Assembly: GCA_963796095.1 (NCBI GenBank)
Contig: CAWCKL010000013.1
Span: forward strand, 55,028-119,027
Direction: 5' to 3'
From: an uncultured Acidobacteriota bacterium
Lineage (GTDB): Bacteria; Acidobacteriota; Terriglobia; Terriglobales; Acidobacteriaceae
Length of the DNA stretch: 64,000 nt
The translations under genes and the position numbers were made by a program. The notes beneath the pieces were generated by a model. The model saw only the letters and a list, made by a program, of their open reading frames with translations, was not told the DNA's origin and made no database searches. Below are positions 1-64,000 of the stretch, piece after piece (position 1 is the stretch's first letter; each line of letters begins with the position of its first letter).

Positions 1-1320
1 CAATTCCGCCCGATGACCTAGTGCGTCGCCGATCAGATCCTGCATGGGTACAACCGGCTCCTGCTCGGGCAGTTGCATAGTGGAGGTGGGAATCACGTCG
101 GCTCCCGCCAGCGCAGGATCTTCAAGCGTGCGGCTGAGCGCATTCTTCATCAGCAATTCCTGCAACTCCAGATTGGTTTGAGCCAGGATCAACGCTTGTT
201 GATCAGTCGACACCGTGCTCTGCGCGCTCACCACCTGGATAGGCGGCAAGGTTCCGAATTGCACCTGCTTCTGGTTGTCGGCGAGTGTCCTCTCCGCAAA
301 AGTCAGCGCCTCCTGCTGCACTCTCACATTCTCGTAGGCGTAGACCAGATCCCAATACAGGTTTTCGATTTGATCCACCGTGGTGATGACTTGCAGCCGG
401 AAGGCCACGTCAGAAATCTCGCGGTTATTTTTGGCGATCCGAATGAAGCGTGTGTTGGGGACGAAGCCGAACCCTTGAAGCAAGTTCTGTGTGAGTCTGA
501 ACTGCAAACCAGAGCTAATGCTGGGAGTGTACTCGCTGGTCGGATTGTTGGTTGTCACGTGCGTGTTGTTGAATCCTACAGCGAAGCTCGTGCCCGAATG
601 AAAGCCCTGCAGGTAGCTGAAATTGCCGGTGCCCGTGTTGGTGTTGGCGATGGGCACTGGGCTGAATACACTGGTAGATTGCGTGAAGTTCCGGTCCATC
701 TGAAGTGTGCCGGTGACCACTGGATCAAAACTAGTAATCGGCGAGCCAATACCCAGGGTCGAACTGACCAATCCGTTGGTACCGGTGCCCACGCCGCCCG
801 CAGCCACGCTCGTGCCGCCGGCTCCCGAACCGACCGTTCCGCTGAGCCCGCCCACGCCGCCACCGGGAGTGTTTTGCACGATCCCAGTGTTCACGCCGAG
901 AATGTTAGCGCCTGCGTCCGCGCGCAGAATATCCGTATCCGCGATGTTCAGGTTGTAACGTGCCAGCACCAGATCGAGATTGTTCTCCAGAGCCAGTGCA
1001 ACCGCGTCATTCATCGAAAGCATGATTTTGCCGTCACGCATCAATTGTTGCACGCGATCCGTGTTGTTTAGGTTCGGCGGTGGCACGTAACCCGGCTTGT
1101 AAGGGGCGATAACGTTGGGAAACTGGGAGCGCGGTTTCGAATAATCCACCGGGACATAGTGCTGTGGTTGTGGAGCTGGACCCGGCATGGGCTGAGGCGC
1201 TTGCGGCAACGCAGACGGCGCAGGTTGCGTAGACTGTGCCCACCCACTGACCGATAGCACACCCGCAAGTGCGAATCCGACAATTCTCCAGCTGGCGAAG
1301 TTTAATCGAAACAAAGGCAT
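1..1320 (-). CDS. TolC-family outer membrane efflux protein, paralog 1 (3' end runs off the left window edge)
   Basis: Absent from the ORF track because it is open at the window edge. My translation from the ATG at 1320-1318 (GGAGAT Shine-Dalgarno (SD) upstream) gives MPLFRLNFASWRIVGFALAGVLSVSGWAQ (signal peptide). The rest is about 75% identical by eye to the neighbouring TolC-like ORF (RIAKNNREISDVAFRLQVITTVDQIENLYWDL...). The + ORF 73..1071 is its antisense shadow. Confidence 0.85.
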   Translation of the reverse strand, partial: MPLFRLNFASWRIVGFALAGVLSVSGWAQSTQPAPSALPQAPQPMPGPAPQPQHYVPVDYSKPRSQFPNVIAPYKPGYVPPPNLNNTDRVQQLMRDGKIMLSMNDAVALALENNLDLVLARYNLNIADTDILRADAGANILGVNTGIVQNTPGGGVGGLSGTVGSGAGGTSVAAGGVGTGTNGLVSSTLGIGSPITSFDPVVTGTLQMDRNFTQSTSVFSPVPIANTNTGTGNFSYLQGFHSGTSFAVGFNNTHVTTNNPTSEYTPSISSGLQFRLTQNLLQGFGFVPNTRFIRIAKNNREISDVAFRLQVITTVDQIENLYWDLVYAYENVRVQQEALTFAERTLADNQKQVQFGTLPPIQVVSAQSTVSTDQQALILAQTNLELQELLMKNALSRTLEDPALAGADVIPTSTMQLPEQEPVVPMQDLIGDALGHRAEL

Positions 1321-1572
1321 TTCCTTATCTCCTTTTGCGTGAAACCTACTAGTGAATATTGCAGTATTTTTCAAGCTCGACATTGGATGCGTCCGAATTA
1401 TTGCGGACACACTAGAGTAGCTTTGCTCACGAGCAAATGTAGTGATGAATTGTAAAGAATTATAAAGAGTGAGTTTTCGTGAGGGTGGTCGAGGTCGCGC
1501 TATCTGCCTGCCGGACTCCCTCTCTGGGCTGGGAGCCCAGGGAGGGAAAATGCGAAACCAAGGTTGCCGGAT

Positions 1573-3696
1573 TTACTTCTGAGGTTGCGCCTGCTGCTGA
1601 GGAGTTTCCATCACCGACTTTATGTCTTGACGAGGCAAAACATGGGGCACGCTTGGCATGTGGGTTACTTGGCCGCGCTCGGCATCGTCCATAATGATGC
1701 CGTTGTGGTCCAACAACAAGCCGGTGGCCCGATCGAGTTCGATGCGCGATTTCTCGTAAGCCGACATTGCCGAAACCAGTGTTGATTCCGCGGTTGCCAG
1801 CGCCGACTGGTTTTGCAGGACCAGGGTGCTCGTCGAAGCCCCAAGATTTAATTTCTTTTGCTCCGCGTCCAACGACGTACGGCCCAATTCAACTGCGGCC
1901 TGGGCTGACGCCACCGCCGCCCGGTTTTGCGTCAGTGTGAACTGTGCGTTCCGCACCTCGATGCGGATCTCATTCTCGATCTGCTGCAGACGCATTTGCG
2001 CCTGCCGATATTCCATCTCTGAACGAATTTGTGTGGCTTGACCAGCGCGGTTGCGTATCGGGATGTTCAAGGTTAGGCCTACGCCCTTATCAGGAGCGCT
2101 CGAATCAACTGTTTGGTTCAGGGCGGTCAGATAGCTTACAGGCTGGGCCGGTGGAATGTAGCTGGGGCTAGTGACTGGTATGGGTGGTCCGGCGCAACCA
2201 AAGGCTTGTTGGAGGGACGACAAGTTGGCGCAGAGATTCGCTGAATTCTGCGCGCCCGCCAAACCAGAACCTCCATAGTAGGCAAAAAGGTCAAGCGTTG
2301 GCAGCAGGGCGCTCCGAACCGCTTTATTGCTGACTTCCTGGCTGGCCAAATTAATTCGCGCTTCGGCTAGCTCTGGGCGGTGGCCTAAAGCGTCGTTTAC
2401 CAGGTCTTGTGTGGGCGTGACTTCTTCTTGCGCGGAAAGTTGTATGGTCGACGTAGGAATTACCTCGGCGTCGGCTAATCGAGGGTCCACCAGCGTACGG
2501 CTAAGCGCATTTTTCATCAGCAGTTGCTGCAGTTGAAGGTTATTCTGAGCCTGGATCAGACTCTGTTGGTCCGCAGCCACCGTGCTCTGCGCGCGAACCA
2601 CTTCGATGGGAGCCAGACTGCCGATCTGCACCTGCTTCTGAGTATCCGACAGCGTTTTTTGGGCAAATGCGAGCGACTCCTGCTGCACCCTCACATTTTC
2701 GTAGGTGAAAACCAGATCCCAGTACATGTTTTCGATCTGATCTACAGTCGTGATAACTTGCAGCCGGAAAGCAACGTCGGTAACTTCCCGGTTGTTCTTC
2801 GCAATTCGGATAAACCGGTTGTTAGCGGCGAAACCCAGTCCCTGCAAAAGATGTTGCGTCAGTCGAAACTGGAATCCCGTATTGAGCAGCGGGCTTAACG
2901 CTGTGAATGGGCTGTTCGTACTCTGGCGGAAGTTGTTAAAGCCGACGGACAAGTTGGTGCCGGATTGGAATCCCTGCGTGTAGGCGAAATTATAGGTCTG
3001 TGTGTTCTGCGACAAAACTGGAACTCCAATGAACACGCTGCTGGCCAGTTGATTGAAGTGGTCCCATTGCAGGCCGCCGGTCAAGATGGGATCGAAACTC
3101 GTAATCTGCGGCCCGAGACCCAGCGTAGACCCGACTAACCCTCCAAGCCCAGCGCCTGCGCCGCCCGCGCCGGCAGTGGTGCCGCCCGCGCCCGCACCCG
3201 ATCCGGCCTGCACCCCTAAACCGCCAACACCACCGCCCGGTGTGTTCTGCACCGTCCCCGCAAACACGCCCAGAATGGCCGCGCCCGCCTTGGCCCGCAG
3301 GACATCCGTATCGGCGATGTTCAGGTTGTAGCGTGCAATCCCGATGTCCAGATTGTTTTCCAGGGCCAGCGCGACCGCATCATCGATCGAGAGCATGAGC
3401 TTGCCGTTTTGCATAAGCTGCTCAATTCGCGGCGTATTGTTCAGGTTGGGTGGCGGCAGGTATCGCGGCTTGTAAGGAGCGAGTGGGTTTGGAAAGTACC
3501 CTTGTGGCTTGTCAAAATTTTCCAGATGGAACTGCTGCGGCTGCGGCGCCTGCACCGGCGTGGATTGAGGCGTCGCGGACGAAGCCGGTGGCGCGGACTG
3601 GGCTGAATCTTGTGCCCAACCGTTAACAGCTAGCACGCCGGCGAGCATCATTGCAACGACCAGACGACAGGCAGAATTCAAAGCAGACAAAGACAT
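1573..3696 (-). CDS. TolC-family outer membrane efflux protein, paralog 2
   Basis: 721-aa ORF. The likely start is the internal ATG at 3696 (MSLSALNSACRLVVAMMLAGVLAVNGWAQ), preceded by GGAGAT, the same SD as paralog 1. Signal peptide, Gly-rich loop, and long Leu/Gln/Ala helical repeats typical of TolC/OEP proteins. Confidence 0.9.
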   Translation of the reverse strand: MSLSALNSACRLVVAMMLAGVLAVNGWAQDSAQSAPPASSATPQSTPVQAPQPQQFHLENFDKPQGYFPNPLAPYKPRYLPPPNLNNTPRIEQLMQNGKLMLSIDDAVALALENNLDIGIARYNLNIADTDVLRAKAGAAILGVFAGTVQNTPGGGVGGLGVQAGSGAGAGGTTAGAGGAGAGLGGLVGSTLGLGPQITSFDPILTGGLQWDHFNQLASSVFIGVPVLSQNTQTYNFAYTQGFQSGTNLSVGFNNFRQSTNSPFTALSPLLNTGFQFRLTQHLLQGLGFAANNRFIRIAKNNREVTDVAFRLQVITTVDQIENMYWDLVFTYENVRVQQESLAFAQKTLSDTQKQVQIGSLAPIEVVRAQSTVAADQQSLIQAQNNLQLQQLLMKNALSRTLVDPRLADAEVIPTSTIQLSAQEEVTPTQDLVNDALGHRPELAEARINLASQEVSNKAVRSALLPTLDLFAYYGGSGLAGAQNSANLCANLSSLQQAFGCAGPPIPVTSPSYIPPAQPVSYLTALNQTVDSSAPDKGVGLTLNIPIRNRAGQATQIRSEMEYRQAQMRLQQIENEIRIEVRNAQFTLTQNRAAVASAQAAVELGRTSLDAEQKKLNLGASTSTLVLQNQSALATAESTLVSAMSAYEKSRIELDRATGLLLDHNGIIMDDAERGQVTHMPSVPHVLPRQDIKSVMETPQQQAQPQK

Positions 3697-3964
3697 TCGC
3701 TTATCTCCATGCATTAGAACTGCTCGTGATGACGGCAAAGGCTTCTCTAGGTCAAGAGTTATTACGCAAAACAGCCCTCCCGGGTTTCATTTTTGTATTG
3801 TCCGGGCAAGGCGCCGCGTTTCGTCGTAGACCGCCACGTGGAATGCAATAGTATAGCTGACGCGGCACTTGATTCAGCTCCGGTCCAACCGATTGCAACA
3901 AATTTGCAAAGACTTGTAAGCCGTTTCGATGTCGAATTGAGGAGAAAAACTCCAGGCAATCCTC

Positions 3965-4726
3965 ATGCGCAATTTCAAAATCGTTCTGGCGTATGACGGC
4001 TCGGAATTTTCCGGATGGCAGGTTCAGCCGGACGCCGCCACAATCCAGGGCACTCTGGCCTCGGCTATTGGACGATTGACCGGCGAAAAGGTTTTGCCTC
4101 AAGGTTCCGGACGCACCGACACTGGGGTTCACGCCCTCGCCCAAGTAGCCACCTTTGCCATGGAGTCGCCCATACCGCCGCAGAATCTGGTGAAAGCGCT
4201 GAATGATATGCTGCCGCGTTCCATTCGCGTGCTCGAGGCCGCCGAGGCGCCGCCTGAGTTTCACGCCCGCAAGTCTGCCCGTGCGAAAACCTACCAGTAC
4301 CGCATCCATCGCGGTGCCGTCTGTCCGCCTTTTCTGGCCCGCTACGTGTGGCACTATCCCTATCCGCTCGACGAAGATGCGATGGGACGAGCGGCTGGAT
4401 TCGTCGTCGGCGAACATGACTTCACTTCCTTTGCAGCAGTAGATTCGGAACGCGGTCGCGAGGATGAAATTTCTGATCCACGCACCAACATGCGGCGGAT
4501 CTTCGCCTCAACCTGGGAGCGCACAGGAGAGGAACGGCTGTATGTGGTCCGTGGCAGCGGGTTCTTGCACCACATGGTAAGGAACCTCGTGGGGACGTTC
4601 ATACTGGTTGGAAAAGGCACCTTGAAGCCGGAGGATGTGGCCACGATTCTGGAAGCGCGAAATCGATCAACTGCGGGAGCAACTGCGCCTGCGAATGGGC
4701 TCTATCTGGTGAGTGTCGAATATTAG
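3965..4726 (+). CDS. truA: tRNA pseudouridine(38-40) synthase TruA
   Basis: MRNFKIVLAYDGSEFSGWQVQP and GSGRTDTGVHA (catalytic Asp motif). The 253-aa length fits TruA. Confidence 0.95.
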   Translation: MRNFKIVLAYDGSEFSGWQVQPDAATIQGTLASAIGRLTGEKVLPQGSGRTDTGVHALAQVATFAMESPIPPQNLVKALNDMLPRSIRVLEAAEAPPEFHARKSARAKTYQYRIHRGAVCPPFLARYVWHYPYPLDEDAMGRAAGFVVGEHDFTSFAAVDSERGREDEISDPRTNMRRIFASTWERTGEERLYVVRGSGFLHHMVRNLVGTFILVGKGTLKPEDVATILEARNRSTAGATAPANGLYLVSVEY

Positions 4727-4734
4727 ATACTTGT

Positions 4735-6351
4735 GTGGCACGGGCGCCCCGCGCCGGCGTAAACTTTTCACGGGATATGGTTACCGATCTTCAAATCATG
4801 GCTCGCAAAGTGGTCTCTGTGAATCCCGCGACCGGGGAGACACTGCGCGAATTTGAATGTGCCTCTGAGCGGGACGTTCAGGCTGCAGTGGCTCGGGCTC
4901 GCGCCGCTCAGCCCGCGTGGAACGAATTGGGAGTGCGCCGACGAGTCGCGATCCTTCGCGAGTTTCAACGAGTGCTCCACGAGAGGAAATCGGAAGTCGC
5001 CGCTCTGATTACTCGCGAGGCCGGCAAGCCGATGGTAGAAGCGCTGCTTACGGAAGTTCTGGTCGTGTTGGATGCTACGCGCTTCTGTGTCGAAAATGCC
5101 TTTGCGTTCTTGCGGGAACGGCCGGTTCCGCACGGCAATCTAGCCATGAAAACCAGGACGGGGCGCATTCTGCGCGAGCCGCATGGAGTGATTGGGATTG
5201 TCTCGCCGTGGAATTATCCGTTCTCCATTCCTGCCACGGAATCGTTGTCCGCACTCGTAACCGGAAATGCGGTGGTGCTGAAGCCATCAGAACTCACTTC
5301 CCTGACCGCTGTGGAACTGGCTTCATTGCTGCATCAGGCCGGCGTGCCGAAGGATGTATTTCAAGTCATCGTTGGCGATGGTTCCACGGGCTCGGCGTTG
5401 CTGAACGCGGAAATCGATAAGCTGATCTTTACCGGAAGCGTTGCTACGGGCAAGCGTATTGCGCCGGCTGTTGCGGCGCGCTTGCTTCCAGTCGTGCTCG
5501 AGCTAGGCGGAAAAGATCCCATGCTGGTGCTCGATGACGCGGATGTGGACGTTGCGTCCAGCGGCGCGGTCTGGGGCGCGTTCGTGAATTGCGGACAAGC
5601 TTGTCTTTCGGTCGAGCGTTGTTACGTGCATCGCAGCTTGTATGAGGCATTCCTCAACGCTTGCGTGCGAAAAACCAAACAACTGCGTGTTGGCAACGGG
5701 ACTGATCTGCAAATCGACGTTGGCCCGCTGATCCACGAGCGCCAAACGCGGAATGTCGAGGCGCAGGTTGAAGAAGCGTGCAGGCACGGCGCGCGCGTGC
5801 TGACCGGAGGTTCACGGCTCGCACAGCTGGGATCGAATTTTTACGCTCCGACCGTGCTGGCTAACGTCACCCATGCCATGCATATCATGCGCGAGGAGAC
5901 GTTTGGTCCCGTTCTTCCAGTGATGCCGTTCGACAGCGACGAAGAGGCCATCCGGTTGGCCAACGATTCTGACTTTGGTCTCGCTGCCAGTGTTTGGACG
6001 CGTGATCGTGCCCGCGGAGAGTCATTGGCGCGGCGCATCCATGCGGGGACGGTCATGGTGAACGACGCGGTCGCCTGCTTCGGCATCAGCGAGGCTCCCC
6101 ATGGTGGCGTGAAGGCCAGCGGCATGGGGCGCACCCACGGGCGCTTCGGCATGGAAGAAATGGTGCGCATCAAGCACGTGGATTCCGACCGTCTGCCGGG
6201 AATGAAGAAAATCTGGTGGTACGGGTACGGCCAAGGGTTCACGCGACAGATGGACGGATTTCTCGATCTCATGTTCGCTCGCGGGCTTGGCCAAAAACTG
6301 CGAGGTGCAGTACGCTCGGCGGGAGCGTATGTCCGAAAAGGGCGGCTCTAG
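4735..6351 (+). CDS. NAD(P)+-dependent aldehyde dehydrogenase family protein
   Basis: LELGGKDP (catalytic Glu region) and FVNCGQACLSVER (catalytic Cys). The true start may be the ATG at 4777 or 4798 rather than the GTG at 4735. Confidence 0.9.
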   Translation: MARAPRAGVNFSRDMVTDLQIMARKVVSVNPATGETLREFECASERDVQAAVARARAAQPAWNELGVRRRVAILREFQRVLHERKSEVAALITREAGKPMVEALLTEVLVVLDATRFCVENAFAFLRERPVPHGNLAMKTRTGRILREPHGVIGIVSPWNYPFSIPATESLSALVTGNAVVLKPSELTSLTAVELASLLHQAGVPKDVFQVIVGDGSTGSALLNAEIDKLIFTGSVATGKRIAPAVAARLLPVVLELGGKDPMLVLDDADVDVASSGAVWGAFVNCGQACLSVERCYVHRSLYEAFLNACVRKTKQLRVGNGTDLQIDVGPLIHERQTRNVEAQVEEACRHGARVLTGGSRLAQLGSNFYAPTVLANVTHAMHIMREETFGPVLPVMPFDSDEEAIRLANDSDFGLAASVWTRDRARGESLARRIHAGTVMVNDAVACFGISEAPHGGVKASGMGRTHGRFGMEEMVRIKHVDSDRLPGMKKIWWYGYGQGFTRQMDGFLDLMFARGLGQKLRGAVRSAGAYVRKGRL

Positions 6352-6501
6352 CCGCACGTTCTGGTCTGTCCCATTCAACGCGAGGTTGCTTAGTTGGATA
6401 GGCAAAGCGCCATTTGTTATCTATAAGGTAATAAACGTAATCGTCAGTTCTCATCCCAAAATCATGAGATCGAGGCGAGAGCCGGCAGAGCTTGACGCGC
6501 A

Positions 6502-7214
6502 GTGTACAGTTTCTGTCACTCAACTCGCGTCGAGGGGGCGACGGTCGGAGAATACTGTGAGGAGAAGACCGTGTCCACCTTCGAGCCTGACCCACAAGCG
6601 GGAGTAGTCGGTTTCCAGCTTTCTGCACTTAGAGCCTACGGCACAGAATCCGGGACAATTGAAGGAGTTGGTTTTTGGCCGCAAGCCGGCGGCACCTGTC
6701 TCGATCTGCTCGTACACATTTTGGTGGGGTTCTGTGCCGGGCTTCTGTTTACTATAGTACAAGTGATCGCCGCGGGTGGCCACCCGGACCGACTGCTTGT
6801 CTTGAAACTGCAGCAAACCACCTTCGCGTCGTTCCTCTTGGCGACACTTGGATCGCTCGTTTATCACACCGGTTGCGAGGGCCTCCACGGAAGCACGCTG
6901 GGCAAGCTTGTCCTTTCCATGGTTGTGGTGCAGGAACATGGTTCTTCCTGCCGCCTGAAAGGAGCGGTGGTGCGATCGATGGGTTATCTCTGGATGCACT
7001 CTTCTTTGGATTGGTCGGTTATTCCGAAATGCAGAAGACGTCGCTGGAACAACGGCACGGCGACGAATGGGCGCACACTGTCGTCTGCAAGCATTCAAAC
7101 GCGCCGCCGGGAAGCCTGCGGGGCGGAGGCCGGTTTGTCATGGCATTGCTTTTCGCAATCATGGCTGATGCGGCGCTGATCATTGCCGGACTTTTGCTGA
7201 AGTTGCGCGCATGA
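6502..7214 (+). pseudogene. RDD-family membrane protein with an apparent -1/+1 frameshift near 6985
   Basis: Frame 1 carries GFWPQAGGTCLDLLV... and GSTLGKLVLSMVVV. The RDD C-terminal consensus (LDALFFGLVGY...QRHGDEWAHTVV) continues in the frame of ORF 6675..7214. The two halves join at about RSMGYL / LDALFF. Confidence 0.45.
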
Positions 7215-7363
7215 TTGTGCCGATGGTCTTTCGCTCCTGGGTTGCAAGCAATCGCCAAACTAACGAATACCGGTAATCAGCGAATCTGTGCACCGCGCAA
7301 ATCGCTTCGAGTAGAATAGAGGGTTCGTAGCCGAATCCGGCGGCATGGGCCGCTTGAACCAGG

Positions 7364-7705
7364 GTGAACCTTTTGGCGACCACCGTAACGTCTGGCACAC
7401 AGACTGCTCCGCAACTCCCCAAGCACAAGGTCAAAATCAAGAAGCCGGGACAGCGGGCTTGCAATGAGAAGAATGAGAAAGGCAAGTTCTGTGGTGGGCA
7501 TCTCAAACGCTGGTTCTACACAACCGATGTGCTCGAGCAAGCGTGCGGGGATGTGGAGAAGGCTTGGGGGTGCGATGCCGAAGTCTATCGCTGCGAACAT
7601 TGCAAGACGCTTTATTTGCCGAATCCTGAGGAGTCGGGTGGTTTGAATGTGGCAGGGCCGGGACAGATTTCGATTTTCGGGTTGACAGTGCCGCCGAAGA
7701 AGTAG
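7364..7705 (+). CDS. small Cys-rich (zinc-ribbon-like) hypothetical protein
   Basis: 113-aa ORF with a GTG start. Cys pairs at ACNEKNEKGKFCGG and YRCEHC. No antisense competitor. Function unknown. Confidence 0.5.
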   Translation: MNLLATTVTSGTQTAPQLPKHKVKIKKPGQRACNEKNEKGKFCGGHLKRWFYTTDVLEQACGDVEKAWGCDAEVYRCEHCKTLYLPNPEESGGLNVAGPGQISIFGLTVPPKK

Positions 7706-7718
7706 GGCAAAATGCACT

Positions 7719-7763
7719 GCCGAGCTTTGCTCGGCTGGACAGCCGAGGGCGGCGGTTCCCACA
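7719..7763. repeat. REP-like intergenic palindromic element / possible terminator
   Basis: GCCGAGctttgCTCGGC (7719-7735) overlaps the alternative hairpin CTCGGCtggacaGCCGAG (7730-7747), followed by GGCGGCGGTTCCCACAC. It lies between the 7364 ORF stop and the 7776 start. Confidence 0.4.
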
Positions 7764-7775
7764 CGAGCGAAAAGC

Positions 7776-9020
7776 ATGCAATCTTCTGAACTCATTTACG
7801 ATTGGAACCGGATTCATCCCGCGTCGTTGCGGCCGGTGGGGCATGTTTTGCTTAACGATGAAACTCTGCGCGACGGTTTGCAGTCGCCTTCAGTGCGTAA
7901 TCCTTCCATCCAGGAGAAAATTCAGTTACTCCATCTGATGGAAACTCTGGGCATCAACTCGCTCGATCTTGGGCTGCCCGGAGCGGGGCCGCGTGCGGTC
8001 GAGCATGTGGAGGCTTTGGCGCGCGAGATTGTCGAGCACAGAATGAAGATTCGCGCCAACTGCGCGTGCCGGACCCACCCGAACGACATCCGTCCGATCG
8101 CGGAGATCGTGCAGCGTACCGGTGTAAAGATCGAAGCCGCGACATTCATTGGATCGAGTCCCATTCGTCGTTTCACGGAAAACTGGACCGACGACTTTCT
8201 GCTCGAGACGACGCAGAGCGCGGTGAAGTATGCGGTGTCGCTCGGTCTCGACGTCATGTACGTGACCGAGGACACGACGCGGTGCGATCCGGAGATGGTG
8301 AAACGGTTGTACTCGACGGCAATCAACTGTGGGGCGCGCGCCATCGTTATTTGTGACACCGCCGGACACGCCACGCCGATGGGCACATTCGCGCTGGTGC
8401 AGTTCGTGATCAAGGAAGTCGTGAAGCCTTTGGGCGAGAAGGTTCGCGTGGATTGGCACGGACATAGTGACCGAGGTTTCGCCATCGCCAATTCCATGGC
8501 GGCATTGTTCGCGGGCGCCGAATGTGTACATGCAACGGCCTTGGGAATCGGAGAAAGGGTCGGCAATACGCAGATGGACTTGATGCTGATGAATCTCAAA
8601 CTAATGGGCATTCCTCCGTGGGCGGATCAGGATCTTACTAAGTTGAAAGAGTATTGCCTGGCGGTGTCGCGGGCTACGGGCGTGCCTATTCCGGCAAACT
8701 ATCCGGTGGTGGGGGAAGATGCGTTTCGCACTGCCACCGGAGTACACGCCGCCGCAGTGATCAAAGCCTACAAAAAGAATGACATCGAACTGGCGAATAC
8801 CGTCTACTCGGGAGTGCCATCGCATGTGTTCGGGCTGGAACAGGTGATTGATGTTGGCCCTATGAGCGGGAAGTCGAACGTGTTGTTCTGGTTGGAACGG
8901 CGCGGGATTCCGGCGTCGGACGACGTGGTGGAGAGCATCTACCAGCGCGCTAAGGCGTCTGACCATACGCTTAGTGAAGCAGAAATTCTGGAGTGCGTGG
9001 AGCGGGTTGCGCCCCGCTGA
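7776..9020 (+). CDS. 2-isopropylmalate synthase / homocitrate synthase family (HMGL-like) protein
   Basis: LNDETLRDGLQSP N-terminal motif, HGHSDRGFAIAN and GIGERVGN motifs of DRE-TIM aldolases. 414 aa. Confidence 0.85.
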   Translation: MQSSELIYDWNRIHPASLRPVGHVLLNDETLRDGLQSPSVRNPSIQEKIQLLHLMETLGINSLDLGLPGAGPRAVEHVEALAREIVEHRMKIRANCACRTHPNDIRPIAEIVQRTGVKIEAATFIGSSPIRRFTENWTDDFLLETTQSAVKYAVSLGLDVMYVTEDTTRCDPEMVKRLYSTAINCGARAIVICDTAGHATPMGTFALVQFVIKEVVKPLGEKVRVDWHGHSDRGFAIANSMAALFAGAECVHATALGIGERVGNTQMDLMLMNLKLMGIPPWADQDLTKLKEYCLAVSRATGVPIPANYPVVGEDAFRTATGVHAAAVIKAYKKNDIELANTVYSGVPSHVFGLEQVIDVGPMSGKSNVLFWLERRGIPASDDVVESIYQRAKASDHTLSEAEILECVERVAPR

Positions 9021-9168
9021 ATGCTCCGCGCGAGAGCGCTCGCCCGCCGAAAGCGCGGGGGCTTCGGGATGAGGTCCTGCAAGACAACCGTTGATCTGAA
9101 CAAAGTCGGTTACGACCGCGTGAAGGCCGCATGATTTACACTGACCCCGTTCCCCACGGAGGCAGCTC

Positions 9169-11370
9169 ATGCGCCGTTTGTTCGGTTTGATCGTGTTTGC
9201 ATCATTGGTTGTTTCTGCTTCAGCTCAGAGTAAGCATCCGTTTACGTTTGAAGACATGATGGCGCTCAAGCGCGTCAACGAACCCATTGTCTCGCCCGAC
9301 GGGAAATGGGTGTTATTCAGTGCGGTCGACGTTAGTCTGGAAGCAAACACGAAGACGCCGCATGTGTGGGTGGTGCCGACCGCTGGAGGCGAAGCACGCG
9401 AGATCATTCATGTTCAGGAATCGGATCGTCCGCGGTGGGCGCCTGACGGCAAACGCTTTCTGTTCTTGTCATCGAAAGAAGGTGGATCGCAGATTTGGAT
9501 TGCGGATTTTGATGACACCAAGGGGACTGTTACAGCGACGCACAAGCTGACTTCGATTGCCACAGAAGCCGATGGCCCCATCTGGTCGCCCGACGGGAAG
9601 AACATTCTTTTTATTTCGAATGTCTACCCCGAATGCCCCGACGAAGCTTGCAATGCGAAAAAAGTGGAGGAAGCGGAGAAGTCGAAGGTCAAAGCGCTGA
9701 TATTCACGCATCTGCTTTATCGCCACTGGAACGCGTACAAGGAGGGGAAGCGTAATCATCTTCTGATCATCGCGGCTGAGGGGGGCGCGAGCCGCGATCT
9801 CACTCCGGGGGACCATGATGTGCCGCCGTTCAGCTTGGGTGGGCAGGACGATTACGCTTTCTCGCCCGATGGGCAGGAGATTTGTTATACCTCGAATCGC
9901 GATGCCGTCGAGGCCCTCAGCACCAACAACGATTTGTTTATTGTTTCCGTAAATGGCGGAGCAGCGAAGAAGATTACGGACAATCCCGCGAGTGATTCGT
10001 CGCCACTTTATTCGCCGGATGGGAAGTACATTGCGTATCGCGCGCAGGTTCGGGCGGGATACGAGAGCGACCGGTTTCGGTTGATGCTGTACAACCGGCG
10101 CAGCGGACACATCCGGAATTTGACGGAGACCTTCGACCGTTGGGTGGGAACTTACACGTGGGATCCCGATTCGTCCAAAATTTACTTCGTTGCAGAGGAT
10201 AAGGGCGATTCGCCCGTCTATTCCATCGCGCTGGACACCGCTGTCATCGGCGGTGACGCAGGCAATGATACGACCGCCCATCTTACGAAAAACAATGTCA
10301 AGATGATTGTGCCGGGTCACGACGACGATCTTGCTGTGACCCACGACGGTAAAACTCTTTTATTTACGCGCATGTCGGTCAGGTTCCCCAACGAAATTTT
10401 TCGTGCCACCTTGGCGCAGCCTGGCGCGGCTGCTGCTTCGGCTTCTTCTCCGACCGTGTTCGAATCTCAGGAGGTGTGTACGGATTCGAGTGGGAAGATT
10501 AAGCCTGAGGGATGCAAAGGCGCGAGCGTGGATAAACGTGAAGTGCAACTCACCGATCTCAATCATTCCGTGCTCGCTCGAGTGGCAATGTCTCCGCTTG
10601 AATCTTTCTGGTTCACGGGCGCGGCTAACGATAAAGTTGAGGCCTTCTTTATCAAGCCGCCGAACTTCGATGCTAACAAGAAATATCCGGTCAAGTTCCT
10701 CATTCATGGAGGGCCGCAGGGAGCGTGGGGGGACGACTGGAGCTATCGCTGGAATCCCGAACTGTTCGCGGCCAACGGGTATGTGGTGGTGATGATCAAT
10801 TTCCATGGATCGACGGGCTACGGGCAGAAGTTCATCGATGCGGTCAACGGCGATTGGGGTGGGGCACCGTTTGAAGATCTGATGAAGGGCCTGGATGATG
10901 CCGAGCGCACCTATCCATTCATCGACAAGGACCGCGAGTGCGCTTTGGGCGCTAGCTTCGGCGGCTACATGGCCAACTGGATTCTCGGCCATTCACAGCG
11001 CTTCAAATGCATCGTCTCGCACGATGGGACGTTCAACAACGAATCCGACTGGGGCACTACCGAGGAGCTTTGGTTCGAGGAGTGGGAGCTCAAAGGGCCG
11101 CTCTACAACAACCGTGAACTCTATCGGAAATGGTCGCCGCACTTGTCGGCGCTGAATTTCAAGACTCCTACGCTTGTTATCCACGGCCAGCTGGATTACC
11201 GGTTGGATGTGTCAGAGGGATTCCAGCTCTTCACCACTTTGCAGCGCCTGAATGTGCCATCGAAGATGCTGTACTTCCCGGATGAGGGACACTGGGTGCT
11301 CAAGCCGCAGAACAGCCAGCTCTGGTACAAGACGGTGAACGAGTGGGTGGATCAGTGGACAAAGAAGTGA
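9169..11370 (+). CDS. S9-family serine peptidase (prolyl oligopeptidase / acylaminoacyl-peptidase type), secreted
   Basis: Signal peptide MRRLFGLIVFASLVVSASAQ. N-terminal propeller repeats (SPDGKWV, APDGKRF, SPDGKNI, SPDGQEI, SPDGKYI). C-terminal hydrolase with the GASFGGYM nucleophile elbow and the DEGHW His motif. Confidence 0.9.
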   Translation: MRRLFGLIVFASLVVSASAQSKHPFTFEDMMALKRVNEPIVSPDGKWVLFSAVDVSLEANTKTPHVWVVPTAGGEAREIIHVQESDRPRWAPDGKRFLFLSSKEGGSQIWIADFDDTKGTVTATHKLTSIATEADGPIWSPDGKNILFISNVYPECPDEACNAKKVEEAEKSKVKALIFTHLLYRHWNAYKEGKRNHLLIIAAEGGASRDLTPGDHDVPPFSLGGQDDYAFSPDGQEICYTSNRDAVEALSTNNDLFIVSVNGGAAKKITDNPASDSSPLYSPDGKYIAYRAQVRAGYESDRFRLMLYNRRSGHIRNLTETFDRWVGTYTWDPDSSKIYFVAEDKGDSPVYSIALDTAVIGGDAGNDTTAHLTKNNVKMIVPGHDDDLAVTHDGKTLLFTRMSVRFPNEIFRATLAQPGAAAASASSPTVFESQEVCTDSSGKIKPEGCKGASVDKREVQLTDLNHSVLARVAMSPLESFWFTGAANDKVEAFFIKPPNFDANKKYPVKFLIHGGPQGAWGDDWSYRWNPELFAANGYVVVMINFHGSTGYGQKFIDAVNGDWGGAPFEDLMKGLDDAERTYPFIDKDRECALGASFGGYMANWILGHSQRFKCIVSHDGTFNNESDWGTTEELWFEEWELKGPLYNNRELYRKWSPHLSALNFKTPTLVIHGQLDYRLDVSEGFQLFTTLQRLNVPSKMLYFPDEGHWVLKPQNSQLWYKTVNEWVDQWTKK

Positions 11371-11585
11371 TGCTGCTGGCACCCTAGATCTTATTGGAAG
11401 TCATCCTGACGCGCAAATTGCATGAATGTGAGGAGGAGCACAAATACTGCCGCGCTGGGACAGGCGAATGCCATCCGGAGCTTGAATCTCCGGGAGCGAG
11501 TCAATCTTTGCGGAGAGCTCCTGGTAAGGAGGCAAGACCGTCGTCCATTTTTTTCGGGCGCAAGTAAGAACTTGTCGGCATGCGC

Positions 11586-12164
11586 TTACTCTTCTTCCGC
11601 CAACCGCAAGAAACGGACAAGCTCACGAGGGCTGACACTCGTGGTTCCTGGTAACCGGTCCCTTATGCCCGGACGCCGTGGCGGGACACCAATTCGCCTC
11701 GGGTCGATGACGACCTGGCCATCAGGGCCGATTCTTAAACGGCCCGACGGGCCCCTGACCGGGCTGGTCAACCCCAACTTGCTGGGAGGATAGAGAAACA
11801 GCAGAACCCGTTCGCCGGAACGATAACGTTCACCCACTTCCCATAAGCCGGCCATTCGCGGATGGCCAGCGTCTGTCCGGCGCGAACTCCCAGCATGGCC
11901 TGATCCACATGAAAGCTGATCTGGACGGTCGCGACGCCTTTTCCTTTGGGAGCAACCCTCTCGACCGATTGAACCGTGCCCGCGAAGATGTAGCCCGCAC
12001 TTCGGGTCAATGGGGGCGGGTGTCGCGGGGTAGGTGAATCTCGCGGGTTCATTCCTGTTGTCGGTAGCCGCGTGGGTTGCTCGGCGACGGCCGTCAAAGA
12101 AACCGGAGTTAGTTAGGATGAGCGCAACAACAGCGAACTTCCAAAGTGACGACAACATGAGCAA
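11586..12164 (-). pseudogene. secreted hypothetical protein, apparently frameshifted twice
   Basis: The signal-like start MLMLSSLWKFAVVALILT and the C-terminus AGLWEVGERYRSGERVLLFLYPPSKLGLTSPV... lie in one frame. The protein-like middle (AGYIFAGTVQSVERVAPKGKGVATVQISFHVDQAMLGVRAGQTLAIREW) lies in the frame of ORF 11768..12097. Confidence 0.35.
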
Positions 12165-12211
12165 CCTCGCTTCTGGATCGAGGCCAGCCGCTTGACGGGA
12201 AGGGACCCATG

Positions 12212-13107
12212 CTACAGATCTTCGGAAGGGATGGCTGTGTCCTTCGTCACAGAGCTATTGAGTTTCTTCTGAGGAAATCGCGGCAGGGGAAAGAATCGGT
12301 ATAAATACTTCCCGCTTCTCCCGCGATCAGGTTTGCGCCGCGTCTGCCGTTGGGCCGATAAATGCGCTCCCGTAAGCAGCAACATTCCGGACAGAAATGC
12401 CCAAAACATCAGGCTGGCTGACAAGGCGAACGGGCCATAGACTTCCTGGAAATCCAGCCGCAGCAGCGCCACGATGTAGCAATACTTCAAGATCTCGGAG
12501 AGCAATCCCATGATCACCGCCCCCGGCACTACTGCTCGCGCCGGCACCTTGCCATTGGGCAACAACCAGTAGATCAAAAAGAAAACTGCGATACTGGCGG
12601 CGATGGCGAAAACTTTCATGACCAGGAATCCCAACAGTCGGATGGCGAGAAAGTCGTGACCGAAAGTTAGAGTCTTCAGCAGCACCACATTCCCCGCAGT
12701 CAATGCGATCGAAATCAGAGCCAGCACGCCGCAGCCGAATATCAGGCCCAATGCGATCAGTTGATTCCCCAGATAAGAGCGGTTCTCGGGAAAACGCCAG
12801 ATCCGGTTTAGCGCCACTTCGAGCGGCATGAAGATTCCAGTGGAAGTGATCAGGAGAATGAGAAGCGAGAAACCTGTGCCCGATGACGCGCATTGACTAG
12901 CGCATTCAAGTTGCGAATCACAAAATCTTGTCCAGCCGGCAAATAGTCGCGCAGCAATTGCACCACGACTTCATACATCGCGGGTGAGCGGAACACTCGC
13001 CGAATCAGAGTCAACAAAAGTAGGACGAAAGGAAAAAATGAAAGGATCGCATTCGCCGCAACCGAAAACGCGAAGGTGTGAACGTCGGTGCGGAAAACAT
13101 ATTTCAA
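12212..13107 (-). pseudogene. YihY/BrkB-family membrane protein, frameshifted near 12.89 kb and 5'-disrupted by IS630
   Basis: FSVAANAILSFFPFVLLLL (12850..13107 ORF) and LEVALNRIWRFPENRSYL...LIYWLLPNGKVP...LMFWAFLSGMLLLTGAHLSA (12212..12829 ORF) are the two halves of a YihY protein in different frames. The downstream frame stays open upstream through SSGTGFSLLILLITSTGIF. Confidence 0.75.
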
Positions 13108-13126
13108 GGTAGAAGATAACAGGCTA

Positions 13127-14337
13127 GTCTAGTGTCCCATTAATGAATAGACGTATGTGGGCTGTTGTGGTATGAACCTAAGCATGGCTAGAATCAGCCC
13201 GGTCGTAAGCTTATCCGCAGACGATCTAGCGCAGTTGGTTCGCTGGGAAGCGGCCCCCAGTACGCCTCAGCAGGTGGCCTTGCGCTGCCGCTTGGCCTTG
13301 GCCGCTGCCGCCGGCAAGCAGGATCTGGAAATAGCCTCCCGCTATGGGGTCAACCGACATACCGCCGCCTTGTGGCGCCAGCGGGTGCGAACCGCCGGGA
13401 TCGGTTCGGTGTGGGAGATTCAACCCGGACGGGGACGCAAACCCCGATATAGCCAGGAAAAGCGCGACGCGCTGATTGCCGCGACTCTGAAAACCAAACC
13501 CAAAGGCATGACGCACTGGAGCTGCCGGACGATGGCCCAAGCCCAGGGGATGAGCAAGAACACGGTGAACCGGCTTTGGAACTTACACAACCTCAAACCG
13601 CACCTGAGCCGGACTTTCAAATTGTCGCGCGATCCCAAGTTTATAGAGAAGCTGACCGATGTGGTGGGTTTGTATTTGAACCCGCCGGATAAGGCGATCG
13701 TGTTGTGCGTGGATGAAAAGAGCCAGATTCAAGCCTTGGACCGAACCCAGCCGGGCCTGCCGTTGAAGAAAGGGCGGTGCGGCACGATGACGCATGACTA
13801 TAAGCGCAACGGAACGACGACCTTGTTCGCGGCGCTGAGCTTATTGGACGGCAAAGTCATGGGGCAGTGTCACAGCCGGCACCGCCATCAAGAATTCCTG
13901 AAGTTCTTGCGCCAGCTGGACCGAGAGTTTCCCGGAGATCGGGAACTGCACCTGATACTGGACAACTACGGGACGCACAAAACCCCGGAAGTCAAAAGCT
14001 GGCTGAAACGCCATCGCCGCTTTGTGCCGCACTTCATTCCTACCAGTTCCAGTTGGCTGAATCTGGTGGAGCGCTGGTTTCGGGAGCTAACGGAAAAGGC
14101 CGTACGGCGGGAGGCCTTTTTCAGCGTGCCGGATCTGGTTGAGGCCATCGAGGCGTTTCTGGAGGCATGGAATGAGAATCCGCGGCCTTTCGTGTGGACG
14201 GCACAACTGGAGGACATCCTGAAGAAAATTGACCGGGCGCGCGCGAAGTTGGAATCGATTGAACCGGGGAGCACCCAACCTCGGCGCCGCCGCAAAGGTG
14301 AAGAATAATACGTCTATCTATTTAAGGGACACTAGAC
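13127..14337 (+). mobile_element. IS630-family insertion sequence (1211 bp) with TA target duplication
   Basis: Imperfect about 30-nt terminal inverted repeats: GTCTAGTGTCCCATTAATGAATAGACGTAT at 13127 versus the reverse complement of the right end, GTCTAGTGTCCCTTAAATAGATAGACGTAT. TA flanks at 13125-13126 and 14338-14339. Single DDE transposase inside. Confidence 0.9.
13184..14308 (+). CDS. IS630-family DDE transposase
   Basis: Helix-turn-helix (HTH) N-terminus, LCVDEKSQIQAL, HLILDNYGTHKT and SSWLNLVERWF motifs typical of IS630/Tc1-mariner. The ATG at 13184 is more likely than the track GTG at 13157. Confidence 0.9.
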   Translation: MARISPVVSLSADDLAQLVRWEAAPSTPQQVALRCRLALAAAAGKQDLEIASRYGVNRHTAALWRQRVRTAGIGSVWEIQPGRGRKPRYSQEKRDALIAATLKTKPKGMTHWSCRTMAQAQGMSKNTVNRLWNLHNLKPHLSRTFKLSRDPKFIEKLTDVVGLYLNPPDKAIVLCVDEKSQIQALDRTQPGLPLKKGRCGTMTHDYKRNGTTTLFAALSLLDGKVMGQCHSRHRHQEFLKFLRQLDREFPGDRELHLILDNYGTHKTPEVKSWLKRHRRFVPHFIPTSSSWLNLVERWFRELTEKAVRREAFFSVPDLVEAIEAFLEAWNENPRPFVWTAQLEDILKKIDRARAKLESIEPGSTQPRRRRKGEE

Positions 14338-14339
14338 TA

Positions 14340-14425
14340 GCCCGAGAGCTGGAGCCCTTAACCGAAGCGTTAGAGGCCGTCGCGACCGCTGCGACAGGGG
14401 TTGAGGACGGGGGATGTTCGATCAA
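14340..14425 (-). pseudogene. displaced 5' end of the yihY-like gene (right flank of IS630)
   Basis: With the IS and one TA copy removed, the minus-strand frame runs without a stop from the TTG at 14425 (IEHPPSSTPVAAVATASNASVKGSSSRASLLSST) straight into LKYVFRTDVHTFAF at 13107. Confidence 0.4.
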
Positions 14426-14882
14426 TATTTATCCAATATTATCAAAGGGATAGAGACATATTAAAAGACCCGAACGAACTGTGCTGCCGGTGCTAGCGCC
14501 CTCACTCCATGCTCAGGAAAACCATGGGTCACGTTTAGCCGTTTCAATCAGTTTCGCTTTATTATTAATTCTTCTCTTGCCAGAAAGAAAATTCCTGAAT
14601 ATTATTCCTGCCGTTGCCGGAATGTCGGCAGCGACGTTCGTCTAGCTTGGGTTGATGTTTTGCATATTGTAGTCGAAACTCGCGCCACTACGACAGGCTC
14701 CGAAGCTTCGTTCCGTTTTCTCCACGACGGCGCGAAACTCAGGAGTCTTTCTTGTTGAAACAGGTTCTCGATCGCATTGCAAGGCAAAACCAAAATCGTC
14801 CACAGGCTTTGAGGGGGTCAGGTACGCGCGCTTCGCGAAGAATGTGGATTTCTAATCTCAGTAGAGGCGAAAGGAGTTCATT

Positions 14883-15086
14883 GTGAGAGAGAAGGGTACA
14901 GTAAAGTGGTTTAACGGGGCTAAAGGATATGGTTTTATCCAGCGGTCCACAGGGGAAGATGTCTTCGTTCATTTCTCCGCCATCCAGGAGAATGGGTACC
15001 GCACGCTGAACGAGGGCGAAACCGTGGAGTTCGATCTGCTGAAGGGCCCCAAGGGGTTCCAGGCGGGTAACGTCGTCCGCGCCTGA
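14883..15086 (+). CDS. cspA: cold-shock protein, CspA family
   Basis: [15 protein letters not shown] (RNP1) and DVFVHFSAI (RNP2). 67 aa, AAAGGAG SD, GTG start, long upstream leader. Confidence 0.95.
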
Positions 15087-15116
15087 ACCCAAGTACAAAC
15101 TAAGAGTCCGGAATTC

Positions 15117-15155
15117 CCAAACCCTCTCAGAATCCCCTGGGAGGGTTTGTTGTTT
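15117..15155 (+). terminator. rho-independent terminator of csp
   Basis: CAAACCCTCTCA (15117-15128) pairs with TGGGAGGGTTTG (15137-15148) with 1 mismatch. 8-nt loop, then TTGTTTC. Confidence 0.7.
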
Positions 15156-15200
15156 CAGCGGAGAAATCGATTCTGTGATTCCAAACGAATTGACCGGGGT

Positions 15201-15515
15201 TCAGGCCCGCTTCGTATCGGCCAACATTCGTTCTCTCAAGATACAGTTCGCCCGCGTTTGATAGCCCTTGCCGCGCTGTTTCAGCCCTGCGACCACATCG
15301 GCGTCAAGCCGCATCGAGACGGCCTGCTTCCGCGGACGATAGAACCTGCCTCGGACCGCATTCTTCCACGCTCCGGGCGGAAGCTCCGGAATATCGGAGG
15401 TATCGATTTGCTGGTCGGGTAGCGCAGCCAGGGTCGCCAGTTCTTTCTTCTGTCTTCGAGTGAGAGCCTGGCCTGACACTCGTCTAATCTTTCTATTCTT
15501 AATTACTCCGCCCAT
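15201..15515 (-). CDS. brnA: BrnA-family antitoxin (type II TA)
   Basis: DTSDIPELPPGAWKNAVRGRFYRPRKQAVSMRLDADVVAGLKQRGKGYQTRANCILRERM matches the BrnA_antitoxin pattern. The likely start is the ATG at 15515, which overlaps the brnT stop. Confidence 0.8.
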   Translation of the reverse strand: MGGVIKNRKIRRVSGQALTRRQKKELATLAALPDQQIDTSDIPELPPGAWKNAVRGRFYRPRKQAVSMRLDADVVAGLKQRGKGYQTRANCILRERMLADTKRA

Positions 15516-15776
15516 AGCTGCTCCGCGCGCGGCGAGTTGCCTTTCGTGCTGAAAGAATTCGAACCAAGTCGTCATCCTCATCTACGGTGTGAGCGACGAG
15601 TAACACATGAATTCCGTTCACCATTCCAATCGTTTGCCAGCGCGGCTCGCCCTCGACTTCCCGCTCTTGTGATGTCAGGTGGTAAGATCGTCAAAGACCC
15701 GCATCGCAGTCTCGAAGCTGATGCCGTGCTTCTGCCTGTTGGCCCGGTTCTTTTGTTCGTCCCAGGTAAATTCCAC
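15499..15776 (-). pseudogene. brnT: BrnT-family (DUF497) toxin with a frameshift near 15678-15690
   Basis: My translation gives VEFTWDEQKNRANRQKHGISFETAMRVFDD, then a TGA. The family continues in another frame: YHLTSQEREVEGEPRWQTIGMVNGIHVLLVAHTVDEDDDLVRILSARKATRRARSSY. Confidence 0.65.
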
Positions 15777-15830
15777 GGCACTCTTCGTAATGGCAAATGT
15801 GTATATACAAGAAGGCATCAGTCCTTGCTT

Positions 15831-16292
15831 TCAGCTCGCTTTGGCGCTTTCCTTTGAATGAGGTTCTATCAACCGTTTCGTCAACAACACCATCCCGAAG
15901 ATCTGTGTCCATTCAGAAACGATATTCCCCACTACCTGGCCCCACTTGGCTTCGGAGTTCATGTAAGCGTATAGCGCGACCCAGCCAATCCCTGTGATCA
16001 CGAGAAAGATGGTCAGCGAATGATTGCGGATCCATTTGCGAAGCGGACTCAATCCAGTGTCCGCTGGGCGCCGGCTTTCCGCCGATCCTTTCTCGTACAT
16101 ATATTTGGTTGCCAGTACCGTGACTACGACGCCCGACCAATCGGCAATCGCGTTTCCGAAGAATGACCCCACGTGCGTGCTCGGATCGGAAAAGATGTAC
16201 AGAACAATCCACAAAATAAGGATCGCGACGGCAGCGACGCCAAGAGAATGACGGCGGATGAAGGTTTGTGGTTGGTCCGACTTGTTCGTCAT
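15831..16292 (-). CDS. small integral membrane protein with two-fold internal repeat
   Basis: 153 aa, four hydrophobic spans. The halves align: GNAIADWSGVVVTVLATKYMYEKGSAES versus GNIVSEWTQIFGMVLLTKRLIEPHSKES. Confidence 0.6.
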   Translation of the reverse strand: MTNKSDQPQTFIRRHSLGVAAVAILILWIVLYIFSDPSTHVGSFFGNAIADWSGVVVTVLATKYMYEKGSAESRRPADTGLSPLRKWIRNHSLTIFLVITGIGWVALYAYMNSEAKWGQVVGNIVSEWTQIFGMVLLTKRLIEPHSKESAKAS

Positions 16293-16422
16293 GCGGCTCA
16301 GCCTCCGCGATCCTAGTTCTCACAAATACGGATCTTGCGAATCCGGATCTTATGAGTGTTGGGTCTTGTGAATTTGGATCTTGCGAAACTTAATCGTCCA
16401 TTCAGATGCTGCGGGTGAATTG

Positions 16423-18528
16423 CTACTGTACTTCTATCGAGACTAAGTCGCCGTCAGCTTTTCCTCCCGCTCTGTAATTGACGGCTACCGGGCGGCCCTT
16501 CCAATCGCAGGAGAAATCGTCTGCACCGATCAGCGTCAGAGACTTGTAATCCTGCGTTCGCAGCTTGAGCACCTTCGCTCCCGCAGTCACGGTCAGGATC
16601 GCCGAGGGGGCCTGGGAACAATCAATGGCAACCAATTTTCCTTTCAGAAATTGGATCGCACGTTTGTCGGGCTGGGCAGGAGTCGGAGGTTGGTCCGCAC
16701 GATCGACGGTGACTTCGTCTGGTTCAGGACTTTGCTGCTCCGTTTTCGGCTGCGGTTCCGCTGGTTTCCTTGAGGTTGCGGAAGGCGTAGTTGCCGAAGG
16801 CGCGGTTGTGGCAGGCGCGGTCGCAGAATGCCCGGATGGCGAAGAAGACGATGGCGAAGACGATGGCGAAGACGACGGCGAGGACGATGATGACGACGAC
16901 GGTGACGACGCCGATGCCGTCTGCTGTGGCTGCGCGAGCGTCCCATACTTCTTCAGCATGGGCAAACCCGCCAGCTGCTCGCCAGCCGACTTCGCAACCT
17001 GCGGATCCGGACTGCTCTTAAGCCGCTCGAGCAATGCGGTAGCCGCCTCCCAGCTTTTTCCCGCCATATAGATTTGCGCCATATTCAGCAAATAGGTTTG
17101 ATTGCGGGGGCTGAGTTGCAGGGCGACTCGCATGGAATCCATGGCGGCGTGAACCCCCCCGCCCTCCAGTTGAGCCATGGCCAGCATGCTGCGAGCTTGG
17201 GCGAATTCGGGATCCCAGTCGAGAACCGACCGGAGGTCCTGCATCATATTCGGAAGGCCGCCCGGGGCTTGTCCGGTTTGCGCCAGGTGGTACCTTACCA
17301 GCGCCAGATAGTAATGCAGCCACGGATCCTTCGGGTTCAGGTCTCCGGCTTTGCTCAGCTCCTCGACCGCGCGGTCGAATTCCTTCTTCTCCATATGCGC
17401 CCAAGCCAACGCTCGACGCGCGACCACGTTGTCCATCTTTGGCTGGGCTGTTATCGACTGCAGCTGCTGCACAGCTGGTTCACGGTGCTCGGCTAGACGA
17501 ATGCTCATTTCCGCGACCAGCGATTGCCCTTCGGCCTCGGGAAGCTCCTGATTGCTGCTGCCGATCTGGTCTGACGGGGTTACCTCCAGCGTCTGACTTC
17601 CCGCAGCCAGCGGCTGTTTACCCTTTTCCGGCGGCGGCGAGGGCTGGCCCAGCGAATGGAAGTGATCCTGCACCGCCTGCGTCAACTGGGCCGAGCTCAT
17701 GCCGTACGCCTTCTGAATCGCTTCCTCGACCGAGAGCTTTTGGTTCACGACCAGATCGAAATAGGTTCCAGTCTCGGAAAGCTTGTTCTGGCTCAACAGG
17801 TAGTGCATCACGATCCACGATTGTGCGTAGAACAAGGTATGGCGCGAGTTTTCCTGACTGGCATCGCGGTGCGTGGCGAATAGATCAGGGATCGAAAGCC
17901 ATGGCGTCGAGTTCAGGAGTTCAGTGAACGATTCCGGGTCTCCGCCGATTTGCGCCTGCTTGTTGTCGAAGCGCAGGCTGGAAAAGTATTCCGCGAAGCC
18001 TTCGTCGAACCACGGCTGCGTGGGCGGATAGTTGTAGTTCAGAAACACGAGAGCGAATTCGCGGGATAGCGCTCGCCAGCTCTCTTCCTTAGAAAGGTTA
18101 AGAACGAAGTAATCGCGGTCCGGGCCAAGAATGAAGAAGCCCATTGCAACCGCAGGGCCTTGTCGATTGGGCACGACCTTGCTGTATTCGTCATCGCTTC
18201 TTAGGGCGATGACGTCGATCGGTTCGGACATGTTGATGCGAGTTCTCGCCAGCAGTTGGCCGAAGACCAGGCGCATCTGCTCGAAGCGCGCGACTACGTC
18301 ATGGCCCTTGAATTCATCTGCGTCGGTGACCACGGAAAAGTGACTGGAGTTGACGCGAATCCAGTGCTGCTGGTCAGAGCGCGCGGGCGCAAGCGGAGCA
18401 CACAAGAGCGGAAGAGCGACAGTAATAAAGATGAGCCGTGATGGAAGGGAATGGATGCGATCCGTCATGAGCCGTCGGGAGCTTCCGAGATAAGAAATGC
18501 TACCACGCTGAGGAGGCGCGGAACTCAC
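16423..18528 (-). CDS. secreted TPR-repeat protein with Ser/Pro-rich linker
   Basis: 701-aa ORF. The probable start is at 18468 (MTDRIHSLPSRLIFITVALPLLCAPLAPARS). It has a PWFDEGFAEYF region resembling peptidase-MA/DUF1570-like folds but with no HExxH motif. TPR-like helices in the middle, an SSPSSSSSSSPSSSPSSSPSSSSPSG linker, and a C-terminal beta domain. Confidence 0.75.
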   Translation of the reverse strand: MSSAPPQRGSISYLGSSRRLMTDRIHSLPSRLIFITVALPLLCAPLAPARSDQQHWIRVNSSHFSVVTDADEFKGHDVVARFEQMRLVFGQLLARTRINMSEPIDVIALRSDDEYSKVVPNRQGPAVAMGFFILGPDRDYFVLNLSKEESWRALSREFALVFLNYNYPPTQPWFDEGFAEYFSSLRFDNKQAQIGGDPESFTELLNSTPWLSIPDLFATHRDASQENSRHTLFYAQSWIVMHYLLSQNKLSETGTYFDLVVNQKLSVEEAIQKAYGMSSAQLTQAVQDHFHSLGQPSPPPEKGKQPLAAGSQTLEVTPSDQIGSSNQELPEAEGQSLVAEMSIRLAEHREPAVQQLQSITAQPKMDNVVARRALAWAHMEKKEFDRAVEELSKAGDLNPKDPWLHYYLALVRYHLAQTGQAPGGLPNMMQDLRSVLDWDPEFAQARSMLAMAQLEGGGVHAAMDSMRVALQLSPRNQTYLLNMAQIYMAGKSWEAATALLERLKSSPDPQVAKSAGEQLAGLPMLKKYGTLAQPQQTASASSPSSSSSSSPSSSPSSSPSSSSPSGHSATAPATTAPSATTPSATSRKPAEPQPKTEQQSPEPDEVTVDRADQPPTPAQPDKRAIQFLKGKLVAIDCSQAPSAILTVTAGAKVLKLRTQDYKSLTLIGADDFSCDWKGRPVAVNYRAGGKADGDLVSIEVQ
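16826..16900. repeat. 12-nt periodic coding tandem repeat (Ser/Pro linker)
   Basis: The + strand reads GATGGCGAAGAAGAC GATGGCGAAGAC GATGGCGAAGAC GACGGCGAGGAC GATGATGACGAC GACGGTGACGAC. Confidence 0.8.
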
Positions 18529-19163
18529 CGGGAGGTTCGAAGGGCAGGTCGGTTCGCCCGCTGTTTACTATTAAATAATCTTGGGTATACCTCTCCCCCC
18601 TGATCTTTTCGAATCATAGGATTAGGGCTGGACTACCATCAAAATCTTTGAGGAATAAGGACCTATACGCAAAATATTCCGGAATAAGGACTTAGCGCAT
18701 TCGTCTGCCTTGGTCTTCCCGTTTTGGGCTGGTACGAGTCTCTGCCGCAACCGGTCCTTCGCCCCGTTGGGCTGAGCAACTCCGCTTACTCACGCACGGC
18801 TTCGCCGTAGGCTGCATTCTTACGCCGCTTTGCGGCTGTCGCGCGGGCATCCCATTCCACTTTTTCGGTCGCACGTGGGTTGCGACACAGTCACGGTACT
18901 GCCGTTCGTCGACGGTCAATTTGTCGAAGATATGGTGATGCCATCTATTCTCAAATAGCTAAGGTCAATTGTTAACATCTTATCTGGATTGGCAGGATAA
19001 GATCAAGGAGAAACGTATCCGTTCTGCGCGTTTTTCTCAACTCGGCAACGCTCTTACTTCTCGCGCAAAGAGCGCGCGAGAAATGGGGCACGCGTGTTTA
19101 AACCCGGAGTTGCCTTGCTGTAAATGCCAGGGAGTCTTGGAACTCCCCGGTACGCAAGACGAA

Positions 19164-19613
19164 TCACTTATGGATGGCGACGCCCTCGATGTAATTTCCG
19201 GGGTTTGCTGGGGACACATCGATCACGTTGAACGTCGAGCGGTCAGGTGACACCTGGATGTTTAGATTCCAACCGCACCCAGTGCCGCAGGTCAGATTCG
19301 CCGTACCGCTGCCGTCGGCATTCAGCGACTGAATCGTGAACATGTTGCCGCTGCTGGTACCGTCGCTCACATCCAGCCGTGTGATAGGTCCCGTGACGTT
19401 CGACGATGAGCCGCTGGCGTTAAGGGCAAACGTGTAAAGCGTAGTACCAAAACCGCAACCAGTCTGGCCGACGATAGTCATCTGTCAGGCTCCTGAGAGA
19501 TCCGCCTTAACAATGTTTCCTGTGGCGGAGCTTGGGGTGGTCATGGCTACTACTACAACCAGCGAAAGCACGACGAGCGATGCCAGCCGTGCCAGTTGAC
19601 AATGGTTTTTCAG
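19164..19613 (-). pseudogene. small secreted hypothetical protein with CTG at the SD-defined start and an in-frame TGA
   Basis: AAAGGAG lies 7 nt upstream of the CTG at 19613-19611. Then KNHCQLARLASLVVLSLVVVVAMTTPSSA (signal peptide), a TGA at 19487-19485, then QMTIVGQTGCGFGTT... in the same frame (105-aa ORF 19164..19481). Confidence 0.4.
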
Positions 19614-20046
19614 GGGGTTACTCCTTTGAGGCACTGCGGAGCCTGAAAAATGCCGGCAAGGTAATAGGTGTGAGCGAAGCCGATAAAAACGGTGAGAAGA
19701 ATGAGGAACGCCATGGCGCAGAAAAAGAGATGGTCGTAACGGCGTCCTGGTGCGGAAGATGGAGCGTAGGTGGACCGAACGACCGTGGTTGCCAAAGTCC
19801 CTCCAAGGATCGAGCGTGATTTTCTACCGAACGCAGAGGATTGTATATCGAAGAGGCAGTTAGACATTCATTCGAATGTATGGGGCTGAGCAGATTCCGA
19901 GAATGGGCGATTCGGTGAGTTTCTTCAGAGCTTCCACGCCTGACAGCGTTGCGACCGGCTCGAACAACTTGAGGTTGAAGTTCGGGGCGCGAAGCATCTT
20001 CAGGCTGGGCCGTTTGACGCTGGCCTTGCCTGCTCCCAGCTGTGCT

Positions 20047-20345
20047 TCATTTCAGGCCGAAGGCGTAAACGTTGCCGTCATCCGAGCCGACATAAACGAC
20101 CCCTTCGCCACGACGGGCGAGGACTCGACAGGGCCGCTGGTCGCATGGTTCCACATCTTGGCGCCGGTGCGGGCGTTTAGCGCGTACACGCTGTTGTCGT
20201 TCGAGCCGACATAAACCACTCCCATTCGCGACTGCGGGCGAGGACTCGACAAAGTTGCCGGTGGCGTAGCTCCACAGCTTGGAGCCGTTGCTCGCGTTCA
20301 GGGCCAGCACGTTCGCGTCCGAGCCGACATAAACCACGCCACGAC
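20047..20345 (-). pseudogene. PQQ-like beta-propeller repeat protein remnant (C-terminal about 100 aa, two frameshifts)
   Basis: Three consecutive repeats are spread over two frames: VYVGSDANVLALNASNGSKLWSYATGNFVESSPAVANG, VVYVGSNDNSVYALNARTGAKMWNHATSGPVESSPVVAKG, and VVYVGSDDGNVYAFGLK-stop. No N-terminal part is present. Confidence 0.6.
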
Positions 20346-20452
20346 GGGTGAGCCATCCATATAGCTGCCGGTCAATTGTGCAAAGATTTGCAGTTCTGCG
20401 CAGTCAGGGGGTGTCTCGTGATTGCCGCGCAAACCTCGGGGTCCTCTGCGGT

Positions 20453-21598
20453 TTAGGATTTTTGTACGGATGATTCAAGCTTCGGAGCCGCAGGCGCGCA
20501 TAGCTGTCCAAGACCCCAGCGCGCACTCTCCGCCACCACAGGATCGTCGTCCGCTGCCAGTTTTTCCAGAGCGGGAATGAAACGCGGGTCCCCGCTATTG
20601 CCCATGGCGATCACCGCATTGCGCCGCAATCCGGTACGTTTGGTGCGGCGAATAGGAGAGCCGCGAAACTTCTCTCGGAATTCTTCCGCGCTCATTTCGG
20701 CGATCCACTCCAGCGCCGGATTCACGAGTCCTTCTCGAGGTTGAAACTCAGCTGCGGTGGTCGATGGCGCTTTGCGGTTCCAGGGACAGACGTCCTGGCA
20801 AATGTCGCATCCAAAGACGTGACGGCCCATGCCTTGACGCATTTCTTTGGGGATTGCGCCGCGCTTCTCGATCGTCAGATAGGAGATGCATTTGTTGGAA
20901 TCGAGTTGGCACGGTGCGATGAACGCGTCCGTGGGACAGGCATCGATGCAGCGGGTGCAACTGCCGCAGCGATCGGGCGCCGGCAGATCGGGTTCGAGCT
21001 CAAGCGAAGTCAAAATCACGCCCAGGAACAACCACGACCCCAGCTTCTGATTCAGGATGCAGGTATTCTTTCCAATCCATCCCACGCCGGCGTATTTGGC
21101 GTAGACGCGTTCGAGCAACGGCCCGGTGTCCACGTAGCAACGAGTTTGTAGCGCCGGCATCTTGTCGGCTGTCGCGAGGGCATCGTGCCCGCGCTCGCCG
21201 ACTGCATCTCGCAACGAGTTTTCCACCATGCGCAGCCGGCGCATCACCGCCTCGTGGTAGTCTTCGCGACTCCAGGCGTAGCGCGAAATCCATCCGCGTT
21301 CCGGATCGTCGATCTGCGTGGAGTACGGAGGGGCTGTGTTGTAGTTAATCGCGCAGACGATTACGCTCCGCGCCCACGGCGCGGTCGACCGAAGCGAAGC
21401 GCGCTTGAGCTGTCCAGCTTCGTCGCGGGACTCCATGTATTTCATCTCACCGGCGTGTCCGGCTTCGATCCATTCCGGAAAATGTTTCAGCTCGGCGAAG
21501 TCGCGAACTGGGGCGATGCCGGCTAGCTCAATTCCTGCGTCGTGAGCTGCATGCTTTACCAGAGTCGTGATCTGGCTGATCCGGTTCAATGGGCGCAC
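20453..21598 (-). CDS. queG: tRNA epoxyqueuosine(34) reductase QueG
   Basis: CGSCTRCIDACPT and CDICQDVCPWN 4Fe-4S motifs, a GWIGKNT motif, and a C-terminal HEAT-like tail. 381 aa. Confidence 0.93.
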   Translation of the reverse strand: MRPLNRISQITTLVKHAAHDAGIELAGIAPVRDFAELKHFPEWIEAGHAGEMKYMESRDEAGQLKRASLRSTAPWARSVIVCAINYNTAPPYSTQIDDPERGWISRYAWSREDYHEAVMRRLRMVENSLRDAVGERGHDALATADKMPALQTRCYVDTGPLLERVYAKYAGVGWIGKNTCILNQKLGSWLFLGVILTSLELEPDLPAPDRCGSCTRCIDACPTDAFIAPCQLDSNKCISYLTIEKRGAIPKEMRQGMGRHVFGCDICQDVCPWNRKAPSTTAAEFQPREGLVNPALEWIAEMSAEEFREKFRGSPIRRTKRTGLRRNAVIAMGNSGDPRFIPALEKLAADDDPVVAESARWGLGQLCAPAAPKLESSVQKS

Positions 21599-21635
21599 CT
21601 TATTCTAAGAATCGTGTTATCAGCGCTATCGCGAG

Positions 21636-21698
21636 ACGTAGCAAAGCTACGTTTCTACAGGAAATGTGATTCTGTAGAAACGTTGCTTGCAACGTTTC
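21636..21698. repeat. paired REP-like palindromes sharing the CTGTAGAAACGT core
   Basis: ACGTAGCaaaGCTACGTTTCTACAG (21636-21660), 11 nt, then CTGTAGAAACGTTGCttGCAACGTTTC (21672-21698). Located 16 nt downstream of the kinase stop. Confidence 0.6.
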
Positions 21699-21713
21699 GG
21701 GGCGGCGGGAATT

Positions 21714-24410
21714 TCATTTATTACTGGCGGCGAGGGCCTTGTTGTCCGCGTCGGCCAGCTCGGCTTGAAACTTCGCCGCCTTCTCGGGCTGATGTAGCGC
21801 GCCGTATTCCTCGACCAGGTCTTTACGCGAATTTTGCAGCCAGTTGGCTGGGGGATTGGCCTGCTTCATCAGAATCCCGTGACCAGCCAGGCTCTCAACC
21901 TCGGCATCCGCATAGCGATGCAGCGGAATGAGCGCGCGTCCCAGCTTGATGCGTGCAATCGCCACATTCAGATGGTCTGGCGGAAGCGTCTCAGCATAGA
22001 TCTCGAGCGCATCCCGGAAAGATCGCTCCGCGCGGGCGTACTGCTTGCGCTCCATGTAGACGCCTCCCAGATTGGCCAGCGCCGAACCAATGTAATAGTG
22101 CTTCCTTTTGTACACTTCGCTGTAGATGTCGGCCTGGCGGCGGAAATCTGCCTCCGCCTCGTCCAGCTTACCTTGTTTCATTGCCACCTTGCCCAATTCG
22201 CCCAGTGCCGACGCGACGCGGGGATGCACTGGCCCATAAACGCGCTCTTGAATGCCGAGCGCCTCTCGCAGCATGTTAGCCGAATCGTCGAATCGTCCTT
22301 GATTATTCAGCGACCGGCCGAGGACCGTCATGACCGAGGCCGTCTCGGGGTGGTCCTTGCCATAAAAGCCTTGGATAATGTCCAGGGCCTGACGATAGTA
22401 GCGTTCGGTCTCGGCGTAATGGCCCCACTCGCTCTGGATCGCGCCCAAGTTGATCAGGTCTTCGGCAACATTGGGATGGCGTTCGCCATAAAGCTGGCGA
22501 TCCATTGTAACGACGCGCAGGTTCAGCGAGTTCGAAATGTCCAGATGACCTGCGTAGAACTGGGCGTTGGCCAACTCAGTCAGGCTCTCGGCAAGGTCGG
22601 CGGTTACTCCGCCGGCTGCCGACTGAATTCGCACCGCATCGTCGAGCACCTGAATGCCCTGGTCGTACTTGCCCTCATTCACTAACACCTCTCCGAGGGC
22701 GTACAAAGCTCTCCCTACGCGTGGGTGCGTGGGCGGCAGGTGCCGCTTGCTTATCTCGAGACCCTGGCGGATGAATTGTTCGGCCTGCTCATATTGCGCC
22801 TGATCGGAACGCAGTTGGCCTAGCGCTACCAGGCTTTCCGCCACTTCGGTGCTGTCCGCGCCGAAGATCGCCTTGCGCCGTTCAAGGGCGGAGTGCAGCA
22901 GCGAGTCCGCTTGATCGAACTTGCCCAACTGATCGTAGATGGTTCCGAGCGTTTGGTAGAGCTCTGCTTGTACCTTGGGATCGCTGTTGAGACTCTGGGC
23001 TTCGTGCACGCCACGGTCGAGCAGTGTGACGACGCGCATGCTATCGCCAGGCCCGACTGAATCATCGCCACCTTGAAACAGGTTCATCATGAAACGCTGA
23101 ATGCGTTGCGTGCGCGCCGCTTCATCCAAAGCGGCGTTCCGGGCCTTCGCTAAGCGCACCGTAAAGAACACCACCAGACCGACGACGATCGTGAACACAA
23201 GTGCCGCCGCGGAAACCGCGCGCCGGTTGCGCCGGACGAACTTGCGCAGCCGGTAGCGAAAAGTGTCAGGCCGCGCCTCCAAAGGCTCGCCCTTCAAGTA
23301 GTGATCGACGTCGCGGATCAGCGCTTCGACCGACTGGTATCTCCGCTGCGTATCCTTATGCATTGCGGTGAGGCAAAGGACGTCCAGGTCGGACCAGGCG
23401 GTTTTGTTGGCGTAGGGAATGTTCTGGTTTGCCCTTGGCAATTCGGCCATCCTCCTCGCTACCGCCGACGGCTTCTCCGGATCCTGCCCCACGATCACGG
23501 CCTCGGCTTCTCCGGGAGTCAGTTTCGACAAGTCGAAGGGAAGCCCTCCCGCGAGCAGTTCGTACAGAATGACGCCGAGAGAGTATACGTCGGTGTGAAT
23601 GCCCACGCGATCACCGCGGACCTGCTCCGGCGCCGCATAGGCCGGAGTCATCAACCGCAGCCCCGTCATGGTTTGATCGTTTCTGGTCTGATCGCGGTTT
23701 GTGGGCGTTTCCAGGTTCTCAAGTTGCTTGGCGATACCGAAGTCGAGCAGCCGGACGGTTCCGTCGGCCTTTACCAGAATGTTCGACGGTTTCAAATCGC
23801 GATGGATCACCGCGTGTTGATGCGCGTATTGCACGGCTTCGCACACCGCACGAAACAGCTGCAGCCGCTCCTCGATGGAGCACGCGTGCTGGCTGCTGTA
23901 ATCCGTTAGCGGCACACCATCGACGTACTCCATGACAAACCACGGAGTCCCGTCGTCGAGGGTGTCAGCATCGTAGAGCCGCGCTATGGACGGATGATTT
24001 AGTTGCGCCAGCGTGCGCTGCTCGCTGGTGAAGCGTTGGCGCCGAGCCGGAGACAGCCACGCATCGCGGAGCAGCTTGATCGCGACCAGGCTGCCGAGGT
24101 CGATGCGTTCTGCAAGATAGACCACGCCCATCCCGCCTTCACCAAGCGTTCCCTTGATGCGGTAGGGGCCGAATTCCTTGAAGAGAAGCGAAACGGGACC
24201 GGCTTCGTCGAGCACGTCATGCGCGACGTGCGCCAGATCGCGATCAAGCAGAGACGTGCCTCGGGCATCTTCTTCGAGCAAAGCGAGCACGTCCGCCATG
24301 AGCCCGTCGTCGCTGCATGCGGTCTTCAGAAAAGCTCGCTGCTCGGGCTCGGCAAGGTCCGCCGCCTCGTGAAAGAGGATCTGGATTCGCTCCCAGCGCG
24401 CGCTGTCCAT
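21714..24410 (-). CDS. Ser/Thr protein kinase with transmembrane segment and C-terminal TPR array
   Basis: VAIKLL (Lys), HRDLKPSNILV, DFGIAK, APE. A TM helix (AVSAAALVFTIVVGLVVFFTV), then about 450 aa of TPR repeats. Confidence 0.9.
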   Translation of the reverse strand: MDSARWERIQILFHEAADLAEPEQRAFLKTACSDDGLMADVLALLEEDARGTSLLDRDLAHVAHDVLDEAGPVSLLFKEFGPYRIKGTLGEGGMGVVYLAERIDLGSLVAIKLLRDAWLSPARRQRFTSEQRTLAQLNHPSIARLYDADTLDDGTPWFVMEYVDGVPLTDYSSQHACSIEERLQLFRAVCEAVQYAHQHAVIHRDLKPSNILVKADGTVRLLDFGIAKQLENLETPTNRDQTRNDQTMTGLRLMTPAYAAPEQVRGDRVGIHTDVYSLGVILYELLAGGLPFDLSKLTPGEAEAVIVGQDPEKPSAVARRMAELPRANQNIPYANKTAWSDLDVLCLTAMHKDTQRRYQSVEALIRDVDHYLKGEPLEARPDTFRYRLRKFVRRNRRAVSAAALVFTIVVGLVVFFTVRLAKARNAALDEAARTQRIQRFMMNLFQGGDDSVGPGDSMRVVTLLDRGVHEAQSLNSDPKVQAELYQTLGTIYDQLGKFDQADSLLHSALERRKAIFGADSTEVAESLVALGQLRSDQAQYEQAEQFIRQGLEISKRHLPPTHPRVGRALYALGEVLVNEGKYDQGIQVLDDAVRIQSAAGGVTADLAESLTELANAQFYAGHLDISNSLNLRVVTMDRQLYGERHPNVAEDLINLGAIQSEWGHYAETERYYRQALDIIQGFYGKDHPETASVMTVLGRSLNNQGRFDDSANMLREALGIQERVYGPVHPRVASALGELGKVAMKQGKLDEAEADFRRQADIYSEVYKRKHYYIGSALANLGGVYMERKQYARAERSFRDALEIYAETLPPDHLNVAIARIKLGRALIPLHRYADAEVESLAGHGILMKQANPPANWLQNSRKDLVEEYGALHQPEKAAKFQAELADADNKALAASNK

Positions 24411-24433
24411 CTTCGCTCCCTGCTACCCTGCGT

Positions 24434-24465
24434 CTGTAGAAACGTAGCTTGTTACGTTTCTACAG
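24434..24465. repeat. REP-like palindrome, same family as 21636-21698
   Basis: CTGTAGAAACGTAGCttgTTACGTTTCTACAG, between the sigma factor stop (24486) and the kinase start (24410). Confidence 0.6.
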
Positions 24466-24485
24466 TTAGCCTGGGGTTTGGCAAG

Positions 24486-25097
24486 TCAGCTCGCTCGCCG
24501 AAGCTCATGGGCCAGCCATGCTTTGGCTGCGCGCCAATCGCGCAATATTGTGGCTTCGGACACTTCGAGCAACGCCGCGGTTTCGGTGATGTCCAGCCCC
24601 CCGAAGAACCGGCTTTCGACCATCATTGCCTGGCGCGGCTCAATGCGCGCCAGCTCTTCGAGCGCGCTATCAAGCGCCAACAGATCCTGTCCGCACGACG
24701 CCCTCGGCGTCTGCGACTCGTCGAAGGTGATCACCACCACACCCTCGCCTCCGCCGCGCTTTGATGCATTCCGCCGCCGCGCCGCCTCGACCAGAACCTG
24801 ACGCATGGCACGAGCGGCGATCCGCTTGAAATGCAGGCGCGAGGTTGAAGCGAAGCGTGGGGATTTGGCCAGCTTCACCCAAGCCTCGTTGACCATGGTG
24901 GTCGGGCTGAGCGTGGCCCCGGGATCGCTGCGCTTCACGCTCGATGCCAGGCGCCGCAGCTCTTCATAGGTCAGGCTGAACATCTGATCCAGGGTGCGCC
25001 GTTCCGCTGGCGTTTTCACCCGTTCGTCCGGCTGAAATTGGCTCGCCACTCGATTATGTCGAAACGGCATGACACTTTTTCCGGCGCTTTTGCGCAA
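24486..25097 (-). CDS. ECF-type sigma-70 factor (kinase-associated type, TIGR02999-like)
   Basis: MVNEAWVKL region 2. RFFGGLDITETAALLEVSEATILRDWRAAKAWL region 4. Lies directly upstream of the kinase on the same strand. The start may be the internal Met at 25070. Confidence 0.85.
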   Translation of the reverse strand: MRKSAGKSVMPFRHNRVASQFQPDERVKTPAERRTLDQMFSLTYEELRRLASSVKRSDPGATLSPTTMVNEAWVKLAKSPRFASTSRLHFKRIAARAMRQVLVEAARRRNASKRGGGEGVVVITFDESQTPRASCGQDLLALDSALEELARIEPRQAMMVESRFFGGLDITETAALLEVSEATILRDWRAAKAWLAHELRRAS

Positions 25098-25675
25098 TGC
25101 GTAGTGAAGGCTGGCTGCGGGAGAAGCACCCTGGGGAGGGGCGGGGAAGCACGCAGCTTTCCTGGAAGTGGAATGCTATCAGCGCAGCCGCCTTCGATCA
25201 AGACTGAATTAGAACGGATCTGTTATGAAATCCCGGATCCCATGCCTCGCAACACCCACGTAGTCCCGGACGCCTCGTCCGGGCCGTCGAGCCGGGCAGG
25301 GCAGTCCGCCGCAGGTGCCCTAGGTTCGCGATTTGCGAAACCTGGGAGACCCATCGGAAGCGCAGCCAAGATCGAGTAACAGCAAAATTGGCCTCCAGAG
25401 CAGCTTTCCCCGCGCCACTCGCTCCGGAAAGTTGTCTCCTGGTCGCCAACCGGAGACGGGGGAAGCGGAAGCTTTCCCCGCACCGGAGCAAAATCTCAAT
25501 CCACTCCCTCGACTATTTTCCCGCCGCATGACAGTTCTTGGTGTGCGCTTACGCAATGTGTAGTGGAGGCAATCCGGCCAAGCCATCCGCATCCCAGCGC
25601 AATGGCGGGCCGGCTGTCACTATCACCAACCCGATCCAGGAGAACTAACTGAAAGACGCATTCCGTTCCCAAATC

Positions 25676-27617
25676 TTGAAGTCCGCAACTTTTCAGCTAT
25701 CTGCTTTCCTTCAACCACGACGTCGAAAAAGCAAACTTACTCGACTCAGGCCCGCGGCCGCCATCTTTGTACTCTGCGTCGCGACCGCGATCGCCTCGCC
25801 AGCGGCCACGAAGTTCAAAAGCCTTGTCAGCTTCGACGGCGCCAATGGTCGAAACCCTAATTTAATGTCTGTTGTCCAAGGTCTGGACGGCAATTTCTAT
25901 GGAACAACCGAATACGGCGGCGCCAACCACCCTGCAATTCGGCCCAGGTGGGTTGTGGTGTGGTCTTCAAAATGACCCCCGGCGGCGCCCTGACTACGCT
26001 CTACAGTTTTTGCTCCAAAACCAACTGCACCGATGGAGCCTACTCAACCGCATCGCTGCTTCTGCTCATCAACGGCAACTTCCGGGGAACCACCTTGGCC
26101 GGCGGTGCAAACGGCTTTGGTTCAGTTTTTGAAATCACGCCTGCAGGCAAGCTGACGACGCTCTATAGTTTTTGCTCTGTCTCAGGCTTTATCGACGGCA
26201 TCAGCCCAGAGACGGCGCTAATCCAGGGCACCGACGGCAACTTCTACGGGACCACAGTCCACGGCGGGAAATACGGTTGCGGCGGTTGCCACGGCGCTGG
26301 AACCGTCTTCAAGATTACTGCCGGCGGAAAGCTGACCACGGTCTATGACTTTTGCGCGCAAACCAACTGCGATGACGGCGCCTATCCATTCGGGGCATTG
26401 ATCCAGGGCACCGACGGGAATTTCTACGGCACCGCCGACCAGGGAGGCACAACCGGTGCGGGCACGGTTTTCAAGCTCACTCCCGGCGGAAAGCTGACTG
26501 TGCTCTACACTTTTTGTTCTCTGACGGGCTGCACTGACGGGATCAATCCTTACGGATCTCTGGTCCAAGGCACCGACGGGAACTTCTACGGCACAACCGA
26601 CGGCGACGACTCCAACAATGGCACCGTCTTCAAACTCACTCCCGCTGGCAAGTTGACCACGCTGGCCAACTTTAGCGTCGCCAACGACAATGCCGTCCCC
26701 TTTGCAGGACTGGTGCAGGCCACCGACGGCAACTTCTACGGGGCAGCCTTTATCAACTATCACGATGGCAACTGCTGCGGCGGCGTCTTCAAAATCACCC
26801 CGTCAGGCAAATATACCGTGATCCACCAGTTTGTCGACACTGACGGCAACGGCCCCTACGGACTTTCTCCGTACACCGGCGGGCCATTCTACGGTGTCAC
26901 CAGCGCCGGCGGGACAGACAACCTGGGGACCGTCTTTGATGTGTCCGTCGGCCTTAAGCCATTTGTGGAACTCCTCCCCACCTACGGCAAGGTCGGCAAG
27001 ACCATCGATATCCTCGGCCAGGGTTTAACCGGCACAACTGGCGTTTCTTTTGACGGCGTTGCCGCAACCTTTAACAACGTCTCCGACACTTACATCACTG
27101 CCGTGATCCCGACCGGTGCACTCACTGGCACCGTAACCGTAACCACGTTTACCGCGAGTTACAACAGCAGCCAGATTTTCCGGGTCGCGCCCCAGCTGAC
27201 CAGCTTCAAACCCGGAGCCGGCAAAGTCAGTAGCACCGTGACCATCACCGGAGTCAGCCTCTCGCAGACTACGCGATCACGGCCACCGTCCCCCCTGGCA
27301 CCAAGACGGGCCAGAAGATCACCGTCACGACGGTCGGCGGCGCCGCCACCAGCACCCAGGCTTTCGCGGTCGAGCCGTTCATTCAAACCTTCAGTCCAAC
27401 CAGCGGTTCGGTCGGAACATCGGTAAAAATCACCGGCACCACCTTTACCGGCACGAGCAAAGTGACCTTTGGCGGCGTCGCGGCCACCAGCTTCGAGGTG
27501 ATTGATGACTCGCATGTGGGTGCGCTAGTCCCGACCGGCGCGAAAACCGGAAAGATCACTGTCACAACTCCAGGAGGGACAGCGACCAGCGCAACCAACT
27601 TCACCGTGACCAACTAA
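25676..27617 (+). pseudogene. secreted GloVer (Gloeo_Verruco) tandem-repeat protein with C-terminal IPT/TIG domains, frame-disrupted
   Basis: Signal peptide, then at least 7 repeats of the type LIQGTDGNFYGTT..GG..GAGTVFKLTPGGKLTTLYSFC, then IPT-like modules. The frame breaks near 25950 and near 27270. My translation of the last frame gives YAITATVPPGTKTGQKITVTT...KVTFGGVAATSFEVIDDSHVGALVPTGAKTGKITVTTPGGTATSATNFTVTN and a stop at 27615-27617. Confidence 0.7.
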
Positions 27618-28041
27618 TGTTGTAAGCCGTTCCTCAAGGGCGGCTCGTTTTTTCGGAGACTGTCTCTATTAGATTAGGCTGAAAAACTCGGGCTCTAGAA
27701 TCAATTGAGGCGTTAGCCGCTGAGGTAACACATTCAAGTTCCCCAATCGGGTGCCCCAGGCCTCGCGCTTTTCGAGACCTGGGAAGCAGCTAGGTTTCCG
27801 TACCGCCCATTCAGTAGGAGCGCGCGCTTCGGTTTGGATCGAGAATCGTCTATCGGTCGCATTACACAGGCAAGGCAATGTTCGAGATTGATCCTGAGGA
27901 CGCTGCTGCTTGTTAACGCGCGCCTTTGCTCGTCAAGGATGCACGTGGTCGTTCTGCGGATTGTTGTTGACGTCGCGTTCACGCTCATTGACCAGGATGT
28001 CGGCACTGGCTTAGACTCAACAACTTCACACAGGAGGGACC

Positions 28042-28542
28042 ATGAATTTCGGAACATTTACTCGCAGGAATTTTGCTGGGCGGCTGGCCGCAGTGCTTTC
28101 CACTGTCGGACTTACCGGAGCGGCGCTGGCGGGCGGCGCCGAAGCCATGGCGGATGACAGCATCCGCAAGCTCGGCGACGACGGCAAGCCCGCCGATGGC
28201 AAACAGATGATCACGCCGATCGTGGTTCACAATGGCCTGATCTACGTGGCCGGGCAAGGGGCGCACGATGCCGGTCCCGCCGAGCAATTCGAAATTGGAC
28301 ATCACACCACCATCGTGATGGACAATGTGAAGAAACTCGTCGAAACCGGTGGCGGCACCGTGGACAGCATTCTTCAGCTCAGCGTATTTCTCGCCGACAT
28401 CAAGTACTACGACGGAATGAACAAGGTGTTCAAGACCTACTTCCCGAACGGCGGTCCGGCCCGCACCACGGTCGCCGTCGCTGCGCTACCCGGAAATTCG
28501 CTAGTGGAAATTAACTGCATAGCAGTGGTGGTGAAGAAATAG
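28042..28542 (+). CDS. RidA/YjgF-family protein with twin-arginine signal peptide
   Basis: FTRRNFAGRLAAVLSTVGLTGAALAGGAEA (Tat-like signal), then LIYVAGQGA, VFLADIKYYDGMNKVFKTYF and PARTTVAVAALPGNSLVEINCIA. Confidence 0.88.
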   Translation: MNFGTFTRRNFAGRLAAVLSTVGLTGAALAGGAEAMADDSIRKLGDDGKPADGKQMITPIVVHNGLIYVAGQGAHDAGPAEQFEIGHHTTIVMDNVKKLVETGGGTVDSILQLSVFLADIKYYDGMNKVFKTYFPNGGPARTTVAVAALPGNSLVEINCIAVVVKK

Positions 28543-28676
28543 CCAGGGTTCTGTCTAACATCACGATTTCTTTCGTCGACTAACCCTGAGCGAAATGGAC
28601 TGGGTACGTCAGTTTACCTGCCCATAACGATGTCTCAGGCGGTCGTGCTCATGCTTTCACCACGCAAAAGGCGGGT

Positions 28677-28719
28677 GCCCCACCCTTCTCGTGTTCTTTG
28701 AGAGAGGGTGGGGCTTTTT
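28677..28719 (+). terminator. rho-independent terminator-like hairpin
   Basis: GCCCCACCCT (28677-28686) pairs with AGGGTGGGGC (28705-28714), followed by TTTTT. Lies 135 nt after the RidA stop. Confidence 0.55.
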
Positions 28720-28931
28720 GAGGCGTTCATGGCGCCCGCCCCGAGGTCATCTCAAGCCCTCCGCCGTCACCAACCCGAAGTAGCTACTGCCGGTGCTGGG
28801 CGCCAATCGATCTGCGCATGTTAGCATCGACGGCAGGGCCGGACATCATCGTTCCTGGATCGCTCGTATTCCGATCCGCAGAATCTGGCGGAGACTTTCG
28901 AGTGGTCGTGCACTCTAGCTCGGAATTACCG

Positions 28932-29468
28932 ATGGTTGTGATCATGGCGGGCCTCCCGGGTACGGGCAAGAGCACGATCGCGTGCTCGCTTGCGCAGCGG
29001 CTTCCCTGCGCAGTGCTCGATAAGGACATGATTCGATCGACGCTCTTCACGCCTCCACACGTCGAATATTCGCGGGTGCAAGACGATTTTTGTCAGGAGA
29101 TCATGCTGCAGACGACTGCGTATCTGCTCGGAAAGAACTTGTCGTTGTACGTTCTTTTGGATGGCCGGACATTTTCGCGGCGCTACCAGCGTGAGCAGGT
29201 GCTTGAGTTCTGCTCGCAATTGGAGACACAATGGGCCATACTCGAGTGCGTCTGCTCGGAGCAAACCGCACTCGCACGCCTAGAAAAGGCGGCCGAGGAG
29301 CGGATCCACCCAGCCACGAATCGGACGACACGCCTATATCACCAGGTCCAAAAAGCCTGGGAGCCGATTGAGGACCCGAAACTCGTGATCGACACAGAGG
29401 CCAGCTTGGACTCATGTACCGACCGCGCCACGCAGTACCTCGCCCAGATTGTCCGGCCAACGCGGTAG
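28932..29468 (+). CDS. P-loop kinase-like AAA family ATPase (AAA_33 type)
   Basis: MVVIMAGLPGTGKSTIACSLA Walker A directly at the N-terminus when started at the ATG at 28932. About 178 aa, the size of gluconate-kinase/zeta-like NTP kinases. Confidence 0.7.
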   Translation: MVVIMAGLPGTGKSTIACSLAQRLPCAVLDKDMIRSTLFTPPHVEYSRVQDDFCQEIMLQTTAYLLGKNLSLYVLLDGRTFSRRYQREQVLEFCSQLETQWAILECVCSEQTALARLEKAAEERIHPATNRTTRLYHQVQKAWEPIEDPKLVIDTEASLDSCTDRATQYLAQIVRPTR

Positions 29469-29469
29469 G

Positions 29470-29840
29470 ACAGCCAAAGAAAAAACGAACAGTAGTGAGT
29501 ATTTTCGCCAAACCGGCCAATGGCTCAAGTCGATGGTGCAGGGCTACTACCACTACTATGCGGTACCGGGAAACCTCGACAGTCTCAGCGTATTCCGGGA
29601 GCGGTTAACTGGGCATTGGTGGCAGACCCTTCGCCGCCGAAGTCAGCAACGCCGGCTCTCCTGGACCCGTATGCTCGCTCTGGCTGGCCGCTGGCTCCCT
29701 CGACCGCGAGTACTCCATCCTTATCCCGCGGATCGCTTTGCCGCCAGTCATCCGAGATAAGAACCGGATGCGCTAATCAGCGCCCGTCCGGGTCCGGGCC
29801 GCGGGGGGTACCACGCACAGTGGTATCCCTACCGCGATCT
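29470..29840 (+). mobile_element. 3' remnant of a group II intron (C-terminal maturase fragment plus domain V-like hairpin)
   Basis: QGYYHYYAVPGNLDSLSVFRERLTGHWWQTLRRRSQQRRLSWTRMLALAGRWLPRPRVLHPYP is the typical C-terminal end of an intron-encoded RT/maturase, and no RT palm domain lies upstream. Downstream, AACCGGATGCGC-taatca-GCGCCCGTCCGGGT folds like domain V with a 2-nt 3' bulge. Confidence 0.55.
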
Positions 29841-30705
29841 CAGGATCCACTGGTGGAAAACTGCACTCGGTCGCGCAATAATTCGCCACTAGCAGATCAG
29901 GCTTCTTGTCGCCATTCACGTCTGCGATCGCGACCCAACCGATGGCATCGAATCCGCCCGTGCTATAGGTCTTAGCCTTCTTGAACGTTCCGTCGCCTCT
30001 CCCCAACAAAACGGCGACCAAGCCCTTTGGACAACCATTACCACACCCGGGTCCCGTGGTTGCGACCGCGAGATCGAGCTTGCCATCGCCGTTCAAATCA
30101 CCGACCGCCACGCGCGATCCAAAAACGGATGCCGCGCCCGAGCTGTAAGTCAACGCCTTCTTGAAAGTTCCGTCGCCGTTCCCCAACAGCACGCCCACTC
30201 CACCCGTCGCGCAAATGCTTCCGAGGCAACCATTGGCCACCACCAAGTCCAGCTTGCCGTCGCCGTTAACATCAGCGATGCTGATGGAATAAGCGCTTTG
30301 CCCACCGGAGCTATAATTCACCGCCGGATGAAACGTTCCATTACCCTTCCCCAGCATGACACTGATCGAGCCCTCAGGATCGGTCTTGCTCTGCTGCTGG
30401 TTTGCTACCACCAGGTCGAGCTTACCGTCGCCATTCACGTCCGCAACCGCGACCGAGTAAGGATTGTATCCGCTCGTTTTATAAGGTACTGCCTTCCGAA
30501 AACTTACCGGGCCTGCGGCTGGAGATGGGAAAACTGTTTTGTCGCTCTGCGGCCCGCTGACCGGAGAGCCCTGACCTCCCGCGGCCCCCGACTGTGCAAA
30601 ATGCTGCCAGGGCCGGTCATAATCCGGAGCTGAGCCCGTCTCCTGGGCCGAGGCCGCAAAAGTAGCCACAAGCGTGAAAGCTGCAATGAAGAGAAAAACA
30701 ACGTT
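29773..30705 (-). CDS. FG-GAP/VCBS repeat protein (start codon unclear)
   Basis: Four repeats ending in DVNGDGKLDLVVAN, DVNGDGKLDLVVAN, DLNGDGKLDLAVAT and DVNGDGKPDLLVAN, preceded by the signal-like NVVFLFIAAFTLVATFAASAQ. There is no ATG/GTG/TTG before the signal peptide, and the frame stays open into GloVer-like sequence upstream. Confidence 0.65.
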   Translation of the reverse strand, partial: NVVFLFIAAFTLVATFAASAQETGSAPDYDRPWQHFAQSGAAGGQGSPVSGPQSDKTVFPSPAAGPVSFRKAVPYKTSGYNPYSVAVADVNGDGKLDLVVANQQQSKTDPEGSISVMLGKGNGTFHPAVNYSSGGQSAYSISIADVNGDGKLDLVVANGCLGSICATGGVGVLLGNGDGTFKKALTYSSGAASVFGSRVAVGDLNGDGKLDLAVATTGPGCGNGCPKGLVAVLLGRGDGTFKKAKTYSTGGFDAIGWVAIADVNGDKKPDLLVANYCATECSFPPVDPEIAVGIPLCVVPPAARTRTGAD

Positions 30706-31300
30706 GAAATCGTAAAGTACGCCACTGTCGCCGATCGTGGGCCCTGCACGGGGAAGACCGCCATCCGTCGCCTCCGGAGAATGCGTGCAGAACTGTCTCG
30801 GTCCAAGACGCCCGGTGAGGCTGGCGGCGTCAACGAGAACACAGTTCCGCAGCCATACATTTGGCAACCCGAATCCCCGCCAGCACTGCGTGTGCCATAA
30901 AGAACTCCGTCCTTGGTGATTATCAAACCCGTATTGGATCGCCCGCGTCCGGGGCAACCGGTAAAGTTGTAGAGTATCTTCTCTGTCCAGGAACCCCCCG
31001 GGGCAGTCGGAGGAGTCAACGAGAATACCGTGCCCCACCCGGCGGTGCCGTCACCTCCAGTGGTGCCGTACAGTACGCCTTGGGGGCCAATCACAACACT
31101 GGCGGCGCCGGCCCCGTCATCCTTTTGATCGCTGAAAGCGTGCAGCACGGTCTCAGTCCACGAACCACCCGGCGCTGACGGAGGTGACAATGAGAACACC
31201 AGCCCGCACCCGAAGGGGCAGCTTAGGCTTCCGCCTTCGCTGGTACCGTAGATCACTCCGTTGGCGCCGGCCACGGTCATTATTATTGGACCGTGCTGAT
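30706..31300 (-). pseudogene. GloVer-repeat protein remnant, frame-disrupted and 3'-truncated
   Basis: GVIYGTSEGG...GCGLVFSLSPPSAPGGSWTETVLHAF, GVLYGTTGGDGTAGWGTVFSLTPPTAPGGSWTEKILYNF and GVLYGTRSAGG...GCGTVFSLTPPASPG lie in the frame of ORF 30504..31280. DGGLPRAGPTIGDSGVLYDF lies in the FG-GAP frame. Confidence 0.55.
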
Positions 31301-31519
31301 TATCGGGCTGGCCGATGGGCCAGAGCCAGGAGGCTCACGCCCGCTGCCGCCGCCGCGAGTGCGTATGAGTTCAACTGCTGCTGGTACGGCGCGGAAAATC
31401 CCGGACTTTGCCCGCATCCTGAGTCAGTCTCTTCACGACGCCTCCTTAACTTTAGCGGAGCCCTTCAATTCTGGCCGTACTCTTCTCCGTCCGGCGGGGA
31501 CTCGAAACGCATCTTGGTG

Positions 31520-31930
31520 TTAAGGGGTTAGCCTGAAAACAACTCCACAGCCGCCGCCACCCGCCACGCCGTAGACATCTCCTGCCCATCCAGGACGACC
31601 CCCGCGGTGGGGGATAGTCCATCTGCGCTTCCTGTAAAGGCATGGAGAACGCTCTCCTTACCGCTGGTATCCAGTTCGAACACGACACCACAGCCGGAGT
31701 ACGAACAGTTTCCGCCGTTCTGGGTTGTTGCCGTAGATATTTCCGGACGAATCCAGAACTACGCTCGCGTAGGGGGAGGCCCCGTCGCCCCCAGTTTGTG
31801 TGAAACTGCACAGCACGGTTTCCCTGCCGGCTGTCCTGCTTGAAGACTGTCCCGCAGCCGACCCGTAGGTTGCAAGTAAGACCACCCCCAAGACCATGGC
31901 TATCCTCGATGGCTTTTCCAGGACTTCCAC
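31520..31930 (-). pseudogene. GloVer-repeat protein remnant with signal peptide, at least two frameshifts, truncated
   Basis: MVLGVVLLATYGSAAGQ...ETVLCSFTQTGGDGASPYASVVLDSSGNIYG, then a shift to TTQNGGNCSYSGCGVVFELDTSGKESVLHAFTGSADGLSPTAGVVLDGQ, then a shift to GDVYGVAGGGGCGVVFRLTP-stop (my translations). Confidence 0.5.
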
Positions 31931-32348
31931 CCCGATTGGAAGCTGGGTAAACGTTAAGAACCGCTATCTGGGAGTGAAGTTCAAGATCAAGGGCAAGATC
32001 CAGTACGGGTGGGCACGGCTGAGCGTGCAAGTTCAATTTCCCCTGACCATCACCGCAACCCTGACCGGATATACATACGAAACCATCCCCAACAAAGGCA
32101 TCGTCGCCGGTAAATCCAAAGGCCCAGAGGATAGCGTGAAGCAACCCGCCGCGCTGGGCAGACTGGCTCTCGGAAGAAAATAGCAACGCGCCTGATGGAC
32201 TCTGCCCCGGCGAAACATCGGCATAACGCTCATCTAGGGGTTTGAGCCCTGTGGCCTGATTGCATCAACAATCAATCTCTTACCCGCGCAAGCCCACGTT
32301 AAACAAGGGCATCACTTCTGGCTCGCCGGTAACCTGGGAAGATCTTGG

Positions 32349-33017
32349 TTATTGCAGAGGATTCGCGGTCTTTGGCGCTTGTGCTGCGCGATTGTATTCT
32401 GCAAGTGTTTCCGCGATTATTTCCGTCCGGCCACCCTCACCCGGCTGCTCGATGATGCTGATTACGTCCTGGCTCCCCAACCACACCGCGCGGTGCGCGT
32501 CGTACTTTACCCCATAAGCGTTTAGCACGGGTTCGCTGTAGCTTTTCGACGGCGGTCCGTAGGCTTCCCGCAATCCGGCGAAGAGATCGGCAAAGGACTT
32601 GGGCCGATATCCTTCAATGTTCGCGCTCGGGGCAACATAGACCATGTCTATCCTAACCAAATGGCCGCCGTCGAAGGTGAACGTGTCTGCCCTCATCGTC
32701 TCCTCGTCACCGCGGCCATCGTATTCCAGACGTGTCCCGCTCGTTGCTTGCTGCTTGGCGAGCTTCTCTTTCGCGCAATAATCCTTTGCCTTCGTTTTAG
32801 ACGCATTGCCCACGTTCTTGGACAACTGGTTCACACTTTTCCAGTCTTTTCCCTGGCACGCTCGTAGCATATCCCCAACAAATCCTTCGGAGAAAAACTG
32901 CCCGGCGTTCTCGCCGAGCAAGTGGCCACCGCCCCTCAATTCCCGCGGCTGCTCCTGCGGAAATACCGAGGCGCATAACATCAAGCACACGACCACAGAC
33001 AGGATTGTCTTTTCCAT
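32349..33017 (-). CDS. secreted hypothetical protein
   Basis: GGAGAGAAA SD before the ATG at 33017. MEKTILSVVVCLMLCASVFPQ signal peptide. No recognisable motif. Confidence 0.6.
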   Translation of the reverse strand: MEKTILSVVVCLMLCASVFPQEQPRELRGGGHLLGENAGQFFSEGFVGDMLRACQGKDWKSVNQLSKNVGNASKTKAKDYCAKEKLAKQQATSGTRLEYDGRGDEETMRADTFTFDGGHLVRIDMVYVAPSANIEGYRPKSFADLFAGLREAYGPPSKSYSEPVLNAYGVKYDAHRAVWLGSQDVISIIEQPGEGGRTEIIAETLAEYNRAAQAPKTANPLQ

Positions 33018-33420
33018 TTTCTCTCCGTCACTGTTTGCACTGTTTGAGAACACAGACGCCGCTAATCTCGGACGAGCCTACGAGCGATTGCCTGCGTCAC
33101 TCGCTTCAACAGAACGAGCGACCGTTGCCGGAAGTTTACACTGTGATGTCTGTAATTGGACGTAAGGCGGCAAACCGGAAGTGTGCGCTGAGCAGCGCGC
33201 TGTTCAGGAGGGTGGAGTCCCTCTTCCGCTCAAATGAGGGGCGCCATATCCAAGAAGCGGGGTTCGTAGCCTCGCTGGCCGGAGAAGGCGGAAGGTATGG
33301 AGACGTCTAAACGGGCACGAAGGCGAAAGCTGGACACAGCCAAGACCTTTTCACCAATATGCTGCACCAATGATTGCGCAGTCTAAGGCTCCGCGCGCGG
33401 TCAATCGCGACTACCTTCGC

Positions 33421-34008
33421 TCAATTCTGGGCCGAAAAGCTGGATGAGTGACTGATCAGGGTCTCCACCGCGGCCGTAAAGACGGAACGCAGCTCCGCCA
33501 CGTGCGCCGCCGGGATGGCTCTCGAAATCAGCAGCATGGCCGTTCCGTGCGCCATCGTCCACAAGGCGAGCGACAGGCGGGTGTGGTCCGCGGCCGTCCC
33601 TCCCAGCCGCTCGGCCAGTTTGGTCTCCATGAATTGCATGGTCGGCCGGTGCTCCCGGAGCGGAGAAGCATGATCCGACCGGGCCGGGTGCGAGAGTTCG
33701 TAGGCGTGGGTGTAGAAGAGTTCGTACTCGTGAGCATGGTTCACCGCGAACTCAAGGTATCGCTCGCATGCTTCCTCGGGACATGAGCAGGGCTGGAGCG
33801 CATCGACGACATCCTGCTGGATCCGGCGCAGCATGGCGCGCAGGATATCCTCGCGGTTCCGAAAGCGGCGATAGACGGCAGGAGTGTTGGTGCCCGCAGC
33901 CTCGGCTACCGCGCGCATAGTGAGAGTCTTTTCCGCTCCCTTTTTCCAGAGCTTCTGGGCAGCGTCCAAAATACGTTCTTGCAGATCAGGATCGGGCAGC
34001 CTTGGCAT
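33421..34008 (-). CDS. TetR-family transcriptional regulator
   Basis: N-terminal HTH: ILDAAQKLWKKGAEKTLTMRAVAEAAGTNTPAVYRRFRNREDIL. 195 aa. Confidence 0.9.
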   Translation of the reverse strand: MPRLPDPDLQERILDAAQKLWKKGAEKTLTMRAVAEAAGTNTPAVYRRFRNREDILRAMLRRIQQDVVDALQPCSCPEEACERYLEFAVNHAHEYELFYTHAYELSHPARSDHASPLREHRPTMQFMETKLAERLGGTAADHTRLSLALWTMAHGTAMLLISRAIPAAHVAELRSVFTAAVETLISHSSSFSAQN

Positions 34009-34050
34009 TTCTTTCCTCTGAACCTACATAAAACGATTGAATAATTTATG

Positions 34051-34080
34051 TTGACATCGTTAACGTAACGTTGTATACGT
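34051..34080 (+). promoter_or_regulatory. sigma70-like promoter with operator-like palindromes in the tetR / 34136 divergent region
   Basis: TTGACA at 34051-34056, a 17-nt spacer containing CGTTAACG and AACGTaACGTT palindromes, then TATACG at 34074-34079. Lies 57 nt upstream of the 34136 ATG. Confidence 0.35.
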
Positions 34081-34135
34081 AATGAATATAGGCCCCTTTC
34101 CCGGTTTTGTATAGCTAAATTCAGGAGTCCCTTAG

Positions 34136-34930
34136 ATGTTTTCCTGGGAAAATCCGGATGACCGCGTTGCCGTGGTTCAAATGAACTCGGAGCTGCGGCA
34201 TGCGCGCCTGGAACTCCTGAGCGCGGAGTGCGCAACCCACCAACTTCGCCTCCGCTTCTCCATTGAAGATCTTGCCCGCTTCGCCGAAGGCGATCTGTTG
34301 CGCAAAGCCATCGAGTCAGCAGCTGCTTTGAACGAGTTTTACGCTTCCATCGAACGACAAATTCCTTCTGCCGCTGAACCACGTGAGGTTAGCGCCCCTT
34401 CGTTGACCGAAGACCACGTTCGCGATTTCAGCACTTGCATTTGTTCGTATCTGCGCGAACAGCGCGACCGTTACTTTGCCGTCGCCGCACCGCTCAGCGC
34501 AAATTGCAATGCTACGATGGAGCCGTTCTTTTCCACGGCCTTTCTCAATCGGATCAGAATCGTGGAACTCATTGGCGAGCGCATTTCGGACCCGCCGTTC
34601 TACTCGCAAGCGCAAGATCTCGGCGTTACCAACCTGCCCAGCTTCCAGCAAATGGCTTCTCTGACGTTTCTGGACGTGGTGGTGTTCAACGAGAGAATCG
34701 CGGATCGCGCCCTCTTTGACGGGCTGGTACATGCGGTCCAGTTTCATATCCTCGGACTGAAACGTTATTCCGACCTTTTTGTTCGTGGTTTCCTCAAAAC
34801 CAATGCGCCCTTCGCGATACCGCTCGAAGCCCACGCCTTGGCGTTGGCATCAAGGTTCGCCCGCAATACCACGGCGAGTTTTTCGGTCGAGGAACAAGTG
34901 CGCCTCTGGATCAGGGAAGGCCGCTACTAG
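34136..34930 (+). CDS. hypothetical protein, divergent from tetR
   Basis: 264-aa ORF with an AGGAG SD. Protein-like composition, no motif recognised. Confidence 0.6.
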   Translation: MFSWENPDDRVAVVQMNSELRHARLELLSAECATHQLRLRFSIEDLARFAEGDLLRKAIESAAALNEFYASIERQIPSAAEPREVSAPSLTEDHVRDFSTCICSYLREQRDRYFAVAAPLSANCNATMEPFFSTAFLNRIRIVELIGERISDPPFYSQAQDLGVTNLPSFQQMASLTFLDVVVFNERIADRALFDGLVHAVQFHILGLKRYSDLFVRGFLKTNAPFAIPLEAHALALASRFARNTTASFSVEEQVRLWIREGRY

Positions 34931-35116
34931 CCCCCCCGAAATAGTCTTAGCGGATCGTGAAACGGCAAAATAGTATCCCTCGCAACGTCGACCCTCGTTT
35001 ACGACGGGACGGGTTTTAAGAATCGGGTTTGGAGTTGTGCCGTGTGCCTGGGGTACTCAGGTGCTTGGTCTTCTCCGTAGCAAATATCGCGCACTCCGCC
35101 GCGCTATTAACTGGGC

Positions 35117-36442
35117 TCACGCCGCTGCTTCGGAGGAAACCGGCGTGAGCGTGACTTGATACCCCAAGCTGACCAGCTTTTTGACCAGCCTGGAACGGAC
35201 TGCCTCTTGGTTCACCCGATCGAAAAAATCTCCACCGAGCTCCGCATACGGGCATTGCCGTGTCAGAAGATAGTAGGCAATTCTCAGCATCGAGTGCGCC
35301 ACGGCTACGATCGTCTTCTTCTTGCCCTTGCGAACGATGAAGTGTTTGTATTGGGCTCCCAGATACGTGTCCTTGGTGCGGGACGCGGCCCAGGCTGCTT
35401 CACAGAGCGCTCGCCGCAGCCAAATGTTGCCTTTGGGCGTTTTTCCGGAGAGACGTTTCCCCGCGCTCTCATTATTGCCGGGACATATCCCTGCCCATTT
35501 CGCCAACTGGCTGGCGCTGCCAAACTGATCCATGTTGGCTCCCATTTCCGCTACCAACGTCCAGGCTGTTACCTTGTCGACGCCTGGGATCGTATCCAAC
35601 AGCTCCACCGCCCTCTGCAAGGAACTGGTTGGAGGCGTGGAGGCGGTGTCCACCTCGGCGATCGCGGAACCTTCCGGTCGACAAGGTTCCGGCTCCTGCA
35701 GGAGTAAGCGCTGAATTTCCGCTTCCAACTGGCGAAGTCGCTCCTCGCCAGATTCCACCAACTCCAGCAAGGCCTGGATTTGAAAGCCATGATGTTCGGT
35801 GAAATGACCTTCCAAAGCCAACTGCAACTCGCTCAGTTTTTTTCGCAAGCGCCCGCGTGCCAGCTGCGCCAGTTGCTTTGGATCCCGTTGCCCTTTGATC
35901 AAGGCCTTCAGCATCTCGCGCCCCGAGACTCCTAGTACATCCGTGGCCACCGAACCCAGTTTCACATTGGCGTCCTCCAATACCTTCTGGATGCGGTTGG
36001 CAAAGGTGGCCACGTTCTGCCCGATCTTGGCCCGCGTGCGCGTCAGGTCCCGCAAACGACGAATGCTCTCGGGCGGAACAAAACTCCCCTTCAACAGACC
36101 ATGCTGCAGTAACTCGGCAATCCATTCGCTGTCCTTTTGGTCCGTCTTTCGCCCCGGCACATGCTTGACGTAATGGGCGTTCACCAAAAGCAATTGATAC
36201 TTCTTCTCCGCTTCCAGAATGTTCCATACCGGTTTCCAATAAACTCCGGTCGCCTCCATCGCAATTGCCTCTACTCCTAGGTTCGCTAACCAGGTGGCCA
36301 TCTCCTTTAGATCACGGGTCATCGTCGAGAAGTATCTGCTCTGCTTCCGAAATTCCCCATCCTCATCAATCACCAACACGCAGGCCGTGACACTGTTCTT
36401 GTGTACGTCCATGCCGCAACAACGCTTGTACACGATCCGCAT
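35117..36442 (-). CDS. IS110-family DEDD transposase/recombinase
   Basis: Start at the ATG at 36442 (AAAAGGAG SD). MRIVYKRCCGMDVHKNSV, IAMEATGVYW, VNAHYVKHVPGRKTDQKDS, and a C-terminal GVDKVTAWTLVAEMG...QLAKWAGICPGNNESAGK domain. Confidence 0.9.
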   Translation of the reverse strand: MRIVYKRCCGMDVHKNSVTACVLVIDEDGEFRKQSRYFSTMTRDLKEMATWLANLGVEAIAMEATGVYWKPVWNILEAEKKYQLLLVNAHYVKHVPGRKTDQKDSEWIAELLQHGLLKGSFVPPESIRRLRDLTRTRAKIGQNVATFANRIQKVLEDANVKLGSVATDVLGVSGREMLKALIKGQRDPKQLAQLARGRLRKKLSELQLALEGHFTEHHGFQIQALLELVESGEERLRQLEAEIQRLLLQEPEPCRPEGSAIAEVDTASTPPTSSLQRAVELLDTIPGVDKVTAWTLVAEMGANMDQFGSASQLAKWAGICPGNNESAGKRLSGKTPKGNIWLRRALCEAAWAASRTKDTYLGAQYKHFIVRKGKKKTIVAVAHSMLRIAYYLLTRQCPYAELGGDFFDRVNQEAVRSRLVKKLVSLGYQVTLTPVSSEAAA

Positions 36443-36760
36443 AACAGGCTCCTTTTCTGAGCCCGGCTGCGAGGACGCTAGGAGTAATTTGGAGTCTCCC
36501 CCGCGTGCTCGGAAAAATCCGGCGACAATTCGTTGTGCCATGCAGCGTCCAGGTCAAACTCCCTCGCGGGCTCAGCCGCGCCAGTCTAGTGACGACCTTC
36601 GGTCCGCACCAGGCTCAGAACAGAGCTTATCAAACCGATCTCTATTTCATGATCCGTTGTGATCGGGAGATCATGAAAAACTCCCTCGAAAATAGCCGTA
36701 AGTGATTGATTCCACGTCGGCACATTTTCATGATCCGTTGTGAGCCACGAATCATGAGCA
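36443..36760 (-). ncRNA. candidate bridge-RNA-encoding 5' non-coding end of the IS110 element
   Basis: About 300 nt of non-coding sequence upstream of the recombinase with several hairpins: TTTCATGATC...GATCATGAAA at 36645-36678, TCATGAT...ATCATGA at 36728-36757, CGCGG...CCGCG, and GACCttcgGTC. The call rests on position and structure only. Confidence 0.3.
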
Positions 36761-36787
36761 ACTTAGCTAGTTCTCCCCCGACAGCCT

Positions 36788-36819
36788 GCGGAAAAACTCA
36801 CCAAGCCGAGTTTTTCCGC
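36788..36819 (-). terminator. perfect 12-bp hairpin downstream of the DinB-family gene
   Basis: GCGGAAAAACTC-accaagcc-GAGTTTTTCCGC, 17 nt after the 36836 stop. There is no U-tail outside the stem, so terminator function is uncertain. Confidence 0.45.
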
Positions 36820-36835
36820 ACCAACTGCTCCGTTT

Positions 36836-37345
36836 CTACATCCCAGACTCATCCGCCGACGGCCCATAAATCGCAGGCACCGCGATGTTATTCAACCGCA
36901 GGTAAACGCCCAGTTGCGCCCGATGATGAATGTTGTGATTCATCACCCAAGTGCGCAGACAAGCCATTCGCGGCATGGAAAAGACGGCCACACCGTTGTT
37001 AAGAAATGACCAGTTCTTTCCCAGGTCGGAATCACTCGCTCCGGCGAGAGCTGTGCGCGCAGCAGCCACGTTCTTATCAAACAACTCCAACAGCTCCTTG
37101 CGCGATTTGGGCACCGACGGCGGCTGAAATCCTTTGCCCCCAGGATTCATGTCGAAGCCATCCTTAGTGATGGTCTCAACCGCCCACTGAGGAATGTTGG
37201 CGAGATGGCCGGCCAGCCAACCCATGGCGCCGGATTTCTCGTGCGGCTTCCAGGAAAACTTTTCGTCCGGAACCCGTTCCAGAGTCTTGCGAGTATTGGC
37301 CATTTCCTGATCGAACTCGGGGAGAAGAGATTGACTGAGTGACAT
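36836..37345 (-). CDS. DinB-family (DinB/YfiT-like) protein
   Basis: EFDQEMANTRKTLERVP, GWLAGHLANIPQW and HHRAQLGVYLRL His-containing four-helix-bundle pattern. 169 aa. Confidence 0.85.
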   Translation of the reverse strand: MSLSQSLLPEFDQEMANTRKTLERVPDEKFSWKPHEKSGAMGWLAGHLANIPQWAVETITKDGFDMNPGGKGFQPPSVPKSRKELLELFDKNVAAARTALAGASDSDLGKNWSFLNNGVAVFSMPRMACLRTWVMNHNIHHRAQLGVYLRLNNIAVPAIYGPSADESGM

Positions 37346-37388
37346 TTCGTTCCTCCGTGAATGACTTTTCTTAGAGCTGAACAGCGAG

Positions 37389-37642
37389 TTGAATCATAAG
37401 CGAATAAAAAGCGAACTGTCAACTCGGATGTTGATCGGCTGGGCCAACTACTTCTGTCTGGGCCCAGCAAAGCCTACAGTGCGGTCGATCTGCTTGCCCG
37501 CCGGAGGCTGCGTCGGTGGTCATGCGACAAACACAAGGAGCCGCGGTCGGCATACAAACGCTTTCCGGAAGTGTCTCTTCACTCTGTGTATGGCTTGGTC
37601 CAACCACGCCGGACCGCGAACCTTCCGTGGCCGAAAGCGTGA
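37389..37642 (+). mobile_element. second, unrelated group II intron maturase C-terminal remnant (frameshifted)
   Basis: LIGWANYFCLGPAKP lies in one frame. RRRLRRWSCDKHKEPRSAYKRFPEVSLHSVYGLVQPRRTANLPWPKA-stop lies in another (my translation). No RT domain is present upstream. Confidence 0.55.
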
Positions 37643-38504
37643 GTCTTTTCCGAGAGCCGGCGCGGCGAAAGCCACGTCGAATATCCACCGGGAGACTACA
37701 GTCACTGCGCCTGTTCTCGACTCTACTCGCCACAGCGCTCATTGACCAACGGTTAACCGGCTAATGTTCGATAGCGATGGGAAGGAGGTTATCCTTCTGT
37801 AGCTGAGATCGAGCAGGAAGGAGGAAGGCTCTCTTCCGAGCGACATATCCTTGGCAAGATTCCGCTCGGTAGGAGAGCCCTTCAAGGTAATACGATTCTG
37901 TTTATCCCACTTTCTGCAGATCATTGCAAGCCAGGCTTCGACTGGGTGGCTTGTGGGGAACAGATCATTCGCCGCTGCCGACGATGTTTTTGCGTTTCGC
38001 TCATCGGCAACGGATGGCGGAGCAAACAAGCGCATGACGACACTCATGATTGGCTCAAGTACCGCCGTCTCATCTGCAAGCTCTGTAAAGTAACTGTCAG
38101 CTTTCTCCCTGCTTTCTCCCTGCCGCGGGCCGCTTGCCGCACCGAAGCATGCCGCAAGAACTCTACCTCCGCTGCTCCGCTTGAAAGACATCAGGAGGGA
38201 GTTATGACGAACAACAGAATTTGTTCCACAGAATCCCGGATTGAGGATCGATGTAAGAATCGCTCATCGAGCGAGGACGGCATCGACCAACTGTACTTCG
38301 GTCAATTCGCCCTTGGACAAACTGTTAAAAGAGGAGCCGCGCATCAGCAGTCTGCGCGAGGCCTTCCAGACGAAGGTCTGCTACAGCGTTCTCGACGGCC
38401 TTCCGCCGGAGAAGGCCTTCAGAGACAGTTATTGCTCGAGGTGTTGCCGCAGCAGTCAGTGTTTCTTGGATCTATTGTGTTCGAGGTTCCCGTTAGCCAG
38501 ATGC

Positions 38505-38723
38505 TCATGGATGCTTTGCTGAAATGGTTCGAGGATTAACGGCTTCGATATCCGTGTAACGAGCGAAGTCCTTTTCGTTGAACGTCAGAATCGTGCCGAC
38601 GCTGTGTACTCGTATTGCGGCCACCAATCGTGCAGCGTGCACCTGAACCCCGAATACATTGCTCACAACAAGCAGTCTGCGCCATTCTTGATGTACGGCC
38701 AAACTGTCCGGCAGCAGCCGCAA
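38505..38723 (-). pseudogene. PIN-domain (VapC-like) toxin C-terminal fragment
   Basis: VQVHAARLVAAIRVHSVGTILTFNEKDFARYTDIEAVNP matches the C-terminal third of VapC proteins. The N-terminal DxN part and an antitoxin are absent. Confidence 0.5.
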
Positions 38724-38724
38724 C

Positions 38725-39378
38725 TCAAACGACTTCCTCTGCCTTCACCCTGGACATTCCGCCATTCATGTCTTCGATGACAGCCGCTTCATGGGCAACT
38801 TTTGCGTCGATCCCCGCTTCCCGATTCAGTTGCCCGAGGACCACGTAGCCTAAGAGATTACCCAGGGCGTTGAGCGCGCCGGTCGATCCCTGACCACCTG
38901 CTGAACTGGCTACCAGCGCTTTACGACGTTTCGCCAGTTCCGTGCTGTCGGCAAGGTAGTTTGCCTTCTGAAGGTCAACCGGCGTGCCCTGGCCCAGGCG
39001 ATACATCACGGAGAGGTTATTTGAGGCCCCCCAGGTTACCGTGCCCGGCGCTCTTTTGGAACCATGGGAATGCTTGCTTGTAGTCCTGCGATGTCCCATC
39101 GCAGTTGTAATAGAGAGATCCGACGATTTCTTCCGCTTCGACATCTCCTAATTGAGCCGCGCGGATGTTGCACCTGAAGCCAGCAGGTTTATCCCCGAGC
39201 ATGTACGCGATGTCTGATCTGACGTAAATTTTAAGGATTCCGCAGTGAAGCCGGTTTTCGGGGAGGCGTTGGCGACCCAGTTAGCCGATTGGGGCTTGGG
39301 GAAATGGCTGGGCCATATAAATATGACCGTACCTTTCATGGCGTTACCCTGCCGGGCTCCGGTATAGATTCCGGTCAA
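38725..39378 (-). pseudogene. Sel1-repeat protein, frameshifted
   Basis: Sel1-type units AAQLGDVEAEEIVGSLYYN..GTSQDYKQAFPWFQKSAGHGN (ORF 39017..39202) and NLSVMYRLGQGTPVDLQKANYL (ORF 38725..39144) lie in different frames. Confidence 0.5.
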
Positions 39379-39841
39379 CCCGCAGGACGGAATCTGGTTG
39401 TGCTCCTCTCGCGAGAATCGAAGATGTGTAAGCCTCCGAAGTTGACCGTGGTGACGAGCCGCATGGGCATTCGAGTGTCCGCTCTAAGAATGATGTGTAG
39501 CGGTAAGGGACATGCATCTGGCGGATGCGTCGTGCCAGGGGAATCGGCGCTGTCTTTTGCGCTCGACGAGACCAGCCCTTTATAGTAGGGACATGAGCCG
39601 CATACAATTTTACAAGATTTGGGTACAACAGTGCCGGGCAAGCCGCGGCATTAAAAGGCGATTTGGTGTCAAGAGCGCGCTCGAGTATCTGCTCGGGGAG
39701 AAGCTCATGAACTTTGTTAATGCGGCAGAGCAGCATCCGGAGTTTGCCGCTGAGCACGTGGCTCAGGCAGGTTCTCCGCGGGCCGCGATGGAGAAGGCGA
39801 TCCAAGGTTGGAAGGTCGCGTTGGAGCGGTCGCACCAATGC

Positions 39842-40042
39842 ATCGCTGATGTATTTGAGCGTTGGGAGGTACGAGAGCGCAGTCTGAGCTATCTGGAAGG
39901 GGTTCGGAGCGGTTGCGAGCAGAAGAACAGTTGGTACGTGGCGGAGTGGGCCGGGGAAGCTTCGCCTTTTGGGATGCAGTACTTGCTGGATCGTGCGCGT
40001 TGGGACGCCGGTGCGGTTCAGGCCCGCCTCAGCGAATATGTG
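39842..40042 (+). pseudogene. IS701-like transposase N-terminal fragment
   Basis: FERWEVRERSLSYLEGVRSGCEQKNSWYVAEWAGEASPFGMQYLLDRARWDAGAVQARLSEYV follows the conserved N-terminus of IS701-family transposases. The DDE domain is missing. Confidence 0.45.
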
Positions 40043-40171
40043 AAGGCTCCCGGCATTTCCCGAAGTCGCTACTTCACCATGCGCATCCCAAGGAACGCGC
40101 CAGAGAAATTTTTGCAAACTCGCGCGATCCTCGACGATAGCAGTTAGAATATTCGCAACTTGGCATCGCCT

Positions 40172-42922
40172 ATGGCAAGAAAATACAAAAAAGGGATCCA
40201 GCGAGCGAACGCCGTCGCCCTAGCGAATGGCGGGAACCCCGTGAATACGGAGTTTCCTCGGATTCGCGAGTTGATTGCCAGCCGGCATTCGAAGGCTGCG
40301 GTCGAACTGGCGAAGGATCTGCACAAGCGCGCCGCCACGCCCGAAAGCGAAGCTTTACTGCTCGATGCGTATCAATGCCGCATTGAGGACATGATGAGGC
40401 TGGGGATGGCTGTTGAGGCCAAGATGCTGCTGCAAATGGTGGGCGAACGCTTTCCCTTGTCGCGCGCGCGAATGCTCGACTTACAGTGGGAAATTACCGC
40501 AGCGGATGGCAGGCTTGACCACATCGTGGCGCCGCTCGCGGATGTGAACCTCCCTGCGAAAGTTCGCGAACGCATCGAGATTTTCGTCCGCCAGCGGGTG
40601 TACGATCTGCCCACCTTGGCAGCGGTGTCGTCGTTGCCCCCGGAGCATCCTTTGCGCGAGGGCGCCGTGGCACTCGGGGCGGCGTTCCGGGCCGTGACGC
40701 GTGGGCCCGTAGACGACCAGGTTCTGGCCCTGCCGCAGGTGTCCCGGCGCAGCGCGCTCGGTGGATGGAAGGCACTGATCTGGGCGATCGCCAGCTTCTA
40801 TCGGCGCGAGGACGACGCCTGCCAAAAATGGCTGCGGCTGGTGCCGGCGGATTCGGCTCCCGCCAGACTGATTCGGCCTCTGCTCGCGATGTTGGGGACA
40901 GCAACCGCCAAGTCCGAGTTCAACGCAGCCGAGCAACGGCTTCTGAGCGCGGTTGGAAGCGGCAGTGCGGCGCTGCGCCCCGCGCTAGTGGCTCTTGAAC
41001 AAGCGTTGACGGCGAAAAAACCCAAAGCGCTGCTCGATGCGACCCGGTCCGCGGTCGCAATCTGCGGCCAATGCTTTCCCAAGATTCGCGAGCGACTGCG
41101 CCAGCATATTCTGATTCACTCTCTGGCGCGCGGGCTGTGGCGTTCCGAAATGCTTGCGGCGATTGGCGGCCCGCCGCGGGAAAACGCCTATTTCTGCAGA
41201 CTGATGGCGCGAAGTTTCGAACACCATATGGATTGGGACAGCATGGCGGAAGCGCTGTTTCATTGGGAATCGTTCCGGCGCGAAGCCATCCGGGAAAAAT
41301 GGTTTGCCGCGGGGAGCCTGGAGGATGGCGTGCTTTCCTTGCATATGGCGAAGCTCGCCGAGCGATTGCCTGCTGACTCTTTCGACGAATTCGACTCGAT
41401 GCGCCCGCTCCGCCGTGACCGAAGCGTCGGAGGACTAGGAGACGGCGATCTGCGTTCTCCCGAGATGTTGTACGAGCGGGCGTGCCGGGCCGATCCGCAT
41501 CCGGACGCGTTTCAGGCGTGGCTGCATTGGGCGGACAAACATCGGGGTTGGAAGGCGGCCGATCAGGTGGCTGAGCTTTGGCGGCAAACCCGGCCCGGAG
41601 ACACAAGACCCCCGCTCTATCTGATGGAATCGGCCGAGAAGCGCGGGGCCTATCGGAAGTCGCTCGAACATCTCGAAAGCGCGGAAGAACTCGACCGGCT
41701 TAACCCAGACGTGCGGCGGGCCAAACTGCGGTTGCTGCTTTCGGCAGCCATACGCCATCTGAGGCAACGCAAGACGCACTTGGTCAAGGAAGCGGAAATC
41801 GACCCCATCGAGGCTTTACCGGAAGTGCGGGAGGGAGAGATTGCTTCTTTCGGAACCGTGTTGCGCCTCCTCTCCGCCGTGCTCGATGGAGACAAGGTCT
41901 CAATCGAACAGCACCACGAGCGGCTCCAGTCATTGGTCGGCGGTCGGGTGCCCGCTTTTGTATTGACCTATGGTCTGGCGAAAACCGCGAACCTCGATGG
42001 CAAGGTGGAACTGCCGACGGTCGAGCTTGCCCGGTTTTCCGCCACGGAACTGCTCACTGGAACCACGCGAGCCGTTGCCCTGGGCGATTGGGCGGGTCTG
42101 GGGCTGCCCCTGCCGCCGTCCTGGGAAGAACATCTGCTTGCCGCCTTAGATCAGGCCAACTGCCCCACCGACATTACGCAACTGCTGGTGCTCGGAGAGG
42201 CTGCCTTGCGCAGTGAGGCCATGAAGTTGGCATACGCGGTGTCGGCAGTGGGTCTGGCCCAGGGCACCGCCGATGCCAGGTTTCTGTTCCTTCGCGGTCG
42301 GGTGCTGCCTGACTGGCACCCCAGGCGGCAGGAGGGGTGTTTCACGGCGGCTCTCGAACTCGCCCGGCGCGAGCGCAGCCTGGAACTGGCGGGGAACATC
42401 CTCGATGAAATGCGCGAGAACGATGATCGCTTCTGGGGAGTTGATTTTCTGGACGACGCTACCGCCAACCGACCTGTGCCGGCAGAGTTGCTGAAGCAGA
42501 TCCTAGAGGAAGAGCGGGCGGAAAGGCAGTTTCCCGTTTACGAACGCAGCAGTCCTGCCCAGTATGGCTCCAAGCTTCGACGGCGCGATTGCGACTGCCC
42601 GGATTGTCGTGCCCGGCGCGGGGCAACGCCGAGCGATTGGGGCGAAGACGATGGAGAGGACCAGGACCAGAACGAGTTTGCCGAACCTCCGCCCGCCGTT
42701 TTTTCCCGTGCACTGGAGCAGTTCGAGCAGTTTCTGGGTAGGCTTCCTCCCCGGATCGCACGGAAAGTGGAAGAAGCGATTGCGCGCGGAGAACCGCCCG
42801 AAATTGCGGTGCCCAAAATTTTCAGGAACGTTCCGCCGGAGATGCGGCCGTCTACGCCCGGCGGAAAGACAAAGAAGGCAACGGGAACTCTTCCGTCGCC
42901 CGCACAGGGCAATCTGTTTTAG
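40172..42922 (+). CDS. 917-aa helical-repeat protein of unknown function, first gene of the Hsp70 module
   Basis: Uninterrupted 2.75-kb ORF (ATG at 40172; the track starts at the TTG at 40160). Leu/Ala/Arg/Glu-rich throughout. C-terminal CDCPDCRARRG, an acidic DWGEDDGEDQDQNEF run, and a basic tail. No catalytic motif recognised. Confidence 0.75.
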   Translation: MARKYKKGIQRANAVALANGGNPVNTEFPRIRELIASRHSKAAVELAKDLHKRAATPESEALLLDAYQCRIEDMMRLGMAVEAKMLLQMVGERFPLSRARMLDLQWEITAADGRLDHIVAPLADVNLPAKVRERIEIFVRQRVYDLPTLAAVSSLPPEHPLREGAVALGAAFRAVTRGPVDDQVLALPQVSRRSALGGWKALIWAIASFYRREDDACQKWLRLVPADSAPARLIRPLLAMLGTATAKSEFNAAEQRLLSAVGSGSAALRPALVALEQALTAKKPKALLDATRSAVAICGQCFPKIRERLRQHILIHSLARGLWRSEMLAAIGGPPRENAYFCRLMARSFEHHMDWDSMAEALFHWESFRREAIREKWFAAGSLEDGVLSLHMAKLAERLPADSFDEFDSMRPLRRDRSVGGLGDGDLRSPEMLYERACRADPHPDAFQAWLHWADKHRGWKAADQVAELWRQTRPGDTRPPLYLMESAEKRGAYRKSLEHLESAEELDRLNPDVRRAKLRLLLSAAIRHLRQRKTHLVKEAEIDPIEALPEVREGEIASFGTVLRLLSAVLDGDKVSIEQHHERLQSLVGGRVPAFVLTYGLAKTANLDGKVELPTVELARFSATELLTGTTRAVALGDWAGLGLPLPPSWEEHLLAALDQANCPTDITQLLVLGEAALRSEAMKLAYAVSAVGLAQGTADARFLFLRGRVLPDWHPRRQEGCFTAALELARRERSLELAGNILDEMRENDDRFWGVDFLDDATANRPVPAELLKQILEEERAERQFPVYERSSPAQYGSKLRRRDCDCPDCRARRGATPSDWGEDDGEDQDQNEFAEPPPAVFSRALEQFEQFLGRLPPRIARKVEEAIARGEPPEIAVPKIFRNVPPEMRPSTPGGKTKKATGTLPSPAQGNLF

Positions 42923-42931
42923 GGTAATGGG

Positions 42932-43243
42932 ATGAACCGAGAAACCGACCGCGCGTCCAATCCGCACGCCGTGCTCGGCGTTGGGCCGGAAGCCGACGAC
43001 GAGCAGATTCGTGCCGCTTATCTCGGCAAGCTCAAGCAGTATCCGCCGGACCGCTGTCCCGACGAGTTCGAAAGCGTGCGTGATGCCTATGATCTGCTGC
43101 GCGACCGGCGCCGGCGCGCGCAGCACACCCTGTTCTCCTGCGATCCGGAGGCCCCTTTAGAATCCCTGCTCGATGGCGCGCGCGACGAGAGGAATTACAC
43201 CGGGTCCGAACCGTGGCTGGCAGTATTGAAAGAAAAAAAGTAG
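42932..43243 (+). CDS. J-like domain protein lacking the HPD histidine
   Basis: NPHAVLGVGPEADDEQIRAAYLGKLKQYPPDRCPDEFESVRDAYDLLRD aligns to the J-domain consensus (D.Y.iLGV...A....I..AYr.la.kyHPDr......F..i..AYevL), with PPD in place of HPD. 103 aa, no G/F or Zn-finger region. Confidence 0.75.
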   Translation: MNRETDRASNPHAVLGVGPEADDEQIRAAYLGKLKQYPPDRCPDEFESVRDAYDLLRDRRRRAQHTLFSCDPEAPLESLLDGARDERNYTGSEPWLAVLKEKK

Positions 43244-43250
43244 ACAACGA

Positions 43251-44042
43251 ATGGATGTACATGCCCTCTCCGGGAGGCACTCTCCGGAACAACGCGAGCG
43301 TTTGGTGCGGCACTTCGAGGCTTGGCTGGAAAAAGCGCTGGCCGACGAGGCGCCGCCTTCGGGATTGACTGCCGAGTTGCTGTCTGCGCTCGAAACCGGC
43401 GATCCGCTTCCGCCCGTCGATCGAAGTTGCGATCTCTATTCTCTGTGGTGCGCCATGACCGTTCTCACCCAGGAAGTCCGGTTGCAAGGGCGAGCATTTA
43501 CGCAGTTGAAAGATACGCTGTTCCGGGGGCCGGAGGCGTCCGCCGCGGAGCGGCGGAATGCGGAGGCCGCCGCCCAGTCATCCGCCGAAACGCCGCGCAG
43601 CAAGCAAGCGCAAAGGCGGGAGATCGACACTCTACTTGATCTGCGGGATCGCGTGGAACGCGGACGGAGCGCGGCGCAGAGCGCCGCCGAGGAGCTGGCT
43701 CCCTCACGTCGGCCGCGCTGGGCGCGCTGGCTGGGAATTGGCCGGAGGCGCGCGCGGCAGACGCAGGAGATTCTCGCTGCACTTTCCCAGGGCTACGGCC
43801 TTACCCTGGACCGGCTCGATCAGGCGCTGCTCGATCTCCATGTCAGCGCAATCCGGTCTGATGGACAAAGGTTCGATCCGCAGCGTATGACGGCCATTGC
43901 CATCGGGGAGACCGACGAGGTGCCTGAAGGAACCGTGGTCGAAGTCTACCGCAACGGTTACGAGTGGGAAAGCGAAGTGTATCGTCCCGCTCAGGTCAAA
44001 GTGGCGCGACCGCGAGCATGGAACGGAAGAGAAAGGAACTGA
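43251..44042 (+). CDS. GrpE-like nucleotide exchange factor
   Basis: LLDLRDRVERG and LDRLDQALLDLHVSAIRSDGQRFDPQRMTAIAIGETDEVPEGTVVEVYRNGYEWESEVYRPAQVKVARP match the GrpE four-helix-bundle and beta-domain consensus. Confidence 0.75.
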   Translation: MDVHALSGRHSPEQRERLVRHFEAWLEKALADEAPPSGLTAELLSALETGDPLPPVDRSCDLYSLWCAMTVLTQEVRLQGRAFTQLKDTLFRGPEASAAERRNAEAAAQSSAETPRSKQAQRREIDTLLDLRDRVERGRSAAQSAAEELAPSRRPRWARWLGIGRRRARQTQEILAALSQGYGLTLDRLDQALLDLHVSAIRSDGQRFDPQRMTAIAIGETDEVPEGTVVEVYRNGYEWESEVYRPAQVKVARPRAWNGRERN

Positions 44043-44044
44043 CA

Positions 44045-45877
44045 ATGAGCGATCTGATTGTGGGTATCGATTTGGGGACCACCAACTCCGAGGTAGCGGC
44101 TTTCGATGCGGGCAAAGTTCAGGTGCTAGAGTCGGGCCAGAGCAAATTACTTCCTTCGGTCGTCGGACTATCTCCGTCGGGCGAGTTGCTGGTGGGCGAG
44201 GCTGCCCGCAATCAGTTGGTGTTGTATCCGGAACGCACCGTGCGCAGCATCAAGCGCAAGATGGGCAGTAGCGAAACGGTTTCGCTTGGAGAGCGGCAGT
44301 TTCGGCCGCCAGAGATCTCGGCGCTGATTCTGCGCGAACTCGCCACTTGGGCCGGCCGGGCACTCCAGCAAACGGTCGAAAAAGCGGTCATCACCGTGCC
44401 CGCTTACTTTTCCGACGCGCAACGGCAGGCCACGCGAGAAGCGGCCCAACTGGCCGGCCTCGAGGCCGTGCGCATCCTGAACGAACCGACGGCGGCAAGT
44501 TTGGCCTATGGAGAAGGCAGCCGGCACAACGCTATGGTTTATGACCTTGGCGGCGGAACTTTCGACGTCTCGATCGTGGCTCTGGAAGGCGATATCACCG
44601 AAGTGCTTGCCAGTCACGGAAATAACCAACTGGGGGGCGACGACTTCAACGACCTGCTGGCCGAGCATTTGCTCGCGACCTTTCAGCACAACTATGGCAT
44701 CGATCTCCGGTGGGACCATCCCGTGGCCCGCGCCCGCGTCTGGTGGGCGGCCGAAGAAGCCAAGCGCCGGTTGAGTTTCGAGCCCGAGACGACGGTGCGT
44801 GAAGAAGCCTTGGTCACACTCGACGGCAAGCCGCTGCATCTCGAACTGGAGATCACCCGCGAACGCTACGAAAGCATGATTCGTCCGCTGCTTGAGCAGA
44901 CGCTGGAAAGCGTATCGAAAGCGTTGGCGGATGCTCGCAAGGGCCCTTCCGACCTCGATGCCATTTTGTTGGTCGGCGGCTCCACGCGCACCCCGCTGAT
45001 TGCCGAGATGCTGAAGGAGCGCACCGGCATAACTCCACGGGAAGAAATTCATCCCGACCTGTGCGTCGCTCTCGGCGCCGGCGTGCTGGCCTCGCGACTG
45101 GGGGGCCACGATGTGGAGCGGGTGCTGGTCGACGTATCGCCGTATTCGTTCGGAGTCTCCTATCTCGGAGAACGCGGCGGCGTTCCTTATCCGCATTGCT
45201 ACAAACCGATCCTGCGGCGCAACAGCCCATTGCCCATCACCCGCACCGAACGCTTCTATACCAGCCATGCGTACCAGGAAGAAGTGGAAATTTGCGTGTA
45301 CGAGGGCGAGGACGAGGATGCTCTGCGCGATATCCTGGTCGGCGAGTTCCAGGTGAAGGGCCTCACTCCGGTGCGAGACGAGAACGAAGTGCTCTGCCGC
45401 ATGAGCGTGGACTTGGACGGAATTCTGCACGTTACGGCCATCGAAAAGCGCTCTGGCCTGTCCAAGCACATCACTATTGCCCGCGCCCTCGAGAGCAAGA
45501 GCGAAGCCGAAATTACCGAAGCCCGGAAACGTCTGGAGGCTCTCTATTCCCCGGGCCAGAGCGAGCAGGAGGACGCCGAACTCGAAGAAGCCCAAGGCTC
45601 GGACCAGATGGTCAACGAGGATTCGCTTCGAGTCCAGCCTGCGGCAGGGGAAAATTTCGCGGCGAACGACGACTGGAGTTCGGTCGCCCGCGAGGGAAAG
45701 CAATTGATCGAACGCTCCCGCCAATTGCTCGAGCAGTTGCACGAAGAGGATCGGGAAGAAGCGATCGACTTGAACGCGCAGATCGAATCCGCAATCGGCG
45801 CCAACGATGCCACTGCACTCAAGCAGGCGGCAAGCGATTTGCGGGAGTTGCTGTTCTTCGTGGAGGGCCGCGCATGA
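44045..45877 (+). CDS. Hsp70-family ATPase (non-housekeeping paralog)
   Basis: Start at the ATG at 44045 (MSDLIVGIDLGTTNSEVA), 2 nt after the GrpE-like stop. DLGGGTFDVS and LLVGGSTRTPLI are NBD signatures. The SBD is divergent and the C-terminus is an acidic coiled tail. Confidence 0.9.
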   Translation: MSDLIVGIDLGTTNSEVAAFDAGKVQVLESGQSKLLPSVVGLSPSGELLVGEAARNQLVLYPERTVRSIKRKMGSSETVSLGERQFRPPEISALILRELATWAGRALQQTVEKAVITVPAYFSDAQRQATREAAQLAGLEAVRILNEPTAASLAYGEGSRHNAMVYDLGGGTFDVSIVALEGDITEVLASHGNNQLGGDDFNDLLAEHLLATFQHNYGIDLRWDHPVARARVWWAAEEAKRRLSFEPETTVREEALVTLDGKPLHLELEITRERYESMIRPLLEQTLESVSKALADARKGPSDLDAILLVGGSTRTPLIAEMLKERTGITPREEIHPDLCVALGAGVLASRLGGHDVERVLVDVSPYSFGVSYLGERGGVPYPHCYKPILRRNSPLPITRTERFYTSHAYQEEVEICVYEGEDEDALRDILVGEFQVKGLTPVRDENEVLCRMSVDLDGILHVTAIEKRSGLSKHITIARALESKSEAEITEARKRLEALYSPGQSEQEDAELEEAQGSDQMVNEDSLRVQPAAGENFAANDDWSSVAREGKQLIERSRQLLEQLHEEDREEAIDLNAQIESAIGANDATALKQAASDLRELLFFVEGRA

Positions 45878-46140
45878 GTGGCGAAAGCGCACTTTGCTGT
45901 CCAGTCTGCAAGGCCCGGTTTCGCGGTGCTCAACAATGTTCGCGCTGCGGTGCCGATCTTTCGGCGCCGATGCTGCTGGCGGCACACGCGTATGCTTTGC
46001 GCCAAGCGGCTCGCCAAGCGCTGCGATCGGGCGATGGGCGGACCGGCCTCGAGTCAGCCCGCGCTGCCCAAGGCCTGCACTCGACGCCCGAAGGCGGTCT
46101 TCTTCAGTCTGCGAGTGCGCTTGCCAACGGTCAGGAATGA
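45874..46140 (+). CDS. 88-aa zinc-ribbon protein, translationally coupled to the Hsp70
   Basis: Its ATG overlaps the Hsp70 TGA (ATGA at 45874-45877). MSGESALCCPVCKARFRGAQQCSRCGADL (CPxC...CxxC), then an Ala/Leu-rich helix. It is the in-frame tail of the 45061..46140 track ORF. Confidence 0.6.
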   Translation: MSGESALCCPVCKARFRGAQQCSRCGADLSAPMLLAAHAYALRQAARQALRSGDGRTGLESARAAQGLHSTPEGGLLQSASALANGQE

Positions 46141-46295
46141 GGGTCAGAGATCGCCCGATCCCTCAACTCGCAAACAGGGACGAAAACGAGCCGACCTGCG
46201 CCTGGAGAAAAATCAACGTCCATTAAGCGTCCAACAATGAGTGGAGTTGTTTGTTGCGGGAGGTTCTTAGAGGACTGATGTGCCATTCGCGCCTC

Positions 46296-46405
46296 CTAAC
46301 TAGCCAAGGACTTCGCCCTTGATATCCCGTTGAATTCCAACGGATGCAGCAACTTGACGTTACAACGAGAACAAAATTCTCGTTGTAACGTGCATAATCG
46401 ACTAA
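46296..46405 (+). mobile_element. about 110-bp mini-element (left-end repeat plus right-end hairpin) in tandem with a larger copy
   Basis: CTAACTAGCCAAGGACTTCGCCCTTGATATCCCGTTGAAT (46296-46335), then the perfect hairpin CGTTACAACGAGAAcaaaaTTCTCGTTGTAACG (46358-46390), then GTGCATAATCGACTAA. Confidence 0.5.
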
Positions 46406-47410
46406 CTAGCCAAGGGCTTCACCCTTGATATCCCATCGAATCGTACCGCTTTGCCGGGGTGATGCCGTAGAAGCATTCATGGCGGTAGTCTTCTGGGTAT
46501 TCGACTACACAGGAGATCGCCATGAACGCTTTTCTACGAGCACCACAAGAGTAGCATCGAGTTCGGATATCGATGTTTCGATCGGATCCTACTGAATGGA
46601 CTGATTCAACCCTTCCAACAACCGGAGCGGGTCGAAGACCTCGATCTTCCCAATCCCGTCATTCGCAGTCACTACGCCCACGGATTCGCCAAGCAATACG
46701 TCCGCGATGACCGCTTGCTACGAACCGAGCCGGCCACCAATGACGTCACCGACTATGGGGTCAACAAGAATGTCGACAACCTGCCGCAGTTACGCCAGCG
46801 CATGTCCGAGATCATTGACCACTACCACGATGCCCAGCAAGACATCCTGGAAACGTTCATCGATCGCGGCCAACTCCAAAAACTGGCTGAGCCCACCACC
46901 CTGACTAACGGAAAGCGCATCCCGGGCCGTAAGCTCGATCACCCTCGGCAACTGGCGGTCATGCATGCTTTGGTCCGCTTTGCTAACATCGCCGCCGGCT
47001 CCACTTTCACCACCGCTGATTTTTACCCGCCGGTATTGGACGCTCTCGGGCTTCCCCAGTCCCAATACTCTCTGGCATCGCTGCGCTACGATCTCTCCAA
47101 ACTGCGCGCCAAGCGCCTGGTCGACAAACTGCCCCACTCTCGTCGGTACCGTCTCGCCCACGAGGGCTATTCCATCTGCGTCCTCTTCCTAAAGCTATTC
47201 GAGCGCATCTATGCTCCGCTCACCGCCGGTCTCCTCAAGCCTTTCGCCGGCGATCGCAACCTCGCCCCGGACAAACGTTGTCAACTTGACCGCCTCTATC
47301 AACGGCTCACCGACGATCTCGACGCTCTCTTATCCGCAGTCGGACTCAAGACCGCTGCTTAACGAATCCAACGAGAACAAATTCTCGTTTCGAGGTGCAT
47401 AACCAACTAA
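46402..47410 (+). mobile_element. degraded repeat-bounded element carrying a frameshifted ORF
   Basis: Begins with a second copy of the 40-mer (46402-46441, 4 mismatches). Ends with AACGAGAAcaaaTTCTCGTT (47370-47389) plus GTGCATAACCAACTAA, the same order as in the mini-element. Confidence 0.5.
46522..47362 (+). pseudogene. element-encoded protein of unknown function, frameshifted after codon 4
   Basis: AGGAGA SD then ATG at 46522 gives MNAF, then a stop 6 codons later. The +1 frame reads YEHHKSSIEFGYRCFDRILLNGLIQPFQQPERVEDLDLPNPVIRSHYAHGFAKQYVRDDRLLRTEPATND... continuous with ORF 46715..47362. Confidence 0.45.
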
Positions 47411-47710
47411 TCATCCCCCCGTTGCTGGGTCAATGAGTGCAATCGCGATATTACAACAGGCGTCATGTACCATGTACCTCCGGCGCACCACGCAGCATGA
47501 AAATAGCGAGCTACTCATAGGACTTTGATTTCTCGTGGGCAGACTCCCCATTGTCATGACAGTTACCTATTCGTTAAGCTCTAAGAGCAAGAACAAGGCC
47601 GCGATTTGCCTGGATCACTGCCGATTTGCCGAGCACCCGGGATTTACTTAGTGTTCTCTTGCTATTGCCACACCCATGGCCGGTCGCGACGGCTTGTTTT
47701 GCGATGATCG

Positions 47711-50700
47711 CTAAAAGAGAAACTTCAGAGCCACCTGGATTACGCGCGGGCTGACATCCGACTGGATTTGCCCGAAAGTCGGCGATTCAATGTCGCTGAC
47801 GGGCAAGCGGAAATTAGTATGATTCAGCACATTGAACAATTCGCCGCGGAATTGAAGTTGTTTTGATTCCGTCAGAGGAATGTTCTTGAACGCTGAGAAG
47901 TCCCAGTTCACGTATCCCGGGCCTTCGACAGCGTTGCGGCCTTCGTCTCCGAATACCTCGAACCGGCCTTGAGGATCCGTCTGGAGTTGCTGGAACGCGC
48001 TTACGTTGAACCATTCCTGCGGCGTGCGCGGGCCAGAGTTTGGGTTTCCAATCACATTCGGCCGGTTGGCGGAGAAGCCGGTGATTTCCGGCGCCTGCCC
48101 CTGCAGTGAAACATCGTTGGAATCGAATACCGTGAACGGCGTGCCGCTCATAGCTGTGAAGATCCCGTTCAACTGCCAGTTACCGAGAACCTTGCCGTAC
48201 CAGTTACTCGAATGTTGCCAGAAAGGCAGGCTCCATTGATAACTCAACACCAGGCGATTGCGAGCATCGAACATGGAGGGGCCGCGTTCGGCCGCGAGAT
48301 CGAAAGGATTCTGTGCCAGATCGTTTTCTCCCGCTACGGGCTGCGAGGCTGAGCCGGTAATGTTGAAGGAAGATACGTCATCGATGGAATGCGACCAGGT
48401 GTAGGAGGCAAGGAAGGAGAGCCCATGACTGAAGCGCTTTCGCAAGCTGGCTTCCAAGGCGTTGTAGCTGGAATTCGCGATACTCGCGATTTCGCCGATT
48501 GAGCTGTAGATGCAATTATTAGGCTGCGCCAAGGTGCATCCGGAATAGAGTCGCCGCTGGTTTACATTATTTTCGTTCGATATAGGATTGCCGCTGGCGT
48601 CGACGCCTGGAATAAAAGCGGGCGGATTCCCTTCAATGAATCGCGGCAGTCTCACTCCGGTGGTGCCCACGTATCCGATCTGAAACAGCCAGTCCGCGCC
48701 GAAGGACCGTTGAATATTCAGATTCCAATCCTGCGCATAGGGAAGATGTAGATTGCGCGAGACCACGAGGAGCGTCATCGGCTCCGGAAAAGCCTGACTA
48801 AAAGGATTCGGGCTATAAAACGGATTGGCAAATGAGTTGACGGGAAAGCTTATTTGCTGAGTCTTGAGGTAGGGAGGCGCGCTCACCGGATCCTGCAGAG
48901 GCCCACCCTCACCCGTGTAGTAAGGCTCGTAGAAAATTCCGTAGGCCGCGCTGACCACCGTCTTGCCGTCGCCACGCGGATCCCAGGCAAATCCTACTCG
49001 CGGAGCAAAGGCCGTCGTCTGGGTTGGAATCAAACCCGCAGGCACGCCCGGATCGCCAGGATAGAGAAGTCCGGCCGGAGCGTTGGGAACGACCTTCGAT
49101 TGCGCTCCGGGGACGAAGAGATTAACCCGGTTGTGATTCTCGGTGGAGGGGAAGGGCAGCTCATAACGAAGTCCGAGGTTCAAGGTAAGGTTCGATGTGA
49201 CCTTGTAGTTATCCTGGGCGTACGCATCTAGAGCCCGGTCACGGATTTCACGACTGAAATCGCCCCCGCCCTGTAGAAAGACCACGGGATTGCCTGAAAG
49301 GAAGCTGGCAAACCCGTCGCTGTAGGGGAAATTGGAGAAGACAAAAAAACCATTGGTGGCGATACCCTGCAAAGCATTGATCTGGTCGCGCCGGTAGCCT
49401 CCGCCAAATTTAAAGTCGTGACGGCCATGGATCCAGCTTAGAGAGCCGGAGTAGCTAAACGTGTTCTGATACGTGTTGCGCGGTCCGGTGATGGGATCGC
49501 CAACCGAGGCGTAGCCTCCGACTTGGATAAACGGTGGTCCTGCGGCGGACGCGAGTGTGGGATCGTATTGAAAACCTAAATCCGACGGCGACTCGTGATT
49601 CAGGTGCTGGTCGAGCAGGAACTTATTGCGGAGATACGAAAAGCGCGCGACCGCGATAGTCGTTGGCGAGAAGACGTGGGTTTCTTGCGCAAGAAAGTTC
49701 TGCGCGCGATCATCCTGGCCCACGGGAAAACCAGGGACATTGGCGCCCACCGGCGAAAGAGGATCCGTCGTCGGGCCACTACTGTACATGTAGCGGAAAT
49801 TCAGAGTGTCAGCATGCGAAAGATAGTGATCGAGGCGCACGCCGAATTGGTCGTTATTCTGGCTTAGGGTCTGGGTGGCGATGAACCCGTTTTCCCCAAC
49901 GTTCGGCAACGGGAAGAATGGCAAGACATTCTTCGCAGTCGGATCAATGGGTGTGAAAAGATTCATTTGGTTAAACGGCACCGGCGTTCCAAAGAATGTA
50001 AGTTGCTCTTGGGCATTGTTGCAGAGTCCGCTCGAACCAAAGCCAGCCGTGCACTGCTCCGCGAAGTTGCCCTGTCTCTCCGCTAGCGAGGGCACGGTTG
50101 CGGGCACGGTTTCTCCCTGCCGGTTGCGGAAGCCTTCGTAATATCCGAAGAAGAAAGTCTTGTCCTTAATGATCGGGCCACCGAAGGTACCGCCGAACTG
50201 ATTCTGCTTCAACGGCTGAACGCTCCGAGTGAAGTAGTCGGACGCATCCATCGCATCGTTGCGCAGAAACTCCCACGCCGCGCCGTGAAATGAATTGCCT
50301 CCTGCCCTCGTTACGATATTCGTCGTAGAGCCAGTATTGCGACCGAACTCCGCGTTCGCGTTATGGGTAAGGATTTTGAATTCGGCGATCGCGTCGATCG
50401 GTGGCTTGAGAACATACCCGGCGTCCACAGCGTTAACATTGTCGGCACCGTCGATCAGAAAATTATTCGACTCCGGCCGCTGCCCGTTCACGGCATAAGC
50501 CTGGCCCTGTCGGGCTGGCCCCCCGGCTTCGAGAAGCCCGGGAGTCAAGGGTACAACGCCCGGTTGAAGCAATCCCAGCTGAGAAAAGTTGCGGCCATCC
50601 AGGGGAAGGTCGAGAATCTCGTGCTCCATCACGGTTTCCCCAAGACTACTGACTGTACTCTGCACCAGGGCCGCGTCCGCTGTCACTTCAACTTGCTGCG

Positions 50701-51076
50701 TCTCCGCCCCAACCTTGAGGTGAATGCTGACAGTCGCAGTCTCGTTGACATCCAATGAGATTCCTTGCTGCAGGTACTTCTGGAAACCTCGCGCGTGGAC
50801 CTCTACCTGATAATGTCCGATCGGGAGTTCTGCCAGTTCGTACGCTCCCTGACGATCCGTAACCGCGGCACGAGTCAACCCGGTTTCGATATGCTTTGCA
50901 ATGACCGTAGCTGCCTGGACAACTGCGCCGCTCGGATCCAGCACAGTTCCACGAATGCTTCCTGTGATTTGTTGTGCTCCAACATTCAAACTTACGACGT
51001 TTAAACCTGCGGCGAACGCCACCAGCACAAACGCTAGCTTTCTCAGGCCAATCACGTATTTCCCCTTTTTCCTCAC
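47711..51076 (-). CDS. TonB-dependent receptor with N-terminal carboxypeptidase-regulatory-like domain
   Basis: Signal peptide. ITGSIRGTVLDPSGAVVQAATV...GAYELAELPIGHYQVEVHARGF (CarboxypepD_reg), a plug region, a long beta-barrel, and a terminal ...VALKFLF with aromatic last residue. 1121 aa. Confidence 0.9.
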   Translation of the reverse strand: MRKKGKYVIGLRKLAFVLVAFAAGLNVVSLNVGAQQITGSIRGTVLDPSGAVVQAATVIAKHIETGLTRAAVTDRQGAYELAELPIGHYQVEVHARGFQKYLQQGISLDVNETATVSIHLKVGAETQQVEVTADAALVQSTVSSLGETVMEHEILDLPLDGRNFSQLGLLQPGVVPLTPGLLEAGGPARQGQAYAVNGQRPESNNFLIDGADNVNAVDAGYVLKPPIDAIAEFKILTHNANAEFGRNTGSTTNIVTRAGGNSFHGAAWEFLRNDAMDASDYFTRSVQPLKQNQFGGTFGGPIIKDKTFFFGYYEGFRNRQGETVPATVPSLAERQGNFAEQCTAGFGSSGLCNNAQEQLTFFGTPVPFNQMNLFTPIDPTAKNVLPFFPLPNVGENGFIATQTLSQNNDQFGVRLDHYLSHADTLNFRYMYSSGPTTDPLSPVGANVPGFPVGQDDRAQNFLAQETHVFSPTTIAVARFSYLRNKFLLDQHLNHESPSDLGFQYDPTLASAAGPPFIQVGGYASVGDPITGPRNTYQNTFSYSGSLSWIHGRHDFKFGGGYRRDQINALQGIATNGFFVFSNFPYSDGFASFLSGNPVVFLQGGGDFSREIRDRALDAYAQDNYKVTSNLTLNLGLRYELPFPSTENHNRVNLFVPGAQSKVVPNAPAGLLYPGDPGVPAGLIPTQTTAFAPRVGFAWDPRGDGKTVVSAAYGIFYEPYYTGEGGPLQDPVSAPPYLKTQQISFPVNSFANPFYSPNPFSQAFPEPMTLLVVSRNLHLPYAQDWNLNIQRSFGADWLFQIGYVGTTGVRLPRFIEGNPPAFIPGVDASGNPISNENNVNQRRLYSGCTLAQPNNCIYSSIGEIASIANSSYNALEASLRKRFSHGLSFLASYTWSHSIDDVSSFNITGSASQPVAGENDLAQNPFDLAAERGPSMFDARNRLVLSYQWSLPFWQHSSNWYGKVLGNWQLNGIFTAMSGTPFTVFDSNDVSLQGQAPEITGFSANRPNVIGNPNSGPRTPQEWFNVSAFQQLQTDPQGRFEVFGDEGRNAVEGPGYVNWDFSAFKNIPLTESKQLQFRGELFNVLNHTNFRLPVSDIESPTFGQIQSDVSPRVIQVALKFLF

Positions 51077-51578
51077 GGATCGCTATTGATTTTGAGATAA
51101 AGACATCCTTCCCAAGTGAACATGCAGTTCACTGAGAAATCTCACCCACGGAGTGCGGCGATTATAGGGACGCTCAGCGGCGGGTCAATAATGCGAAAAC
51201 AGTATTTGCTTCGATCAGGGTGTGAAGAGAGCGGGAATCGCAGTGTTTCTAAATCATGCGCCGCGACTCTCCTCGGCCAATTTGTCGCCCAAATTGAGAG
51301 TGGCAGCGCCCAACACGTGATCCTGCCCGAGTTACGCGCGCGAACACAAAGTAACAGTGTCGGACGAAAACTGGCTTTATAACAAAATGGACGGGGTAGC
51401 TGACGAAACCAGGCCATAACGCAAGTTTGCGCCGTCTGTTCGCCCCTCTGCGATTGAGGTTTTGAGTGTAATGGCGATTTGTACGAAGCCGCTGGCGCGG
51501 CGGACGCTACCGCGTGTTCGAGGATCGGCAGTTGTGGAGGGGTTGAGATAAATTGGGTCACGGAAAAAAGGAGGTCCC

Positions 51579-51894
51579 CGTGACCCAACTACGCAAGAAG
51601 ATGCTGGAGGAACTCCGGCGTCGCAACGCGGACACATACTGACTGACCGCGGCAGGAGCAAACTTCTTCGCTTCGAACAGATGAGCCTGATACTGCCGAA
51701 TTTGCTCGGGCCCAAGCTTGTCAGGTGGCTGGTGAAAATACTCCGCTAAATCGCGGACGATGCGAACGTAGGTTCTTGCCGTACGATGGGTGCATCTCTC
51801 GCCCAAGCATCTGCAGGCCATCCCCAATCCGCTCGATGCGCTGCAAAGTCTCCAGCCTCGACGGCATCCAACGTTCTCGGAGACTGAAGGAAAA
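51579..51894 (+). pseudogene. scrambled tyrosine-recombinase (IS91-associated integrase) remnant
   Basis: AAGGAGG SD then GTG at 51579 gives VTQLRKKMLEELRRRN. The next part of the SAM-like N-domain (TARTYVRIVRDLAEYFHQPPDKLGPEQIRQYQAHLFEAKKFAPAAVSQYVSALR) is encoded on the opposite strand at about 51621-51782. Only VHLSPKHLQAIPNPLDAL of the catalytic C-terminus follows on the + strand. Confidence 0.5.
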
Positions 51895-53085
51895 ATGACT
51901 CCGCCCCTCCTCGAGGTGGCCGATATTGTTCGCGCCCAAGGCGATCGCTTCCTTCAGCACCACTTCCGCTGGATCCACTGGGCCCACCGGAAAGTGCTGC
52001 GCGCCATCGCTCGCTGCCGCACCGCGGCACTCGGTGGGCATCGTGATAAGTGCCCTCGCTGTGGCTATCGCACCACCTCTTATAACAGTTGCCGTGATCG
52101 CCATTGCCCCAAGTGCCAGAGCGGCGCTCGCGATAAGTGGATTATGGCTCGGCACAACGAACTTCTGCCGGTTGCCTATGTCCATGTGGTCTTCACTCTC
52201 CCTCACCAACTCTCCCCACTGGCGCTGCAGAACAAGAAGGTCCTCTATGACCTCTTGTTCCGCGCCAGTGCCGAGACCCTACAGGAGGTCGCCCGAGATC
52301 CTCGCCACTTGGGGGCCGACATTGGCTTCCTTTCTGTCTTGCATACCTGGGGACAGAACTTGCTGGCACATCCGCACGTCCACTGTGTCGTTCCATCCGG
52401 AGGTCTCTCGCCCGACGGTGCCCGGTGGATCCATCCCCGCTACCCCTTCTTCCTGCCCGTCCACGTACTCAGTCGCGTCTTCCGCGGCAAGTTCGTCGCC
52501 GGTCTAAAGCGCCGATTCCAGCAACGCCAACTCACCTTCGCCGGATCTCTTCAACCCCTGGCCAACGACAAGGCCTTCCGCTCCTTCTTGCGCCCCTTGT
52601 TCCGCCAGAACTGGGTCGTCTACGCCAAGCCCCCTTTCGGCGGTCCCCATCATGTGCTCGGCTATCTCGCTCGCTATACCCATCGCGTAGCCATCACCAA
52701 CCATCGCCTCGTGGCTTTCGAGCATGACCAGGTTACTTTTCGCTGGAAGGATTATGCCCACGGAAATAAGAAGAGAATGATGACGCTCGGTTCGCAAGAG
52801 TTCCTGCGCCGCTTCCTGCTCCACGTCCTGCCTCGCGGCTTTGTCCGCATCCGCTCTTTCGGCTTCCTGGCCAATCGGCGGCGCGCCACTCTCCTACCCC
52901 TCTGTCAGCGCCTACTCGCCGACCAGCCCATGCCGCACCCCTCTGCAGCCACTCCTTCTTCCCCCACCCAGCCCACTGGTTTCCGCTGTCCAAAATGTTC
53001 CACTCCCATGGTCATCGTCGAACGACTTTCTGTACTGACGGCTGGGCAACTCACCCCCAGGAGCACGCTCCTTGACTCTTCCTAA
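51895..53085 (+). CDS. IS91-family (HUH Y2) transposase
   Basis: Zn-binding N-terminus CRTAALGGHRDKCPRCGYRTTSYNSCRDRHCPKCQ. HUH region LLAHPHVHCVVPSGG. YLARYTHRVAITNHRL tyrosine region. Start at the ATG at 51895. Confidence 0.85.
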   Translation: MTPPLLEVADIVRAQGDRFLQHHFRWIHWAHRKVLRAIARCRTAALGGHRDKCPRCGYRTTSYNSCRDRHCPKCQSGARDKWIMARHNELLPVAYVHVVFTLPHQLSPLALQNKKVLYDLLFRASAETLQEVARDPRHLGADIGFLSVLHTWGQNLLAHPHVHCVVPSGGLSPDGARWIHPRYPFFLPVHVLSRVFRGKFVAGLKRRFQQRQLTFAGSLQPLANDKAFRSFLRPLFRQNWVVYAKPPFGGPHHVLGYLARYTHRVAITNHRLVAFEHDQVTFRWKDYAHGNKKRMMTLGSQEFLRRFLLHVLPRGFVRIRSFGFLANRRRATLLPLCQRLLADQPMPHPSAATPSSPTQPTGFRCPKCSTPMVIVERLSVLTAGQLTPRSTLLDSS

Positions 53086-53344
53086 TCAACCAACCATGCC
53101 GCTCTCCACCGCGCCAGCTTCCGCTCCGCCAGCCGTGGTGTCTCTACTCACTACTATCCGCTTCCATCCCGCCCTAACTTCCCTAAATCATCCTCACCTT
53201 ATCGTCGCTTTGCCGCTATCGAAGCTGCTACCGACTCGCCTCGCCAACCCGTTCAACCCTCCAGTTCGACGAACAAATCGCGAATCGCCCATGCAAAACC
53301 CATAGCTCCACCGCGTCCGCCGCGCCAGCGGCTTCGTACAAATC

Positions 53345-53422
53345 CCCCTATCGCAAGTGCGCCGGCGTGATGCTTCATCGCCTCACGCGAAGGTTCCGCG
53401 CCGGCGCACTTGTCGATAGGGG
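53345..53422. repeat. long hairpin (23-bp arms) abutting the IS91 right repeat and the hydrolase 3' end
   Basis: CCCCTATCGCAAGTGCGCCGGCG (53345-53367) pairs with CGCCGGCGCACTTGtCGATAGGGG (53399-53422), with one extra T. Confidence 0.6.
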
Positions 53423-53441
53423 ACTAAGATTTTGCAACATT

Positions 53442-54024
53442 TTACCGCAAGCTGGCCGAGAAAACTCGCATTTCGCGTAGTACGTCGTCTGGATTCGACA
53501 GGAATACGTAATGGTCGCCGCCCCACAGCTCCACCACACGCGCTCCGCCAGCGGCGCGATTGACTCTGACGATCCGATGCCGCGTCATGCCCACGTACAT
53601 CCCGTAGATCGCCTCAACGATGGTGCGCTCGCCCTCATCGGTGACATGGTACTCCTGCATTTGTTCGTCGGGAGTCTTCGGAAATCCGACGAGAGCGACC
53701 ACCGGCACGCGAATCTGCGAGTAGTCGTGCTTCTCTCGGCCTGCCATCATCGCTGTGGGCACATCTTCCGGCGTCTTGTATGCGCCGACACTTCCATCGT
53801 GATTCTCAGCGAACTCGGTGCGCAGTTCGGACTCGGGAAATGCGACTTGCCCATCGGAGGCAGAAGGTGAGGGCGCATTCTGCATGGCTTTGGGTAGGTT
53901 GCGACAGAGCGCAATGTATTCCGTGTAGTCATCCGTGGCGTCATTGAGTGCATCGAGGTAAACGAGTCCACCAATTCGATCATAATGATGAATCCCCAGT
54001 TGGGACAACTCATCCCCTGCAATG
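53442..54024 (-). pseudogene. alpha/beta hydrolase, C-terminal part (interrupted by IS)
   Basis: Reads IAGDE LSQLGIHHYDRIGGLVYLDA...VELWGGDHYVF (catalytic His region). Continues the GHSIAGDE nucleophile motif found at 55887-55910. Confidence 0.75.
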
Positions 54025-54290
54025 TGTCAAGCGACATTAGAAATGTCCCCTTGCTTGCGACATTAGAAATGTCCCCTTTCTCGTAGTGTAACGAGCAAGG
54101 TCGGCTGCTGTTCTCTCGATTCTTAAACTAAATGGCTTTGCCAGGTGAAACAGAAGCGGGCACTGCGGGGACGCAACCATGCTGAGGGATAACCTGGCGG
54201 GGCTCATCGAGCCGATCATGGGCAGCACGGGAACAATCACTTCTCGCGCTGCCGCAATCCTACAAGATTTCATCGTGCACGTTACAAAGC

Positions 54291-54370
54291 ATCGGACGAT
54301 AGACCCCGCATGCCTGGAAAATCCCCGCCCCGAAGGGGCGGAATCTGGAGAACATCGCTTCGCCATTTTC
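54291..54370. repeat. about 80-nt repeat unit, copy 1 (inside the IS)
   Basis: CATCGGACGATAGACCCC...GAAAATCCCCGCCCCgaaGGGGCGGAATCT...GGAGAACATCGCTTCGCCATTT. Shares the 18-mer, the hairpin and the tail with 56368-56458. Confidence 0.6.
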
Positions 54371-54468
54371 GTCTCAAGCCCAAATACTTTTTTTCGGAAG
54401 TAAAGATCGTGACCCCTTTCTCGTAGTACAGAAAACGGTCCGCGTGCCCGCGTCTGGAACTGAGCCCG

Positions 54469-55791
54469 TTAGGGCGAAGTGGAAGACGCGGCTACGCGGA
54501 TGGCGTCTGCCAACGGCCTCCCGGTTGTGCCCCCGAGAGCCATCTTGCGGTCGTGATGGCGCCAGGGATGATCAGCCTTGGGAGTGACTGTCTTATTTCT
54601 CCGGGGTGCAGCCTGCACCGGCTTTACTTGCCGAGCTGGAATAGGCGCCGGGATCTGGTCCCACGCCACCGCCCGGCCGCGATAGCGAATCTCTAATTTC
54701 CCGTTCTCCCATTCGCACACCATGACTTTGGCCTTGGCCGGCGCATACCACCGGGATTGAGGTTTTACCTGGAAATAGCGGTTATCGTGCCGCACCACCC
54801 AGTCGTTGCCGATCACTCGCCCCGTCTCCAGGTGAAAGGCATCGTTCAGCTCCGCGGCCCGCGGAGTCGGCCGATGATAGTCCTCGGGCTGGGCCGGAAC
54901 TCGCGTGAATCGCCGATTATGTTCTGGCAAGTACTCTTTCTCCAGAAACCTATTGGCCTCTGCATGCGTCCGGATTTTCTTGCGACGCATCTTCTTCACC
55001 AGGCGGTCTTGGTGGGTGCCGTGGTTTCGTTCCACCCGGCCTTTCGCCTGCGGCGAATTGGCCGCGATAATGCGAATTCCCAAACTCTGGCACATCCGCC
55101 CAAATTGAGTCACCGGCACCACTCCTTCCAACTGCTCCTTGCCGCTCGCTTCTCGTAGGTACACGTTCTTCCAATCCGTATACAGCGCCACCGGGATGCC
55201 GTGCTCTTCGATCCACGCCCGCAATACTCCCGCCGCAGCCCAGATCATCTCCTCACTCCCCATGCGAGCTAAGGTTGCACTGCTGGCGTCGTCCACCATG
55301 TTCATCAAACAACCTTTCGGACCCCGTCCCTCGTACCAATCGTGAAAACTTCCATCCATTTGTACCAGCTCACCTACATGCTCTTTCCGCTCTCGTCGCT
55401 GGCGATGCACTCGTTGCTTCCGTGCCGGGCTCCACAACCCTGCCGCTAACATCCAGCGTCGCAGGGTCTGCGCATTCACCTCCACATCATCCTCACTGGC
55501 CAAATGCTCAGCCGCTAACGTCGGCCCGAATCGCTCCCCTTCCTCCCCGGAATATTTCTTGCCGATTAAGCGCAACACCCGTTCCCGAAATTTCTTGGCC
55601 TTCTTTCGGTTCGACTCCCGTCCCACGCTACGATGCTTCAGCCCTTCCGCTCCCTCTTCTCGATACCGCTGTCCCAATCGCTTACTCTGGCGATAACTCA
55701 CTCCCATCATCACCGCCGCATTGACCAGCTTTAGCTCGCCGCTTTCTACCCGCGCCAATATGCCCGCCCGCCGCAACTCCTTACCGCTCAT
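54469..55791 (-). CDS. ISNCY-like DDE (rve-type) transposase
   Basis: MSGKELRRAGILARVESGELKLVNAAVMMGVSYRQSKRLGQRYREEGAEGLKHRSVGRESNRK HTH N-terminus. VQMDGS, LYTDWKN and AKGRVERNHGTHQDRL integrase-core motifs. Long C-terminal extension. Confidence 0.8.
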   Translation of the reverse strand: MSGKELRRAGILARVESGELKLVNAAVMMGVSYRQSKRLGQRYREEGAEGLKHRSVGRESNRKKAKKFRERVLRLIGKKYSGEEGERFGPTLAAEHLASEDDVEVNAQTLRRWMLAAGLWSPARKQRVHRQRRERKEHVGELVQMDGSFHDWYEGRGPKGCLMNMVDDASSATLARMGSEEMIWAAAGVLRAWIEEHGIPVALYTDWKNVYLREASGKEQLEGVVPVTQFGRMCQSLGIRIIAANSPQAKGRVERNHGTHQDRLVKKMRRKKIRTHAEANRFLEKEYLPEHNRRFTRVPAQPEDYHRPTPRAAELNDAFHLETGRVIGNDWVVRHDNRYFQVKPQSRWYAPAKAKVMVCEWENGKLEIRYRGRAVAWDQIPAPIPARQVKPVQAAPRRNKTVTPKADHPWRHHDRKMALGGTTGRPLADAIRVAASSTSP

Positions 55792-55886
55792 CGCTGCCCT
55801 TTCCAATCTGGCCTCCTGTGGAGGCCTTCAGATTAGGGGACATTTCTAATGTCGCCGCAGGGGGACATTATCAAAGTCGCGCGACA

Positions 55887-56313
55887 CTCATCCCCTGCAA
55901 TGGAGTGACCCGCCATTACAGGCTTTACCAGTTTGAGTGCATCGAGAACGCGCAGATCATCTTCTGCTCGACTGCTGTTCTGAGTAACCGGATGGCGTGC
56001 GGCTGGACGCACCATAGCCCCGTCGCGTGATTCCGTAAACGTGATAGGACTCTGCCAATTTCTCAGCGAAGCCGTCGAAAACGTGCGCCGTTGTTCCGAG
56101 TCCTGCTAACAGTACGACAGGCCGTCCCGAACCGCCCCAATCGAGTACCTCTAACCGCACACCGTCATCCACTGTGACGAACTGGATGTTGTGTTTCGAT
56201 AGGTCGTGCCAGCCCTGAGCGCATCCGGGCGCGAGAACCATTAAAACTGGAATAAGCGAATGAACTAAGCAACTCGCCATCCGCGCAACAACCCGCCATA
56301 GCTTGACTTTCAT
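55887..56313 (-). pseudogene. alpha/beta hydrolase, N-terminal part (IS-interrupted and frameshifted near 55980)
   Basis: [34 protein letters not shown] signal. [32 protein letters not shown], then a shift of frame to [31 protein letters not shown] (GxSxG). Confidence 0.75.
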
Positions 56314-56367
56314 ATGGCCACTCCAATGTATTTGTGTCACTCGCGCTGGCTACGCGCGGCAACGAGT

Positions 56368-56458
56368 CATCGGACGATAGACCCCAAAATGCCTTGAAAA
56401 TCCCCGCCCCGTCAGGGCGGAATCTTTGCACCAAAGGAGAACGTCGCTCCTCCATTTC
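56368..56458. repeat. about 90-nt repeat unit, copy 2 (upstream of the hydrolase start)
   Basis: CATCGGACGATAGACCCC...GAAAATCCCCGCCCCgtcaGGGCGGAATCT, a 9-nt insertion, then GGAGAACGTCGCTCCTCCATTT. Confidence 0.6.
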
Positions 56459-56666
56459 CCGCGAATCCAAGACCGCCGCTTCTGAAACCGGCGAGCGAAG
56501 AAAGTAGACACTAAATTATGCCGGCAGGTGTCTCAAAATCGTTGACAAGTTCCGCCCCGCACGCCGGACACTCCATCCGTTCAAAGTCAATGCGCCGGTT
56601 GTCAGTGACGAGACGATGTTTCAAGGGTTATTTGGTTCGGAGGTTTAGTCTTTCCCATCCCACTCA

Positions 56667-57224
56667 TCAAGCCAAACGCAAGCTCGCGAGCGACGCGCGA
56701 ACCGTTCCGCCACTCTGGTCAGGCAGAATTCTCAATTCAAGCACGGTCACATCGGTGAGATCCACGGCGTAGTCCTCAGTCTCCCGTACCGTCATAGGTG
56801 GGCTGAAATTCCATTGTTGGCGAACAATTTCTCGGAACGAAAGCCCGTGATCCGGCGACCATCTCAGGACGAACTCTTGTGTGCGTGGGGTTTCGGTTTC
56901 CTCGAAAACCAGCCAGATACGTTTGAGCCTTTGTGGTTGGTCGAATAGAAGTCGGATGATTTGGGATCCGGGCTCAGCAGCGCGCCAGCTTCGTCTCTCT
57001 CCGCGTTGCAGCGCATCTTCGATGGGATAGGCTTCATCCTTCGGTGTGACCTCGAGAATTCCAAAGTTGGCCAAATCGAGCCCATCTCGATCAAGGTGTG
57101 TGCGGTCGCCCGGAATCGGAGAAATCAAGCGTTTGCGCATACGCAACTGTGATGCCTCTTCGATAGCAGCCGGACCACAAGATTGTAGCGATTCAAACGG
57201 TTCCATGCCACAATGCATCGCCAC
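56667..57224 (-). CDS. hypothetical protein (possibly a jelly-roll/discoidin-like fold)
   Basis: 185-aa ORF with protein-like composition (IIRLLFDQPQRLKRIWLVFEETETPRTQEFVLRWSPDHGLSFREIVRQQWNFSP). The fold guess is by eye only. Confidence 0.5.
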   Translation of the reverse strand: MAMHCGMEPFESLQSCGPAAIEEASQLRMRKRLISPIPGDRTHLDRDGLDLANFGILEVTPKDEAYPIEDALQRGERRSWRAAEPGSQIIRLLFDQPQRLKRIWLVFEETETPRTQEFVLRWSPDHGLSFREIVRQQWNFSPPMTVRETEDYAVDLTDVTVLELRILPDQSGGTVRASLASLRLA

Positions 57225-57240
57225 TCGCCGTCAACCGCCA

Positions 57241-60200
57241 TCAGAAGTTTGTGTGATACCTACCATTTACGGAAACCCCTCCAGTCTGATCTCGTGTCAT
57301 GCTGACCGACCAGCGCTTGTTGAGCTGGTAGTCACCTTGGACCATCTCGTTTCCGGGTTGAGAGACGTCTGTCGAAAAGGTGAAGAGAAAATTCTTGGTG
57401 ACGCGTTGTTGGATGGCAACGCGAGCGGAGGGGCTTTGATTGGTCCCGCCGACGAGCGGATCGATCTGCAGGCTGGAAATGCCAGCGAGTTTCTGCACGC
57501 TACTGCTGAACTGACCCGCGGCCTGCGAAGCAATCATCGAATCTGTGCTCTGGCTGACAGCGTTGGCCTCCTGTGTAGTCTTGCCCTGCGCGATGAGGTT
57601 GATGATGTCAGCCGTAGCTAATGGAGGATCAGAAACATACGATGTGGTGAGCTTGTCGAAAGGGCCACGCAAGGTGAGTGTCAGATTGTACTGTTCTACG
57701 GTTGTGGTCACCGAGACATTCATCACTGGTTCAGTCTCGTTGGGATTTTCGAAGGTGATGATGCCGCGCTGAAGCTGGTAGCGAACATTCCGATAAAAAA
57801 GCTCACCAGAGGTCAGGTTGGTTCTGCCGATGATCACTGGGTTCGCGGCCGTGCCGATCACTCGCAAGTTCACATCTCCCTCCACGCTGGCCTGCGAACT
57901 GGTCGCGCTAAGCTGATCGGTCGATTGCACGCTAACGGCGAGCTTAATGGTATCGGCAAAGCCCGGTTGAGAAGGTGCTGCGCTGCCGCCGAACTGGTCA
58001 CTGAATTTCGCTAGGTCAAAGTCGGGTGTAAACGACAGGTTGTCGATCAGCACGCGCCCATTCAAGGTTGAATCCTGCGAGGTGCCGGTAAATGCAAGGT
58101 TGCTATTGAGCAACATTCTTAGACCCTCGGGGTACCGCAAACGAACGGACCTACTCTGTAAGGCGAGGTTGAATTGCAGGTTTGGCCGGTAAGCGATAAA
58201 GCCTCCCACCGATACCTGGCCGCCTCCAACCTGACCGGTAAGGCTCGAGATCTGCACCCGGTCATTGTCGATGTCGAGGGTTCCGTTCAGTTTCTCGACG
58301 CCAAGGGGAGTATTGGGACTCGACAAAGCGACGTCTTCCAGATGTACCTGCCCTTGAACTACTGGGCTCTTCGCGGAGCCGGTTGTGCGAATGTCGAGAG
58401 AAAGGATTCCCGAGCTCCGCACGTCCGGCTCAACAATACGCAGTACGCGAACGTCCATGGAGCCTTGCGCGGTGAGGTTGGGGGCGGTTGTTCCGTCGAG
58501 GGGAATACTGCCTTGCACGCGAAGCGATGTGCCGGTGCCGCGAATCTCGGCAGACTGAAGTGTCACGACGGAATGCGAATAGTCCGCTCGAAGTGGGCCT
58601 ACGGTGGCGATTTGAAGCGATTGATAGCTGGCGCTCAGCGTGGGAACTGTAAGGTGAGCCTCGACTCTGGACTTGTCCTTCAAAGGGCCCTTTAGCGCTG
58701 CGTGGAATTCGGTTTGGCCCTGGAAGCCATCAGGCAAGTTGGGTACGTACAGTGCGAGCAACTGATCGAGCGGAACGCTGGTGGTGTCAATTGTTCCCTC
58801 GGTGTAGTAGTCGCCGCTGAGATTCACCGCGCCATGTGCCTGAACCGAAGTCCTCGCAAGTTGGGAATGCAAAGTCAGATCAGCGCGATGATTGACTACG
58901 TGGACTTCTGCTTTCACTGCTGAGATTGAATTCTGCCGAAGTTGAAGCTGAGGCAGTTCGAGGACAGCAGTCACCTGGGGGTTGTCCAATGTTCCCGCTC
59001 CACTTGCAGACGCCGTCAACTTCCCTGCAATAGGCAGATTCTTAGCCTGCACCACATGGAGTCTTTGCAACACCAGGGACGGAGCGTTCAGGCTGACGCT
59101 GTACGCCTTGGTATTCGGAGTATAGGAGAGATTCACATTAGCCGAGCCCGCGGGTAGGCCGAGGTCCAGCGTGGAAGTCATGGAACCTTTGTCCGCGTGG
59201 AACCTTATCAGGAGCTTCTGGATGGGCTCGTCGTAAGCACGAGCATTCACGATCTTCGCAGAGCCCGCGCCGACGGGGTTGAGTTCAGAGCCGTGAAGCG
59301 AAATGTCCGCGGACAAATCGCCGGAAACGGGATACTGTAGATTCGCTAGCCGTTGCAAATCGGACACGGACATTTCTTGCACGGAAAGGCTAACAGCGAC
59401 CGGATCAGAAGGAAGATAAGACCAATTTCGCAGCCCCACATTGGCGCTGAAAGTAGCCTTTCCTTGTTGGGCATTGACGAGGGATCCGTTCTGTAACACG
59501 ATCTGCGAGGGGCTCGCCTGGACCATCATTTTCGCGCTGGTCCACTGACTGCCTTGTACCTTGAGACCGTGTGCGCTCAATTGCCCGGTGAGGCGAGGTT
59601 TATGCGCGGAACCTTGGACTAGTGCGTTCAGCTCGGCCGCACCCGAGATCGCCATTGCTACCGATTGACCGGAGCGGAGACCAGAAACCAATGCCACGAG
59701 CTGAGCCAGGTCGTCAGTCTTGGCCTGAATCTGCAGGTTCGAATGGTTGCTGACTTCGCCCGCTACTGCGAGCGTTGTCGAGGGAACGTGGAGGGTTGTC
59801 TGGCGGAAGGCGATGATATTTCGCGGGCCGTCGTAAGTCACGTGAATCGATCCATCGACGGGAACCGCGCTGGAGGAGCGATTCGTCCCACTATTGGCAG
59901 CAGCCCGCAGACTCAAGTCGGAATGGGCACTGATATTCTTGACGCTGCCCGCCCAGGACACGTCGGCAGTACCGTCGAGCCTGCCCAACAGGGCCAGAGG
60001 TTTGAGTTCCCGCCTGCGAATGGCTTGCTCCGCTGCCTGCAGCGAGATGCCCTTTAAAGAGGCTCGAATTCGAGATACTGCCGCGCTATCCATATGCTGA
60101 ATATTGACATCGGCATTGATTTGGCCTCCAAGCAGCTCAGCGCCGATGTTGTGCGCTTGCAACGTACCATTTGTGAGCTCATATCGTCCCTGGAGCCGGC

Positions 60201-61155
60201 GAAGCTCGAGGCGGCCTTCGGAAGACGCAGCTTCAAGTGCTTCGCTTGCGATATGGCCATCGATCGACACGCTCCGCAACAGTGGCTGGTCACTTGTTCC
60301 GTGGTAACGGATCTTGCCTGATAGCGAAACATCTCCAGCTGGAGTCAGAGCCCGCGACATCGCGGCAAAGTCTTGCGTGTGAATCCGAATATCATAGTCC
60401 CCTTCGAGCGTTGGATTCGTGTAGTCCGTCATATCCCCACGTAGGGAGATAGCCGAAGAACCAACCTTGAGCTCGGCCGATTCGAGCGATAGATCAGCGG
60501 GCGTTGCGCTGAATTTCGCGGTCAGGCTGTGGGGAAGAGTAGAGTGCCCCGCATAGCGCAGATGGCCGTTGTCGTACGAAATCCTACCGCTATAACGCCT
60601 CGCCAGAGGATCGAAGCGGATTTCTGTGCCAAGATCGTAAAGGTCGGCGACCAGCGAAGTTTTCTTGTCGTTGTAATCGATCTCGCCGTCGGTTAGGTTT
60701 ACATGCCCGACAGCCAAATCGAAAACACTAGTGCGGCTGCTGTTCTTGCTGGGCGGAGATTGTGGAATATTGCTTTTGCCTTCACGATCGACCCCCAAGT
60801 GCACCACCGGGTGGTCGACGAGAAGTTCCTCCAGCGTAATCTTGCGATGTAGCAGGGATTGAATCTTGAGACCGACTGTAAGTTTGTCGAGCTGCAGGAG
60901 TGGTAGTTGGTCGGGACGCTCGCTGCCATGAAGGGTGATGTTGTAGAGATGGGCGGTGAGCGTCGACAGTTCGAAATCGAAGTTACGAATCTCGGCTCGG
61001 CCGCTAGTTGCGTCGTTCGTTTCTTTCACAATTGTGCGAAGCGCGTATTCCTGGAAGCTGCGACTCTTCAGAAACAGATATCCTCCCACGGCGGCGGCGA
61101 AGACTAAGACTCCGAGAACCACGAGCGTCCAACGAATTGTGCGCCGCCAAGGCAT
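57241..61155 (-). CDS. tamB: translocation and assembly module protein TamB (AsmA-like)
   Basis: 1304 aa. N-terminal anchor WTLVVLGVLVFAAAVGGYLF. Long beta-rich repetitive body. C-terminal DUF490-like end ...QLNKRWSVSMTRDQTGGVSVNGRYHTNF. Confidence 0.85.
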   Translation of the reverse strand: MPWRRTIRWTLVVLGVLVFAAAVGGYLFLKSRSFQEYALRTIVKETNDATSGRAEIRNFDFELSTLTAHLYNITLHGSERPDQLPLLQLDKLTVGLKIQSLLHRKITLEELLVDHPVVHLGVDREGKSNIPQSPPSKNSSRTSVFDLAVGHVNLTDGEIDYNDKKTSLVADLYDLGTEIRFDPLARRYSGRISYDNGHLRYAGHSTLPHSLTAKFSATPADLSLESAELKVGSSAISLRGDMTDYTNPTLEGDYDIRIHTQDFAAMSRALTPAGDVSLSGKIRYHGTSDQPLLRSVSIDGHIASEALEAASSEGRLELRRLQGRYELTNGTLQAHNIGAELLGGQINADVNIQHMDSAAVSRIRASLKGISLQAAEQAIRRRELKPLALLGRLDGTADVSWAGSVKNISAHSDLSLRAAANSGTNRSSSAVPVDGSIHVTYDGPRNIIAFRQTTLHVPSTTLAVAGEVSNHSNLQIQAKTDDLAQLVALVSGLRSGQSVAMAISGAAELNALVQGSAHKPRLTGQLSAHGLKVQGSQWTSAKMMVQASPSQIVLQNGSLVNAQQGKATFSANVGLRNWSYLPSDPVAVSLSVQEMSVSDLQRLANLQYPVSGDLSADISLHGSELNPVGAGSAKIVNARAYDEPIQKLLIRFHADKGSMTSTLDLGLPAGSANVNLSYTPNTKAYSVSLNAPSLVLQRLHVVQAKNLPIAGKLTASASGAGTLDNPQVTAVLELPQLQLRQNSISAVKAEVHVVNHRADLTLHSQLARTSVQAHGAVNLSGDYYTEGTIDTTSVPLDQLLALYVPNLPDGFQGQTEFHAALKGPLKDKSRVEAHLTVPTLSASYQSLQIATVGPLRADYSHSVVTLQSAEIRGTGTSLRVQGSIPLDGTTAPNLTAQGSMDVRVLRIVEPDVRSSGILSLDIRTTGSAKSPVVQGQVHLEDVALSSPNTPLGVEKLNGTLDIDNDRVQISSLTGQVGGGQVSVGGFIAYRPNLQFNLALQSRSVRLRYPEGLRMLLNSNLAFTGTSQDSTLNGRVLIDNLSFTPDFDLAKFSDQFGGSAAPSQPGFADTIKLAVSVQSTDQLSATSSQASVEGDVNLRVIGTAANPVIIGRTNLTSGELFYRNVRYQLQRGIITFENPNETEPVMNVSVTTTVEQYNLTLTLRGPFDKLTTSYVSDPPLATADIINLIAQGKTTQEANAVSQSTDSMIASQAAGQFSSSVQKLAGISSLQIDPLVGGTNQSPSARVAIQQRVTKNFLFTFSTDVSQPGNEMVQGDYQLNKRWSVSMTRDQTGGVSVNGRYHTNF

Positions 61156-61163
61156 AACTTCTC

Positions 61164-64000
61164 CTAAAAGGCCTGACCTAGTGTGATGTAGTACTGGGTT
61201 GGGTTAAGGCCGGGCACAGGATTCAGGTTGCGCCCGACATCAATGCGAATGGGGCCGATCGGAGTCGAGTATCGAAGCCCAATTCCAACCGTGTTGGTGT
61301 AGTTAGTTACGAAATTGTTGAAGTTGATCGCGCTGTAGACGTTACCACCATCGTAGAACAAGACTCCGCCTAGAGCTTTCATGATCCCAAGCGGAAAGCG
61401 GAGTTCGGAGTTCAAGATGAAGAGTTGCCGTCCGCCTAGGGGCACAGTGACGTTGACGCATCCCGATTGACCCGTCAGAACATTGCAGAAGGGCACCAGG
61501 CTTTGCGGACCGGCTTGGTTGATTGGGAAGCCGCGCAGCGAGGTGCCGCCACCGGAGAAGTAAAGCTGACTAGTGGGAACAAAGCTCCCAGCGAAAGCTT
61601 TGACCAGGCCTAAACGGACGCTATTGGCAAATACTATGGAATGAAATGGTTTGTAGAAAGCGTATTGTCCGAAGAGCCTGGCGAAACTTGCGCTGGAGCC
61701 AAGAGCCACAGGGGTGATTGCCAGATCGACGGTCGTGTAAACGCCATGGTGCGCGTCCAGTGGCTTGTCGCGGGTGTCACGAATAAGCGTGGCAGAGAGT
61801 GTGGACAGGTGGATATTGCGGTCTTGCGGTAGTACGAGCTCAGGAACCAGCAAATGCGACAGGATGGTCTTGTTGAAATCGTAGCGAAGCTGGAGCCGGG
61901 TGTTGGTCTTTCGGCTCACCAGCCGTTCGACCTGGAACGATACATCCCCGAGGCCAGCCGCGAAGAGCGGATTCTCCGTCGTGTGCTCAACCGAGAAACT
62001 GGTCAGCGAACTCCATTGCGAAGCCAGGAAGTGCGGTTGTGCGTAGGCAGCAACCGCCAGTTGGTCGAGGCGCGAGAGCAGAAGCGAGGCGCTCGCGGTC
62101 TCTGCCAGCCCCCGCATATTTCGGCGCGCGAACTCAATCGAGCCACGCGGGCTGGCGAAAGTGGACTGGCTGGGTGCGATCTGATTGTTGCCTAGGCCAA
62201 TCGTGGGAAGCCCCGGCACGGCCACGGAGCCTGAGGGGATATTCCCGCCACGATGCGAGACCTCAAAACCGAATCCATAGATGATCTCATTGCGCTTGGC
62301 TTCGTGCACTTTGACCAGCGCTTCTTCCTCGGTCTGATCAGTAATCGGTTTTCTCGGGCCTACGCTAGACCAGTCGAAGACGTTGAGGTCATAAAGGCGG
62401 GTTTCCGCCTCCAGCAACTGACCTCTTCCCATGGGAGATTCGCGAGGAATCTGTGCTGTTTTCCTGATTAGCGAGAGCCGTGTTTGCTTTTGTCCGAGGT
62501 ATGCCACTTGGCTGACGCGCACCAAGTGCCCTTCCATGACGGCGTATGTAACATCTACGCGGTGGGGATCGTTTTGGCGGCGGCTCACCGCTGTTTTTAC
62601 CTCGGCGTTGAGATATCCACGGTTCAGATATGTGGCTGAGATTCGGTTGCGGTCTTCGGACAGGCGCCGTGCGGAGAACGGCGCACCGGATCGCAGCTCG
62701 AAGCCTTTGGGAGCGGTGAGCTGGTCGTAGGGAACGCTGCTGTTTCCGGTGACTCGGACGTCGGCGACCAACGTTTGCGGACCTTCTTCGATCTCAAAGG
62801 CTACGTCAATCTTAGGCTCACGGTCGGTGACTTGGGAAGTAATCTTGACCTCTTCGTAGCCCCGGTCCCGATAGAGGGCTTGCAGGTTATTGACGCTCTG
62901 CTTCAGCAGTTTCTGGCTGATACTGCCGTGCGACCAGATGTGAGATGTCTTTACCGCAACCTGGGCGAGCAAGTCCTTTTCGGGAATCTGGTAGTTTCCG
63001 CGAAAGGAGATGCGATCGACTTTATGCTTCTTCCCGCGATCGATTTCGTACACGAGCAAGATCTGGCCTGGCTGTTGCTGAAAATCGGTCTTTACCTCGA
63101 CGTCGAAGAAGCCTTTCTTCTGAAAATAGTCGACGAGATTCTGCTGACCTTCTTCCACGAGGTCGCGATCGATGGTGCCCTCGGAATAGATGGGAATGAG
63201 TTTCTTCATTTGCCGCTTGGACATGAAAGGAATTGCCGAAAGGCGGGCACCAATAGTGCGAACGCTTACCACCGGACCCAGTTCAACCTGGAAGGACACA
63301 TCCACCCGATTGCTGTCCGCATGATATTGCGGCGGATCCTCGTGAACGGTGCTGGCCAGACGGTGTTGTTGGGCGAGCGTTCTTTTGATCAGTGCTGTCG
63401 CAGCCTTAATGCGCTCTGGACTGTAGGGCTTTCCCGGCTTCAGGAGTGCTCCGGTGAATCTGGCGCGGAGTGAACGCAGCGTGCGAAGCAAGCGGGCGTC
63501 CTCGGGGTCGGCGGGACCCCGCACCTCAACTTTTCCGATGCGGGCCTGCTTTCCGAGTTGGGCGGGAAAGCTGATATTCACCAACTGATTCGCGTCGTCG
63601 ATCTGAGACTCAGCGCGCACCTGGGCCTGGAAGTATCCGTTTTTCTGAAGGAAGTTCAGGAACTCTGCTTCAGCCCCCGGAATGCGATCCTTGTCGTAGG
63701 GGTCTTCATCCGGAAGATTCACCACCTGCAAAAGACGCGTGTAGGGAAAGTATTTGTCAACGCCGGGAAATTCGATCATGCCAAGGTAATAGGGGGGCTC
63801 GAGGATAAAATTGAGCCGCAGTCCAGAGGGGTCTTGGATCACGTTGATTTCGACTTTGTTGAAGCCCCCATTCTTTTCAAGCGCCGCAATACTCGCTTGC
63901 ACGTTTGTCTGTGAATAAGCCTGTCCTGCTTTCTGAGCCACAAAGGAGCGCAAGGGCTCCACATCCCGATGGGGGTTCGCAATCAGGTCGACTGTGCTTA
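61164..64000 (-). CDS. BamA/TamA-family Omp85 protein with multiple POTRA domains (5' end beyond the right window edge)
   Basis: More than 945 aa. Repeated POTRA-like units, an Omp85 barrel with GGxxxLRGF (GGGTSLRGF), and a terminal ...YYITLGQAF. The frame stays open from 63962 to the window end (STVDLIANPHRD). The stop lies 8 nt before the tamB start. Confidence 0.85.
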   Translation of the reverse strand, partial: STVDLIANPHRDVEPLRSFVAQKAGQAYSQTNVQASIAALEKNGGFNKVEINVIQDPSGLRLNFILEPPYYLGMIEFPGVDKYFPYTRLLQVVNLPDEDPYDKDRIPGAEAEFLNFLQKNGYFQAQVRAESQIDDANQLVNISFPAQLGKQARIGKVEVRGPADPEDARLLRTLRSLRARFTGALLKPGKPYSPERIKAATALIKRTLAQQHRLASTVHEDPPQYHADSNRVDVSFQVELGPVVSVRTIGARLSAIPFMSKRQMKKLIPIYSEGTIDRDLVEEGQQNLVDYFQKKGFFDVEVKTDFQQQPGQILLVYEIDRGKKHKVDRISFRGNYQIPEKDLLAQVAVKTSHIWSHGSISQKLLKQSVNNLQALYRDRGYEEVKITSQVTDREPKIDVAFEIEEGPQTLVADVRVTGNSSVPYDQLTAPKGFELRSGAPFSARRLSEDRNRISATYLNRGYLNAEVKTAVSRRQNDPHRVDVTYAVMEGHLVRVSQVAYLGQKQTRLSLIRKTAQIPRESPMGRGQLLEAETRLYDLNVFDWSSVGPRKPITDQTEEEALVKVHEAKRNEIIYGFGFEVSHRGGNIPSGSVAVPGLPTIGLGNNQIAPSQSTFASPRGSIEFARRNMRGLAETASASLLLSRLDQLAVAAYAQPHFLASQWSSLTSFSVEHTTENPLFAAGLGDVSFQVERLVSRKTNTRLQLRYDFNKTILSHLLVPELVLPQDRNIHLSTLSATLIRDTRDKPLDAHHGVYTTVDLAITPVALGSSASFARLFGQYAFYKPFHSIVFANSVRLGLVKAFAGSFVPTSQLYFSGGGTSLRGFPINQAGPQSLVPFCNVLTGQSGCVNVTVPLGGRQLFILNSELRFPLGIMKALGGVLFYDGGNVYSAINFNNFVTNYTNTVGIGLRYSTPIGPIRIDVGRNLNPVPGLNPTQYYITLGQAF

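What the first reader, a model, noticed from the sequence alone, without database searches (positions are those of the whole stretch)
40172..46140. Stand-alone five-gene Hsp70 module (917-aa helical protein / HPD-less J-like / GrpE-like / Hsp70 / zinc ribbon) embedded in mobile-element debris
Five same-strand ORFs are packed with gaps of 9, 7 and 2 nt and one 4-nt ATGA overlap (42922/42932, 43243/43251, 44042/44045, 45874-45877). They therefore read as one translationally coupled operon. The Hsp70 keeps intact nucleotide-binding signatures (IDLGTTNS, DLGGGTFD, VGGSTRTP), but its substrate-binding and lid region is divergent. The GrpE-like ORF is recognisable mainly through its C-terminal domain. 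The J-like ORF is only 103 aa, with no G/F or zinc-finger region. The first gene is a 917-aa apparently all-helical protein with no catalytic motif I can recognise. The last gene is an 88-aa CPxC...CxxC zinc ribbon. This is not the housekeeping dnaK-dnaJ-grpE layout. The block is bracketed by IS701, Sel1, PIN and intron fragments on the left and a degraded repeat-bounded element on the right, a setting typical of accessory, conflict-related or dedicated-client systems. I know of no described system with this composition.
Basis: partly seen in the sequence, partly recalled or inferred. Interest (0 to 1): 0.82.

Follow-up and report, generated by a model that had tools for sequence, protein, structure and literature searches.

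The report
Widespread five-gene dedicated Hsp70 machine
This is a real five-gene operon found in several bacterial phyla: a second, specialised Hsp70 chaperone with its own exchange factor, an unusual J-like partner, a small zinc-ribbon protein and a large helical-repeat scaffold. I found no publication or curated family that describes it, and what it does is unknown.

Summary
Five same-strand ORFs (40172-46140) are separated by 9, 7 and 2 nt and one ATGA overlap. They encode a 916-aa TPR-like solenoid, a 103-aa J domain with PPD in place of HPD, a GrpE-like protein, an Hsp70 and an 88-aa zinc ribbon followed by three helices.

The same five genes, in the same order, occur wherever the contig is long enough and the copy is not degraded. 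That covers 53 genome loci (mostly Acidobacteriota), 47 of 47 sufficiently long metagenome loci (GC 34-73%), and loci named Planctomycetes, Desulfobacteraceae/Desulfobacterales and the Olavius Delta 1 symbiont. No flanking gene recurs, so the unit is self-contained. The scaffold family has 1363 clusters at 50% identity and matches no Pfam or NCBIfam model.

The Hsp70 keeps every catalytic and J-contact residue checked, but has an altered linker, an 8-residue insertion in the substrate-binding loop and a conserved C-terminal LFFVEG motif. None of 57 J proteins has HPD. It scores far below the DnaK and GrpE equivalog cut-offs, so it is not the housekeeping set.

I read it as a dedicated, scaffolded Hsp70 remodelling machine. 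An anti-phage role is possible but unsupported: there is no effector, no PADLOC hit and no phage or plasmid copy.

The parts
40145..40150 (+). Candidate -10 promoter hexamer TAGAAT, about 22 nt upstream of the first ATG. It may be the cassette's own promoter and left border.
   Evidence: GGTTA[GA]AAT is kept at the same distance from the start codon in L005-L009, although the sequence further upstream is unrelated (sequence). The consensus scanner did not call a full sigma-70 site here, so this is an inference.
40172..42922 (+). 916-aa TPR-like alpha-solenoid scaffold (residues ~23-750) with a disordered acidic/basic C-terminal tail ending in QGNLF.
   Evidence: No Pfam, NCBIfam or PADLOC hit. 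AlphaFold2 model pLDDT 80, all helical. Foldseek PDB hits are TPR scaffolds (Ctr9, APC3/6/8, TTC7B, Ski3, OGT), E 7e-6 to 1e-3 but TM only 0.1-0.25. The family has 1363 clusters at 50% identity. It is always the first gene of the cassette.
42932..43243 (+). 103-aa stand-alone J-like protein with PPD in place of HPD and a conserved C-terminal GPxPWLAVLKE motif.
   Evidence: Pfam DnaJ 40.7 bits, residues 11-64. The triad is PPD in 50 and PPE in 7 of 57 orthologs, and none has HPD. The PWL motif is present in 55 of 57.
43251..44042 (+). 263-aa GrpE-like nucleotide exchange factor with a cassette-specific N-terminal extension.
   Evidence: Pfam GrpE 72 bits over residues 97-252. The best NCBIfam GrpE equivalog scores 47.9 bits against a cut-off of 164. 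The N-terminal 100 aa match no family, but the WL[DE]..LA.E.PP.G motif is conserved across phyla.
44045..45877 (+). 610-aa specialised Hsp70 with NBD, linker, SBD-beta, lid and a conserved C-terminal LFFVEG motif.
   Evidence: Pfam HSP70 436 bits. DnaK equivalog models score 453 against a cut-off of 648 and 437 against 823. In 53 sequences, D8, K70, E171, D194, T199, D201, R167, N170 and T173 are all invariant. The linker DVLLLD is replaced by an invariant RVLVD core, there is an 8-aa insertion after G405, and V407 is an invariant Cys. LFFV lies within the last ~9 residues in 52 of 53.
45874..46140 (+). 88-aa zinc ribbon (CPVC-x9-CSRC) followed by a three-helix TPR-like unit. It overlaps the Hsp70 stop codon by 4 nt.
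   Evidence: No family at E <= 0.1. AlphaFold2 pLDDT 89: ribbon at residues 7-28, helices at 30-51, 55-68 and 72-86. No significant PDB fold match (best E 0.5). CPVC.A.[FW]R....C.RCG is kept in 51 of 53. A profile search gives 1989 hits. The listed best 120 are small proteins of 86-123 aa. The three looked up or matched to a locus (P0359, P0339, P0345) lie last in the same cassette.

Best explanation
The five genes encode one self-contained, dedicated Hsp70 machine that works beside the cell's ordinary DnaK system.

Shown:
- The Hsp70 has an intact ATPase site, intact J-contact residues and a hydrophobic interdomain linker.
- It has its own GrpE-type exchange factor.
- Its only J-type partner carries PP[D/E] instead of HPD in every ortholog examined.
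- The five genes are always together, in the same order, and are usually translationally coupled.
- No sixth gene is conserved next to them.

Inferred:
- The proteins form a stoichiometric complex.
- The 916-aa TPR-like solenoid is the platform that selects or holds what is remodelled, or is itself an assembly that gets disassembled.
- The Hsp70 is tethered to the platform through short conserved motifs. Candidates are the Hsp70 C-terminal LFFVEG peptide docking onto TPR surfaces (as the EEVD peptide does in eukaryotes), and the basic-plus-LF motif in the scaffold's disordered tail sitting in the altered substrate-binding cleft (as IscU LPPVK does with HscA, or clathrin QLMLT with Hsc70).
- The PPD J-like protein gates, rather than freely stimulates, ATP hydrolysis.
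- GrpE resets the cycle.
- The zinc-ribbon/mini-TPR protein escorts or localises the Hsp70. Variants of it carry a CBM20 domain, a hydrophobic tail or a polybasic tail.

The biological role is accessory and non-essential. I favour remodelling or assembly control of a specific target over general proteostasis or immunity.
For: - Cassette conservation. All Acidobacteriota loci with enough contig and an undegraded copy keep the order scaffold-J-GrpE-Hsp70-ZnR. So do 47 of 47 metagenome loci with room, and loci from Planctomycetes, Desulfobacteraceae, 'Deltaproteobacteria' and the Olavius Delta 1 symbiont.
- Coupling. The Hsp70-ZnR 4-nt overlap is the commonest arrangement, and the other gaps are mostly <= 15 nt.
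- Self-containment. No flanking family is shared by more than 4 of 53 or 9 of 86 loci, and the shared ones are generic families.
- Active ATPase and J site. The catalytic and J-contact residues checked are 100% conserved.
- Specialisation. There is an SBD loop insertion, an invariant changed linker and a C-terminal LFFVEG motif, and PP[D/E] in 57 of 57 J proteins.
- Scaffold nature. The AlphaFold2 and Foldseek results give a TPR solenoid, and no catalytic domain was recognised.
- Purifying selection acts on all five genes.
- Not heat-shock wired. No CIRCE or HAIR element lies upstream in 124 loci.
- Precedents. The mitochondrial PAM motor has the same parts list: Hsp70, a scaffold (Tim44), a J-like protein lacking HPD (Pam16), a zinc-ribbon escort (Tim15/Hep1) and a GrpE (Mge1) (PMC9695410). 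Ruc is a zinc-ribbon chaperone genetically linked to dnaK loci (PMC7448276). Myxococcus DnaK2 has its own GrpE paralog in a bicistronic operon (PMC11019930).
Against: - No physical interaction was tested. No multimer prediction could be run, so every docking statement is inference from conserved motifs.
- The PAM motor also contains a true HPD J protein (Pam18), and this cassette has none. ATPase stimulation may therefore be absent, may use the host DnaJ, or may work through PPD in an unknown way.
- The zinc-ribbon protein shows no sequence or fold match to Hep1 or Ruc.
- TM-scores for the scaffold are low (0.1-0.25), so only the fold class is established.
- No client, phenotype or expression data exist.
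- The sparse distribution, degraded copies and variable contexts fit a mobile conflict module as well as an accessory chaperone.
Confidence: 0.6

Rival explanations
1. It is an anti-phage or other conflict system. The fast-evolving TPR solenoid senses an invader protein, and the Hsp70 cycle acts as the NTP-dependent switch or as the weapon, for example by unfolding or sequestering phage proteins or withholding chaperone function that the phage needs.
For: - In this window the cassette sits among an IS110 transposase and other degraded elements.
- In Acidobacteriota the recurrent neighbours are PIN/VapC toxins, antitoxins, BrnTA/RelE, AbiEi and integrases.
- Genomic contexts differ everywhere.
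- One MAG carries three divergent copies, and several copies are degraded.
- The scaffold is the least conserved component, with median identity to the window of 46% against 73% for the Hsp70.
- Published conflict systems combine Hsp70 and GrpE with DnaJ- or TPR-fused proteins (GAP1-N2 GTPase systems, PMC7159879), or combine an Hsp70-like protein with HEAT repeats (CoCoNuT CnuD, PMC11090510).
Against: - None of the five proteins has a recognisable effector such as a nuclease, protease, TIR, pore or NTPase toxin.
- No component is swapped or varied across about 100 loci, unlike typical defence systems.
- No component hits PADLOC.
- No copy was found in IMG/VR, INPHARED phages or PLSDB plasmids.
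- Neighbours in Planctomycetes, Desulfobacterota and large unnamed contigs are ordinary metabolic or regulatory genes.
- dN/dS is below 1 for the scaffold.
- The GTPase and FNIII proteins that define the published Hsp70-containing systems are absent.
Confidence: 0.2
2. The solenoid is itself the obligate client. It forms a higher-order assembly (a coat, lattice or membrane- or granule-associated scaffold) that the co-encoded Hsp70 assembles or disassembles, as Hsc70 and auxilin do with clathrin.
For: - The scaffold is a long alpha-solenoid with a disordered C-terminal tail. The tail carries a conserved short hydrophobic motif next to a basic cluster, which is the type of sequence DnaK-type cleft binding prefers (own knowledge: Rudiger 1997).
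- Clathrin heavy chain is recognised by Hsc70 through a C-terminal QLMLT motif (own knowledge: Rapoport 2008).
- No other candidate client is encoded nearby.
- Localisation-type add-ons occur on the zinc-ribbon protein: CBM20, a hydrophobic tail or a polybasic tail.
Against: There is no evidence of self-assembly, and the AlphaFold2 monomer model says nothing about oligomers. The tail end differs between clades (LF, polybasic, acidic-PF). This is a special case of the best explanation rather than a true alternative.
Confidence: 0.15
3. It is simply the genome's housekeeping dnaK/grpE/dnaJ set in an unusual layout.
For: It contains an Hsp70, a GrpE and a J domain in one operon.
Against: - The Hsp70 scores 453 and 437 bits against DnaK equivalog cut-offs of 648 and 823. 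The GrpE scores at most 48 bits against cut-offs of 137 or more. The J protein lacks HPD, a G/F region, a zinc finger and a C-terminal domain.
- No CIRCE or HAIR element lies upstream.
- Copies are disrupted by a deletion, a group II intron or frameshifts in some genomes, and one MAG has three copies.
- Only 53 of 185,579 species genomes matched the clade-specific peptide patterns, and only one of them is a cultured strain.
- dnaK itself is present in 98.9% of bacterial genomes (PMC11019930).
Confidence: 0.03

Closest known systems
Mitochondrial presequence translocase-associated motor (PAM): mtHsp70, Tim44, Pam18, Pam16, Tim15/Zim17/Hep1, Mge1
   Same: The parts list is nearly the same: a specialised Hsp70, a GrpE-type exchange factor, a J-like protein lacking HPD (Pam16), a small zinc-ribbon escort (Tim15/Hep1) and a non-catalytic scaffold that recruits the Hsp70 (Tim44) (PMC9695410).
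   Different: PAM is eukaryotic and membrane-bound. It also has a true HPD J protein (Pam18), which is absent here. Tim44 is not a TPR solenoid. The zinc-ribbon protein here gave no Pfam hit at all at E <= 0.1 (so none to the DNL zinc-finger family of Tim15/Hep1) and no PDB fold match. The resemblance is an analogy, not homology beyond the Hsp70, GrpE and J domains.
Canonical bacterial DnaK-DnaJ-GrpE
   Same: The same three protein superfamilies are present, and the ATPase, J-contact and linker logic is intact.
   Different: The Hsp70 and GrpE score far below the equivalog cut-offs. The J protein is a bare J domain with PPD. Two additional obligatory genes are present. The SBD loop, linker and C-terminus are changed. 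There are no heat-shock operators upstream.
Dedicated bacterial Hsp70 systems: HscA/HscB-IscU, HscC/DjlB-DjlC, Myxococcus DnaK2(SglK)/GrpS
   Same: All are paralogous Hsp70s with their own co-chaperone and a narrow job. DjlB and DjlC carry a variant triad, HPE (PMC10410713). MxDnaK2 has its own GrpE paralog in a bicistronic operon (PMC11019930).
   Different: HscA models score 362 bits against cut-offs of 620-709, and there are no isc genes nearby. HscA and HscC do not use GrpE (own knowledge). None of these systems has a TPR scaffold, a zinc-ribbon partner or a PPD triad.
GAP1-N2 GTPase-centric conflict systems with Hsp70, GrpE and FNIII-DnaJ or TPR (Kaur et al. 2020, PMC7159879)
   Same: They combine an Hsp70, a GrpE and DnaJ or TPR modules outside the housekeeping operon.
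   Different: Those systems are defined by a GAP1-N2 GTPase and an FNIII-repeat protein and occur mostly in Actinobacteria and Firmicutes. No GTPase or FNIII gene lies in or near any of about 140 loci here.
Eukaryotic Hsp70 C-terminal EEVD peptide bound by TPR co-chaperones (Hop, CHIP, Tom70); clathrin uncoating by Hsc70/auxilin
   Same: An Hsp70 with a conserved extreme C-terminal motif is encoded together with TPR-type proteins. A solenoid carries an Hsp70-type motif in a disordered C-terminal tail.
   Different: The motif is hydrophobic (LFFVEG), not EEVD. No carboxylate-clamp residues were tested. Foldseek matches of the mini-TPR to Hop, Tom71 and Sgt2 are not significant (E 0.5-3). This is a lead only.
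Ruc (Rv0991c) zinc-ribbon redox-regulated chaperone
   Same: It is a small four-cysteine zinc-ribbon protein genetically linked to dnaK/grpE loci and cooperating with the Hsp70 system (PMC7448276).
   Different: Ruc has a disordered C-terminus and a different cysteine spacing. The protein here has a confident three-helix C-terminal domain and no family match.

Membership tests
Hsp70 superfamily (PF00012) | Pfam HSP70 score above the gathering threshold, covering NBD, linker and SBD | tested here: met
   435.9 bits against a cut-off of 20.6, residues 5-570. Aligns to Geobacillus DnaK 2v7y over residues 4-514.
Hsp70 superfamily (PF00012) | Catalytic residues of the ATPase site (E. coli D8, K70, E171, D194, T199, D201) | tested here: met
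   All are invariant in 53 cassette Hsp70s.
Canonical DnaK (NCBIfam equivalogs NF001413, TIGR02350) | Score at or above the curated equivalog cut-off | tested here: not met
   453 bits against 648, and 436.6 against 822.55.
Canonical DnaK-DnaJ-GrpE housekeeping set | It is the only Hsp70/GrpE pair of the genome | not testable with these tools
   Only partial contigs are held. Indirect evidence argues against it: degraded and multiple copies and hits in few species genomes.
Canonical DnaK-DnaJ-GrpE housekeeping set | Heat-shock operator (CIRCE or HAIR) upstream | tested here: not met
   None was found within 400 nt upstream in 124 loci, allowing 4 and 2 mismatches respectively. Sigma-32-type promoters were not tested.
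J-domain proteins (PF00226) | J-domain fold or sequence above the Pfam threshold | tested here: met
   40.7 bits against 27.8, residues 11-64.
J-domain proteins (PF00226) | HPD tripeptide between helices II and III | tested here: not met
   PPD in 50 and PPE in 7 of 57 orthologs; none has HPD. This makes it a J-like protein in the sense used for Pam16.
DnaJ class A/B (TIGR02349) | G/F region, zinc-finger domain and C-terminal substrate-binding domains; equivalog score | tested here: not met
   33.8 bits against a cut-off of 377. The protein is only 103 aa.
GrpE (PF01025) | Pfam GrpE above threshold | tested here: met
   72 bits against 25.8, residues 97-252.
GrpE housekeeping equivalogs (NCBIfam) | Score at or above the equivalog cut-off | tested here: not met
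   The best model scores 47.9 bits against its cut-off of 164. Across the listed models, scores are 48 bits or less against cut-offs of 137-348.
HscA/HscB Fe-S chaperone system | HscA equivalog score and linkage to isc genes | tested here: not met
   362 bits against cut-offs of 620-709. There are no isc genes in the flanks, and no neighbour is conserved.
GAP1-N2 GTPase-centric conflict systems (PMC7159879) | A GAP1-N2 TRAFAC GTPase gene and an FNIII-repeat protein in the neighbourhood | tested here: not met
   Pfam gave no GTPase or FNIII hit on the five window proteins or the nine window flank ORFs tested, and none is listed among the called neighbours of the looked-up loci. No flanking gene family recurs across about 140 loci.
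Known or candidate anti-phage systems (PADLOC-DB 2.0) | Any component matches a PADLOC model | tested here: not met
   No hits for any of the five proteins at E <= 0.1.
TPR / alpha-solenoid scaffolds | Helical-repeat superhelix; fold similarity to solved TPR proteins | tested here: met
   The model is all-helical with pLDDT 80. There are 39 PDB matches at E <= 1e-3, mostly TPR or helical-repeat scaffold proteins in large complexes. However, TM-scores are only 0.1-0.25, and no Pfam TPR model hits at E <= 0.1.
Hep1/Zim17/Tim15 Hsp70 escort proteins (zf-DNL) | DNL-type zinc-finger sequence or fold | tested here: not met
   No Pfam hit at E <= 0.1. None of the 50 best PDB fold matches listed is a Hep1/Tim15 entry, and none is significant.
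Ruc (Rv0991c) family | N-terminal zinc ribbon plus an intrinsically disordered C-terminus | tested here: not met
   The zinc ribbon is present, but the C-terminal part is a confident three-helix unit (pLDDT > 90). There is no family match.

The most novel reading that the evidence does not exclude
This is an undescribed, ancient and widespread class of bacterial Hsp70 machine. It uses eukaryote-like logic: a TPR platform, an Hsp70 C-terminal docking peptide, an HPD-less J-like regulator and a zinc-ribbon escort. It would perform a directed mechanical task, such as pulling, uncoating or disassembling a specific assembly at a defined cellular site, or would act as an effector-less immune sensor. 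The universal PP[D/E] triad would define a new mode of J-domain/Hsp70 coupling.
Probability: 0.3. Interest if true: 0.85.

Novelty: new variant of a known kind. Interest (0 to 1): 0.68.

Why it matters
- Bacterial Hsp70 biology is built on DnaK/DnaJ/GrpE plus a few dedicated paralogs (HscA, HscC). This is a fourth kind of system with two obligatory, uncurated partner families: more than 1300 clusters at 50% identity for the scaffold and about 2000 zinc-ribbon hits. It is conserved as a unit across Acidobacteriota, Planctomycetota and Desulfobacterota.
- It offers a natural experiment on the supposedly indispensable HPD motif. Proline always replaces the histidine, while the Hsp70 residues that contact HPD stay invariant.
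- It parallels TPR/C-terminal-peptide co-chaperone wiring and the mitochondrial import-motor parts list, both usually regarded as eukaryotic features.
- Large J-domain censuses removed non-HPD sequences from their main dataset and analysed them separately (PMC10410713), which may be why this family has not been noticed.
- A cultured carrier exists, Edaphobacter aggregans DSM 19364, so the system can be studied experimentally.

Tried and rejected
- Housekeeping dnaK set: rejected on equivalog scores, the missing heat-shock operators, degraded and multiple copies, and sparse distribution.
- Known defence system: no PADLOC hit. The scaffold has no relatives in IMG/VR, INPHARED phages or PLSDB plasmids.
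- Membership in the GAP1-N2 or CoCoNuT Hsp70-containing systems: rejected because their defining GTPase, FNIII or McrB genes are absent.
- A sixth conserved gene (client or effector): searched by all-against-all clustering of flanking ORFs in 53 genome and 86 metagenome loci. None was found.
- Sequence search of the scaffold profile against the PDB: only noise (E 0.059 to a designed TPR).
- Hep1-like or Ruc-like identity of the zinc-ribbon protein: not supported.
Only IS110 and DinB were confirmed.
- Pfam on the scaffold tail and on the GrpE N-terminal extension: nothing.
- Literature searches for the cassette, for a PPD J-domain and for Hsp70/TPR/zinc-ribbon neighbourhoods returned no description of it.
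- Taxon names for the distant scaffold representatives were not available from cluster look-up. They were obtained instead through a second homology search.

Full report
**1. Observation**

The window carries five same-strand ORFs:
- 40172-42922, 916 aa
- 42932-43243, 103 aa
- 43251-44042, 263 aa
- 44045-45877, 610 aa
- 45874-46140, 88 aa

They are separated by 9, 7 and 2 nt, and the last two overlap by 4 nt in an ATGA. Pfam calls a DnaJ domain (40.7 bits), GrpE (72 bits) and HSP70 (436 bits). The first and last proteins match nothing in Pfam, NCBIfam or PADLOC. The block is slightly more GC-rich (61-63%) than its surroundings (54-56%). An IS110-family transposase (35117-36541) and a DinB gene (36836-37345) are confirmed. 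The proposed IS701, Sel1, PIN and intron fragments gave no Pfam hit. Downstream there is a real small repeat element: 40-nt direct repeats at 46296 and 46402 around a perfect 15-bp hairpin.

**2. Conservation in Acidobacteriota**

The large protein has more than 140 close homologs, all about 900-970 aa. Those that carry an organism name are from Acidobacteriota. A scan of one genome per GTDB species found 53 loci. Nearly all are Acidobacteriota (Terriglobales, Bryobacterales, 'gp2'), and one is the cultured Edaphobacter aggregans DSM 19364. Searching these loci with the five window proteins by tblastn shows the order scaffold-J-GrpE-Hsp70-ZnR wherever the contig is long enough and the copy is not degraded. 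The tight spacing is also kept, and the 4-nt Hsp70/ZnR overlap is the commonest arrangement.

Median identity to the window is 46% for the scaffold, 62% for J, 49% for GrpE, 73% for Hsp70 and 59% for ZnR. Against a 94%-identical relative, dN/dS is 0.40, 0.38, 0.23, 0.18 and 0.28, so all five genes are under purifying selection.

**3. Conservation beyond Acidobacteriota**

An exhaustive profile search gives 1363 clusters at 50% identity for the scaffold, 529 of them at E <= 1e-30. Distant members, at 30-35% identity, sit in the same cassette in:
- an unnamed 53-kb contig
- a Planctomycetes MAG, a Desulfobacteraceae MAG and a 'Deltaproteobacteria' MAG

Starting instead from the zinc-ribbon protein gives 1989 hits, and the listed best 120 are 86-123 aa. 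Looking up two of them leads back to the same cassette in the Olavius algarvensis Delta 1 endosymbiont and in a 737-kb contig.

A metagenome scan added 80 loci with GC from 34% to 73%. All 47 with enough room carry all five genes in order, and the shorter patterns end at contig edges.

**4. Self-containment**

All-against-all clustering of flanking ORFs finds no family shared by more than 4 of 53 genome loci or 9 of 86 metagenome loci. The shared ones are generic families: response regulators, ABC ATPases, PIN toxins and IS elements. So there is no sixth component, no linked client gene and no effector. The scaffold has no relatives in IMG/VR, INPHARED phages or PLSDB plasmids.

Some copies are degraded:
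- L033 has a deletion fusing the scaffold to the second half of the Hsp70.
- In L024 an antisense group II intron interrupts grpE.
- L051-L053 have frameshifts.

One MAG carries three divergent copies. The system is therefore dispensable and probably moves horizontally.

**5. The parts**

(a) Scaffold. The AlphaFold2 model (pLDDT 80) is an all-helical solenoid over residues ~23-750, followed by a mostly disordered tail. Foldseek finds only TPR-type scaffolds (Ctr9, APC3/6/8, TTC7B, Ski3, OGT, Naa15) with low TM-scores. This establishes the fold class and nothing more. Conserved residues are mostly structural, with a few charged motifs. The most conserved motif across the whole family is the loop SRRSPLAxWK. 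The tail always contains a basic cluster. It ends in QG[SND]LF in the Terriglobia clade (114 of 116), in a polybasic run in 96 of 150 distant representatives, and in an acidic [DL]PF end in about ten.

(b) J-like protein. It is a bare J domain with PPD (50) or PPE (7) and never HPD (57 orthologs). It has a conserved C-terminal GPxPWLAVLKE motif.

(c) GrpE-like protein. It has the canonical C-terminal domains plus a conserved, family-specific N-terminal extension.

(d) Hsp70. Aligned to E. coli DnaK, all catalytic residues and the J-contact residues R167, N170 and T173 are invariant in 53 sequences. The linker DVLLLD is replaced by an invariant RVLVD core. Eight residues are inserted in SBD loop L1,2 after G405. 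V407 is an invariant Cys. The protein ends in LFFVEG in 52 of 53 sequences. It is therefore an active, allosterically coupled Hsp70 with a changed client cleft and a new C-terminal tag.

(e) Zinc-ribbon protein. The confident model (pLDDT 89) shows a four-cysteine ribbon followed by three helices resembling 1.5 TPR repeats. It has no significant PDB match. Variants add a CBM20 starch-binding domain (73.5 bits), a hydrophobic tail-anchor-like helix or a polybasic tail.

**6. What it is not**

It is not the housekeeping set. The Hsp70 and GrpE score far below the NCBIfam equivalog cut-offs (453 against 648; at most 48 against 137 or more). No CIRCE or HAIR operator lies upstream in 124 loci. The cassette can be lost. 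dnaK itself is present in 98.9% of bacterial genomes (PMC11019930). I could not scan a whole carrier genome for a second dnaK, so this point rests on indirect evidence.

It is not HscA/HscB: the scores are below cut-off and there are no isc genes nearby. It is not a published Hsp70-containing conflict system. GAP1-N2 systems need a GTPase and an FNIII protein (PMC7159879). CoCoNuT CnuD is a degenerate Hsp70 attached to McrBC (PMC11090510).

**7. Most likely mechanism**

What is shown is a complete Hsp70 cycle kit (ATPase, exchange factor, J-type partner) that is always co-inherited and co-translated with a TPR platform and a zinc-ribbon/mini-TPR protein.

What I infer is a stoichiometric complex in which the platform selects or holds the target, or is itself an assembly to be taken apart. 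The Hsp70 would be docked through short motifs: LFFVEG on TPR surfaces, and the basic-plus-LF tail or the SRRSPLAxWK loop in the modified cleft. The PPD J-like protein would gate hydrolysis and GrpE would reset the cycle. The zinc-ribbon protein would escort or localise the Hsp70.

The best functional analogy is the mitochondrial PAM motor: Hsp70, the Tim44 scaffold, the HPD-less Pam16, the zinc-ribbon Tim15/Hep1 and the GrpE homolog Mge1 (PMC9695410). PAM differs importantly in also having an HPD J protein. Further analogies are Ruc (PMC7448276), MxDnaK2 with its own GrpE (PMC11019930), and, from my own knowledge, HscA-IscU LPPVK recognition, EEVD-TPR docking and clathrin uncoating through QLMLT.

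**8. Rivals**

A defence role is compatible with the local mobile-element context, the variable neighbourhoods, the degraded and multiple copies, and the faster-evolving scaffold. But there is no effector, no component swapping, no PADLOC hit and no phage or plasmid copy, and the neighbours in other phyla are ordinary genes. I give it 0.2. 'The scaffold is the client' is a sub-case of the main model (0.15). The housekeeping reading is at 0.03.

**9. Novelty**

No paper describing this cassette, or a PPD J-domain, was found in six literature searches. The largest J-domain census removed non-HPD sequences from its main dataset. The scaffold and the zinc-ribbon protein are absent from Pfam and NCBIfam. 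The kind of system (a dedicated Hsp70) is known. This composition and its breadth are not, so I rate it a new variant of a known kind, with interest about 0.68.

A -10-like TAGAAT at 40145-40150, conserved in close relatives while the sequence further upstream is unrelated, probably marks the cassette's own promoter.

Noticed in passing
window 46296-46441: Two 40-nt direct repeats (46296-46335 and 46402-46441, 90% identical) flank a perfect 15-bp-stem hairpin (46357-46391) just downstream of the cassette. A second imperfect inverted repeat lies at 46471-46531. It looks like a small MITE-like or repeat element.
   Followed up: partly
window 40145-40150: A TAGAAT -10-like hexamer lies about 22 nt upstream of the first ATG. 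GGTTA[GA]AAT is conserved in L005-L009 although the DNA further upstream is unrelated. It overlaps the stop codon of the upstream 211-aa ORF.
   Followed up: partly
window 35117-37345: An intact-looking IS110-family transposase (DEDD_Tnp_IS110 plus Transposase_20) is followed by a DinB-family gene.
   Followed up: yes
L038 and L041 (zinc-ribbon gene, ~10033-10690 in L038): In two 'gp2' acidobacterial MAGs the zinc-ribbon protein carries a C-terminal CBM20 starch/glycogen-binding domain (Pfam 73.5 bits). In L022/L026/L027/L029/L032/L037 it instead ends in a hydrophobic tail-anchor-like helix, and in L042/L054 in a polybasic tail. These hint at different cellular sites of action.
   Followed up: partly
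scaffold homologs P0153, P0162, P0170, P0194, P0211, P0216 (C-termini): About ten distant scaffold proteins end in an acidic stretch plus [DL]PF (for example DDNLDLPF). This resembles the C-terminal tip of bacterial SSB (DDDIPF, own knowledge). Most others end in a polybasic run, and the Terriglobia clade ends in QG[SND]LF.
   Followed up: no
L024 5294-6829 (- strand): A group II intron reverse transcriptase/maturase (RVT_N, RVT_1, GIIM) is inserted antisense at the 3' end of the cassette's grpE-like gene. It is followed by the contig end, and no Hsp70 gene is seen.
   Followed up: yes
L033 8611-11824: A degraded cassette: the scaffold (to about residue 724) runs directly into the second half of the Hsp70 (from about residue 318). 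The J and GrpE genes are deleted, and the zinc-ribbon gene is retained.
   Followed up: partly
L010, L024, L034 (MAG SKS5.bin94): One acidobacterial MAG carries three divergent copies of the cassette (scaffolds 51%, 47% and 40% identical to the window). This means either paralogous acquisitions or a mixed bin.
   Followed up: no
L063 11164-12750 and L064 7488-10471: In the Olavius algarvensis Delta 1 symbiont and a related contig, a VWA_2 gene lies about 1 kb downstream of the cassette, beyond a rhomboid gene, on the opposite strand. In L064 an AAA_5 (MoxR-like, faint hit) gene follows it. VWA/MoxR pairs are core parts of published 'ternary' conflict systems. This was seen only in these loci.
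   Followed up: no
L057 (MAG labelled Candidatus Limnocylindria) and L036 (labelled Deltaproteobacteria): The L057 cassette proteins are nearly identical in pattern to those of 'gp2' Acidobacteriota (for example the L053 zinc-ribbon protein). That contig may be misbinned or a recent transfer.
   Followed up: no
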